Shown: one piece after another, positions 1-64,000 of the stretch
Layout: every line of letters starts with the position of its first letter
How positions within the stretch are numbered: position 1 is the first letter of the stretch
Assembly (NCBI RefSeq): GCF_902713615.1
Contig: NC_052172.1
Span: 12,752,185 to 12,816,184 of the forward strand
DNA from: Scyliorhinus canicula
Taxonomy: Eukaryota
Length of the DNA stretch: 64,000 nucleotides
Reading direction: 5' to 3'
Notes under the pieces: generated by a model
The model's input: only the letters and a program-made list of their open reading frames with translations
What the model was told of the DNA's origin: nothing
Databases searched by the model: none
Translations under genes and position numbers: made by a program

Positions 1-1423
1 AGGATAATCACTGGAATAGAAATGCAGAGTTAATGCCCTGGGGACATGTGTTCAAATCTCACCATGGGAGCTGGTGGAACTTCAATTCACTTAATCTATT
101 AAAAATGTGGAATTAGGAACCAGTCTTGGGTAATGCTGACCAGGAAACCATTGTTGTAAAAATCCAGGTTCGTGCATGTCCTATAGGGAAAGAAATCTGC
201 CCTCCTTACCGGGTCTGGCCTACTCGATGGGAGTTTTAAAAGGATGAGGAGGGAATCTTATTGAAACTTACGGAATATTGAGAGGCCAAGATAGAGTGGA
301 CTAGGGCAGCACGGTGGCGCAATGGGTTAGAGGTTCGATCCTGGCTCTGGCTCACTGTCCGTGTGGAGTTTGCACATTCTCCCCGTGTCTGCGTGGGTTT
401 CGCCCCCACAATCTAAAGATGTGCAGGGTAGGTGGATTGGCCATGCTAAATTGCCCCTTAATTGGAAAAAATGAATTGGGTACTCTAAATTTTTGGGGAA
501 AAAAAGATAGAGTGGACATGGAGAGCTTGTTTCCACTAGTAGGAAAAACTAGAACCCAGGACACAGCCTCAGACTGAAGGGACGATCCTTTAAAACTGAG
601 ATGAGGAGGAATTTCTTCAGCCAGAGGGTGGTGAATCTGTGGAGCTCTTTGCCGCAGAAGGCTGTGGAGGCCAAATCACTGAGTGACTTTAAGACAGAGA
701 GAGATAGGTTCTTGATCAAAAAGGGTATCAGGGGTTACGGGGCGAAGGCAGGAGAATGGGGGTGAGAAACATATCAGCCATGATCGAATGGCGGAGCAGG
801 CTCGATGGGCGGAGTGGCCTGATTCTGCTCCTATGTCTTACGGTCTACATGTGACACCAGACCCATGGCAATGTGGTCGACTCTTATCTCTTAGTGGGCA
901 GCACGATAGCACAGTGGTTAGCACTGTTGCTTCACAGCTTCAAGGTGCCAGGTTCGATTCCCGGCTCGGGTCACTGTTTGTGCGGAATCTGCACGTCCTC
1001 CCCGTGTCTGCGCGGGTTTCCTCCGGGTGCTCCGGTTTCCTCCCACAGTCCAAAGATGTGCAGGTTAGGGTGGATTGGCCGTGCTAAATCGCCCCTTAGT
1101 GTCCAAAACGGTTGGGTGGGTTGCTGGGTTATGGGGGTAGGGTGGAGGTGTGGGCTTGGGTCGGGTGCTGTTTCCAAGGGCCGGGGCAGACTCGATGGGC
1201 TGAATGGCCTCCTGCTGCACTGTAAATTCTCTGAACGCCTATGAAACGGCCGAGCAAGACACCATCTTTTCGGGGACATTTAGGGATGGCCAATAAACGT
1301 GGATGTGGTCGCTCGCGTCCCGTGAACAAATAAAGGAAAAAGTGCGTCAGAACTGTTCAGAACTCTGACCCCCCCCCCACACACACACACACACAACACA
1401 GGAAGGGTAACACCACGACATAC

Positions 1424-1504
1424 CGTACACCTCCCTTCTGTTGCAGGGTGTAGTGAGCGGCAGCAACATAAACGCCGTACATGCTTTGGGTATATCCATA
1501 GTAC
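1424..1504 (-). CDS. DMAC2: DMAC2/ATP5SL exon 3 (VYYGYTQSMYGVYVAAAHYTLQQKGGVR); gene continues beyond the left edge
   Basis: Acceptor TTTCTCTCTGTTGCAG; donor GTATGT; 81 nt, phase 2-2; resembles the DMAC2 segment ending ...AFFILKQGGAVK. Confidence 0.85.
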
Positions 1505-4269
1505 CTGCAACAGAGAGAAAAGCTGCAATTATATGGCGCCTTTCACGGAGCTGGAATCACAGCAGCCCTGTGCTCACAGTGCTCCGGTTTCCTCCCACAG
1601 TCGAAAGATGCGCAGGTTGGGTGGATTGGCCATGCTAAATTGCCCCTTAGCGCGCAAGGATGTGTCGGTTAGGTGGGGGTTACAGGGATAGGGTGGGGGA
1701 GTGGGCCTGGGCAGGGTGTTCTTTCAGAGGGCCAGTACAGACTCAATGGGCCAAATGGTCTCCTTCTTAGCGGGCTATCAGAGAGAACTACCCTGTTTGT
1801 ATTCGAAATAGAGTCTTGGGATGTTTTACAAGCCTCTGAGGGGGTAGACCAAGCCTCACTTTAATATTTCACTCAAAAGGGCAGCACCTCCGACAGTGCA
1901 GCACTCTCTCAGTGTAGCACTGCGGGCATTATTGGGAGGCAGCGGCCCAGTGGCACTGTCACTGGACCAGAGACCCAGGGTGATGCTCTGGGGACCCACG
2001 TTCAAATCCTGCCACTGCAGATGGTAAAATTTGAATTCATTAAAAATCTGGAATTAGAAGCCGAATGATGGTCAGCACTGCTGCCTCACGGCATCGAGGT
2101 CCCAGGTTCGATCCCGGCCTCGGTCCGTGTGGAGTTTGCACATTCTCCCCATCTGTGCGTGGGTCTCACCCCCACAACCCAAAGATGTGCAGGGTAGGTG
2201 GATTGGCCACGCTAAATTGCCCCTTAATTGGGGAAAAAAGAATTAGGCACTTTACATTTTTTTGAAAAAGAAGTCTAACGATGACCATGACATCATTGTC
2301 GACTGTCGTAAAAACCCATCTGGTTCACGAATGTCCTTTAGGGAAGGAAATCTGCCGTCCTTACCCGGTCTGGCCTACATGTGACTCCAGACCCCAGCGA
2401 TGTGGTTGAATCTTAACTGCCTCCTCAAGGGCAATTAGGGATGGGCAATAAATGCTGGCACAGCGACGCCCACGTTTCATGAATGAATTTTTTAAAAAAT
2501 CAGTCCAGATGCTCAAGTCTGGTGTTTTGGGCACAGCGGCTTCTGGTTCTGAGGCAGGTGTGTGGCCCATTCAGCTATGGCTGGCACTCAGGGGGTACTG
2601 AGGCCAAAGAACCAGGCCAAGGCCGAGCATGAACTGGAATCGCTGAGCTCGCTCTGGTTCAATGCATGTTCCTGCTGAGCCACGCGGGAACTGGCCTCTC
2701 TCGCATCCTGTGTCAGGAAGTCAGATGGATCATCAACCTGAACAACAAAAGACCCTTCGCACAATCAGCAGCATTCCTGAAAACAGGATGCGGATAGAGT
2801 AGGGAACATACCGCCGGCCAACAGGAAGCTCCACCCCCTTCACATTCCACCTGCCTTTTGCGGATCACATCGACTGGATGAGGTTTTTAACTGAGTTCCT
2901 GTTTGGGCTGGTGTAGCGGATCCACAAGCATCGTTTCAAAGATGTGCGCATGGGGTGGGGGGGGCTTCTTCGCCGTGTCCCAGTCAATCGCTAAGTCGAT
3001 TTAAAATTGACCCCTGAAGGTTGAAGGGGGTTTTTCTTCCCAGCCCCCAATTACCCATCACAGCACTGGAACCGGGTAAACCTCTATAGTGAGGCCGCAG
3101 CGGGAGTATTGTGTGCAGTTCCGGCCACCGCACGATAGTAGTGTTGTGATTGCACTGGAGGTAGAGAACAGAGAACGTTTACGAGGATGCTGCCTGGAGT
3201 GGAGACTTTTATTTACGGGGCCGAGGTTAGGGAGTAGAGGTGGATGAGGGGAGACTTAAATAAACTGGATAAAATTGTGAGGGGACAGAGTGGATAGGAA
3301 GGCCCGACTACCCTTGGTTGAGGGGTGCAATGACCAGGAGGCATAGATTTAGGGAAGAGGTGGAGGTGGGGGTGGGGTTTAAAGGGTATAGAATCCATAG
3401 AATTTGCAGTGCAGGAGGCCATTCAGCCTATCGAGTCTGCACCGGCCCTACTAAGCCCCTTTATCCCCGTAACACAACATAACATTTTTGGACACTAAGG
3501 GCAATTTATCACGACCAATCCACCCAACCTGCATGTCTTTGGACTGTGGGAGGAAACCGGAGCACCCGGAGGAAACCCACGCAGGCACGGGGAGAACGTG
3601 GAGACTCCGCACAGACAGTGACCCATGTCAGGAATCGAACCTGGGACCCTGGAGCTGTGAAGCATCTGTGCTAACCACTATACTAGCGTGCTGCCCTCAA
3701 GGGGAGTTGAGTTTCTTTCACCCCGAGGGTGGTGGGGATCTGCAACCCACTCACTGTCCGAAAGGACGGTCGAGTCAGAAATCCTCATCTCATTTGCCCC
3801 TGAACTGCCCGAAGCTCCAAGGTGGGAATAGGCTGGAGGGGTAGGTGTCAGCTGGCACCAGCACGATGGGCCAAATGGCCACCTCCTGTGCTGGAAATTC
3901 CTACGAAGCCAATCACACTTTAATCCCCTGTCCGTGCGGAGTCTGCGGGGCTGGGAGGGGGTCCCGTCTTCAGTGCTCTGTCCTTTCCAGCTGTATGGCA
4001 CATATAGTAACACAGACTCTGCTCGATTCTCGGAGAGCTGCATCAATGTGAGCAACTCTGGAGAAAAACCATCCGAGACATTAAAAAAGGCTTCTTTTTC
4101 AAATACATTTTCTTGGAAGATGTCTCTTTACCATCTGAAAATGGCAAAGGAGGGCAGAGCATCACAGGGGTGGATCTGTTGGCCGACGAATGTGGGAGCC
4201 TGGGGGGCGGGGAGGTCATGGGATGAAAACTCCAGGAATACATTTGATCACATTTTGCAACCCGAGAGC

Positions 4270-4590
4270 CAGAAGGCTGGGAGTTCAAATCCCGCGTCAG
4301 AGACTTGAGCTCCAATCCAGGCTGATCACCTAGGGCAACACGAGGGAGTGCTGCAGTGCGGCAGAAGTTGCAATTTGTGCGAGACGTTCGACCGACAGCC
4401 CGATTGCCGTCTCGGGCGGATGTAAACAATCCCACGGCACTATTTCGAAGAACTGCCGGAGATTCCACTCCAGGGTTATGGATATTTATCCCACAATCCA
4501 CATCACAACAATCGATCCAGTCAGTAACACTGGTTACTGATTGCGGGATCCTTCTATGTAAATTGCATTTCCAATGTTATAACAATGACA
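4270..4590 (+). mobile_element. Degraded Deu-domain (SacSINE1-like) SINE
   Basis: GAGGGAGTGCTGCA..GGATGTAAA..ATCCCA.GGCACTATTTCGAAGA pattern; further relics near 1810-1925, 16070-16230 and 39600-40030. Confidence 0.55.
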
Positions 4591-4600
4591 GCGCTTAAAG

Positions 4601-5130
4601 GTGGTAGCCATGATGTGGAGATGCCGGTGTTGGACTGGGGTGAGCACAGTAAGAAGTTTGGGGGCAGCAGGGTAGCATGGTGGTTAGCATAAATGCTTCA
4701 CAGCGCCAGGGTCCCAGGTTCGATTCCCGGCTGGGTCACTGTCTGTGTGGAGTCTGCACGTCCTCCCCGTGTGTGCGTGGGGTTTCCTCCCACAGTCCAA
4801 AGATGTGCGGGTTAGGTGGATTGGCCATGCTAAATTGCCCGTAGTGTCCTAAAAAGTAATGTTAAGGGGGGGTTGTTGGGTTACGGGTATAGGGTGGATA
4901 CGTGGGTTTGAGTAGGGTGATCATGGCTTGGCACAACATTGAGGGCCGAAGGGCCTGTTCTGTGCTGTACTGTTCTATGTTCTTACAACATCAGGTTAAA
5001 GTCCAACAGGTTTGTTTCAAACACGAGCTTTCGGAGCACTGCTCCACTCACCTGAGGAAGAAGCAGTGCTCCGAAAGCTAGTGTTTGAAACAAACATGTT
5101 GGACTTTAACCTGGTGTTGTAAGGCTTCTT
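4601..5130 (+). mobile_element. Short Penelope-like palindromic element with a nested V-SINE (~4660-4981)
   Basis: 13-bp TSD ACAGCGCTTAAAG (4588-4600, 5131-5143); 62-bp inverted arms 4982-5043 and 5062-5123; related degraded copy at ~57140-57290. Confidence 0.7.
5049..5083 (+). ncRNA. Minimal type I hammerhead ribozyme-like motif
   Basis: CAC-CTGAGGA-AGAAGCAGTGCTCC-GAAA-GCTA-GTG: CUGANGA box, stem II with one mismatch, GAAA box, short AGCU helix III, CAC/GUG stem I. Confidence 0.6.
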
Positions 5131-5409
5131 ACAGCGCTTAAAGAGAGGCTGCAGGACGCATTGGGACATCCTTTGTGTAAGGTTTCAGAAACGAGAACAG
5201 AAATGGCTGGGAATACTTTATCTGCGGAGACAGGAGTTAAGGTGGATGACTGTTATACCGCGGTCATTGGCCGGAAACACAAACTCCATTTCTCGCTCCA
5301 CAGAGCTGCCTGACCTGTTGAGTATTTCCAGAATTTGCCGTTGCTGTTTCAGATTCCCAGCGTCCGCATTTGGGTTGTGAAACTTTTCTGTTAGCCAAAC
5401 AAAACTCAC

Positions 5410-5591
5410 ACGTTTTTCCTCCGCAGGTTCCAATTTTGAAATGCAAGGTTCCAGTTGAAAAGGTTTTCAATGTCGTAAAAGCGTTGGTAAAGTTTCAGCA
5501 GCCACCGCTGTGCCCAGCGACCCTGCGCCAGCCTGGAGGGGTCAAAGTGCGCCCAGCAGCGGCCTGGCACCAGCAGCTGCTGGGCCGCAAG
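5410..5591 (-). CDS. DMAC2: DMAC2/ATP5SL exon 2 (LAAQQ...LLKLYQRFYDIENLFNWNLAFQNWNLRRKN)
   Basis: Acceptor CTAATTGCAG; donor GTGAGT; 182 nt, phase 2; FYDIE...KN pattern recalled from DMAC2. Confidence 0.85.
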
Positions 5592-5639
5592 CTGCAATTA
5601 GACAGAGCGAGTCACCAACCATCATCGGGCCGGAGCAGT

Positions 5640-8520
5640 GACACCGACAGTCCCCTCCTCCCCCACTGACCGGTGACACTGCCCCCCCTACCACCCCCAC
5701 ACTGACCCCCCCCCCTCCCCCACACACTAACCCCCCTCCCCCACACTGACCCCCCCCCTCCCCCACACTGACCCCCGCTCCCCCACACTGACCGGTGACA
5801 CTGCCCCCCCTACCACCCCCACACTGATCCCCCCCTCCACCACACTGACCGGTGCCACTGCCCTCCCCCACACACTAACCCCCCTCCCCCACACTGACCC
5901 CCCCTCCCCCACACTGACCCCCCCTCCCCCACACTGACCGGTGACACTGCCCCCCCTACCACCCCCACACTGACCGGTGCCACTGCCCCTCCCACACACT
6001 GACCCCCCCTCCCCCACACTGACCCCGCTCCCCCACACTGACTGGTGACACTGCCCCCCCTACCACCCCCACTGACCCCCGCTCCCCCACACTGACCCCC
6101 CCCCCCTCCCCCACACTGACCGGTGCCACTGCCCCTCCCCCACACTGACCCCCCCCCCCACACTGACCCCCGCTCCCCCACACTGACCGGTGACACTGCC
6201 CCCCCTACCACTCCCACACTGACCCCCGCTCCCCACACTGACCGGTGACACTGCTCCCCCTACCACCCCCACACTGACCCCCTACCACCCCCACACTGAC
6301 CCCCCCTCCCCCACACTGACCCCCGCTCCCCCACACGCTAACCCCCTCCCCCACACTAACCACCCTCCCCCACACCGACCCCCTCCCCCACACCGACCCC
6401 CCTCCCCCACACCGACCCCCCTCCCCCACACTGACTCCTCCTCCCCCACACTGACCGGTGCCACTGCCCCCCCCACGCTAACCCCCCTCCCCCACACTGA
6501 CCCCCCCCCTCCTCCCCCACACTGACCGGTGACACTGCCCCTCCCCCCCACACTGACCCCCGCTCCTCCACACTGACCGGTGACACTGCCCCCCCTACCA
6601 CCCCCACACTGACCCCCCCCTCCCCACACTGACCCCCGCTCCCCCGCACTGACCCCTCCTCCCCCACACTGACCCCCGTTCCCCCACTGACCCCCGTTCC
6701 CCCACACTGACCCCCCCCACACTGACCCCCGCTCCCCCGCACTGACCCCTCCTCCCCCACACTGACCCCCGCTCCCCCGCACTGACCCTCCTCCCCCACA
6801 CTGACCCCCCTACCACCCCCACACTGACCCCCCCCCTCCCCACACTGACCCCCGCTCCCCCGCACTGACCCCTCCTCCCCCATACTGACCCCCGCTCCCC
6901 CACACTGACCGGTGACACTGCCCCTCCCCCACACTGACCCCCGCTCCCCCACACTGAACCCCCCTCCCCCACACTGACCGGTGACACTGCCCCCCCTACT
7001 ACCCCACACTGACCCCCCCTCCCCCACTGACCGGTGACACTGACCCCCCCCCACACTGACCCCCCCACCCCCACACTAATCCCCCCCCCCACTGATCCCC
7101 CCTCCCCCACACTGACCGGTGACATTGCCCCCCCCCACACACTAACCCCCCCTCCCCCACACTGACCCCCCCTCCCCCACACTGACCGGTGATACTGCCT
7201 TCCCCCCCCCCCCACTAACCCCCCTCCCCCACAGTGACAGGTGACACTGCCCCCCCTACCACCCCCACACTGACCCCCAATCCCCACACTGACCCTCCCT
7301 CCCCCACTGACCGGTGACACTGCCCCCCCACCACCCCCACACTGACCCCAACTCCCCCACACTGACCGGTGACACTGCTCCCCCTACCACCCCCACACTG
7401 ACCCCCCCCCTCCCCCACACTGACCCCCCCCTCCCACACTGACCCCCCCCTCCCCACACTGATCCCCCCTCCACACACTAACCCCCCTCCCCCACACTGA
7501 TCCCCCCTCCCCCACACTGACCGGTGACACTGCCCCCCCTACCACTCCCACACTGACCCCCCCTCCCCCACACTGACCCCCCCTCCACACACTAACTCCC
7601 CGCCCCCACAGTGACCGGTGACACTAACTCCCCTCCCCCACACTGACCAACCCCCCTCCCCCACAGTGACCGGTGACACTAACCCCCCCTCCCCCACACT
7701 GACCGGTGATACTGCCTCCACCCCCCCACACTAACCCCCCTCCCCCACAGTGACCGGTGACACTAACCCCCCCTCCCCCACACTGACCGGTGATACTGCC
7801 TCCCCCCCCCCCCCACACACAACCCCCCCCACACCGACCGGTGACACTAACCCCCCTCCCCCCCAATAACCCACCCCCCCTACACTGACCGGTGACACTG
7901 CCTCCCCCCCCTACACTAACCCTCCTCCCCCACACTGACCGGTGATACTGCCTCCACCCCCCACACTAACCCCCCTCCCCCACAGTGACCGGTGATACTG
8001 CCTCCACCCCCCACACTAACCCCCCTCCCCCACAGTGACCGGTGACACGAACCCTCCTCCCCCACACTGACCGGTGATACTGCCTCCACCCCCCACACTA
8101 ACCCCCCTCCCCCACAGTGACCGGTGACACTAACCCTCCTCCCCCACACTGACCGGTGACACTGCCCCCCCACCACCCCCACACTGACCCCCCCTCCCCA
8201 CACTGACCCGTAACACTGACCCCCCCTCCCCACATTGACCAGTCACACTGACCCCCCCTCCCCACACTGACCAGTAACACTGCCCCCCCACTGACCAGTG
8301 ACACTGCCCCCCCCACTGACCAGTGACACTGCCCCCACCACCCTGACCCCCCTCCTCACACTGACAAGTGACACTGACCCCCCCACTGACCAGTGACACT
8401 GCCCCCACCACCCTGACCCCCCTCCTCACACTGACCAGTCACACTGATCCCCCTCCCCAACACTACCCCCCTACACCACACTGACCAATGACACTGACCC
8501 CCCCCCCCCCCCCCCCCCCC
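5640..8520. repeat. C-rich minisatellite (CCCCACACTGAC / CCGGTGACACTG variants) in DMAC2 intron 1
   Basis: Directly visible. Confidence 0.95.
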
Positions 8521-8589
8521 GTGGGCGTGATCTTTGTGCCAGGGGCGGGGTCTCGGATCCAGGGGGCGGGGCCTTTGTGCCAGGGGCGG

Positions 8590-9935
8590 GGTCTCTGTGT
8601 TGGGGGTCTCTGTGTTGGGGCGGGGTCTGTGTGTTGGGGGGTCTCTGTGTTGGGGGTGTGTGTGTTGGGGGGGTCACTGTGTTGGGGGGTCTCTGTGTTG
8701 GGGGGGTCACTGTGTTGGGGGTGTGTGTGTTGGGGGGAGTCTCTGTGTTGGGGGGGTGTGTGTTGGGGGGTCTCTGTGTTGGGGGTCTCTGTGTTTGGGG
8801 GGTCTCTGTGTTGGGGGGTCTCTGTGTTGGGGGTCTCTGTGTTGGGGGGTCTCTGTGTTGGGGGGTCTCTGTGTTGGGGGGTCTCTGTGTTGGGGGGGGT
8901 CTGTGTGTTGGGGGGGTCTCTGTGTTGGGGGTTCTCTGTGTTGGGGGGTCTGTGTTGGGGGGTCTCTGCGTTGGGGGGTCTCTGTGTTGGGGGGTCTGTG
9001 TTAGGGGGTCTGTGTTGGGGGGGTGTGTTGGGGTGCTCTGAGTGTTGGGGGGGTCTCTGTGTTGGGGGGTCTCTGTGTTGGGGTGGGTCTCTGTGTTGGG
9101 GGGTGTGTGTTGGGGGGTCTGTGTTGGGGGTCTCTGTGTTTGGGGGGTCTCTGTGTTGGGGGTCTCTGCGTTGGGGGGTCTCTGTGTTGGGGGGTCTGCA
9201 TTGGTGGGTCTCTGTGTTGGTGGGTCTCTGTGTTGGGGGGTCTCTGTGTTGGGGGGTCTCTGTGTTGGGGGGTCTCTGTGTTGGGGGGTCTCTGTGTTGG
9301 GGGGGGGCTCTGTGTTGGGGGGTCTCTGTGTTGGGGGGGTCACTGCGTTGGGGGTCTCTGTGTTGGGGGGTCTCTGCGTTGGGGGGGTCTGTGTGTTGGG
9401 GCGGGTCTGTGTGTTGGGGGGGTCTCTGTGTTGGGGGGTCTCTGTGTTGGGGGGGCTCTGTGTTGGGGGGGGGTCTGTGTGTTGGGGGGGGTCTGTGTGT
9501 TGGGGGGGGTCTGTGTGTTGGGGGGGTCTCTGTGTTGGGGGGGTCTCTGTGTGTTGGGGGGTCTGTGTGTTGGGAGGGTCTCTGTGTTGTGGGTGTCTCT
9601 GTGTTGGGGGGGTCTCTGTGTTGGGGGGGTCTCTGTGTTGTGGGTGTCTCTGTGTTGGGGGGGTCTCTGTGTTGGGGAGGGTTTGTGTGTTGGGGGGGGT
9701 CTGTGTGTTGGGGGGTCTGTGTATCGGGGGGGTCTCTGTGTCGGGGGGGTCTCTGTGTTGGGGGGTCTCTGTGTTGGGGGGGTCTCTGTGTTGGGGGGGT
9801 CTCTGTGTTGGGGGGGGTCTCTGTGTTGGGGGGGGTCTCTGTGTTGGGGGGGTCTCTGTGTTGGGGGGGTCTCTGTGTTGGGGGGTGTCTCTGTGTTGGG
9901 GGGGTCTCTGTGTTGGGGGGTCTCTGTGTTGGGGG
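8590..9935. repeat. G-rich ~15-17 bp minisatellite (GGGGTCTCTGTGTT) in DMAC2 intron 1
   Basis: Directly visible. Confidence 0.95.
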
Positions 9936-9994
9936 ATTCCCTTTGCCGCGCGACCCCCCTTGTGGCGGGGGAAGCGCGGGTTCCGGTTCCCTAC

Positions 9995-10051
9995 CGTCCC
10001 CCGTGAAGCGACCCCTGACCGGCGGCCCAGCACCGCCGCCGCCGCCGCCAT
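9995..10051 (-). CDS. DMAC2: DMAC2/ATP5SL exon 1 (MAAAAAVLGRRSGVASRGT, mitochondrial presequence-like)
   Basis: ATG in good context (AGGATGG) within a CpG-rich segment; donor ACG|GTAGGG, phase 0 matching exon 2. A weaker phase-0 donor after MAAAAA is an alternative. Confidence 0.7.
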
Positions 10052-10154
10052 CCTGGCCGCAGTACCGCCAAGGAGGCCGCGCCGAGGGCAAGAGCGGCCC
10101 TTTACCCGGCGGCAGTGGAGCCGGGAGGATTGTAACCCCGTGTAGCCCCGCTAG

Positions 10155-10845
10155 TGGCCGGAGGACCGAAGTGCAGCTCAGCGGCAGTGCAGTCGGGAGT
10201 CGTGGAACCCGGTGTCGGGCTGCTGCTGGAGGCCGGAGGTCCGAACTGCCACTCAGTGGCGGTGCAGCGAGGTGGGAGGTGGGGAAACGCGGTGTGGTGC
10301 CGCTGGAGGCCGGAGGACCAAACTGCCGCTCAGTGGCGGTGCAGCGAGGCGGGGAAACGCGGTCTGGCGCCGTTGGAGGCCGGAGGACCGAACTGCAGCT
10401 CAGTGGCAGTGCAGAGAGGCGGGAAAACGCGGTCTGGCGCCGCTGGAGGCCGGAGGACCGAACTGCAGCTCAGTGGCGGTGCAGTGAGGCGAGAGGTGGG
10501 GAAACGCGGTCTGGCGCCGCTGGAGGCCGGAGGACCGAAATGCAGCTCAGTGGCAGTGCAGCGAGGTGGGAGGTGGGGAAACGCGGTCTGGCGCCGCTGG
10601 AGGCCGGAAGACCGAACTGCAGCTCAGTGTCAGTGCAGCGGGGCGGGAGGTGGGGAAACGCGGTCTGGCGCCGCTGAAGGCTGGAGGACCGAACTGCAGC
10701 TCAGTGGCAGTGCAGCGAGGCGGGGAAACGCGGTCTGGCGCCGCTGGAGGCCGGAGGACCGAACTGCAGCTCAGTGGCAGTGCAGTGAGGCGGGGAAACG
10801 CGGTATGGCGCCGCTGGAGGCCGGAGGACCGAACTGCAGCTCAAC
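10155..10845. repeat. CpG-rich 70/77-bp tandem repeat, ~10 copies, upstream of the DMAC2 ATG
   Basis: Unit GGGGAAACGCGGTCTGGCGCCGCTGGAGGCCGGAGGACCGAACTGCAGCTCAGTGGCAGTGCAG. Confidence 0.93.
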
Positions 10846-11639
10846 GTGAATTGGAGAATTGAGAGACTGGCTCCCTGGTTAACCTTTTAATCTTCTGTAA
10901 AAGATGAGGGAAACCAGCAGCTCTTTATTTATTGGTGCGGCGTCTTCAGCAACAGTTCTGCTGAACTCCCCCAAAGCTCTTTGCAGTGGGTGAATTAATC
11001 TTTGAAGGGGAATCACTGGCAGCCTAATTGTGCACAGCAAGATCCCAGAAACAGCAATGAGATATGAGCAGGTCACCTGTCTTTGCCACGTGGGCTAACC
11101 GTTAGATAAAGTGTCTGATTTATTTTGACAACCATCTTTAGGATGAGATTTTAAGGGGAGGCCTTTCCTCCTCACTCAGGGTGGTGTAAAAGTTTGTCTT
11201 CCAGAGCTCCAAGCGGAGAAGGATTTCAGCTTGGTCCTGAAAAAAAGTTAATCTCTCCAAAGGACTCTGCACTAAGATAAGCAAGTAAAACCTGGTTGTT
11301 AACCTATGGTATTTGAAATGGGATGCTTAATTGGAATGTAGAGGCAGATTTCAGGAAGCAAGATTCACCCATTTACCTGTAAAGCTATTTCTTTGTTGGC
11401 CAATGTCCATAATTTTGTGTTCAAATCAAAAGTTTGTTTTAATATAAAAGCTGTCTATTGGTCAGTTATCACTCCTGTGGAGCCGTGACATTTCCTCATT
11501 TTCCCAAATGCAAATATTTGGGTTCTAATCCGGGATCTTAACCAAAAATGGGGATCTGGTCCATTTCCCCTTGCAATAAACGAGAACACAAAATCCAATC
11601 TGGCAGAAAGCTGCAGGAATCAAAGATGCTGGAGATCAA

Positions 11640-11810
11640 AGGGGCTGGTTTAGCTCACTCGGCTAAACCGCTGGCTTTTAAAGCAGACCAGCAGCACGGT
11701 TCGATTCCCGTACCAGCCTCCCCGGACAGGTGCCGGAATGTGGCGACTAGGGGCTTTTCGCAGTAACTTCATTGAAGCCTACTCGTGACAATAAGCGATT
11801 TTCATTTCAG
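11640..11810 (+). mobile_element. Short tRNA-head SINE (also 37500-37855 x2, 49540-49719, 53972-54138, 56208-56385)
   Basis: GGGGCTGGTTTAGCTCA..GGTTCGATTCC head plus GGAATGTGGCGACTAGGGGCTTTTC..GTGACAATAAG tail. Confidence 0.8.
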
Positions 11811-11833
11811 AGAACGATCCATCAATTAAGCAA

Positions 11834-11839
11834 TTTATT
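11834..11839 (-). terminator. Candidate PRSS16 polyadenylation signal (AATAAA)
   Basis: TTTATT on the + strand at the end of an AT-rich UTR-like stretch ~1.6 kb past the stop; other candidates exist near 10924 and 11119. Confidence 0.4.
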
Positions 11840-13211
11840 AAAATAAATGATTAATTACACCAAGGTAGCAAACAATCCAACTTTAATCAATCATTAAAAA
11901 AAAACTTTTTCCTGAATCTTAAATCGGAATTGTAACAAACTTGCAGATTTTTGGAAAATATAGAATTTCTATTAAAAAAGGAAAGCATTTCAAGATAAGT
12001 TGTTGCAACTGTGGAGATTTGTGACGTGTCTGCAATTCTCACTTTCAGCGAGTTGATCTACGGGGTGGGCGGGTTCTGTGACGGAACAGGTACCTCAGTC
12101 ATCGTCAGTCGCACAGTCCAGTTTCCAAATATGGGTGGCCCCTGACACTTGTCCATCAAGCTGGTGATGAATACATCAGCAGGCTTACCCTGGTACCTCA
12201 CCCTGGCTGGTGGACTAAGCTAGAGCAAGGGTAGCAGCAGCAATGTCTGTTGTCCAGTGGGGGCGTTACTGCCCACAGTGCACGACGTCTAGAACTAGGA
12301 TAAAGGCAGCTGATCCCAGCAAGAGGCCAATGGATTGGAGGACAGGCACCAGCAAGATTTGCGACACACATCCGGGGGGCCACTCCCCCGACAGTGGACT
12401 GGTGACCTCGGAAGGATCACGGCGTGTCGTCCCATCTTCAGCAATAAAAGCCAACAGCAAAAATCGCTGATGCCCACAACAGAATCATTTTTAATCAGCG
12501 AGGGAATCCAGGGTTACGGGGATTAGGCGGGAAAGTGGAGCCGAGGATTATCACAGAAGATCGGTCATGGTCTCATTGAAATAATGGCGGGGCAGACTCG
12601 ATGGGCCGAATGGCTGACTGCTGCTCCTGTGTCGTTATGGCCGGACAGAAGCGGCTGGCGAAACATCGCGTCCCGATCCTCGGCAAGAGGGAGGAACCTC
12701 AAGGAGGAGGAGATCCCGAAGACTGCCTCCCTCCCTCTCCCCAAAACTGGAGATCCGTTTTTTTAAGTCTTCTGTAAGGGGAGGATTGGGGGGGAGCAGT
12801 TAATCTGCTTCTTCCCCCCAAGCCTGACCCAGGGAGTAGTGATTATTTACGAGAATGTTGGACACCCCCGGGACAGGCCTCCATCTTGGCGATGGGGCCA
12901 CCGGCAGTCAGGGTGGCAGCGACGGAAGGACAGATGCGAGTCTGGGACAGGACAGCAGCCTTCCTCTCCTCCCCCCCCCCCCCCCCCCCCACCACCACAA
13001 ACCCCCACTCCCAACCACCCCAGGGTCAGCCGAACGTCTTGCTCGGGCAGGGTTAATTGTGGAAAAGATTTCCCCCCCACCCCCCAAATCCACTGGGAAC
13101 ACGAGTGGAACTCCCAAGGCTTACTTAGAAAATTATAATTTCCCTCCCACACCCCCGCCCCCAAAGGCAGAGGAATGGTGAGGAAGGTTGTTTGGGGGGG
13201 GGGGGGGGGGG

Positions 13212-13243
<32 letters not shown>

Positions 13244-13421
13244 TAGACAGAGAAAGACACACAATGTACAACCGAGGGAGATTTCGGAGATCCTCCCGAG
13301 CGGTTGGATCAACAGGGGTGGATTAATGTGCAAAACATTTCCCAAATTGGGATTCCCTGCAAGCCCTCAGTCACTGGAGTACGAGGGACAGTCTCCTTGT
13401 GGCAGGCATTCTGGGCCATAG

Positions 13422-13478
13422 TTACCATGGATACGGGTGCTCCTTGGCCAGCCATGTCCCGATCTGATCATCAACTTT
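13422..13478 (-). CDS. PRSS16: PRSS16 exon 12 coding part ([18 protein letters not shown])
   Basis: Acceptor CTCCTTTTACAG; conserved terminal WL; TAA at 13424-13422. Confidence 0.85.
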   Translation of the reverse strand, partial: KVDDQIGTWLAKEHPYPW

Positions 13479-16400
13479 CTGTAAAAGGAGGTTGAAGGAG
13501 TTAAACCCATTCAAAAGTCACTTCTCAAATGTTGGAAACATGCAATTCCTCCCACCACCAAACCCAATATCTCCCGTTCCCAAAATAGTTCTGTTTTCAC
13601 AAAAAAAAATAGACTGCTCTCGTGACAAAGGTTTGGGCTGAGGAATGTGACACTTTGCATCTAACCCCGTGACGTACCTGTCCTGGGAGTGTTTGAAATG
13701 CAGAGTGAAGCTCCTTCTACACTGTCCCCATCAAATACTCCCAGGGCAGGTACAGCACAGTGTTAGATACAGAGTAAAAACTCCCTCTACACTGTCTCCA
13801 TCAAACACTCCCAGGACAGGTACAGCACGGGGTTAGATACAGAGTAAGTCTCCCTCTACACTGTCTCCATCAAACACTCCCAGGACAGGAACAGCACGGG
13901 GTTAGGTACAGAGTAAAGCTCCCTCTACACTGTCCCCATCAAACACTCCCAGGACAGGTACAGCACGGGGTTAGATACAGAGTAAGTCTCCCTCTACACT
14001 GTCTCCATCAAACACTCCCAGGACAGGAACAGCACGGGGTTAGGTACAGAGTAAAGCTCCCTCTACACTATCCCCATCAAATACTCCCAGGACAGGTACA
14101 GCACGGGGTTAGATACAGAGTAAAGCTCCCTCTACACTGTCCTCATCAAACACTCCCAGGACAGGTACAGCACGGGGTTAGATACAGAGTAAACCTCCCT
14201 CTACACTGTCCTCATCAAACACTCCCAGGACAGGTACAGCACGGGGTTAGGTACAGCGTAAAGTTCCCTCTACACTGTGTCCATCAAACACTCCCAGGAC
14301 AGGTACAGCACAGGGTTAGATACAGAGTAAAGCTCCCTCTACACTGTCCCCATCAAACACTCCCAGGACAGGTGCAGCACGGGGTTAGATACAGAGTAAA
14401 CCTCCCTCTACACTGTCCTCATCAAACACTCCCAGGACAGGTACAGCACGGGGTTAGATACAGAGTAAAGCTCCCTCTACACTGACCCCATCATACACTC
14501 CCAGGTCAGGTACAGCACGGGGTTAGATACAGAGTAAAGCTCCCTCTACACTGACACCATCATACACTCCCAGGACAGGTACAGCACGGGTTAGGTACAG
14601 AGTAAAAACTCCCTCCGTTCCCATCAGGCATGAACTCTTCTCCTATTCAGGTTTTAATCTACCTTCAATTTGCCCACCCTGCAGTCTGTGCTGTGCCCCC
14701 CCCACCCCACCTCCCGCACCCCACCTCCCGCACCCCACCTCCCGCACCCCACCCATTACCAGAGTGAACAAGTCCAAATTCATTCGCAAGAATTATGTCT
14801 GTTTGACCCATTGGTTTGGGCAAGGATCAAAGAGTTGAGCTACTTTGTCCGAAGCTCATGCTCGGGAATGGGAAGATCATCCATTCACACTGGAGTTTAG
14901 TCCGTTGCCCCCCCCGCCGCGCGCAGACGGAAGCGGTGTGTGGGCAGCTGAAAGGCTGGCGTCTCACCTGTCTGGCCTGTCGGAGAGAGGGCGGGTCTCC
15001 CTCCTCCTCAGGGTTCATGTTCGCACAGTGGGCGGTGCCGTTGATGATCAAGGCCACCTCCGACCTGGACTGGTTCTTCAGCACACTGAGAGCGTGCCAG
15101 GGGTCGATGTCACCTTTAGACGGAGATCACAGGAAACAAATTCAAACTCAAAACGCCGGGAGCACCAAGCTGACAGCAGCCACCACCTCAGCACCCGATG
15201 GCACCTTGCCCACACCCCCATGTCACACCCAGGTCACAGTGGGGATGCAGCAGGCCTCGGCCTGCCTCAGGCAGAGGGAGGCAAACACAAACACTCGGGG
15301 TTCGAGAGCCAGTGCATAATCCGAGGCCAGACTATGAGAAGCAGCCAATCACAGGGGGAAGATTTTTTAAAAAATAAATTTAGATTACCCAATTATTTTT
15401 TCCAATTAAGGGGCAATTTAGCGTGACCAATCCACCTACTCTGCACATTTTTGGGTTGTGGGGGCGAAACCCACGCAGACACGGGGAGAATGTGCAAACT
15501 CCACACGGACAGTGACCCAGAGCCGGGATCGAACCTGGGACCTCAGCGCCGTGAGGCGGTTGTGCTAACCACTAGGCCACCGTGCTGCCCCCACAGGGGG
15601 AAGATGATGGCGCAGTGGCAATGTCACAGGACTCGTAATCCAGAGTCCCCAGGCCTATGCTCCGTTTGACGGGTTCAAATCCCGCGAGGGTCGGTGGTGG
15701 AATTTAAATTCAGTGAATTAAATCTGGAATCGAAAACTCACCTCAGTAACGACGGCCACAAAGCCATCGATTGTCGCAAAACCCATCTGGTTCACTGAAG
15801 TCCCTTCAGGGAAGGGAATCTGCCGCCCTTACCCGGTCGGGCCTACACGTAACTCCAGACCCCACAGCGATGTGGTTGACTCTAACTGCCCCCCCTCTGA
15901 AATAGCCGCGTGGGACTCGAGCTCAAGGGAAATTAGGTGATGGGCAAATGGCGGCCTAGCCAGCTTCGTCCACATGGCAAAGCTGGAGTTTAAGGGACTC
16001 AACCCTTGTAGAATCGGACCTCAAGTCAGGCACCCCGCTATTGTTTCGAGCCAATGAGAATCTCTCTCATCCAACTTAGAAAGCAGACGGGGGCCTAAAT
16101 TTAGCATCTCACCCAAAACACAGCACCTCCAACAGTGCAGCACCCCCGGAGATATGCGCTGACGTCTTGGGAATGTGGAGCGAGCCATTCAGAGGCGTGA
16201 GAGCTCCCCGCCCCCCCCCCCCCCCCCCCCGCCATTGAACCAGAACTGGTACATGAGGAACCCAGTCCAGACTCGCGGTGAACTCCCGAGAGAGAGAGAA
16301 AGAGGCCTCAATCCCAGCCTGGGCTGAACTGGAGTCAGGATTGTGGTGGGAGGGAGGGAGTGCGGTTTGCTTGGCGGCCGTCTTACGGCTGTAGCCACTA

Positions 16401-16949
16401 ACTTTGCTTTTCCCCACATTCATATAGCGCCCGTGGCATTGTGAAAACATCCCGCCGGAGGGCAATCAGTCAAATTTTGACAAGGAGCCACGTACGATGC
16501 GAGGCGAGGTTTCGGAGAGAGCGTCCTGGGGTGGTATGATGCTGACACCATGTGGGTGGACCGGGTACTGCAATGGGTTGATGCTGAGGAAGCTAGGACA
16601 GGAATTCCAGAGGTTAGAGTCCCAGTAACTGTCGACGTTCAATATTACAATGTTGCCGATGTAGTAATATGGGAATAGGGCGAGAAAAATGTGACGAGAA
16701 CGGTTTGTGGAGGGTAAACGTCACTGATTGTTCGGGTCAAGTGGCTGCTTTCTGCGTCACGTTTCTCACCTTGCCAACTCCAGCCTCTCCTGCCCCCCCC
16801 CCCCCCCCCCCCCCCAACCACCACCACGTTCTGCTCTCTCAAGAGGCCACTTTCCCCTTGGCTCCCAGAATTTCAGAGTGTGGCAGGTCCCTGGGTCAGC
16901 AAGACGCTCAGTTGAGCACCGCCGATTGGCAGGGTGGCCAATAGTGCGG

Positions 16950-16980
<31 letters not shown>

Positions 16981-19900
16981 AGCACTCGTTGGCTGTTCGG
17001 ACACCAAGAAGCTCAGAGAAAGAAAGGGATCTTGGGGTGTTTGTCCACATATTGCCGAGGGTGGCAGGAAAGGTCAACAGGGTCATTAAGGCAGCAGACG
17101 GGACACTTGCCTTTATCAGTCGAGGCATAGATTACAAGAGCAGGGAGCTTATGTGGGAGCTGTACAAAACTTCAGTTCTGCCACAGCTGGAATAATGTGC
17201 GCAGTTCCGGTCACCGCACTATAGGATGTGATTAGGGCAGCACGGTAGCATTGTGGTTAGCACAATTGCTTCACAGCTCCAGGTTCCCAGGATCGATTCC
17301 CGGCTTGGGTCACTGTCTGTGCGGAGTCTGCACGTTCTCCCCGTGTCTGCGTGGGTTTCCTCCGGGTGCTCCGGTTTCCTCCCACCGTCCAAAGACGTGC
17401 AGGTTAGGTGGATTGGCCGTGATAAATTGCCCTTAGTGTTCAAAATTGCCCTTAGTGTTGGGTGGGGTTACGGGGATGGGGTAGGGTGCTCTTTCAAAGA
17501 GCCGGTGCAGACTCGATGGGCCGAATGCCCTCCTTCTGCACTGTAAATTCTATGATTCTATGTTTGTACTGGAGAGGGTGCAGAGGGGATTTACCAGGAG
17601 GTTGCCTGGGATGGAGCGTTTGAGCTATTGAGGCGCTGGTTAGGCTGAGGTTGTTTTGTTTGGAGCAGAGAAGGTGGAGGGGGAACCTGATTGAAGTGTA
17701 GCGGATTAGGAGGGGTATGGACAGGGTGGATAAGGAGCAGCTGTTCCCTTTAGTTGAAGCGTCAAGAACGAGGGGGCATACCTTTAAGGTGAGGAGGTGT
17801 TTTTAGAGGGGATTTGAGGAAAAACCTTTGCAGTCAAGAGGGTGATGGGAGTCTGGGGATGCACTGATTGGGGAGGGTAGTAGAGGTGGGGAAACCCTCA
17901 ATCTTTAAAAAGTGAACAAGCACTTAAAATGTCAAAACATTCAAGGCTATGGACCAAGGGCAGTAGTTGGTATAGATTACGTTTAGCCTGTTCAGTACAG
18001 ATTTGATGGGCCGAAGGGTGTAATGCATGACTCCATGATTCTGACTATTAGCCATCATGCGCCTCAGCGCCAACCTATTGCAGTACTCCGCTCAGCCACA
18101 CGGTGTCAGCAGCCAGAGGTGTGGGGCATGTTCCTCTAATATTCATTCATTGTCACGATGGGCGTCATTGGCAAGGTTGGCATTTATTGCCTGGCCTCAA
18201 GTGGTGGCGGTAATAAGGGGGGGGGGGGGGGGGGCGGGGGCGGCTGCTCTCGGCACCTCCTGCCCTCGTCTCAGGTTGGGAGGTTTTCAAAATGATAAAG
18301 GCCGTTGGTCGAGAGTTTTCACTGGGAGGGAGGTTGGTAGCCATGGAGATAGTTGGAGAGGAAAGAGTGAGGGGGGAAGCTCGGGAGGAACATTCTTTGA
18401 AGTGCAGGTTATGCTAATTCAAGGGCAATAGTGGCCAATTGAACAACATCTCCAAAAATATACTTGAAAACCAAAAATGAATTTGAAGAATTATGGGACT
18501 CGTGGATCGCTCTTTCAAAGAGCGAAAACACACACGGATCAAATAGTGTCTCCCACACCGTCAGAGTCCGAGTACGCATCCACTGCTCTTCCATCGGTCC
18601 CAGACTGATAAATATTAACATTCACACTTTACCGAGTTTTCCCGGGTCAACTTTTACATTAAAAAAAAAATCATTCGCAGGATGTGGGCGTCGTTAATTC
18701 AGGCCCAGCATTCGTTACCCAGCCATGGTTGCTCTTGGGAAGGTGGTGGCAAGTCGCCTTCCTGAACCGCTGCAATCCCCGAGGTGTAGGCATACCCACT
18801 GTGCTGTTAGGGAGGGAGTTCCAAGGTTTTGACCCAGCGACAGTGAAGGAGCGGCCGATATATTTCCAAGTCAGGGTGGTGAGTGACTCGAAGGGGAACC
18901 TCCAGGTGGTGGTGTTCCCAGGTATCTGCTGCTCTTCTCCTTCTAGATGGTAGTGGTTGCGTTTGGAAGGTGCTGCCTAAGGAGCCTTGGCGAGTTACTG
19001 CAGTGCATCTTGTAGATGGTACACACAACTGCTGTGTGTGGGTGGAGGGAGTGAATGTTTGCGGAAGGGGAGCAATCAACTAGGGGCTGCTTTGTCCTGG
19101 ATGGGGTGGAGCTTCTTTTATAAAATAATGTTCCCAATTAAAGGACAATTTAGCCTGGCCAATCCACCCACCCTGCACAGCTTTGGGTTAGAGATAGAGA
19201 AATACAGCACAGAACAGGCCCTTCGGCCCACGATGTTGCGCCGAACTTTTGTCCTAGGTTAATCATAGAATTTTGGGCAATTTAGCATGGCCAATCCACC
19301 CAACCTGCACATCTTTGGACTGTGGGAGGAAACCGGAGTACCCGGAGGAAACCCACGCACACACGGGGAGGATGTGCAGACTCCGCACAGACAGTGACCC
19401 AAGTCGAAATCGAACTGGGGACCCTGGAGCTGTGAAGCAATTGTGCTATCCACAATGCTACCGTGCTGCCCTTAAGAAGTTAATCTACACTCCATTATTC
19501 TACCCTAATCCATGTACCTATCCAATAGCCGCTTGAAGGTCCCTAACTTTTCCGACTCAACTACGTCCACAGGCAGTGCATTCCATGCCCCCACTACTCT
19601 CTGGGTAAAGAACCTGCCTCTGACATCCCCTCTATATCTTCCACCATTTATCTTAAATTTATGTCCCCTTGTAATGGTGTGTTCCACCCGGGGAAAAAGT
19701 CTCTGACTGTCTACTCTATCTATTCCCTTAATCATCTTATAAACCTCTATCAAGTCGCCCCTCATCCTTCTCCGTTCTAATGAGAAAAGGCCCAGCACCC
19801 TCAACCTTTCCTCGTATGACCTACTCTCCATTCCAGGCAACATCCTGGTAAATCTCCTTTGCACCTTTTCCAAAGCTTCCACATCCTTCTTAAAATGAGG

Positions 19901-22900
19901 TTGTGGTGGTGAGACCCACGCAGACACGGGGAGAATGTGCAAACTCCACACGGACAGTGACCCGGGGCCGGGATCAAACCAGAGTTCTCGGCGCCGTGAG
20001 ACAGCAGTGCTAACCACTGCGCCACCGTGCTGCCCCTATGTCGTGCTTCTTGGGAGTGTTGTTGGAGCTGCACTCATCCAGGCAATCGAGAGTATTCCAT
20101 CACACTCCCGACTTGTGCCTATTGAGCATCATTTCAACCCTTGATCCCTGCGCCTTCTGCTCTGCCTGAACCTTGTTAATTAGCCGACATCACAAGGAAA
20201 CATCATCTGCCCACCATCACATGGCGGAGCCTGTACACCGATTGGCTGCTGGGTTTCTGATACAGATATCCTGAGGTCACGAAAGGCTGCACAAATACAA
20301 GCCATTGTTTCCATTCAAATTTCTGTTCCTCTTTCATAGCCCAGTGGAAGCATTAACGGGGATAACATTTCCCAGAAATACATCAATGATTCACCTGCTG
20401 GGTATCTCCTGCATATTCCCGTTTTGACTTCAGATTGTCCAAACTTTAAGGGCAGCGCGGTGGCCTAGTGGTTAGCACAACCGCCTCACGGCGCTGAGGA
20501 CCCGGGTTCGAATCCCGGCCCTGGGTCACTGTCTGTGCGGAGTTTACACATTCTCCCCGTGTCTGCGTGGGTTTCGCCCCCACAACCCAAAGATGTGCAG
20601 GATAGGTAGATTGGCCACTCTAAATTGCCCCTTAATTGGAAAAAATTATTGGGTACTCTAAATTTATAAAAATAAAAAAAATAAAAAGATTGTCCAAACT
20701 TTTGCTGGGCTTCCCCTCAACCAGTTTGGCGTCAAGGTCAGTGTTCCCTTTCGATGGTGGGTGGCCATCCACATGATGTGCCCCGTGCAGTTCTGGTCGC
20801 CACACCATCGGAAGGCCGTGATTGCACTGGAGGGAGTGCAGAGGAGATTGACCAGGATGTTGCCCGGGCTGGAGCGTTTCAGCTATGCTGGTTAGGCTGG
20901 GGTCGTTCTCCTTCGAGCAGAGCAAACTGAGGGGGGGGCGCTGATTGAGGTGTACAAAATTACACAGGGCATAGATTAAAAGAAGCTTTTCCCTTTAGTA
21001 GAGGGGTCAATACCAGGAGGCTTGGATATAAAGATTAAGAGGCAGGAGTTTTAAGAGGGTTTTCAGGAAAAACCTTTTCGCCCAGAGGATGATGGGAGTG
21101 TGGAACTGGCTGCCTGAAAGGGCCGAGGAGGCGGGAACCCTGACAGCGTTTAAGAAGCATTTAGAGGAGTGCTTGAAACATCACCGCGTCCAAGGCTGGG
21201 GACCGAGTGCTGCAAAATGGGATTAGAGTAGATTGGTGGTTGATGGCCGGCAGGGACAGGATGGGCTGAAGGGCCTCATTCGGTGCTGTAAAGCTCATTG
21301 AGAAGGTCCGTCAACAATATTTGAAGTTGGGCGGCACGGTGGCACAGTGGTTAGCATTGCTGCCTACGGCGCTGAGGACCCGGGTTCGAATCCCGGCCCT
21401 GGGTCACTGTCTGTGAGGAGTTTGCACATTCTCCCCGTGTCTGCGTGGGTTTCACCCCCACAACCCAAAGATGTGCAGGTTAGGTGGATTGGCCACATTA
21501 AATTGCCCCTTAATTGGAAAAAATGAATTGGATATTCTAAATTTATAAAAAAAAACAATATTTGAAGTTACCCCACATCCAAGTGAACAGACCATACACA
21601 AGGGAAAAAAAAACTGAAGGAACTTTTGCTGACAGTCCCTTCCCACACGAGCATCATCCGTCAACCCCTGACCTCCCGCGATCGGGGTCACGAACCCCGC
21701 CCGGGCTCACGCCACCCTTTCAAGCCCCCCTCCCCGCCCCCCATCCCCACCAGCTTCTTACCGTTGACAAAGATGACGCGGCTTGATGCAGGGTGGTCGG
21801 CGCCGTAATAGTCGTTGGTGAAGTTGACGGCGCCCTGTACGTTGCCCGGGTCAATACCAAACACCTGGACACAGATGGCCACCTGCGATCGCAGCGTCAG
21901 CCAGCGAGAGAGTGGGCAGCCCTTGTCCTCACACGTCTGGTCTGGGGAAACAAGGGGGGGTGGGGGGGGGGGAGGAGAAGACAGTGAGCCGGACAGCCCG
22001 GACTGAGATTGGTCCCCCCAAAATATTCCAGACTTAAAATATATTCAGCAAAGGAGCACCCACAACCCATTGAGGGGGGGGGGGGGGGAGAATCTCAGAG
22101 ATTCTCAATCTTTTAAGCGAGAAATTTCTCCTCATCAGAGTCCAAAATGGCCGACTCCTTATCCCAAGATGGAGCCCCCCCCACCCCCCCCGCTCTGGAC
22201 TCAGCCGATTGGGAGGGGGGGGGGGGGGGGGGGAAGAGAGACAATCTCTCAGATCTACCCGGTCAACCCCCTTCAGAATCTTGGGATGTCTCAACGGGAT
22301 CGCCACTAAATCCCCCTCAACCCCAGGTGATATGAACCCAATTTACTCAGCCTCTCGTCGGGCAACCCCCTCGCCCCAGGGGACAATCTGGTGAACCTTT
22401 GCTCTCCTGCCGCCGACGATTTAGGGTAACAGCACAGATTGATCACTCGCCGCGGGAGGGAGGGAACGGTGGAAGAGCTTACAGTAACCAAACTCGGCGC
22501 AGGTCTGGTAATACCACTGACGCAGTCCCACTCCAAACGGTTTCACCTCGGTGCTCCGCAGCTGCTCCAGAACGTTCCGGTGAGAGTTGTCCACACACGG
22601 CAATCCCATTACATCCATGTATTTCTGAAAATTGAAGAGGTCAAAACTGTAGCCTGGAACTGGAGGTCAACACATTGCAGAGGGTGGGGGTCCCTTTTAT
22701 CCGGGCCTTTGGGGGGGGGGGGGGGGGGGCAAGTGGCCTCAGCTCCTATTCTTGGGATATCACCTCACTGTCACCCCAACACAACCCCCCCACCCCACAA
22801 TGCATACTGCCCCCCCCCCCAGCCATCCCACCTCCCCTGCCCTGCCCCCTCCCACCTTTCCCTGCCCCCTCCCCCGGCCATCCCACCTCCCCTTCCCTGC

Positions 22901-25900
22901 CCCCTCCCATCCCACCCTTCCCTGCCCCTTCCCCCGGCCATCCCACCACCCATTCCCTGCCCCCGGCTATCCCACCCCCCCCTGTCCCTGCCCCCTCCCC
23001 CGGCCATCCCACCTCCCCTTCCCTGCCCCCTCCCATCCCACCCTTCCCTGCCCCCGTCCTGGCTATCCCACCCCCCCTTCCCTGCCCCCGCCCTGGCTAT
23101 CCCACCCCCCCATCCCTGCCCCCTCCCCCGGCCATCCCACCCCCCCTTCCCTGCCCCCGCCCCCGGCCATCCCACCCCCCCTTCCCTGCCCCCGCCCTGT
23201 CTATCCCACCCCCCCCCATCCCTGCCCCCTCCCCCGGCCATCCCACCTCCCCTTCCCTGCCCCCTCCCCCGGCCATCCCACCCCTCCCTGCCCCTCCCCC
23301 GGCCATATCACCCCCTTTCCCTGCCCCCCACCCCCTGCGGCCAACCCACCCACCTTCCATGCCCCTCCCCCGGCCATTCAAACCCCACCTCCTTCACTGC
23401 CTCCCTCCTCCTGGCTATCTCCCCCCCCCCCCCCCCCAGCCATCCAACCACCCCACCCTCCCCTCCCTGGCCTTCACTGCACCCTCCCCCCTCCCCCTCC
23501 CAGTTACCTTGTTGAGGACAGTCAGCCTCCGGTAGGTGGACCCCAGGCTCTGATTGGTCATGATCCGGCACAAGTTGGCGATGTCGCTGCCCGGCTCCTC
23601 CGCGTTGTATTGGACGGTTCCCATGACGATGTCAGCCAGGTTGCCGGCGAACTCACCCCGGTCGCCGCTCCCGTTCAGCTTCTGGCACGACCGGAAGTCG
23701 GCCTCCAGTCCGGAGGTGTTGCCTCGGGCCAGGATCCGGTCCAGCCGGGAGAAGGCCTGTGCCACGGCCGTCCGGCACTGCCGGGGGGTGGAGAGAAACC
23801 AGCGGCAAGTCAGCAAGAACTAGGCCCCAATCCCGTCCTGCCCACCCTCAAAGAAGCAGCTGGAATGGAGGGACTGCCCCACCTGACTCTCGGCCCATCA
23901 CCACCAAGACGGGTCAGGACGAAAGTGGGAGGGTGTCAGGAGGAAGGGCCTCACATTCTAGATCTGGAGGAACAGGAATTTTCACCCCATCAACGCTGAA
24001 CCCCACAGGTACCTGCTGCAGCCCTGAGAAAGTCACAACAGGCCCTGGGGGAGGTAATTCCCACACGTGGCTCAGGGTGAGCGAGGGGGAGCGCAGAGGG
24101 GAGGTAAGCGTGGGGCAGCGCATTGCTCCGATATACCCAAATCCATTCATACCTTCAAAGATCCCCCAACCACTGGGTTCGATAGACTCCTCGAAACCAC
24201 CTGTAGGATAGAAAACAGAAATGTCAGGGCAGCACGGTGGCCTAGTGGTTAGCACAACCGCCTCACGGCGCTGAGGTCCCAGGTTCGATCCCGGCTCTGG
24301 GTCACTGTCCGTGTGGAGTTTGCACATTCTCCCCGTGTCTGCGTGGGTTTCACCCCCACAACCCAAATATGTGCAGGGTAGGTGGATTGGCCACGCTAAA
24401 TTGCCCCTTAATTGGAAAAATAATTGGGTAATCTAAATTTTAAAAAAAAAGAAAACAGAAATGTCAAACGGGGGCAGGGGGCACCCTGAACACGTCCCCC
24501 AGGAATGACCATCACCTCCACAACCCTCACACAGGAATGACCCCAAACAGGAATCTCTCAATCTCTGGTCAAGGTGTAGCTGCCCAGGGAGTGTTTGATG
24601 GGGACAGTGTGGAGGGAGCTTTACTCTGTATCTAACCCCGTGCTGTACCTGTCCTGGGAGTGTTTGATGGGGACAGTGTAGAGGGAACATAGAATTTACA
24701 CTACAGAATGAGACCCTTGGCAAGAGCACCCCATTTAAGCCCCAAACCTCCACCCTATCCCCGTAACCCAGTCTAACCTTTTTTGGACACTAAGGGGCAA
24801 TTTATCATGGCCAATCCACCTAACCTGCACATCTTTGGACTGTGGGAGGAAACCGGAGCACCCGGAGGAAACCCACACGGACACGGGGAGAACGTGCAGA
24901 CTCCACACACACAGTGACCCAAGATAGGAATCGAACCTGGGACCCAGGCGCTCTGAAGCAACTGTGCTAACCACTGTTCCCCTGCTGCCGGTAGAGGGAG
25001 CTTTATTCTGTAACTAACCCCATCAGGAGTGAGGGGCAGACCGCGTCAATTCAATTGCTGACACACATTGCAGCTTGGGGAAAGGGGGGGGGGGGGGGCG
25101 GAGTGGGTGAAGGAGCTGTGACGCTGACGGTGAATCTTACCTCATTGTAACCTGTGAAATCCAGTTGGGCCCGGACTGGAGCAGATGAGGCCACAGCAGC
25201 AAACACCAAGTGAGGGAACTATTGGAAAAGGATAGTCAAGAGATAGGTTTACATCAGAACTGATCGCTGTTTACTCCAGAACAAGCCCAAGCCCCCTCCC
25301 CCCTCACAAATGTTTCCTTTACCTCACCCAAAGTCCCGGACATACTCTCTCATACAGTCGGTGACTGGAGTCGACGTTACTCACACAATTTTAATATTTT
25401 CTTTATTCAGTAAAATCCAGTAATCATCGCTGACTAGGCCGGTGTGTTTATTGCCCTTCTCTAATTGCCCCTCCAGAAGTTGGTGGCGAGCCACCTGCTT
25501 GAGCCGCTGCAGTGCACGTGGTGTAGGTACACCCACAGTGCTGTTAGGGAGGGGGTTCCAGGATATTGACCCAGCGACAGTGAAGGGACGATATATTTCC
25601 AAGTCAGGGTGGTGATCAACTTGGAGGCCAACCTCCAGGTGGCAGTGTTCCCAGGTATCTGCTGCCCTTGCCCTCCTCGAGGGTGGGTGATCACGTGTTT
25701 GGAAGGTGCTGTTGAAGGAGCCTTGCAAGATGCTGCCATTAATCTTCTATATGGTGCACACCGCGCTGGTGAAGAAGGGAGCGATATTTAAGGTGGGGGA
25801 TTGGGTCCCGATCAAACAGGCTACTTTGTCTGAATGGTGTCGAGCTCGTGTTTCACAGAAACATAGAAGGAGGCCGCTATTCGGCCCTTCAAGCCTGCTC

Positions 25901-28900
25901 TGCTATTACTTATGATTGCGGCTGATCATCCAACTCACTAACCTGTTCCCGCTTTCCCCTCCCAATATCCTCCGATCCCTTTAACCTGTATCCAACTCCT
26001 TGAAAACCCCAACTGTGGCAGTGAATTCCACACCACTGTCTGGGCGAAGACATTTCTCCTCCTCTCTGTCCTAAATGGTCTACCCCCTTATCCTCAGATT
26101 GGTGACTCCTGATTCTGGACACCCCCACCATCGGGAACATCCTTCCTGCATCTACCCGGTCTTAATCCGGTTCGAATTTTATCGGGTTCGATGAGATCCC
26201 TCCAAATTCTTCGAAGCAATACAAATCCTAACCGATTCAATCGCTCCTCATACATCAGATCCATCATCCCAGTAATCAGTCTGGTAAACCTTTGCTGCAC
26301 TCCCCCCATAGCAACATCCTTCCTTAATAATGAGACCAGAACGGAGCACAATATTCCAGGAGTGGCCTCACCAAGGCCCCATATAACTGCAGCAAGACAT
26401 CCCTGCTCCCTGTGTCGAATCCTTTCGCTAGGAAGGCCAAAGTTTCTTCTTTACCACTTGCCGCACCTGCATGCTTACCCTCAAGAGACTGGTGCACAAG
26501 AACATCTAGATCTTGTTGCACATTCCCCTCTCTCAGTCATTCAGATAATAATCTGCCTTCCTGTTTTTTTCACTAAAGTGGATAACCTCACATTTATCCA
26601 CATGATACTGCATCTGCCCTGCAGTTATCTACTCACTCAGCCTGTCCAAATCACGCTAAAGGATCTCTGTATCCTCCTCACAACCCACCCTCCTACCCAA
26701 CTTTGTCTCATTTGAAAATTTGGAGTTGTTACATTTAGTTCCCTCATCTAAATCATTAATATATCATGTGAATAGCTGGGATGCTAACACTGATCCCTGT
26801 GGTACCCCACTAGGCACTGCCTGCCTACACACCAGTTTTCTATCCATCTCAATACCTTATCCCTAATCCCATACGCCTTAATTTTACACGCTAATCTGGT
26901 ATGTGGGGCCTTGTGGAAAACCTTCTGAAAGTCCAAATATACATCCACTGGTTCCCCCTCATCAACTCTAAAAGTTAAAGGGCAACACGGCGGCACAGTG
27001 GTTAGCACTGCTGCCTCACGGCACCAAGTTCCCAGATTCAATCCCGGCTCTGGGGAGTTTGCGCACACTTTTTTTTTGTTTTTTAAAAATAAATTTAGAG
27101 TGCACAATTGATTTTATCCAATTAAGGGGCAATTTAGCGTGGCCAATTCACCTAGACTGCACATCTTTGGGTTGTGGGGGTGAAACCCACGCAAACACGG
27201 GGAGTGTGCACAAACTCCACACGGTCAGTGACCCAGAGCCGGGATCGAACCTGGGACCTCGGCGCCGTGGGGCATCAGGGCGAATCAAGTTTGCACATTC
27301 TCTCCGTGTTTGCGTGGGTTTCACCCCCACAACCCAAAGATGTGCAGGATAGCTGGATTGGCCGTGCTAAACTGCCCCCTAATTGGAAAAATTAATTGCA
27401 CACTCCAAATTTTTATTATTTATTTTAAACTCTGCAAGTTAATTCTTTCAAGAATTCTAGTAGATTTGTCAAGAATGATTTCCTTTTCGTAAATCTATGC
27501 TGACTCTATCCGATCCGGCCACTGTTTTCCAAGTGCTCGGCTGTTAAATCTTTTATAAATCGACTCTAAGAATTTTCCCCACTACTGACGTCAGGCTGAC
27601 TGGTCGATAATTCCCTGTTTTCTATTTTACCTCCCTTTGAAAGTACAGTAGTCCCCCTTTATAACGCGGGTGTAGGGGTCCAAGACAGCCACCCGCGTTG
27701 TATCCGAGCCGCGGATATCCACGATGGGGGTTTTAAATTTATTTAAAAATCTATGCTAGCGCTTCCCATTGTGAGTCTACGGGGGGCGGGGGGAGAGGTC
27801 AGACCCCCGTAGACTCTCAATGGGAAGCGCCAGCATAGATTTTTAAATAAATTTAAAACCCCCATCGTGGATCTAATTAAAACAGTGTCAATTTCAGCGG
27901 CCGGCTCACTTTGATCCAGAGAGGGAAGCTGCTCTCACTGAAACAATCAGCCGGCCGCTGAAATTGACACTGCCCGCTGCTCTCTCCCTCCAATCCAACT
28001 TTTAAGTTTTAATGTTTCTGATTGGAGGGAGAGAGCAGCCGGCAGTGTCAACTTCAGCGGCCGGCTGATTGTTTCAGTGAGAGCAGCTTCCCTCTCTGGA
28101 TCAAAGTGAGCCGGCCGCTGAAATTGACACTGCCGGCTGCTCTCTCCCTCCAATCAGCCGGCAGTGTCAATTTCAGCGGCCGGCTCACTTTGATCCGGAG
28201 AAGGAAGCTGACAGTTGGGGTCCATAAGCCCCCCCGCCGTATATCGCGAACCGCGGTATTGCGGAGCGCGGTATAACGGGGGACTACTGTAGTGGGGTTT
28301 AACACCATCAGCGACCCTCAATCTGTTCCAGAGTCTATAGAATGTTGGAAGATGACTGCCAATGCATCCACTATTTCTAGGGCCACTTCCTTCAGTACTC
28401 TGGGGTGTTGTTGGGGCTGCACACATCTAGACAATTGGAGAATATTCTATCACACTCCTGACTTGTCCTGCATTTTGTTGGAGCAATATTTACATAGAAT
28501 TTACAGTGCAGAAGGAGGCCCTTCGGCCCATCGAGTCTGCACCGGCTCCCGGAAAGAGCACCCTACCCAAGGTCAACACCTCCACCTTATCCCCATAACC
28601 CAGCAACCCCACCCAACACTAAGGGCAATTTTGGACACTAAGGGGAATTTATCATGGCCAATCCACCTAACCTGCACATCTTTGTACTGTGGGAGGAAAC
28701 TGGAGCACCCGGAGGAAACCCACGCACACACACGGGGAGGATGTGCAGGCTCCGCACAGACAGTGACCCAAGCCAGAATCGAACCTGGGACCCTGGAGCT
28801 GTGAAGCGATTGTGCTATCCACAATGCTACCGTGCTGCCCCTAAATATGGCTGGTTCTATCAGGGTACAGTCACAAATTTGGTTTATTGTAGTTCATATA

Positions 28901-31900
28901 GAGACTATTTTTAAGTAGATTCTGTAGACTGTTTGCTGGAATGTGCTGTTCAAATAGGTTCTGTAAATGCCACCCTACCTCCAATTCATTGACTAATTGT
29001 GGTGTCAACAAAAGTTCCTATATTTCCCCAAACGTGGCCAGGCATAGAAAAGTTCCGGCTCATGTCAAGGCAGCCATGGGGTCACTGCCAGGTTGCGGCT
29101 ACACGTCGATCCTCCTTACCTTCATCCGAAACCACGCCGAGAGGGAGCCCGGGTAAGAGCCCCCGAAGCAAATCCAACGGTGTTTTCCGGTCAGGGCGTA
29201 CTGTTGCTTAATGAACTCGTGGAACGTTGCTAGGTCAGCTAGCCTATCCGGAAAAGCACACTGGAGTTAGGGGCCACCAGGATAACGGAGAGGGACAACA
29301 GTGAAAAGACCCCAAGGCCCAAACAACGCAACGTTTTGCTCGGATTGCCAACAACCACCTGCATTTATATAGCACCCGTTACATAGCAAAATATCCCAAA
29401 CCACTTCACGGGAGCGTTAGCGAAAGTCAACATCGGAGCCACTCAAGTAGATATTAGGAGGTGCAAGAGACGGGCTGAAAGGAGCAGAGGTGGGGAGGTT
29501 TATGTCGAGAACGCAAGTTCTTGGGGCCCAAGCAGCTGAAGACACGGCCACCAATTATGGAGTGAAGGAAGTGGGGGAATGTGGAAGTAGTCGGAGTTGG
29601 AGGAAACACTGCGTTTGCAGAGGGTTGGACCAAGTAAGAAACAAGCCAGTTTCAGTCACATGCTCAGTTTGCTGTACAGCAGCTCAGAAACGCCACTTTT
29701 AAAATAGACTCTGTAGACTGTTTGCTGTAGTGTTCTGTTTAAATACACTCTGCATTCCGAGTAAGTTGTTAGTTTGTTGTTAGTCTGGTCACCATTCCTA
29801 AAACTCATTGGATGATGATGGTGTCAATAGCAAAGTTTCCCCAATGCTGCCAGACCAGGCGAGAGCAGCAATGGAAATATTAAGCCACCCTGGCTCATGG
29901 AAGGCAGCCACGGGTTCACTGACCCTTTGTTATCTTGGACTGACAAGTGGCAAGTTCAAGTGTCACACAAGCGACAGGGAATGACCATTTCCAACAAGAG
30001 AATCTAGCCAGCTCCCCCTGACATTTATTACGATAGCCGAAATCACCACCATCAACATACTAAGGGGGTTAACGATTGATCAGAAATTGAACTAGACCGA
30101 TTACATAATACCTTTGGCGACAAGAGGTCAGAAGCTGGGAATTCTGCGGTGAGCAAGTCACCTCCTGACTCCCCAAAGCCTGTCATAGAACATAGAACAG
30201 TACAGCACAGAACAGGCCCTTCGGCCCTCGATGTTGTGCCGAGCAATGATAACCCTACTTAAACCCACGTAACCCAACAATCCCCCCATTAACCTTACAC
30301 TACGGGCAATTTAGCCTGGCCAATCCATCTAACCCGCACATCTTTGGACTGTGGGAGGAAACCGGAGCACCCGGAGAAAACCCACGCACACACGGGGAGG
30401 ACGTGCAGACTCCACACAGACAGTGACCCAGCCGGGAATCGAACCTGGGACCCTGGAGCTGTGAAGCATTGATGCTAACCACCATGCTACCGTGAGGCCC
30501 TGTCCACCATCTACAAGGCACAAGTCAGGAGTGCGATGGGATATTCCCCACTTGCCTGGATGAGCGTCGTTCCAACAACACTCAAGAAGCTCAACACCAT
30601 CCAGGGCAAAGCATCCCCGCTTGATTGGCACCTCACCCACAAATATTCACTGGCACCCCATCCACAAACATTCACACCCCCCACCACCGACGCATAGTGG
30701 CAGCCATATGTACCATATAGAAGATGGGGGCAGCAACACGCCAACGATCCTTCGACAGCACCTTCCAAACCCGCGACCTCCACCATCTGGAAGAGCAAGG
30801 GCAGCGGACAGCCGCCTGCACGTTCATCCCCGAGCCACTCACCACCCTGACTTGGAAACACGTCGGCCATTCCCTCATGGTCGCTGGGTCAGAATCCTGG
30901 AACTCCCTCCCCAACAGCATGGAGGGAGTACCTACACCACCGAGACCGCAGCGGTTCAAAGGTGGCAAGCTCACCACCGGCTTCTCGAGGGCCAATTAGG
31001 GACGGGGCAATAAATGCTGGGCCCGGCCAACAGCGTCCACATCCCATGAAAGAATAAATTTGGAGTTCTGGCAGGAGGTTGGGGGGGGGTTTGGTGGTGG
31101 CAGGGGCGAGTAGATGACGCGGGGGAGGGGGGGGGATAAAGAGACTCGAGCAGTGGAAGAGCGAGAAGAGAAGCAAAGAGAAGCAGTAGAGAGCACACCG
31201 TTCAAAATCAGGCCAGGGCCCAAAATCATCGCCGTTAAGAACCTGACTTACCCTTGTTGACTCGACAGAAACTGGATGTTCTGGTCGCTCAGCCCGTCAG
31301 GGTTGATGCTTGCTCCGTAATAGCGGTGCTCCAGGGAGACCAATAGAGCTCTGTATTTCCGCGCTAGGTCCACATGCTCACCTGAAGAAACAAGAGGGAA
31401 ACGACTGGATGGTAACTGCATGGCTCCATCAAATACTGACCTCCCTGCGGAACAGTGACCACCAAACATCTCCAACCCCAACCAGGCCCAAAGTCAGACC
31501 ACCCTGCCCTGCGATGGACAATACCCCCAACCCCCACTCCAATTTTGAGCCGTAACGGGAGACACTTTAAACCTTCACCCGGAGACCCTGGAAGGTGCTA
31601 TAGGAATTCAAAGTGGGCTCTTTCATTGGATTGCCTGGCTCAGATCAGAGTCTGGACTAAAACAGAGTTGCATAGTTCAAAACTGACCCATCACAACATT
31701 CCCATGACTGTAAAGTGACCAGCGGCAGAAAGAACATACAGCACAGGATCAGGCCCTTCGGCCCTCCAGGCCTGCACCGACCATGCTGCCCGTCTAACCT
31801 AAAACCTTCCCCACGTCCGGGGTCCGTCTCCCTCTATTCCCATAGAACAGTACAGCACAGAACAGGCCCTTCGGCCCTCGATGTTGTGCCGAGCAATGAT

Positions 31901-34900
31901 CACCCTACTCAAACCCACGTATCCACCCTATACCCGTAACCCAACAACCCTCCCCTTAACCTTACTTTTTAAGGACACTACGGGCAATTTAGCATGGCCA
32001 ATCCATCTAACCCGCACATCTTTGGACTGTGGGAGGAAACCGGAGCACCCGGAGGAAACCCACGCACACACGGGGAGGACGTGCAGACTCCGCACAGTGA
32101 CCCAGCCGGGAACCGAACCTGGGACCCTGGAGCTGTGAAGCATTTATGCTAACCACCATGCTACCGTGCTGCCACCATGCTGCATCCTATTCATGCCCCT
32201 TAAACGTCACTATCGTCCCTGCTTTCACCACCTCCTCCAGCAGCGAGTTCCAGGCACCCAATACCCTCTGTGTAAAAAAACGTCCCTTGTACATCTCCTC
32301 TAAACCTTGCCCCTCGCACCATAAACCTAAGCCCCCTAGTAATTGACCCCTCTACCCTGGGAAAAAGCCTCTGACTATCCACTCTGTTTATGCACCTCAT
32401 CATTTTGTAGACTTCTATCAGGTCGCCCCACAACCTCCATCGTTCCAGTGAGAACAAACAGAGTTTATCCAACCTCTCCTCATAGCTAATGCCCTCCAAA
32501 CCAGGCTATATCCTGGTAAACCTCTTCTGTACCCTCTCCAAAGACTCCACATCCTTCTGGTAGTGTGGCTATCAGAATTGAACACTATACTCCAAGTGTG
32601 GCCTAACTAAGGCTCTATACAGCTGCAACATGACTTGCCGATTTTTATACTCAATGCCCCGGCCGATGAAGGCAAGCATGCCGTACGCATGAAGGGGAGT
32701 GTGGGATAAACACTGGTTCTCGTCTGTTTGAAAGGGCTGGCACAGGCTCGATGGGCCAAACAGCCTTCTCTGGTACCGTACTACCCCATGATTCTACTCT
32801 ATCGGGTTGACCATTCCAAAATCCCACTCCAGAGACTGGAGCACCCTGAGCAATACTGAGGGAGTGCTGCTCTTCCTGGGGCACTGCGGCTCTGTAACTG
32901 GGCTAGTCATCCAAAAGCAAGACGGAGGAGCGGGAGACAGGAGTTCAAATCCCACTACGGTGGTTGGGATATTTTTATTTTTTTTAAATAAATTTAGAAT
33001 ACCCAATTCATTTTTTCCAATTAAGGGGCAATTTAACGTGGCCAATCCACCTAACGTGCACATCTTTGGGTTGTGGGGGTGAAACCCACGCAGACACGGG
33101 GAGAATGTGCAAACTCCTCACAGACAGTGACCCAGGGCCAGGATTCGAACCCGGGTCCTCAGCGCCGTAGGCAGCAATGCTAACCACTGTGCCACCCAGT
33201 GGTTGGGATATTCAAATTTAATCAAAGTTGGAATATTAAAAGCTTGTAACAGTAACAGTGACCATAAAACGGCTATAAAAACTGAGGAGTTCACTGCATC
33301 CTTACCCAGTCTTTTTATTCTCTGATGGGTGTTGCCAGGTAGGCCAGAATTTATTGCCCATCCCTAGTTGCCCTTGAGGTGGTGGTGGTGGTGAGCTACC
33401 TTGATGGACCCCTGAAGTCCCTATGCTGTAGGTATACCCACAGTGCTGTTAGGGAGTTCCAGGATGTTGCCCCAGCGACAGTGAAGGAACGGCCGATATG
33501 TTTCCACGTCAGGGTGGTGAGTGACTTGGAGGGGAACCTCCAGGTGGTGGGGTTCCCAGGTATCTGCTGGCCTTGTCCTTCCAGATGGTAGAGGTCGTGG
33601 GTTTGGAAGGTGCTGTCGAAGGAACCTCGGGGGAGTTCCTGCAGTGCATCTTGTAGATGGTACACACGGATGCCACCGTGCGTCAGTGGTGGAGGGAGTT
33701 GGATGTGGCACCCCCCCCAATCGATTTCCATCGACTCCAGTTTTGCTAGGGCCCCTTGATGCCATACGCGACCCCAACGTGGCCATGATGTCAAAGGGCA
33801 GTCACTCTCACCTCTCGAGTTCAACACTTCTGCCCATGTTTGAACGAGGTCAGAAGCTGGGTGGTCCTGGTGGAACCCAAACTGAGAGTCACATACAAGT
33901 CTGGCCTGTAGGTGACTCCATACCCGCAGCAATATGGCTAATTCATAACACCCCCTCAAACTGCCCGGCAAGGAACTCTGTTGTAATCGAGAGCAGCGAC
34001 TCGCTGCTATTTCCAAACTGGCAATTAGGGGGTGGGCCAATAAACGTCAATCGCCCAAGAGAGTCCCATTTTCCCACGAGCGAACAGCTAAAAAAGGTGA
34101 TTGTTTCGGGACAAAAGATTAAATCGAGCCAGGTCTCTCGGGTCGCACGGGCAACTGGGAATCGAAGGTGGGAGTTTCTCCCCCCCCCCCCCACTGACCA
34201 ATCCCTCAAATTAGATCTGTAAAAGAAATGAGCCAATCTTGCTTTACAAAGTGGCTGCCTGGACTTGGCGTGTGTACACCTTGGGGGGGGGGGGGGGGGG
34301 GGGGCCCTTAATATTTGCAGATTTCTTTTCAGAACACCGACCGCCCTCTGAATGAGAGAGAGGGAAAGCAGTCCGAGGCGCGCCCTGGAGAAAACACTGA
34401 CGCCGCCATCTCATGCCAGCCAGGGTTCAATGGGCCGAACGGCCTCCTCCCTTCCAGCAGGTTGCTAACGTGTACTCACGGGCGCTCAATGACTAAACTT
34501 GACTGGCTTGCAGCCACGTCCTGGAAGGCAACAGGGAGGCCGGGAAAAGGGCATTCAAGACAAAAACGGAAGCCAGCACGGTGGTGGGTTTACGCCCCAC
34601 ACACAACCCAGTCTGCCCCCTGCAGCGATCAAATACCTGCCAATACCGAGTATGGCGTCAACGCTCCCTCTCCGCCAATGAACAGGAAGACAGGACCCCG
34701 CTGATGCTCCCACAGTTCTGCGTTCACCCAGTACCTCTGTGGACCAAACACACCAGACACTGGTTAGAGTACACTTTCCGACCCGATTTCCAACAACGCT
34801 GTGGCCTCAAATGGCCAACAAGGAGGCACTGGAGAAGGTGCAAACAAAAAAAAAAACCATAAACATAGAAATGCCACCGATAATCCCAGACAGACAATTC

Positions 34901-37900
34901 AGGAGCAGTCAGAGCATGGAATTCTCAACTCTCAGAACAAGGCCAGCGATTCCCACACCAGCCTCTCCGAACTTTGTACAGTAACTTCATTGAAGCCTAC
35001 TTGTGACAATAAAGCGATTATTATTATATTATTATTAGCCGAGAGCTTTGATGTGTTGGGCAGGCTGGGTCGACGTGGACTGCACTTGATGCAGTGTAGC
35101 GAGAGACAGACTTCCAACACTTGATAAGATGCAACACGATTTTTTGATGGCGGGTTCCTGAGTTGGCACAGGGCAGGTGTCAGGAGGCTGGGGGACCTGT
35201 TCATAGACGGGAAGTTTGCGAGCCTGGGTGAGCTGGAAGGGAAGTTCAGGCTCCCCCCGGGGAACGCCTTTAGGTGCATGCAAGTAAGGGCGTTTGTCAG
35301 GCGGCAGGTGACGGGGTTCCCCCTGCTGCCATCGCGTGGGGTCCAGGACAGGGTGCTCTCGGGGGTATGGGTTGGAGAGGGGAGGATCTCGGAAGTGTAC
35401 CAGGTGATGCAGGAGGTAGACGAGGCCTCGGTGGAGGAGCTGAAAGATAAATGGGAGGAGCTGGGTGAGGAGATCGAGGAGGGGACGTGGGCAGATGCCC
35501 TCGAAAGGGTGAACTCTTCCTCTTCGTGTGCAAGGCTTAGCCTTATACAGTTTAAGGTACTGCATAGGGCTCATATGACTGGGACAAGGATGAGCCGGTT
35601 TTTTGGGACCGAGGACAGGTTTATTAGGTGCTCAGGGAGCCCAGCAAACCATGTCCACATGTTCTGGGCATGCCCAGCGCTGGGGGAATTTTGGAAGGGG
35701 GTAGCAAGGACAGTGTCGTGGGTGGTAGGATCCAGGGTCAATCCAGGCTGGGGACTCGCAATTTTTGGGATTGCAGTGGAGCCGGGAGTGCAGGAGGTGA
35801 AAGAGGCCGGTGTTCTGGCCTTTGCGTCCCTAGTAGCCCGGCGGAGGATTCTTCTTCAGTGGAAGGATGCAAGACCCCCAAGCATGGAGGCCTGGGTCAA
35901 CGATATGGCGGGGTTTATTAAGTTGGAGAGGGTGAAATTTGCCCTAAGGGTGTCAGTGCGGGGGTTTTTCAGGAGATGGGGGGGGGGGGGGTTGTCTCTG
36001 TTTTTGCTTTGGGTCGAATGTCTGTTTTTTGCCAATGACGGGCGTTAATTTATTGTTTCTCTTTTGTATTTACGGCCGGGGGGGGTCTGTTTTTTTTTGT
36101 TCTTGAATTTTCTGTTATTGCTTTCTTTTTTGTGAAAATGTGAAAATTTGAATAAAAATTATTTTTAAAAAAAAAGATGCAACACGATTTTATTTAACAT
36201 CTGAACTATTATATATGTTCAACTGTGGGTTGACACTATGCTGACTTGACTGGAGACCTGATACTAGCCTGACCAGACTTACTAGCTACCGCATGGTGTT
36301 TGCACTGGCTATGCTCACGGACTCTGACTGTCTCAGAGGCTGGGTCCCGAGAGAACGGGAAACCTAGTGCCCTCTGGCTTTATAGTGGCCGTGTCCTGTC
36401 TGGTGATTGGCTGCTGTGTTCACTGGTCATCCTGTGCGTCAATCACTGCCTGTCTGCACCCCTTTATATACATAGATGTATATTATGACAAGCTTTACGT
36501 CTCAAGGAAAGTTAGACAGACGCGAAGGAGAAATTAAAAGGTAGGTTTGGAAGGAAGCTCACGTGAAACATAAATACTATCATAGAGTAGATGGCCTGTT
36601 TCTGGGCTGTAACATTCCACATAATTCAGTGCGGGCCAAGGGCCAAAGGCAGGCAACTGGGGTGGGTGGAGGACAAAGAGTACTCACCTGCTTGAAAGTG
36701 CCGTTGTTCCTTCTGTTGAAGTGATCCAGTGGCTGTGGGAAGAGTCCCTCCTTGGGCACAACCCAATCAGCTTTGCCTTCGGCTGGGAGGGCCTTCCAGT
36801 TATCCAGCAGGTGCTTCTGGAGCCTCAGCTCCCGGGATCGGTGCACTTTCTCCTTGATCAGCCACATGTTCCGACCTTGACCAGGAGAAACACAGCAGGG
36901 GGTTAATTCCGATACACCGCTGGGGAAGGAACGAATCGGAAGCTAGACTGCACCGTAAACCAGGTTAATGCCGAAGGCGGCAGTCACAGACTCTCCACGT
37001 TCCTCCCAGCCAGCCAGGGTCAACTGGTTTATATACCCATACAAATGATCCCCTAATCCTTCCCCAATTGGGTGTGGCTGTCCTTAATTATCAATTCAAA
37101 CCAATTACAACACAGCATAGGACAGACAGTGAAGGAGGCGGCCATTCGGCCCATCGAGTCTGCACTGACCCACATCCACCTTATCCCTGTAACCCAACCT
37201 AACCTTTTTGGTCACTAAGGGCAATTTATCATGGCCAATCCACCCAACCTGCACGTCTTTGGACTGTGGGAGGAAACCGGAGCACCCGGTGGAAACCCAC
37301 GCAGACACGGGGAGAACATGCAGACTCTGCACAGACAGTGACCCAGCCGGGAATCGAACCTGGGACCCTGGCGCTGTGAAGCCACAGTGCTACCCACTGT
37401 GCTACCAAGTTGCCCAAATTCAACATCAATTTGGTGGGTTGTGCCTCAATTGGTTCAAATAATAATATTAAACTTTATTCATGTCACAAGTAGGCTTGAA
37501 ATGAAAAAAAATGAAAATCGCTTATTGTCACGAGTAGGCTTCAATGAAGTTACTGTGAAAAGCCCCTAGTCGCCACATTCCGGCGCCTGTCCAGGGAGGC
37601 TGGTACAGGAATCGAACCGTGCTGCGAGCCTGCTTGGTCTGCTGTAAAAGCCAGCGATTTAGCCGAGTGAGCTAAACCAGCCCCTTAAAATGAAAATCGC
37701 TTATTGTCACGAGTAGGCTTCAATGAAATTACTGCGAAAAGCCCCTAGTCGCCACAATCCGGCGCCTGTCCGGGGAGGCTGGTACGGGAATCGAACCGTG
37801 CTGCTGGCCTGCTTTAAAAGCCAGCGATTTAGCCTTGTGAGCTAAACCAGCCCCTTATATTGTGAAGTTACTGTGAAAAGCCCCTAGTCGCCACAATCCG

Positions 37901-40900
37901 GCGCCTGTTCGGGTACACAGAGGGAGAATTCAGAATGTCCAATTCACCCAACAAGCACGTCTTTTGGGACTTGTGGGAGGAAACCGGAGCGCCCGGAGGA
38001 AACCCTCGCAGCCACGTGGAGAACGTGCGGACTCCGCACAGACAGTGACCCAAGCCGGGAATCGAACCAGAGTCCCTGGCGCTGTGAAGCAACAGTGCTA
38101 ACCATTGTGCTAATCGCGATTCTCATTCCGAGTCCATCAACTACTTGTTATTTTTCAGGGAAAAAAATTGTATTTGTACAGCATCTTTGATGAGGAAAAC
38201 ATTCAGCGTTACGAAAGAATATTTGATACCAGACCACAGCAGATATTGCTGACTGATGGACACTTGAAACACCATAGTTTGCAAGGATATGGACCAAGTG
38301 CTGGGTAGGTGGCTGATGGCTGGCGCAGCCTCGATGGGCTGAATGGCCTCTTTCTGTACTGTAGATGTTTGTGACTATGGGGCATGGCTCTTAAAGCAGG
38401 AGGAGGAAAGTGAGGCAGAAAAGCAGAGAGGTGGAGGGAAAGATTTGTAGGGACGTGATGTGCTGTGGCACGGCAGCACAATGGTTGGCACTGCTGTCTC
38501 AGTGCCAGGGACCCGAGTTCGATTGCGGACTTGGGTGACCGTCTATGTGGAGGTTGCACATTCTCCCCGTGTCTACGCGGGTTCCCTCCCGGAGCTCCGG
38601 TTTCCTCCCGCAGTCCAAGACGTGCAGGTTAGGTGAATTGGCCGTGCTAACTGCCGCTTAAGTGTCCAAAAATGTGCAGGTTGATGGAACCATCAATTCA
38701 CCAGACACGCGTTTCCGATGTGAATCTAGGCTTTAATCGACTTACTTCAGAGTCAGCCTGTTACCTGTCGATGAACTCTTAGTGAACTCAGGCTGACTCT
38801 AGACATGGGTATTTATACAACTGCACTAGGGGGAGGAGTCGTGGGCGGAGCCAAGGGTGGAGCCCAGTACAAGTTCCTGGGTGCTCCCAGTGCTACTCCC
38901 CCTAGTGGTAGGATAGCGCTACTGCGCTGACAAAGACAGTGTGAATTAACATATATACATCCATTACATTCACCACACAGGTTAAGTGGGGTTACAGGGA
39001 TAGGGACTGCAAGTGGGCCGAGATAGGACGCTCTTTCAGAGGGTCGGTGCAGACTCGATGGGCTGAATGGCCTCTTTCCGCACTGGAGGGATTCCATGGA
39101 CCAGGTGATAAAGACACAGTCACCAATCCGGCGAGATTCAAATCGGGAGCTCGGAATTAGACGAGTATAAAGATTGAAGGGTGTTGAGGGGCTGGAGGGG
39201 AGAATCTTTAAAATCAAGAGCGTTGCCAACCAGGTGCCAATGTAAATCAGCGACGACAGGACTTGGCAAGGGCACTGGCGGTAGAGTTCGCTGGCTGGCC
39301 CCAGCAGGCGCTCCCCATCCCTAACCGGCCCTAAACAGAATGGCTCGCCACACCACTTCAGAGGGCAGTTACCGCTGTGGGTATGGAGTCACATGTAGGC
39401 CAGGTGGGGCAAGGATGGCAGATTTCCATCCCTACAAGGGGCCAGATATGTTCGTGCAACCATCAACAATGGGTGGGGTCACCGTAACCGAGAGTAACTT
39501 CCAATTCCAGATTCCGTGGTGGGATTTGAACACGCGTTCCCCCCCCCCCCCCCCCCCCCCCACCCCCGCCCCCGCCCCTACCAAGGACAGCAGCCTGGTC
39601 CATTGTGCCGAGGGAGCGCCGGAGCACAGCACTGAGGGAACGTTGGAGTGCCAGGGGGGTCATCTTTCAGATTGACTTGTTGACCCAATGGAAGTCTTTT
39701 TTAAATTCCCTTTTCTCTTTTTAAAAATAAATTTAGATTTTATTTTTTCCAATTAAGGGGAAATTTAGCGTGGCCAATCCACCTGCCCTGCACATCTTTG
39801 GGTTGTGGGGGCGAAACCCACGCAGACACGGGGGAGAACGTGCAAACTCCACACGGACAGCGACCCAGAGCCGGGATCGAACCTGGGACCTCGGCGCCGT
39901 GAGGCAGCTGTGCTAACCCACTGCGCCACCGTGCTGCCCACCTTTTTAAAATTCCATGGCATTATTTGGAAGAGCAACGTGGGAGTTCTCCCCAGCGTCC
40001 TGGCCAACATTTAACCCTCAAATCAAGCAACAGGCAGGCCCAGGTGATCAACTGAAGATGGGTCATTTTGTGATGAGGAAGAGGGGAGCCAGAAACACAA
40101 ACAGGCTCGGATCACACAACTGAATCTGCTGGAGAGAGCTGCACAGGAGAGTCCCACGGCAGGACAAAGCAATGCTGATGTGAGCTGGATGCAGAGCTCC
40201 AGGGCCTCTGGCGAACACCCATAAGATATGGAAATCAGAAACAAAACATTATAAAGATGATTTCTTGAGGTATGGCTTTGTTAATTGTGCCAATGCAAAT
40301 CAGGATGCAAAGTCCCGTGTGTTTTATATGCAGGGATGTCCGAGCAGATGAAAGATTAAAACCCTCAAAACTTCAAAGACATTTGAAGACTGAAGTATGG
40401 CGAGTTCTTGATTTTTTTTCAAACGATGCAGCGCAAACTTAAATCATCAGCTGAAGTCCTTGGCAGAAATGTAACATTAAATGATAAAGCAAGCGAGATT
40501 GGGAGAACTGAGCAGGCTCACCGGTCGCATTAAAGATGAGCAATAAGTGTGGGCTGCGTCGTCCGGCATGGGGGCCACGATGGTCAGCCTCTTGGCCAAA
40601 GTGCTACATAAATGCAAGTTGTTGTTGGCATCCAACAGGTCATGGCAACCTCCAATTCAATTGAGCCAATTGGCTAAAAACGGAGCTTCCCCCACGGAGA
40701 GATTTTGGGGGCGAAGGAGAGAGAATTCTTATCAACAAAGTTGCATTTCTAGTCGTAGAATCCCTACCGTGCAGGAGGCCATTTGGCCTATCGAGTCTGC
40801 AACGACCCTCTGATGGAGCACCCGACCGAGACCCACGCCCCCACCCGATTCTGTAACCCAGTAACCCCACCCATCCTTTTATACACTGTGGGTAATTTAT

Positions 40901-43167
40901 CATGGTCAATCCCCCTGACCTGTACATCTTTGGGCTGTGGGAGGAAACCGGAGTACCCGGAGGAAACCCACGCACACACGGGGAGAACATGCAGACTCCG
41001 TACAGACGGTGACCCAAGGCTGGAATTGGACCTGGTTATTGTGAGGCAACAGTGCTAACCACCGCGCGACCCCCCCCTCCCTCCCTCCATCTGCCCACCC
41101 CCCCCTCCCTCCATCTGCCCACCCCCCCCTCCCTCCCTCCATCCATCTGCCCACCCCCCCTCCCTCCCTCCATCTGCCCACCCCTCCCTCCCTCCATCTG
41201 CCCACCCTCCCTCCATCTGACCACCCCCTCCCTCCTCCCCCCTCCCTCTGCCCGCCCCCCCTCCCTCTGCCGCCCCCCCCTCCCTCTGCCCACCCCCCCT
41301 CCCTCCCTCCAGCTGCCCACCCTCCCTCCATCTGACCACCCCCTCCCTCTGCCGCCCCCCCCCTCCCTCTGCCGCCCCCCCTCCCGCCACATACCTCCCT
41401 CCCTCCACCCACCTCCCTCCCTCCACCCACCTCCCTCCCTCCCTCCGCCCCCTCCGTCCACCCCCACCCCCCTCCTCCCTCCCTCTCGGTCTGTCTGTCT
41501 GCCCCCTCCTCCCTCCCTCTCGGTCTGTCTGTCTGCCCCCTCCTCCCTCCCTCTCGGTCTGTCTGTCTGCCCCCTCCTCCCTCCCTCTCGGTCTGTCTGT
41601 CTGCCCCCTCCTCCCTCCCTCTCTGTCTGTCTGTCTGCCCCCTCCTCCCTCCCTCTCTGTCTGTCTGTCTGCCCCCTCCTCCCTCCCTCTCTGTCTGTGT
41701 CTGCCCTCTCCTCCCTCCCTCTCTGTCTGTCTGTCTGCCCCCTCCTCCCTCCCTCCCTGTCTGTCTGTCTGCCCCCTCCTCCCTCCCTGTCTGTCTGTCT
41801 GCCCCCTCCTCCCTCCCTGTCTGTCTGTCTGTCCCCTCCTCCCTCCCTCTCTGTCTGTCTGTCTGCCCCCTCCTCCCTCCCTGTCTGTCTGTCTGTCTGC
41901 CCCCTCCTCCCTCCCTCTCTGTCTGTCTGTCTGCCCCCTCCTGCCTCCCTCTCTGTCTGTCTGTCTGCCCCCTCCTCCCTCCCTCTCTGTCTGTCTGTCT
42001 GCCCCCTCCTCCCTCCCTCTCTGTCTGTCTGTCTGCCCCCTCCTCCCTCCCTCTCTGTCTGTCTGCCCCCTCCTCCCTCCCTCTCTGTCTGTCTGTCTGC
42101 CCCCTCCTCCCTCCCTCTCTGTCTGTCTGTCTGCCCCCTCCTCCCTCCCTCTCTGTCTGTCTGTCTGCCCCCTCCTCCCTCCCTCTCTGTCTGTCTGTCT
42201 GCCCCCTCCTCCCTCCCTCTCTGTCTGTCTGTCTGCCCCCTCCTCCCTCCCTCTCTGTCTGTCTGTCTGTCCCCTCCTCCCTCCCTCTCTGTCTGTCTGT
42301 CTGCCCCCTCCTCCCTCCCTCTCTGTCTGTCTGTCTGCCCCCTCCTCCCTCCCTCTGTCTGTCTGTCTGCCCCCTCCACCCTCTCTGTCTGTCTGTCTGC
42401 CCCCTCCACCCTCTCTGTCTGTCTGCCCCCTCCACCCTCCCTCTCTGTCTGTCTGCCTGCCCCCTCCACCCTCCCTCTCTGTCTGTCTGCCTGCCCCCGC
42501 CACCCTCCCTCTCTGTCTGTCTGCCTGCCCCCTCCACCCTCCCTCTCTGTCTGTCTGTCTGCCCCCTCCACCCTCCCTCTCTGTCTGTCTGCCTGCCCCC
42601 TCCTCCCTCCCTCTCTGTCTGTCTGTCTGCCCCCTCCTCCCTCCCTCTCTGTCTGTCTGTCTGTCTGCCCCCTCCACCCTCCCTCTCTGTCTGTCTGTCT
42701 GACCCCTCCACCCTCCCTCTCTGTCTGTCTGTCTGCCCCCTCCACCCTCCCTCTCTGTCTGTCTGTCTGCCCCCTCCTCCCTCCCTCTCTGTCTGTCTGT
42801 CTGCCCCCTCCTCCCTCCCTCTCTGTCTGTCTGTCTGCCCCCTCCACCCTCCCTCTGTCTGCCCCCTCCACCCTCCCTCTCTGTCTGTCTGTCTGTCCCC
42901 TCCACCCTCCCTCTCTGTCTGTCTGCCTGCCCCCTCCACCCTCCCTCTCTGTCTGTCTGCCTGCCCCCTCCACCCTTCCTCTCTGTCTGTCTGTCTGCCC
43001 CCTCCTCCCTCCCTCTCTGTCTGTCCCCTCCTCCCTCCCTCTCTGTCTGTCTGTCTGTCTGTCTGTCCCCTCCACCCTCCCTCTCTGTCTGTCTGCCTGC
43101 CTGCCCCCTCCACCCTCCCTCTCTGTCTGTCTGCCCCCTCCACCCTCCGTCTGTCTGCCCCCTCCAC

Positions 43168-43200
<33 letters not shown>

Positions 43201-43379
43201 GCCTGCCCCCTCGTCTGTCTGCCCCCTCGTCTGTCTGCCCCCTCGTCTGTCTGTCTGTCTGCCCTCTGTCTGCCGGTCCATCCATGTCCCTCACTATCTT
43301 TCTCTCGGCTTCTCTTACCTCCGGAGCCCAGGTTGAGTGCCGGCTGCAGGAGGAGCAGCGCAGAGATCAGCAGCCACAT
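13422..43379 (-). CDS. PRSS16: Thymus-specific serine protease (peptidase S28 family), complete 12-exon gene, 507 aa
   Basis: Exon lengths 61+188+100+130+124+78+48+270+142+180+146+57 = 1524 nt in one open frame, with GT-AG junctions in matching phases. Signal peptide [16 protein letters not shown]28 motifs [32 protein letters not shown] (Ser), [19 protein letters not shown] (Asp), GTAHC (His). FIGGEG rather than YTGNEG favours PRSS16 over DPP7/PRCP. Confidence 0.93.
13711..14615. repeat. 69-bp tandem repeat, ~13 copies, in PRSS16 intron 11
   Basis: Unit CTCCCTCTACACTGTCCCCATCAAACACTCCCAGGACAGGTACAGCACGGGGTTAGATACAGAGTAAAG; opposite-orientation copies at 13660-13696 and 24585-25020. Confidence 0.95.
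14968..15113 (-). CDS. PRSS16: PRSS16 exon 11, catalytic Asp and His ([10 protein letters not shown]...GTAHCANM...ARQ)
   Basis: Acceptor TCTAAAG; donor GTGAGA; 146 nt. Confidence 0.94.
17235..17560 (+). mobile_element. HE1/V-SINE-type tRNA SINE with CR1-like tail (representative of >15 copies, e.g. 897-1235, 46288-46615, 54706-55035, 58721-59076)
   Basis: A/B box head (TGGTTAGC..GGTTCGATTCC in family copies), central TGGGTTTCCTCCGGGTGCTCCGGTTTCCTCCC domain, tail GATGGGCCGAATGGCCT..TTCTATG shared with the CR1 3' ends. Confidence 0.9.
19490..19895 (-). mobile_element. CR1/HER1-like LINE ORF2 3' fragment (representative; others at ~230-845, 3100-3390, 17000-18040, 20780-21300, 22030-22400, 25860-28400, 31720-32680, 45860-48110, 57290-57640)
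   Basis: [51 protein letters not shown] signature. Confidence 0.9.
21762..21941 (-). CDS. PRSS16: PRSS16 exon 10 ([12 protein letters not shown]...[19 protein letters not shown])
   Basis: Acceptor TTTCCCCAG; donor GTAAGA; 180 nt. Confidence 0.94.
22483..22624 (-). CDS. PRSS16: PRSS16 exon 9 ([14 protein letters not shown]...[13 protein letters not shown])
   Basis: Acceptor TTTTCAG; donor GTAAGC; 142 nt. Confidence 0.94.
22790..23500. repeat. C-rich degenerate minisatellite in PRSS16 intron 8
   Basis: CCCTGCCCCCTCCCCCGGCCATCCCACC variants. Confidence 0.9.
23508..23777 (-). CDS. PRSS16: PRSS16 exon 8 ([10 protein letters not shown]...MGTVQYN...LTVLNK)
   Basis: Acceptor CCCGGCAG; donor GTAACT; 270 nt. 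Confidence 0.92.
24153..24200 (-). CDS. PRSS16: PRSS16 exon 7 ([16 protein letters not shown])
   Basis: Acceptor TTTTCTATCCTACAG; donor GTATGA; 48 nt. Confidence 0.92.
24227..24450 (+). mobile_element. Short poly(A)-tailed V-SINE derivative with long TSD (also 304-503, 15364-15590, 20449-20686, 21329-21553, 32972-33197 and others)
   Basis: Same head, shortened centre, tail CTTAATTGGAAAAA..AATTGGG..CTAAATTT-A(n); 14-17 bp TSDs. Confidence 0.88.
25141..25218 (-). CDS. PRSS16: PRSS16 exon 6 ([26 protein letters not shown])
   Basis: Acceptor TTTTCCAATAG; donor GTAAGA; 78 nt. Confidence 0.95.
27646..28289. mobile_element. Non-autonomous Tc1/mariner-pogo (Tigger-like) MITE, 644 bp, inserted in a CR1 fragment
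   Basis: TIRs CAGTAGTCCCCCTTTATA / TATAACGGGGGACTACTG; TA TSD at 27644-27645 and 28290-28291; internal long hairpins. Confidence 0.85.
29120..29243 (-). CDS. PRSS16: PRSS16 exon 5, catalytic Ser (LADLATF...[19 protein letters not shown])
   Basis: Acceptor TTTTCCGGATAG; donor GTAAGG; 124 nt. Confidence 0.95.
29930..31050 (+). mobile_element. Second CR1/L2-like LINE family 3' fragment with a nested SINE (also ~18670-19110, 25430-25850, 33330-33860, 49910-50360)
   Basis: Repeated TTLTWK..AGS.SWNSLP segment and a shared GGGCAATTAGGGATGGGCAATAAATGCTGG-like tail. Confidence 0.75.
31252..31381 (-). CDS. PRSS16: PRSS16 exon 4 ([25 protein letters not shown]...FLSSQQ)
   Basis: Acceptor TTTCTTCAG; donor GTAAGT; 130 nt. 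Confidence 0.94.
34637..34736 (-). CDS. PRSS16: PRSS16 exon 3 ([33 protein letters not shown])
   Basis: Acceptor CCACAG; donor GTATTT; 100 nt. Confidence 0.93.
35049..36490 (-). mobile_element. Solo LTR interrupted by the L1
   Basis: TG...CA termini; 5-bp TSD AGCTT (35044-35048, 36491-36495). Confidence 0.75.
35144..36173 (+). mobile_element. 5'-truncated L1-clade LINE (ORF2 C-terminus plus A tail) nested in a solo LTR
   Basis: ORF 35278-36048 with QFKVLHR and [14 protein letters not shown]; AATAAA and poly(A); 18-bp TSD AAGATGCAACACGATTTT (35126-35143, 36174-36191). Confidence 0.9.
36688..36875 (-). CDS. PRSS16: PRSS16 exon 2 (GRNMWLIK...[16 protein letters not shown])
   Basis: Acceptor TTTCTCCTGGTCAAG; donor GTGAGT; 188 nt. 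Confidence 0.92.
38682..38977 (-). mobile_element. Solo LTR (296 bp) inserted in a V-SINE
   Basis: TG...CA termini; 5-bp TSD CAGGT (38677-38681, 38978-38982). Confidence 0.8.
41070..43270. repeat. Pyrimidine-rich ~31-35 bp minisatellite in PRSS16 intron 1
   Basis: (CTGT)n-CTGCCCCCTCCTCCCTCCCTCT units. Confidence 0.95.
43319..43379 (-). CDS. PRSS16: PRSS16 exon 1 (signal peptide [20 protein letters not shown])
   Basis: ATG at 43379; donor GTAAGA; 61 nt, phase 1. Confidence 0.88.
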
Positions 43380-43428
43380 CCTCGCAGCAGCAGCAGGAGT
43401 CCCTCTGCCTAGGGCTGACTGACAGCTC

Positions 43429-43538
43429 GGTCACATGATTCAGCATCACATGACAGGCACGCGCAGAGGCCCCGCCCAGCCTCTCCTCCCATTGGCCGGG
43501 CCGCCTGTCCATATTCCCGCTTCCTCAATTCTGATTGG
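43429..43538 (-). promoter_or_regulatory. Putative PRSS16 proximal promoter
   Basis: Two TCATGTGA E/M-boxes (43431-43438, 43446-43453), GC box (43470-43477), CCAAT (43491-43495), ETS-like AGGAAG (43520-43525) and CCAATCAG (43531-43538), all within 160 bp of the ATG. Confidence 0.6.
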
Positions 43539-43599
43539 TGGCCTGTTGCTGGGCAGGTTGTTGACCCAGTGAAGCAGAATTGGATTTACCTGGAGCTTT

Positions 43600-44316
43600 T
43601 TAAAAAAAATAATTTTTATTGAAATTTTTACAAAATATAAACATCTTAACTCTATTAACAAACAACCGCGGTAACACCCCAAGAACAATACCCCCCCCAA
43701 CTTCAAGAGCAACTTCAAACAAAAGGAAAAAGAAAAAAAAACAAAAGATCACCCAAACAACAAAAGGGAAAGAGATAGCACCCGCCACATCCCTCAGACC
43801 CATGTACACAGTTCTTCCTCCCCCCAATCCAGACCCCCCATATGGGCGTGGTTCGCTGGGCTCCCCGAGCACCTAGCACACCTGTCCTCGCCCCCGAAAA
43901 ACCTACTCATCCTCGACCCAGTCATGTGGGCCCTATGCAGCACCTTGAACTGTATGAGGCTAAGCCTCGCACAGGAAGAGGAGGAATTCACTCTCTCCAG
44001 GGCATCCCCCCACGTCCCCTCCTCAATCTCATCACCCAGCTCCTCTTCCCATTTACCCTTCAGTTCCTCCACCGAGGCCTCGTCTACCTCCTGCATTACC
44101 CGGTATATGTCCGAAATCCTCCCTCCTCCGGCCCACACCCCCGAGAGCACACTGTCCCGTACCCCACGTGGGGGCAACAAGGGGAACCCCCCCCCCCCAT
44201 CTGCCGCCTGGCAAACGCCCTAACCTGCATGTACCGAAACATGTTCCCCGGGGGGAGCCCAAACTTCCCCTCTAACTCTCCCAAGCTCGCGAACCTCCCC
44301 TCCACAAACAGGTCCC
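43600..44316 (-). mobile_element. 5'-truncated, internally deleted L1 just upstream of PRSS16
   Basis: Same family as the 35144 copy; 15-bp TSD TTTACCTGGAGCTTT (43585-43599, 44317-44331). Confidence 0.88.
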
Positions 44317-47224
44317 TTTACCTGGAGCTTTGACCAACCAAAGAACATCTCACACCACCTCCTCGTCAATAAAATGCTTTTCAGCAGCAGCCACTGTCGT
44401 AATGTCGGAAACACCGCAGCCAATTTACGCGCAGGAAGCTCAACAATTGGATAATTGGGTGGATTGACCGTGCAAAATTTCCCGAATCGTTGGGTTACGG
44501 GGATAGGGTGGAGGTGTGGGCTTAGGTAGGGTGCTCTTTCCAAGGGCCGGTGCAGATTAGATGGGCTGAATGGCCTCCTTCTGCTCAGTAAATTCTATGA
44601 TTCTATGATAATGACCTGATTCTGAGGTGCTGGCCATGGGGCGAATGTTGTCCAGCACACTGGGCTGGGGGGAGGGGGGAACATCTCTGCTCCTCTTCAA
44701 AATAGTGTCATGGGATCTTTTACATCACCCCCCCCCCCCCTCCACCCCCACCACCCCCAATGAAGCCTCCAACAGCGCAGCGCTCCTTCAGATTAGCTAA
44801 TTCGGCTGGATGGCCGGTTGGTGATGCAGAGCGAGCCCCGTCTTCTTACCTTGCCCCTCGCCTGAGATGTGGTGACCCTCAGGTTAAATCACCACCAGCC
44901 AGCCCCCCCCCCCCCCCCCCAGCAAAAGGGGAAAGCAGCCTATGGTCATCTGGGACTATGGCGACTTTACTTCCTTATTTTACTCCTTCAGGTCGGCACT
45001 GGGGCATCAGCAGAGATGATCATGTTCAAGTCAAGGAGCAAGGGCTCGAGTATTGCTGCAAAAATACAATTTTGTTGAAGCTTTTCCTCCTGCACTGATT
45101 AGGTCAATCGCAGTAATACCAATGTCAGGAGAAAACAATAACTTAATAATAATTATCTTTATTAGTGTCACAAGTAGGCTTACATTAAAACTGCAATGAA
45201 GTTACTGTGAAAATTCCCGAGTCGCCACATTCCGGCGCCTGTTCGGGTACACAGAGGGAGAATTCAGAATGTCCAATTCACCTAACAAGCACGTCTTTCG
45301 GGACTTGTGGGAGGAAACCGGAGGAAACCCACGCAGACACGGGGAGAACGTGCATGCTCCGCACAGACACAAGCCGGGAATCGAACCCGGGTCTCTGGCG
45401 CTGTGAAGCGACTGTGCTAACCACTGTGCTACCTTGCCGGCTTCATGCTGTATGTGAAGACAGTTCTAATTGCTTGGCAAGTGGACTCTGATTGGTAAGG
45501 TCATCTCCATGACAACGGCTCTACCAATAGAGTCCACTTGTCCACCAATCAGCACTCTCTTCACACACAGTATAAAGTTGTTCCTTCCCTGACATTGATA
45601 TTCTTGCGATCATCCTGGTGAGTGCTAAATAAAAAGCTTCGACAAGGTGTCTTTTTTCAGCAACACTCAAGTTTTTCACTACCAGGACAAGCAAGGACTG
45701 TGTGACTCAGAGACTTCAGTGTTAAACCAAGGTTGACAAGGCTGTCAACTGGTTATCAAGTTAACGATTTAAAAGTGGTAGGAAAAAAGTGGTTAATTAC
45801 ACTTCATGATAACTAAACCAAAGAACACATGAATAAGAGGGAGTGCAACAGGGTCTAAGTGAAGTTTACAGTGCATGTTATGTAAATGCACAAAGGGTGC
45901 TAAGGGTGGTGAGCTGCAGATAACCACACAGACATCTGCTGTTGTGGTGATGCCCACACAAAATCGGACAGAACTGGGTACTACATATGGCTGGATAAAA
46001 GTTGTTAAGGAAAGTTAGGGAAGGATAAAAAGGGAGAGAGGTTGCAATATTGATTAAAGAGAATATTATAGTGCTGGAGAGAGAGGATGTCTTCGAAGGG
46101 CTGAGGACATAATTTGGTAAGAAACAATTGAGATACCGTTATACCGCTGGGGTGTATATTACAAATTACCAAAAAGTGCAAAAGATATGGAGGAACAAGT
46201 TTGCAAAGGAAATTCCAAAGACCATCGATCTTTTTTTAACACAGAGCCGATTTAACATTATCCACAATATTAGCAGCTAAAACTGACGGGCAGCACGGTA
46301 GCACAAGTGGATAGCACCGTGGCTTCACAGCACCAGGGTCCCAGGTTCGATTCCCGGCTGGGTCACTGTCTGTGCAGAGTCTGCACGTTCTCCCCGTGTG
46401 TGCGCGGGTTTCCTCCGGGAGCTCCGGTTTCCTCCCACAAGCCCCGAAAGACGTGCAGGTTAGGTGGATTGGCCATGCTAAATTGCCCTCAGTGTATAAA
46501 AAGGTTAGGAGGGGTTATTGGATTACGGGGATAGGGTGGAAGTGAGGGCTTAAGTGGGTCGGTGCAGACTCGATGGGCCGAATGGCCTCCTTCTGCACTG
46601 TATGTTCTATGTTCTAGAAACAGACCTAATTCGGTCTTGGATATATCCAATCACTGTAGTCACCTGTGAACTCGTTGGTCTGTCAGCAGGTCTAATGACG
46701 GAGTGAAGCCTTTCCCAGACTCAGAGGAGGTGAATGGCCTTGCCCCAGTGTGAACCCGCCGGTGTACAGTCTGACTGGATGATCATGTGAACCCGGTCCT
46801 GCAGAGACAGCACCCAAATGGTCGCTCATCAGTGCGAACACATTGATGAAACACCAATTCCTGGGCACCCCCAAACCACTTCCCAGTCTTTTCAAAAAAA
46901 ATAAATTTAGAGTACCAAATTCTTTTTTTCTAATGAAGGGGTGATTTAGCCTGGCCAGTTGACCTACGCTGCACAACGTTTTGGGTTGTGGGGGTGAGAC
47001 CCACGTGAGATACGGGGAGAATGTGCAAACTCCACACGGACAGTGACCCAGGGCCGGTATCGAACCCGGGTCCTTGGCGCTGTGAGACAGCAGTGCTAAC
47101 CACTGCGCCATCGTGCCGCCCCTTCAAAGACCATAGATTAATGATAATGGGGATGTAATCTTCCTGATGTAGACTGGAATGGGAATTATGTCGAGAGGAG
47201 AAAGAGTTTTTGAGGTGTGTCCAG

Positions 47225-48042
47225 TGTTATGGGTCAGGGATTAGAGAACCCCAAAGTGTATCATGCAGTTCACCTGACCCACAACTTTTACTAGATTGTG
47301 GTATGGGGAGCACACGGCCCACTCTACAGGTGTGGTACAGCAGAAATGGAAAATTATTTTTTAAAGCAAAACAATGTTTATTCTATGAACTCAAGTTAAC
47401 CTTTTTAAAACATACAGTGAACATCTTAGCAACCATCAATTCAAATACAACCCCCAAAGAATACAACACTAAGTAATCCTTAATAACTTCCCAAACAACA
47501 TCCAGAAGACAAAAGAAACACCTTTTAACAGAAGAACATTAGGTTTACATTCACGACTGAGAACATTTATAATTCTGAATTCACCAAATGATCAAGAGAT
47601 AGTCTTTTCATGGCAGAGAGATCAACAGTACACCAGCTCTGTCTGGCTTCAGCTCCAACACTGAAAACAAAACTAAAACACACCCTGCAGCAAACAGCCT
47701 AAAATGAAAGTAAAAAGCTAACAGACAGCCCAGCTCCACCCACACTCTGACATCACTGATAATACCCATTTCTTTTTTTTTTCTTTTATAAATTTAGAGT
47801 ACCCAATTCATTTTTTCCAATTAAGGGGCAATTTTAGCACAATCAATCCACCTAGCCTGCGCATCTTTGGGTTGTGGGGGCGAAACCCACGCAAACACGG
47901 GGAGAATGTGCAAACTCTACACGGACAGTGACCCAGAGCCAGGATCGAACCTGGGACCTCGGCGCCATGAGGCAGCAGTGCTACTCTCTGTGCCCACGTG
48001 CTGCCCAGAACACCCATTTCTTAAAGGTACTCTCACATGACA
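47225..48042. mobile_element. Solo LTR with a nested SINE, inside a degraded CR1 fragment
   Basis: TGTTATG...CATGACA termini; imperfect CCAG/TCAG TSD; SINE at ~47773-48006 flanked by ACCCATTTCTT. Confidence 0.65.
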
Positions 48043-49119
48043 TCAGGAAAAATGTGTGTTTCTAAGCAAACCAAGAAGAATGCATTGCTGGATCTGCTTC
48101 TGGGTAACCAACACTGGGGTGGAATGCCAGGCCATGTTCAGCCAGAAGGCAAAGGTGATGGAGTGAAGGGTGTGCAGGAAGAGTCGGCATAGAAAACCCT
48201 CTGCCACCCTGTATGTTGCAGGCTCTGGTCACCCTGTCAGCAAGGACTTTACTCTCTGCCAGCTGAATCAGCGCATGTGGGAAGGAGATTCCTGAGCAAC
48301 GGCTCCTGGAAGATAACATAATAATAATCTTTATTGTCACAAGTAGGCTTACATTAACATTGCAATGAAGTTACTGTGAAAATCCCCTAGTCACCACACT
48401 CCGGCGTCTGTTCGGGTACACAGAAGGAGAATTCAGAATGTCCAACGGAGCACCCGGAGGAAACCCACGCAGACACAGGGGAGAACGGGCACACTCCGCA
48501 CGGACAGTGACCCAAGCCGGGAATCGAACCTGGGACTATCTATTCCAACAATAATAACCATCTGCTCCCACAAAGTCTAAAGGTGGCCATGAACCCATTG
48601 TCGACTGCTGGATCGGGGAGGACCCCAGTTGATGGAAACCATTTGCCAGACTCTTCACAGATCCCAGGAAAAGACAGAGAGCGCCCTGTGAGGGTACACA
48701 ATGGTACCCCAGGGTTACAAACAGGAACTGTATGTCGCAATTGAGGCCATGCAGCCGATGGAAGAAATATGTGTGAATTATCTGAGGCGGTGTGGAGCAA
48801 AATATCAACCACCTCTGGCCTTGGGAGCTCAAATTCTATCCCTAAAGCTGCCTTGTGTGGTAACAATTATTGATTACAAAAAATAGCGAAGCATAAAAAT
48901 CATTACGTCAGTGGTTGATTTCAGTTTGAAATTACATCCATGGGCTTCAAGATTTTCACAGTCCATCAATTTACTCGCCAGGCAGTGTCAGTTGTCAAAC
49001 AAAGCACTTTGCAAAGCGTCGCACACGTTACTCCGTCTATGCATGAAGTACGAACAATCTTCCAAAACAACTATTTGAAACATAGTTTTGCTTTTCCCTT
49101 TGAAAAATGAGTACTGCGG

Positions 49120-49345
49120 ACAACATAGAAGTAGACAGCAACTGGCGGGGGCTTTTTACAAAGAATGGAGAGTTTTTTTCACAAATGTGAAGGTTTGATA
49201 TGTCTGGTGAGCATCACAAGTTTCATGGCGCACAATTTGAATCATCAATCTTTGGTGATGCATTCTAATTATGGCAGCGACTGAGGAGAGGGTGAGAGAA
49301 GATGAGCACATCACGGCTAATTTAAAAGCCCAGCAAAATCCAGAT
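49120..49345 (+). pseudogene. Degraded hAT (GTF2IRD2/Charlie-like) transposase N-terminal remnant
   Basis: Frameshifted EW..FFTNVK..ICL...NLNH...EERV...NLKAQQN. Confidence 0.4.
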
Positions 49346-51661
49346 GTGGCCCTCACGCCCTCACTCCTGAGCTAGAAAGAACCTCCACTTGTCTCTGCAG
49401 GGTACCCTGGATATTAAGACACGGCGTAGCCAGACCACCCTCCCTAAACTGGCGATGTAGAAGCACCACAGAACCGCAATGCATCCTTTAGTCCAGAAGA
49501 AGTCAAACTTGGGGAGTGGAATCAAAGTGACCGACAGTATTGAAATGAAAATCGCTTATTGTCACAAGTAGGCTTCAAATGAAGTTACTGTGAAAAGCCC
49601 CTAGTCGCCGCATTCCGGCGCCTGTTCGGGGAGGCTGGCATGAGAATTGAACCGTGCTGCTGGCCTGCCTTGGTCTGCTTTAAAAGCCAGCTCTTTATCC
49701 CTGTGCTAAACCAGCCCCTGTAGTGTTTAGCTCCGAAACCAGCTAAGGACCCTGACCCGTCAATCACATTTGCCGCACCCCCTGGAGTAGGATCTGTTCT
49801 GCTGTCGCTACCATGATGTATATTGCTTCAATAGCTTGAAGCAGCACTGTTGAGGTTATTAAGAAGTATTTATTAACTACATCAGGTAAGGTGAGGATCC
49901 CATACTAGCCATCCAGGACAAAGCAGCCCCGCTTGATTGGCACCCCTTCCACAAACATTCACTTCCTCCACCACTGACACACAGTGGCAACCGTGTGCAC
50001 TGTCTACACCGTCTACGTATACTGCAGTAACTCACCAAGGCTCCTTAAGTAGAAACGTCCAAACCCACGATCTCTACCATCTATAAAGACAAGAGCAGCA
50101 CATACCTGGGAACACCACCACCTGGAAGTTCCCCTCCCAGTCACTCACCATCCCGACTTGGATAGATATCGGCCGTTCCTTCACTGTCGCTGGGTCAAAA
50201 TCCTGGACCTCCATCCCTAACAGCACTGCGGGTGTACCTACACCACATGGACTGCAACAGTTCAAGAAGGCAGCTCATCACCACCTTCTCAAGGGGCAAT
50301 TAGGGATGGGCAATAAATGCTGGCATCACCCACAACACCCACATCCCATGAATTAATCAAAAAGAAAGGTCCTTACATGTTGCTACCCACCCTTTCACCC
50401 TAGGTCATGTGACTTCTTACATCACCATGCGGGCGGTATGCCCCACGTTAACCCTTTCAGTACCAGATCTGTACGGCTTAACTAATTTTAAAAGTTACAT
50501 TTCATGACAGACTGCCTATAATGATTGGAACTGGGCAGTTCAAGTCAATTAAGCAAAAGGAGGAATTTTCTTATTAAAGAACACGGCATCTTTCACAACG
50601 TCAAGATGAACCAAAGTACTATGGAGCCAATTAAGTACTTTTCAAGTGTAGCCACTGTTGTCAGAGGAGGACTTACACTTTTGGGGGCCTTGCCCTCTCT
50701 GTACTTTCATGGGGGCCTCTTGGTGTCGTGGCGACCCTCCCCCATTGATGTCAATGCCCACCTGACCCCGGGTACCCCCAACTCACATAATGCAAGTCAC
50801 AGAAACCCAGATTGGGTTGACAGATTGGCTGTTGCAGTGTCTTTAACTTATGACAACAGCAAGCTTGTACTGTAGCTGATGAGGGGTGGCACTGTGGTTA
50901 GCACTGTTGCTTCACCACGCCAGGGTCCCAGGTTCGATTCCTGGCGCGGGTCACTGTCTGTGTGGAGTCAGCACGTTCTCCCAGTGTCTGCGTGGGTTTC
51001 CTCCGGATGCTCCGGTTTCCTCCCACAAGTTCCGAAAGACGTGCTTGTTAGGTGAATTGGACATTCTGAATTCTCCCTCTGTGTACCTGAACAGGCGCCG
51101 GAATGTGGCGACTCGGGAATTTTCACAGTAACTTCATTGCTGTGTTGATGTAAGCCTACTTGTGTTACTAATCAAGGTTATTATTAAATTGTGATGCACA
51201 GTATGTGCAGAATACGGAACCCCCAAATCACTGCTTGACACCCAATTCTTTTTTTTTCAATGAAGGGACAATTTAGCTTGGCCAATCCACCTAACCTGCA
51301 CATCTTTGGGTTGTGTCAAGCATACACGGGGAGAATGTGCAAACTCCACACAGACAGTGACCCGGGGCTGGGATCGAACCCGGGTCCTTGGCATGGCGAG
51401 GCAGCAGGGCTAGTCACTGCACCACCATGCCACCCGCTGTCAGCTCTTTAATTATCATAGATGTCATAGAATCCCCACAGTGCAGAAGGAGGCCATTCAG
51501 CCCATCAAGTCTACACTCCCCCTCTGAAAGAACACCCTAACTAGGCCCACTCATCTGCCCTATCCCTGTAACCCCATAACCCCACCTAGCCTTTGGACAC
51601 TAAGGAGCGATTAATCATGGCCAATCCACCTAACCTGCACATCTTTAACTGTGGGAGGAAA

Positions 51662-53801
51662 CGTGACGCGACTTTTCGTCCGGCGTCACTTTGTCCAATG
51701 TCACTTCGTCCACGTCTTTTGGTCCTACGTCTTTTTGTCCGCACGTCTTTTTGTCCGCACGTCTTTTTGTCCGATAATTTTTTTGTCCAAAGACTTTTTG
51801 TCCAATTGTAAACAAACTCCTTAGAAAACAAGGTATAATATCTTGCACAATATCTTTGTGTATAATGCACAAAACTATAACGAGCCTCGTTAAAGGATAG
51901 TTATTACCGTTCTCTTTCCGTTCAGTTGTTATTGTATTGTTAAAACCTCATGATAAAGTAGTGTACTCATTCTCTCTCTTTGAAATTGCTAAAATTAAAT
52001 GTAAACTTTCTGAATTTGCCCATCCCGAAATGGCAAAGTTCATTGTGTCGACCAAGAACAAAAGAAAAGTAGTTGATGAAAGTAATTACATCTACGATTT
52101 TCATTCAAGCAGTACAGAACTAGGAAAAGAATACTGGAGATGTGAGAAAAGAAGGCTGTGTTCAGTGCGGATTCACACGGTAACGGAAAACAATGAGCCG
52201 AAAATTATTTCTTTTTCTAGTGAGCACCTTCATCCAGCTGATGTAGATTCGTTAAATGCTAGAAAAGCAGTTGCAGAAATAAAGCATGAAGCAGTGGAAA
52301 ACATAGCAGCAAGTTCGCGTAGCATACTAGCGGCCAAGTTTACGCAACTAACAGAAAATACTTGCTCTCAACTTCCTAGGTTGCCCGTCGTCTCAAGGAC
52401 TATTCAAAGATGCCGACAAAAAAATTCTGGATTTCCCGCTAATCCAGCGGCTAGACATGGTTTTGAAATACCTGACGAATATTGTAAACTTGATAATGGC
52501 GAACAGTTTCTGACATACGATTCGGGCGTCGAGGATCAACAGCACTTACTAGTATTTGCATCAGAAAGTGCTCTTCAGGATATAGCATCATATCGTCATT
52601 GGTCATGTGATGGAACCTTCAAGATTGTGCCAGAACAGTGGTTTCAACTGTTTTGCATTCATGTACAAGTTAAAGGTAGCAGTTTTCCACGGGTCTTTGC
52701 ATTAATGCCGAATAAAACAAAGCAGACATACGAATTGTTTTTTGAGCAATTGAAAATTATGCAACCTAATGCAGATCCGCTTGATATCATGGCAGATTTC
52801 GAAGTTGCAGTTCACAAGGCATTTAATGCATCATTCCTTAATTCATCTGTCGTGGCATGTTTGTTTCATTTCAGCCAATCAGTGTTTCGAAAAATTACAG
52901 ATTTAGGCCTCAAAGAAAAATACAACACAGACTCTGAATTCTGTCTTAAAATTCGATGTTTCTCAGCATTAGCTTTCCTCCCCGTTGAAGATGTCGAAGA
53001 GGCTTATGAAGATTTGATAGACGATGAAGAAATACCTGCTGAATTCATCGTTTACTTCGACTTGACTTACATAGGCATTGCGAGAGATCGTGGTGCTAGA
53101 CAAAGGAGAGAACCACCTACATTCCCGACAGCTGTATGGAATGTTAATCAGCGTGTTCTACAAGATCTACCGAGAACAAATAATGCTGCTGAGGGGTTTC
53201 ATTCTGCGATAAAGCGTTCGGCGGGTGGAGCTCATTTGAATATCTGGAGGTTAATCAAAACTCTGAAGGAAGAGGAAGGGTTGGTTAAAGGCAAAAAGAC
53301 TCAAATTCTTCGGCGAGATCCGTCAAATTCATGTACGCGATATAAAAAATTAACTGAACGCCTCAAAAGATTGGTCACTGAATATGGTTCAACAGGAAAA
53401 AATGATTTTTTGAGGAATGTGGCATATAATTTGCATCAATTTTAAGTGATATCTTATCACTTTTAGTAATTTTTAGTAATAAGTTAACTTTTAGATAGTT
53501 AAATGTTATTACTTTTCTTAAATAACTTTTTTTATAAATACATCTTTCCACTGTATTTTACTTGTATTTTATCAATAAAAGTCTCATAATAAATCATTAG
53601 TTCTGTGAATCTATCATTGAAGATATTATACCTTGTTTTCTACGGAGTTTATTTACAATTGGACAAAAAGTCGTTGGACAAAAAAAACATTGGACAAAAA
53701 GACGTAGGACCAAAAGACGTGCGGACAAAAAGACGTAGGACCAAAAGACGTGGACGAAGTGACGTTGGACGAAGTGACGTCGGACGAAAAGACATAGCAC
53801 C
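51662..53801 (+). mobile_element. Full-length Mutator-superfamily (MULE, Phantom-like) DNA transposon, 2140 bp
   Basis: TIRs 51662-51844 and 53620-53801 containing ~15-bp subrepeats; 9-bp TSD GGGAGGAAA (51653-51661, 53802-53810); splits a V-SINE. Confidence 0.95.
52030..53445 (+). CDS. FLYWCH zinc finger plus MULE DDE transposase, 471 aa, intronless and uninterrupted
   Basis: YWRC-x5-C...EHLH (FLYWCH); WSCDGTFK (D1), IMADFE (D2), CLFH (CxxH), RTNNAAEGFH (E); AATAAA signals at ~53574-53593. Confidence 0.93.
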   Translation: MAKFIVSTKNKRKVVDESNYIYDFHSSSTELGKEYWRCEKRRLCSVRIHTVTENNEPKIISFSSEHLHPADVDSLNARKAVAEIKHEAVENIAASSRSILAAKFTQLTENTCSQLPRLPVVSRTIQRCRQKNSGFPANPAARHGFEIPDEYCKLDNGEQFLTYDSGVEDQQHLLVFASESALQDIASYRHWSCDGTFKIVPEQWFQLFCIHVQVKGSSFPRVFALMPNKTKQTYELFFEQLKIMQPNADPLDIMADFEVAVHKAFNASFLNSSVVACLFHFSQSVFRKITDLGLKEKYNTDSEFCLKIRCFSALAFLPVEDVEEAYEDLIDDEEIPAEFIVYFDLTYIGIARDRGARQRREPPTFPTAVWNVNQRVLQDLPRTNNAAEGFHSAIKRSAGGAHLNIWRLIKTLKEEEGLVKGKKTQILRRDPSNSCTRYKKLTERLKRLVTEYGSTGKNDFLRNVAYNLHQF

Positions 53802-55044
53802 GGGAGGAAACCGGAGCACCCGGAGGAAACCCACGCAGACACAGGGAGAGCGTGCAAACTCCTCACAGTCACCCGACGCCGGAGTCGAACCCGAGTCCCT
53901 GGCACTGTGAGGCAGCAGTGCTAACCATTGTGCCACACGTGCTGCCCAAGCCAACAAACTCATAACATGGCAGGGGCTGGTTTAGCTCACTGGGCTAAAT
54001 CACTGGCTACGAAAGCAGGCCAGCAGCACGGTTCTATTCTCGTACCAGCCTCCCCGAACAGGCGCCGGAATGTGGCGACTAGGGGCTTTTTACAGTCACT
54101 TCATTTGAAGCCTACTTGTAACAATAAGTGATTTTCATATTGTTATTGTACTGTTGTCAGCATTAATTATTAATTAATTAATAATCTTTATTGTCACAAG
54201 TAGGCTTACATTAACACTGCAATGAAGTTACTGTGAAAAGCCCCTAGTCGCCACATTCCGGCGCCTGTTCGGATACACAGAGGGAGAATTCTGAATTTCC
54301 AAATTACCTCACAGCACGTCTTTCGGGACTTGTGGGAGGAAACCGGAGCACCCGGAGGAAACCCACACAGACACGGGGAGAATGTGCAGACTCTGCACAG
54401 ACAGTGACCCAAGCCGGGAATCGAACCTGGGACCTTGGCACTGTGAAGCAACAGTGCTAACCACTGTGCTACCGTGCTGCTCCACTTGAACGTCCTCCCA
54501 AAATTCCTCATCTAACTCTGTCTGCGTTGGTCTCACTCCCACAACCCAAAAAGATGTGCAGGTAGTTGAACTGGCCACGCTAAATTGCCCTTAATTGGAA
54601 ACAAAGAATTGGGTACTTTAATTTTTTTTTCAATCATTCAGTAAGATCAGGGCTGATGCCCTACCACCACTTTTACTTCCCTGCCCTGCCCCCTGATGGC
54701 TCTGGGGCGGCACGGTGGTTAGCACTGCTGCCTCCCAGCGCCAGAGTCCCAGGTTCGATTCCCGGCTTGGGTGACTGTCTGTGTGGAGTTTGCACGTTCT
54801 CCGTGTGTCTGCGTGGGTTTCCTCCGGGTGCTCCGGTTTCCTCCCATTGTGCAAAGATGTACAGGTTAGGTGGATTGGCCACGCTAATTTGCCCCTTAGT
54901 GTCCAAAAGGTTCGGTGGGGTTACTGGGTTACGGAGAAAGGGTGGTGGTGTGGGCTTAAGTGGGGTGCTCTTTACAAGGGCCTGTACAGACTCGATGGGC
55001 CGAATGGCCTCCTTCCGCACTGTAAATTCTATGATAGTCATTTA

Positions 55045-55420
55045 GAATTTCCATGACAAAACCTTTAACTGAAGCGAACAATTGTGAAACATTTAATAGA
55101 GTTGTACCAACGTTTTGCAGTGATTTGCTGACAGCATTGATTCTTTGAAGGATACAGTTCCACAAAACAGTGAAGGCTGCATTTCCGGCACTTTCAAACT
55201 CCTCTACGTGGTTTCTCTGATTTCGATGTGGCTGCGCCTGATAATCGCTCTACAACTTCACCATTGCTGGTCTCACATCTTAAAATTAATGTTCATTAGT
55301 CCACGTGATTGACATCACTATTATTATGGATTAGTATTTGGCATCTTTGACTTCTGTAATGATTTGTTTTCTGATCCACTCTGCCATTGCAGCGATGAAG
55401 TCATCGTACGTTCTGTACGC
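55045..55420 (-). pseudogene. Degraded hAT (ZMYM1-like) transposase remnant
   Basis: Fragments DFIAAMAEWIRKQIITEVKDAKY*SII and LWNCILQRINAVSKSLQ, with stops and deletions. Confidence 0.55.
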
Positions 55421-55524
55421 TCAACACATTTGAATGAGCCTATCAGGAAATTCAGAGCTATCAGGCTCTGATTGGTATTCCCACACAGTAGTCACCTCTC
55501 AGTAGTCCTACAAGGCTGACTCCT

Positions 55525-55775
55525 AATTTTCTTTTTTTTTCTTCTTTTTAAAAAAAATAATTTTTATTGACATTTTTACAAAATATAAACATCTTAACTC
55601 TATTAACAAACAACCGCGGTAACACCCCATGAACAATACCCCCCCAACTTCAAGAGCAACTTCAAACAAAAGGAAAAAGAAAAAAACAAAAGAGCACCCA
55701 AACAACAAAAGGGAAAGAAATAGCACCCGCCACATCCCTCAGACCCATGTACACAGTTCTCCCTCCCGCCAATCC
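55525..55775 (-). mobile_element. L1 3' UTR fragment
   Basis: Near-identical to 43600-43830. Confidence 0.8.
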
Positions 55776-55779
55776 TCCC

Positions 55780-56860
55780 CATGGAGACCTGGGCCGAGTG
55801 GCATTCAGTACCAGATGAATGAAAGGAGACTGTGGAGGACGTTGGCTGGTTCCCTGAGCAGACTGTCAGAGCTATCTGGCAGAACGCCTCATCACCAGAA
55901 CTTACAAACAAGCACCAAGACCTAGCTTGGCTGGTGGTGAGAAGGGCCTTCCCTGTCAGATTCTTCATGTACACCCGAAGGCTCAGCACCGTCGCACGCT
56001 GCCCTCGGGGTGGCTGTGGGGGAAATGAGACAGTCACCCACCTCCTTGTGGAATGTGCCTTTGCAAAGAAGGTCTGGAGAGAGATGCGGTGGTATCTGTC
56101 AAGGTTCATCCCGAGCAGCTCTGTGACACAGGACTCTGTGCTCTACGGACTGTTTCCAGGGACACACACCGAGACAAACATCAACTGCTGCTGGAAGGTC
56201 ATCAACAAGGGGCTAGTTTAGCTCACTGGGCTAAATCGCTGGCTTTTAAAGCAGACCAAGCAGGCCAGCAGCACGGTTCGATTCCTGTACCAGCCTCCCC
56301 GAACAGGTGCTGGAATGTGGCGACTAGGGGCTTTTCACAGTAACTTCATTGAAGCCTACTCGTGACAATAAGCGATTTTCGATTTTTCAGTTTTTCAACT
56401 CGGTGAAAGACGCTCTTTGGCCTGCCCGAAACGTGCTGATCTTCCAGTGCAAAGAATTGTCCTCGACCGAGTGTTGCAGACTGGCACATTCCAAGGTCCA
56501 GGCCTATGTGCTGAGGGACGCACTCAAGCTTGGGGCAGCTGCCGCCAAGGCACAATGGGGAAAGACCACTGTGTAAGGTCTCACCAGCAAATGTACACCG
56601 AGGGGGGGGCGGTAACAGTGCAAAACCCCTCTGTCCGTGTCTTCAATACTCCAATGTATAAAAGAAACACGACAATGTCAATATTTAAGAAAGGACTGTA
56701 ACGTAAAGAAGGATATGTGTGTAATGTCATCCCAATTGAATGGAAGAAAGACAAGTGAATGTGTAACTTTGATGGAAATGTACAGTCAAGACAATTTGAA
56801 ATGTTCTGTAATGTTTATTGGAGATTTTATGAATAAAGTATATTTTTTGGGGGAAAAAAA
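55780..56860 (+). mobile_element. Tx1-like LINE 3' end (zf-RVT region) split by a short SINE (~56208-56385)
   Basis: CPRGGCGGNETVTHLLVEC...CWKVIN, resuming as SVKDALW...RDALKLG after the SINE; AATAAA at ~56832. Confidence 0.8.
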
Positions 56861-59688
56861 CAGACGAATGATGCTTGTGGGGGTCTCCCAGGGGATTGGA
56901 GGCCCCTAGGTGCATGTGTTGGGCAGGGTGGTACCCTGGCACTGTTGGTGCCACCTGGGTAGGTACCAGCCTGGCACCTGGCCCAGGTGGCATTGCCCAG
57001 GTGGCACTGCCAGCTTTCAGGGCTATGGAGTGGTGAGCTGGGGACCCTCCCATGGTGCAATGGATCTTCTAAACTTCAATCAAGTCAACCCCCCCCCCCC
57101 CCCCACCCACCCACCTACCCCCACCCTCCTAAACTCAATGTGTGGAGATACCGGCGTTGGATTGGGGCGGGCACAGTAAGAGATCTTACAACACCAGGTT
57201 AAAGTCCAACAGGTTTGTTTGGAATCACCAGCTTGATGATGAGCTACCCTCCAAATAAACCTCCTGGACTTTAACCTGGTCTTCTACACTCTAGTGGACA
57301 CAAGCCAGGTCTGTCCAACCTGTCCTCATGAAACAACCCACTTGTTCCAGGCGTAAATCAAATAAACCTCCTCTGAAGTGCCTCCATCGTCCCTTAAATA
57401 AGGAGACCAAAACTGCACAAGTGTTCAAAATGTGGTCTCACCAATGCCCCATAAACAGAAGCATAATAGCCTTGCTTTTATCTTCGTCTTGTAATAAAGG
57501 ATAGCATTCCATTAGCCTTCTTAATATTCTTTTAAAGGCAGCGTAGCTAATCAAAATCACTCCCTGTAGTAGCAAGTTCCACATTCTACCCACTCTCTGA
57601 GCCAATGCACTTCTCCTGAATTCCCTACTGGAGTCATTAATGATGAGTCATTGGCATGTAGCATTTTACTTGCTGGGTAATGAGAGTCCCATTTGTCCTC
57701 GACTGAGATTTCCTTCTTTATTATCCGTGCCTGACCCGCTTAACCTCGCATCTCATTGGCACTGACGTTGGCTCTTTTGAAGTTCTTTATCCGAGTAATT
57801 AGTTTGGGCTATTGGTTTAAACGATCAGGCCATGTTCTAATCCCCGTGATACACTCCTGCTGCAGCTACCATTCTCAGCAGACAATCGGGGACGCCTGGC
57901 AGATTGAGATGTGAGTCAACTTGCTTGTTATCTTTGACGCATCCAATTCTTGGGGTCAGGAAACTGTCATTTTATTCGCTAGCTCAGGATGGGCCATTCT
58001 CACTTCATGTTTGGTGGTTTAAGCTCCCCGCCCTATGACCTTTCTTCTTGCATTTTGTTATTACTTAAGAGTGTGGTTAACACTGGGAAGCCAGCAGTTA
58101 TTGCCTATGTGTCCAGTGAGTACTTAGACACAAAACACTGTTGCCAGAGTCCCATGTAGGCTTAACTAAGTTGGACTGATTCCCTTTCCTAAAGGGTGCT
58201 AGAGATTCGGCTGTCTTGTCATGGTGATCTGGTGGCTTTCATGGGCATTGTCCAGCGTGAGTCCACAGATGACCAGATATATTGAATTTAATTAATAAAC
58301 TGTTATGTTTGGAATGACGCAATGGTTAGCACTGCTGCCCCACGGCGCCGAGGCTTGGGTTCGATCCCGGCCGCGGATCACTGTCCACGTGGTGTTTGCA
58401 CATTCTCCCCGTGCTTGTGTGGGTCACACCCCCACGTCCCAAAGATGTGCAGGGTAGGTGGATTGGCCATGCTAAATTGCCCCTTCAGTGGAAAAAAAGA
58501 ATGGGGCACTTTAAATTTGTTTAAAAAAATATTTTGAAAACTGTCATGGCGGGATGAAGATCCGCAGGTACATTCACAGCCGGGTGTTCCTGGATTGGGA
58601 GCTTGTAGTGTCCATGGGTACCGTTGAGACCTTCCGTGCCCGATGGGCACCGCAGGGGATAGAGTGCTTTATTGATCCATTTAATCACATTTCAGTTTGA
58701 CCTTTTAATGTTCCATTTAGGGGCAGCACGGTAGCATTGTGGATAGCACAATCGCTTCACAGCTCCAGGGTCCCAGGTTCGATTCCGGCTTGGGTCACTG
58801 TCTGTGTGGAGTCTGCACAGCCTCCCAGTGTGTGCGTGGGTTTCCTCCGGGTGCTCCAGTTTCCTCCCACAGTCCAAAGATGTCCAGGTTAGGTGGATTG
58901 GCCATGATAAATTGCCCTTAGTGTCCAAAATTTCCCTTAGTGTTGGGTGGGGCTACTGGGTTATGGGGATAGGGTGGCGGTGTTAACCTTTGGTAGGGCG
59001 CTCTTTCCAGGAGCCGGTGCAGACTCGATGGGCCGAATGGCCTCCTTCTGTGCTGTAAATTCTATGAATCTATGAATTTGTTTTTGTTTGAGGCGGTATC
59101 TCTTTAAGGGGCCGCCCCTTTAAATTTGTCCCTCAGTTTATTTAATTTAGTTTATTTGGTTCAATTAAAATAGTTGGAGTAGGATTGGTGGATGCATGGT
59201 GTGGTGAACCAGGTTTTTAAATTAATCCTTGGTGTGAGTGTCAATGGAAATGCCACCACTAATTGCCCGCGAGACGATAATTTGCTGGGTCTTTACAGAA
59301 GACAGGGCCGGCCATATTGCCATGGGTCGTAGGTCAGGCCTGTGAAGAGTGGCAGATTTCTTTCCCTAAAGGATACCACATGGGTTTTCAAAACAATCTG
59401 ATCATTTCCAGATCATTATTAATGAGCCAATATATTAATGTATCCCAATGTAATAATCTATTGAGTTTCATTTTCATCTACTGCCATGGGTGGAATTTGA
59501 ACCCAGGCCTCAGACCATTGGTCCAGGCCTGGGGACGACCACGATAAACTTCCCGCTTCAAAAGTAAAGATTGACTCCCATCACAGGCTTTCCTGAGCTG
59601 GAGGGACAAATGGACAAACTCGCGGAACAGGCAGGCTGCAGTGAGTGATGGACTGACAGATGCAGGATGCAGACTTTGATGAATGATG

Positions 59689-60802
59689 GATGGAGTGACA
59701 GACCCGGGTTACAGGCTGGGATGGAGTGACAGAGCTGGGTTACAGGCTGGGATGGAGTGACAGAGCCGGGTTACAGGCTGGGATGGAGTGACAGAGCCGG
59801 GTTACAGGCTGGGATGGAGTGACAGAGCCGGGTTACAGGCTGGGATGGAGTGACAGAGCCGGGTTACAGGCTGGGATGGAGTGACAGAGCCGGGTTACAG
59901 GCTGGGATGGAGTGACAGAGCCGGGTTACAGGCTGGGATGGAGTGACAGAGCCGGGTTACAGGCTGGGATGGAGTGACAGAGCCGGGTTACCGGCTGGGA
60001 TGGAGTGACAGAGCCGGGTTACAGGCTGGGATGGAGTGACAGAGCCGGGTTACAGGCTGGGACAGTGACCGAGCCGGGTTACAGGCTGGGATGGAGTGAC
60101 AGAGCCGGGTTACAGGCTGGGATGGAGTGACAGAGCCGGGTTACAGGCTGGGATGGAGTGACAGAGCCGGGTTATAGGCTGGGATGGAGTGACAGAGCTG
60201 GGTTACAGGCTGGGATGGAGTGACAGAGCCGGGTTACAGGCTGGGATGGAGTGACAGAGCCGGGTTACAGGCTGGGATGGAGTGACAGAGCCGGGTTACA
60301 GGCTGGGATGGAGTGACAGAGCCGGGTTACAGGCTGGGATGGAGTGACAGAGCCGGGTTACAGGCTGGGATGGAGTGACAGAGCCGGGTAATAGGCTGGG
60401 ATGGAGTGACAGAGCCGGGTTACAGGCTGGGATGGAGTGACAGAGCCGGGTTACAGGCTGGGATGGAGTGACAGAGCCGGGTTACAGGCTGGGATGGAGT
60501 GACAGAGCCGGGTTACAGGCTGGGATGGAGTGACAGAGCCGGGTTACAGGCTGGGATGGAGTGACAGAGCCGGGTTACAGGCTGGGATGGAGTGACAGAG
60601 CCGGGTTACAGGCTGGGATGGAGTGACAGAGCCCGGTTACAGGCTGGGATGGAGTGACAGAGCCGGGTTACAGGCTGGGATGGAGTGACAGAGCCGGGTT
60701 GCAGGCTGGGATGGAGTGACAGAGCCGGGTTACAGGCTGGGATGGAGTGACAGAGCCGGGTTACAGGCTGGGATGGAGTGACAGAGCCGGGTTACAGGCT
60801 GG
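59689..60802. repeat. Highly homogeneous 31-bp tandem repeat, ~36 copies
   Basis: Unit GGATGGAGTGACAGAGCCGGGTTACAGGCTG. Confidence 0.97.
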
Positions 60803-60804
60803 GT

Positions 60805-60877
60805 TAGCAGCTCCGCCTCTTGCTGGCTGCAGTCAGACAGACAGAGGAACCCGGAGCCGCTGCTGAGCTGTGTGTGG
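60805..60877 (+). other. Possible non-coding first exon of a divergent gene
   Basis: GC-rich UTR-like unique sequence ending in consensus donor G|GTAAGT (60878-60883), followed by a CpG-containing stretch. Confidence 0.35.
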
Positions 60878-61479
60878 GTAAGTCTGCGCCAATGCGGTTC
60901 GATAAAATGCGCTAACGGACCTGATTCCAGTCTGGGAAGCGAAACTGCCGCTGATACATTGAGAGCCTGGCCTCCCTTCCCCACTGACCGTTTCCCGGGA
61001 CATTTCAGCGTCAATTTCAATGGAAATCGACGCGATGGATTGAACCGGTGGAATTCCGCATCGCCACCTTGTTTAGACTTGAGATGGGGGGTCCTCACAC
61101 ACACACACACACAGACAACACGTAGGCTTATTTATTTATCGCAGTTGATATATTCTCCATGCTGAAATGGGTGAATGTGGATCTATTCCTGTGTGTGTGT
61201 GTTTGGCCTGTTGCAGGTCGCCACCATGAGTTTGTGTTAAGCCAATTCTCCCCGCTCCGGCTCTTTCAACGTCCTTTGAATTAAAGAGCAGAGAACATGG
61301 GCTGCTTGCAAATCGGTGACGCTTCTTGAGGCAGGATGAATCAGAAACCCCCCTCCCCCAAAAAACACACAGAACAAGGAGAGGGGCAGCCTTGTTGACC
61401 TTGAGAGCGAGTATTAGGAATCTTAAACCCAAATTGACACAATAAAGCGCTGTCATCTCTATTAATCCTACCCTCTGAT

Positions 61480-64000
61480 CAACACCACACAGGCTGATTA
61501 CATTGTGTTGGAGATGGATAAACATCACACAGGCTGGTAACGTTGTGTTGGAGATTGATAAACACCACACAGGCTGGTTATATTGTGTTGGAGATTGATA
61601 AACATCACACAAGCTAGTTGGATTGTGTTGGACAATGATAAACACCACACAGACTGGTAAATTGTGTTGGAGTTTGATAAAACATTACACAGATTGGTTC
61701 CATTGTGTTGGACAATGATAAACACCACACAGACTGGTATATTGTGTTCTAGATTGGGAAACATCACACAGGCTGGTTACATTGTGTTGGAGATTGATAA
61801 ACATCACACAGAATAGGTTACATTGTGTTGTAGATTAATTAACAGCAAACAGAATGGTTGCATTGTGTTGGAGATTGATAAACACCACACAGGCTGGTTA
61901 TATTGTGTTGGAGATTGATAAATGCCACACAAGCTAGTTACATTGTGTTGCAGTTTGATAAACACCACACAGGCTGGTTACATTGTGTTGGAGATTGATA
62001 CACATCACACAGGCTAGTTTCATTGTGTTGTAGATTGATAAACACCACACAGACTTGTTACATTGTGTTGGAGATTGATACACATCACACAGGCTAGTTT
62101 CATTGTGTTGGAGATTGATACACATCACGCAGGCGAGTTACATTGCATTGGATATTGATACACACAACACAGGCTGGTTACATTGTGTTGTGGAGATTGA
62201 TACACACCACACAGGCTTGTTACATTGTGTTGGAGATTGATAAACACCACACAGGCTGGTTATATTGTGTTGGAGATTGATAAATGCCACACAAGCTGGT
62301 TACATTGTGTTGCAGTTTGATAAACACCACACAGGCTGGTTATGTGTGTTGTAGATTGATAAACACCACACAGACTTGTTACATTGTGTTGGAGATTGAT
62401 AAACACCACACGTGCTGGTTACATTGTGTTGGAGGTTGATACACACCACACAGGCTGGTTATGTGTGTTGTAGATTGATAAACACCACACAGACTTGTTA
62501 CATTGTGTTGGAGATTGATAAACACCACACATGCTGGTTACATTGTGTTGGAGGTTGATACACACCACACAGACTGGTTACATTGTGTTGGAGGTTGATA
62601 CACACCACACAGGGTCGTTACATTGTGTTGGAGATTGACAAACATCACACAGACTGGTTAAATTGTATTGGAGATTGATAAATATTATACAGCCTAGTTA
62701 CATTGTGTTGGAGATTGGTAAACATCACACAGGCTGGTTACATTGTGTTGCAGATTGACAGACATCACACATGCTGGTTATATTGTGTTTGTGATTGATA
62801 AAAATGACAAAGATTGGTTACAATGTGTTGAAGATTGATACACATCACACAGGCTGGTTACATTGTGTTGGAGATTGATAAACATCACACTGGCTGATTA
62901 TATTGTGTTGGAGATTGATAAACATCACACAGGCTGATTACATTGTGTTGGAGATTGATAAACCTCACACTGGCTGATTATATTGTGTTGGAGATTGATA
63001 AACATCACACAGGCTGATTACATTGTGTTGGAGATTGATAAACCTCACACAGGCTGACTATACTATGTTGGAGATTGATAAGCATCACACAGGCTGGTTA
63101 CATTGTGTTGGACATTGATAATCGTCACATAGACTGGTCACATTGTGCTGGAGATTGATAAACATAACACAGGCTGGTTACATTGTGCTGGAGATTGATA
63201 AACATCACACAAACTTGTTACATTGTGTTATAGATTGATAAACACCACACAGGCTGGTTACATTGTGTTGGAGATTGATAAACATTACACAAGCTGGTGA
63301 TATTGTGTTGGAGATTGATAAACACCACACAGGCTGATTACATTGTGTTGGAGATTGATAAACATCACACAGGCTGGTTACATTGTGCTGGAGATTGATA
63401 AACATAACACAGGCTGGTTACATTGCGTTGGATATTGATACACTCCACACAGGCTGATTACATTGTGTTGGAGATTGACAAACATCACACAGGCTGGTTA
63501 CATTGTGTTGGAGATTGATAAACATAACACAGGCTGGTTACATTGCGTTGGATATTGATACACTCCACACAGACTGGTTACATTGTGTTGGAGATTGACA
63601 AACGTCACACAGACTGGTTACATTGTATTGGTGATTGGTAAACATCACACAGACTGGTTCCATTGTGTTTGACACTGATAAACACCACACAGGCTGGTTA
63701 CATTGTTTTGGAGATTGATAAACATCACACAGGCTGGTTCCATTGTGTTTGACACTGATAAACACCACACAGGCTGGTACATTGTGTTTCAGATTGATGC
63801 ACATCACACAGTCTGGTTACATTGTGTTGCAGTTTCATAAACATCACACACGCTTTTTATATTGTGTTGGAGATTGATAAACATCACACAGAATGGTTAC
63901 ATTGTGTTATAGATTAATAAACAGCAAACAGAATGGTTGCATTGTGTTGAAGATTGATAAATATCACACAGACTGGTTACATTGTGTTGGAGATTGATAA
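61480..64000. repeat. 40-bp tandem repeat, >60 copies, running off the right edge
   Basis: Unit GGCTGGTTACATTGTGTTGGAGATTGATAAACATCACACA. Confidence 0.97.

Follow-up and report, generated by a model that had tools for sequence, protein, structure and literature searches.

A complete FLYWCH-MULE transposon of the Phantom type in the shark Scyliorhinus canicula, probably one decaying copy of a horizontally acquired family

The window, by which we mean the whole 64,000-nt stretch of Scyliorhinus canicula DNA that was analysed (contig NC_052172.1), contained a FLYWCH-MULE DNA transposon of 2,140 bp, enclosed by a target-site duplication (TSD) and lying inside a host SINE. The features of the locus, in window positions, were as follows.

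51455–51652, no strand assigned: one of the two parts of the split host SINE, placed by junction-spanning alignment to other SINE copies
51653–51661, no strand assigned: left TSD copy, GGGAGGAAA, a motif that is single in uninterrupted SINE copies
51662–51844, forward strand: left terminal inverted repeat (TIR), 183 nt, made of 15–16-bp sub-repeats, terminus CGTGACGCGAC, placed by repeat and motif comparison
51845–52029, forward strand: 5' untranslated leader, between the left TIR and a start codon conserved with the Tara homologue P0181
52030–53445, forward strand: intron-less transposase ORF, 471 aa plus stop, without internal stop
52048–52233, forward strand: FLYWCH zinc-finger domain, residues 7–68 (W36, C38, C44, H66, H68; Pfam PF04500, 35.8 bits, cut-off 23.6)
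52600–52878, forward strand: Pfam MULE domain, residues 191–283 (PF10551, 42.5 bits, cut-off 27.6)
52609–52611, 52795–52797 and 53191–53193, forward strand: catalytic positions D194, D256 and E388, the last downstream of the MULE domain
53446–53619, forward strand: 3' untranslated region (3'UTR), with AATAAA at 53574–53579 and 53588–53593
53620–53801, reverse strand: right TIR, 182 nt, with 6 mismatches to the left terminus among its outermost 11 nt (GGTGCTATGTC as reverse complement)
53802–53810, no strand assigned: right TSD copy, 9 bp, an exact repeat of 51653–51661
53811–53947, no strand assigned: other half of the interrupted SINE, placed by junction-spanning alignment (repeat families D4 and D5)

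The two SINE halves, joined minus one TSD copy, were 71–80% identical to 27 further copies in the window, in alignments that ran straight through the junction. All 27 of these uninterrupted copies displayed the empty site, with a single GGGAGGAAAC across the junction, and the 9-bp duplication is therefore real; a tenth base beside it (C) also matched, but is ambiguous. ARAGORN detected no tRNA in the SINE, and a literature search for its core motif gave no match. Among the sequencing runs that we consulted, SINE depth was very high in those of two organisms (A and B) and zero in those of a third (C). The GC content of the element was 37.7%, cf. 52.2% for the window, and its observed/expected CpG ratio was 1.09 (1.75–1.8 in the TIRs), cf. 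0.46 for the whole window and 0.45 for the window outside the element. In composition the element resembled its invertebrate copies and not its host. Elsewhere in the window, 15 long ORFs were devoid of Pfam domains, the longest being minisatellites, and tblastn gave a weak match at 29254–29427 (E 0.23, not significant). Rfam returned only a sub-threshold MIR395 match (54072–54254, 28 bits vs. a gathering score of 56), which we read as chance.

The TIRs were 93% identical across 173 aligned nt. Their sub-repeats shared the core CTTTTKGTCC, usually with ACGT just before it, and this core occurred 10 times in the 64-kb window relative to a chance expectation of 0.8, with all 10 occurrences falling within the two TIRs. 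The left terminus matched the right end of an Octopus vulgaris copy (L003) and the right end found in organism C, while 6 of the 11 outermost bases of the right terminus deviated from the form found at the left end, in L003 and in the organism C relative. This deviant terminus could be a feature of the family instead of damage. The 5' leader was 62% identical to the octopus copy, and no more; a promoter is presumed to lie in this leader or at the inner TIR edge. The first AATAAA was kept in L003 and was one base off in copy L004.

The transposase aligned end to end and gap-free with P0181, a protein of the same length from Tara Oceans. The shark ORF kept all 15 columns that proved invariant across 62 homologues, as well as 60 of the 66 columns classed as highly conserved. 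The invariant residues included the zinc ligands C38, C44, H66 and H68 and the catalytic D194, D256 and E388, together with E258, C277 and H280, which lie inside the MULE domain, as do the two aspartates. A sequence search against solved structures gave no match. An AF2 model of the 471-aa protein (pLDDT 93.9) had the IS256-family ISCth4 transposase as its best PDB fold match, and its FLYWCH fold matched domain 2rpr of human FLYWCH1 (TM 0.71, rmsd 1.9 Å). The top structural neighbours in Swiss-Prot were the Foldback NOF protein, K. lactis alpha3, FAR1/FRS and ZSWIM proteins, and IS256.

These features place the element among Mutator/MULE transposons, through a MULE (IS256-like) DDE domain supported by both Pfam and structural neighbours (ISCth4, FAR1/FRS, alpha3, IS256), a catalytic D, D, E with a (C/D)x2H motif (C277, H280), long TIRs, and a TSD within the range of 8–11 bp given for this superfamily (PMC6446971). 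The N-terminal FLYWCH finger, found both by Pfam and by fold, corresponds to the FLYWCH-transposase definition of the Phantom group as quoted in PMC3169594, and simple or foldback-like TIRs or sub-TIRs with a 9-bp TSD are likewise present. Judged on its domains, TIR sub-repeats and TSD, the element fits the Phantom (FLYWCH-MULE) type, within a tree that holds unnamed relatives only. A Foldback element was considered and rejected, as the TIRs make up 365 of 2,140 bp and not the bulk of the element; what it has in common with Foldback elements is limited to modular sub-repeats and the structural match to NOF. A sequence-only reading of the window had described this 2,140-bp unit splitting a SINE with a perfect 9-bp TSD, its TIRs of ~183 bp that retained CpGs, its AT-rich body in a GC-rich host, its own AATAAA signals, and a stop-free 471-aa ORF with FLYWCH finger, both Asp, CxxH and Glu in a Phantom-like arrangement, and all of these claims held.

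Relatives of the element were examined in public sequencing runs, in which the evidence consists of contigs, and contig depth gives family copy number to an order of magnitude. Runs holding the element were drawn from 9 studies. In those of organism A, high-depth contigs spanned the whole ORF and differed from the shark copy by ~3.3–3.4%, and contigs of organism B differed from it by ~2.2%, while the relative in organism C was ~90% identical. The shark copy is one member of a multi-copy host family and lies ~3% from the majority sequence of that family. Could the locus instead be an artefact, such as mis-assembled prey or parasite DNA from an octopus or shrimp, or a domesticated single-copy gene derived from a MULE? 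Sharks do eat cephalopods and crustaceans, and MULE-derived genes such as the ZSWIM proteins and FLYWCH1 exist in vertebrates. However, the element interrupts a host SINE and is flanked on both sides by a clean 9-bp duplication, many independent runs that contain the SINE also yield high-depth copies 97% alike, and octopus copies are 78–88% alike rather than identical. We regard either version as barely conceivable. A domesticated host gene of the ZSWIM, FLYWCH1 or FAR1-like kind was rejected on the TIRs, the TSD, the multi-copy state, and private changes in a neutral pattern (8 non-synonymous to 1 synonymous); the single syntenic domesticated gene named in the earlier reading as its refutation was thus not what was found.

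These private changes, scored against contigs of all three organisms, comprised 8 non-synonymous nucleotides in 7 codons (Y61S, R162T, L281F, G353D, R358Q, I441L and R456G) and the one synonymous change. In addition, the shark ORF carried R172H, at a position where R is conserved in at least 90% of the 62 homologues, as well as P270L and G429R, which depart from conserved columns and are unlike all close relatives. We think it quite unlikely that this copy is itself a currently active autonomous element, with a working transposase and able to excise itself. Its open frame, invariant catalytic and zinc residues, perfect TSD, complete sub-repeat arrays in both TIRs and largely retained CpGs are what such an element would have. 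Moreover, runs guessed to be RNA (the label is a guess) contained 40–48% of the ORF words, one such run having contigs that lay over the ORF but barely over the ends. Against this, the private changes follow a pattern of neutral decay, the three substitutions named above depart from conserved columns, and the right end is deviant close to its terminus, where mutations reduced excision most in Muta1 of Aedes aegypti (PMC5499845). The copy is therefore a candidate, not a demonstrated, active element, and is probably recently dead or weakened, whether or not other members of its family are still active.

Whether any transposition by the family continues in the host genome today is a separate matter from the state of this copy, and one on which we lean towards no while allowing the opposite a substantial chance. 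Relative to the organism A majority, and excluding changes common to B and C, the shark copy differed by 7 non-synonymous and 9 synonymous changes, which means that selection to keep the transposase functional acted while the subfamilies diverged. On the other hand, ~1% private divergence in a slowly evolving genome could correspond to millions of years of silence. Of the earlier proposal of a recently active autonomous family, the multi-copy part was supported by the public runs, whereas youth and activity became doubtful for the shark copy, given its distance from the family majority, its private changes, R172H and its right terminus.

The best protein matches of the transposase were from the shrimp Palaemon carinicauda (78% over 379 aa) and Octopus bimaculoides (80% over 262 aa), and the next full-length relative was 49% identical. 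No named vertebrate protein was among the matches listed in the protein search. Transposon proteins are rarely annotated in vertebrates, and missing vertebrate matches are weak evidence of absence. Decayed copies in O. vulgaris (OX597835 and OX597834; proteins CAI9739154 and CAI9738575) and O. bimaculoides (A0A0L8GV05) were 87–88% identical to the shark element in ORF nucleotides and 74–78% in the 3'UTR. Copy L003 aligned with element positions 100–2133, UTRs and TIRs included. The octopus copies share with the shark element the TIR sub-repeats, a terminal GTGAC motif and a near-identical poly(A) signal; unlike the open shark ORF, they are full of stops, of which L003 has at least 35 in each frame. 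Three-way identities between the shark and two octopus copies were star-like, at 85.4/86.9/85.4% for ORF plus 3'UTR, 86.8/88.0/86.5% for the ORF only and 74/78.5/77.5% for the 3'UTR. Private change was ~1% in the shark copy and 6–7.5% in each octopus copy.

P. carinicauda XP_068246463 and intact Tara Oceans contigs (PRJEB4352; L001 and L002) formed a distinct sister subfamily. The Tara protein P0181 was collinear with the shark protein without gaps and 79% identical, and Tara TIR sub-repeats were 86% identical to those of the shark over 133 nt; the Tara 5' and 3' untranslated parts were not alignable with the shark element. Contig L001 was 83% identical to the shark ORF in nucleotides, with a dS of 0.59 and a dN/dS of 0.19. 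In the tree, shark and octopus were sisters (98/96), Palaemon and Tara were sister to that pair (97/94), and the whole group was nested in elements of marine invertebrates and metagenomes.

Horizontal arrival, which the sequence-only reading had raised as a possibility, is strongly supported by these comparisons (83–88% ORF nucleotide identity to octopus and shrimp/plankton elements, and a nested shark sequence), and transfer from an invertebrate to the shark lineage is the more likely direction. We consider it very improbable that this is an old vertebrate family inherited vertically, resembling invertebrate elements because of strong transposase conservation. Nothing specific speaks for such descent, although relatives may be hidden by the under-annotation of vertebrate transposon proteins. 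It is at odds with the 72–78% identity still seen between shark and octopus copies in the non-coding 3'UTR and TIRs, with a shark copy at least as close to each octopus copy as these are to one another, and with a tree that contradicts host relationships. Synonymous sites between vertebrates and protostomes are saturated, cf. the dS of 0.59 to the plankton/shrimp lineage, and an AT-rich, CpG-undepleted element does not suit a GC-rich, CpG-depleted host. Viral and metagenome contig collections, scanned with the protein, the close-family alignment and a double sub-repeat DNA pattern, yielded no relative, and thus no lead to a viral vector.

Overall, we propose, with good confidence, that the locus is one copy, now decaying, of a multi-copy, autonomous, cut-and-paste FLYWCH-MULE family of the Phantom type that was horizontally acquired. 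Since the family lineage would be common to octopuses and, one step further out, to shrimp and marine plankton, with no vertical descent in vertebrates, the shark lineage would have been reached by horizontal transfer. Insertion of this copy into an old host SINE would have produced the 9-bp duplication. By analogy with Muta1, from which DNA binding by FLYWCH is inferred (PMC5499845), the N-terminal finger is presumed to recognise the TIR sub-repeats and would bind their 15–16-bp arrays at both ends. The RNase-H-like DDE core (D194, D256, E388; C277-x2-H280) would then cut both ends via a flanking-DNA hairpin, and the freed 3'-OH ends would join the target at a staggered cut, 9 bp apart, again as in Muta1. 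Decay of the shark copy would have begun despite its open frame, as its mostly amino-acid-changing private substitutions and mutated right terminus suggest.

Reviews have doubted the existence of such Mutator elements in vertebrates, and our literature search found no report of MULEs in cartilaginous fish. A complete FLYWCH-MULE, with ends, duplication and open frame, amplified in a cartilaginous-fish genome is a direct answer to that doubt. It also adds a well-resolved marine transfer across phyla (mollusc, crustacean and vertebrate); the Mutator superfamily is absent from the main text of a large survey of horizontal transfer in vertebrates (PMC7070016). For transposon-vector development, a MULE that has functioned in the nucleus of a vertebrate is a new candidate, and the sub-repeats at its ends offer a simple system in which to study FLYWCH-DNA recognition. 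A bolder and rather unlikely idea is that vertebrates have in this family their first bona fide Mutator that is both autonomous and still mobile, as part of a living network of cross-phylum transfer linking cephalopods, decapods and elasmobranchs as predators and prey in the sea. If this were true, intact host copies would represent a natural vertebrate-adapted MULE, of use both as a genetic tool and as a tracer of DNA movement among marine animals.

Among known systems, Muta1 is the biochemically characterised FLYWCH-DDE MULE (PMC5499845), which Dupeyron et al. 2019 assigned to their group 20 together with Phantom (PMC6446971). From its description, it shares with the shark element a single ORF of ~500 aa, an N-terminal FLYWCH, a C-terminal DDE, long TIRs and a long TSD, and the same mechanism may be expected here, namely end binding and double-strand breaks via a flanking-DNA hairpin by a DDE with a conserved W. 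It differs in having an insect rather than a vertebrate host, and the shark TIRs are arrays of sub-repeats. Tm1, a Mutator/Foldback family of root-knot nematodes (PMC3169594), likewise has a Phantom-like transposase within composite sub-repeated TIRs and a 9-bp TSD, and includes MITE-like and foldback derivatives next to the coding element. Relative to Tm1, the TIRs occupy 17% of the shark element, the shark ORF is intron-less, and the shark finger has four zinc ligands, while Tm1-A FLYWCH is without the last histidine. The NOF protein of Drosophila Foldback was the best Swiss-Prot structural match. Among solved structures, the best match over the whole protein was ISCth4 (PDB 6xgx and 6xg8), a prokaryotic insertion sequence that is 12% identical and has no FLYWCH domain, but shares an RNase-H-like DDE core with an alpha-helical insertion.

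The transposon lies within a SINE-like repeat of the host and is bounded by an exact 9-bp direct repeat. Its parts, in window positions, are as follows.

Features of the element and its insertion site
51455-51661 and 53811-53947: halves of the SINE-like repeat that served as insertion target
51653-51661 and 53802-53810: direct repeat GGGAGGAAA (9 bp, exact), flanking the element
51662-53801: transposon unit, 2,140 bp
Two ends of the element: terminal inverted repeats (TIRs), 183 nt and 182 nt
Between left TIR and ORF: leader, 185 nt
52030-53445: transposase ORF, 471 codons, stop-free
Trailer: AT-rich, 174 nt, with AATAAA at 53574 and 53588

When the SINE halves were rejoined minus one copy of the duplication, 27 further copies in the window aligned to them without a break at the junction. 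Since each of these uninterrupted copies carried the GGGAGGAAA motif only once, the 9-bp duplication is a real insertion footprint and not a chance repeat; the uninterrupted form was also present in thousands of contigs from public sequencing runs. The junction alignment upheld the claim of the sequence-only reading that the element had inserted into the SINE and is hence younger than it. This SINE was very dense, with 39 BLAST hits in the 64-kb window (71-80% identity to the interrupted copy) and a k-mer depth of 10^5-10^6 in runs from organisms A and B, two coded sources that bear it.

The two TIRs shared 93% identity across 173 aligned nt and consisted of 15-16-bp units repeated in arrays (Tandem Repeats Finder). 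A pattern search of the whole 64-kb window found the unit core, CTTTTKGTCC, 10 times (0.8 expected by chance), five times per TIR in inverted orientation and nowhere outside the two TIRs. The start codon and full collinearity with a 471-aa homologue from the Tara Oceans marine metagenome indicate that the transposase gene has no intron. The first AATAAA was kept in one Octopus vulgaris copy of the element (L003) and was one base off (AATTAAA) in another (L004). Elsewhere in the window, large minisatellites at 8588-9935 (16-bp unit x 82), 10148-10843 (70-bp unit x 9.5) and 41468-43152 (34-bp unit x 51) read without stops for 500-790 aa in several frames of either strand, giving 'ORFs' in which no Pfam domains were found. 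A match to plant mir-395 at 54072-54254 was dismissed as chance (Rfam 28 bits, below the gathering score of 56).

Pfam identified a FLYWCH finger (residues 7-68) and a MULE transposase domain (191-283) in the 471-aa protein, both above curated cut-offs. An alignment with 61 homologues (30-79% identity) contained 15 invariant columns (C38, C44, H66, H68, D194, T196, F197, P201, Q206, Y234, D256, E258, C277, H280 and E388), which take in all four zinc ligands as well as the DDE triad and CxxH motif, and the window protein retained all 15. Together with the duplication footprint, these results confirm a Phantom-like Mutator element with a 9-bp target site duplication, TIRs and an open 471-aa ORF, as had been proposed. 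An AlphaFold2 model built from the homologue alignment was confident (pLDDT 93.9, pTM 0.79) and, compared with solved structures, matched the IS256-family transposase ISCth4 best, followed by retroviral integrases and Hermes; its N-terminal domain superposed on a FLYWCH domain of human FLYWCH1 (TM 0.71, 1.9 A). The nearest Swiss-Prot models were the Drosophila Foldback NOF protein, K. lactis alpha3, plant FAR1/FRS, vertebrate ZSWIM proteins and IS256 transposases. As modelled, the structural neighbours of the transposase are the Mutator/Foldback/IS256 clan and domesticated proteins derived from it.

In a search of 5.8 billion proteins, the top matches came from the shrimp Palaemon carinicauda (78% over 379 aa) and Octopus bimaculoides (80% over 262 aa); identity dropped to 49% in the next full-length relative, and no named vertebrate protein was among the matches listed. 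An exhaustive representative search added two Octopus vulgaris fragments (75% identity). The shrimp protein cluster included a protein encoded on Tara Oceans contig L001 that is full-length at 471 aa. The L001 ORF shared 82.8% DNA identity with the shark ORF (dS 0.59, dN/dS 0.19), and the end of this copy bore the same sub-repeats as the shark TIRs (86% over 133 nt). L001 and a second Tara contig, L002 (PRJEB4352; ~2.1-2.4 kb), are nearly identical shrimp-type copies (ORF 99%), one with an intact 471-aa frame and the other frameshifted, which suggests recent activity of this subfamily in some planktonic animal.

Octopus copy L003 matched the shark element from position 100 to 2133, including untranslated parts and ends, and the shark copy was as distant from either octopus copy as these were from each other (table below). 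The octopus copies sit in microsatellite-rich DNA (L003, OX597835, ~2489-4442; L004, OX597834, ~2868-3799), and parts of their sequence carry hypothetical-protein annotations, gene models that are transposon relics.

Pairwise DNA identity over the stretch common to L003 and L004
Region: shark-L003; shark-L004; L003-L004
ORF plus 3'UTR: 85.4%; 86.9%; 85.4%
ORF only: 86.8%; 88.0%; 86.5%
3'UTR only: 74%; 78.5%; 77.5%

When changes in 902 columns were polarised against the Tara copies, 33 fell on the shark branch and 11 on the branch common to octopus, with 68 and 53 private to the two decayed octopus copies. The founding elements of the two families, shark and octopus, were thus only a few per cent apart. 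In the protein tree, the shark and three octopus sequences grouped together (98/96) with Palaemon plus Tara as sister (97/94), and the whole group fell within a wider set of elements from marine invertebrates and metagenomes. The element's AT-rich body stood out from its GC-rich host as first described (37.7% GC, CpG o/e 1.09, cf. 52% and 0.45-0.46 in the host window) and resembled the octopus and Tara copies (36-38% GC, o/e 0.74-0.94). The split between vertebrates and protostomes is over half a billion years old, and synonymous sites between them are saturated. Vertical descent is therefore unable to explain the low divergence from protostome elements and was rejected. Relatives, tree and composition together strongly support horizontal transfer, which had been raised only as possible. 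Because the element sits among invertebrate ones in the tree and is foreign in composition, the invertebrate-to-shark direction is likelier, although not proven. No relatives were found in the viral collection, and so no vector is suggested.

Runs holding the element came from organism A in several independent studies, and from nine studies when organisms B and C were included, and contained 30-48% of its 31-mers. Contigs from these runs covered the whole ORF at a k-mer depth of 100-400, although the runs are much too small for single-copy sequence from a large genome to assemble. Differences from the shark copy were ~3.3-3.4% in organism A (63/1,864 and 67/2,005 letters) and ~2.2% in organism B. 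We infer hundreds of copies, as an order of magnitude only, contig depth not being copy number. The element is a member of a family, not a single gene, and a domesticated gene was rejected. A metatranscriptome run of organism C (X19; SINE depth zero, non-shark) contained a relative of ~90% DNA identity, aligned to 51982-53329, that was closer to the shark copy than any octopus or shrimp copy compared; organism C could stand nearer the donor lineage.

The age of the shark copy was analysed from the 30 best-supported ORF differences from run contigs. Nine nucleotide changes were private to it relative to all three organisms, eight non-synonymous (in seven codons: Y61S, R162T, L281F, G353D, R358Q, I441L and R456G) and one silent, a ratio that reads as neutral decay after insertion. 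Differences from the organism A majority only (7 non-synonymous, 9 synonymous) instead reflect subfamily divergence under selection for function. By this split, private divergence is ~1% and the remainder is subfamily structure, and so the frame can still be open. The shark copy also has H at R172, where at least 90% of 62 homologues and all close relatives have R, and departs from conserved columns at P270L and G429R. At the tips of the TIR arms, 6 of the first 11 bases differed (right end, 53791-53801), compared to 12 differences in nt 12-183. Because the left terminus, CGTGACGCGAC, matches the right ends of the octopus and organism C elements, the right terminus is the deviant one; three of its changes are CpG transitions, and it reflects either clustered damage or an asymmetric-end subfamily. 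In the Muta1 element of Aedes aegypti, changes closest to the tip lower excision most (PMC5499845). The arms differ by a few more CpG-to-TpG changes, and 13-14 CpGs remain in each, in keeping with the earlier observation and consistent with modest residence in a methylating genome. Judged from sequence, the shark copy is recent relative to other repeats of the genome, the host SINE copies being 20-29% apart, and is probably no longer fully functional. Of the suggestion that the element is active, what stands is that activity is possible for the family; for the shark copy it is unlikely, given the private changes, R172H and the deviant right terminus.

All defining features tested for the Mutator superfamily and for its FLYWCH-MULE 'Phantom' type were present in the element, the type being assigned from published descriptions (PMC3169594, PMC6446971). 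Its TIRs resemble the sub-repeated ends of Tm1 and Foldback elements; a foldback element was ruled out, as the TIRs account for just 17% of its length. The FLYWCH-DDE layout is shared with Muta1, the transposase of which has been purified and assayed and binds its transposon ends specifically (PMC5499845). By homology, the shark element would work like Muta1: the FLYWCH domain would bind the repeated units in both TIRs, the DDE core would make a double-strand break at each end via a hairpin on flanking DNA, and the freed 3'-OH ends would attack the target 9 bp apart, the stagger seen in the 9-bp duplication. Dupeyron et al. (2019) saw no credible vertebrate MULE transposase and raised this absence as an open question (PMC6446971), Mutator and cartilaginous fish both go unmentioned in the main text of a 2020 survey of horizontal transfer across vertebrates (PMC7070016), and our literature search for MULE, MuDR or Mutator in sharks, Chondrichthyes or elasmobranchs found no report. 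The element is a known kind of transposon in an unexpected host clade.
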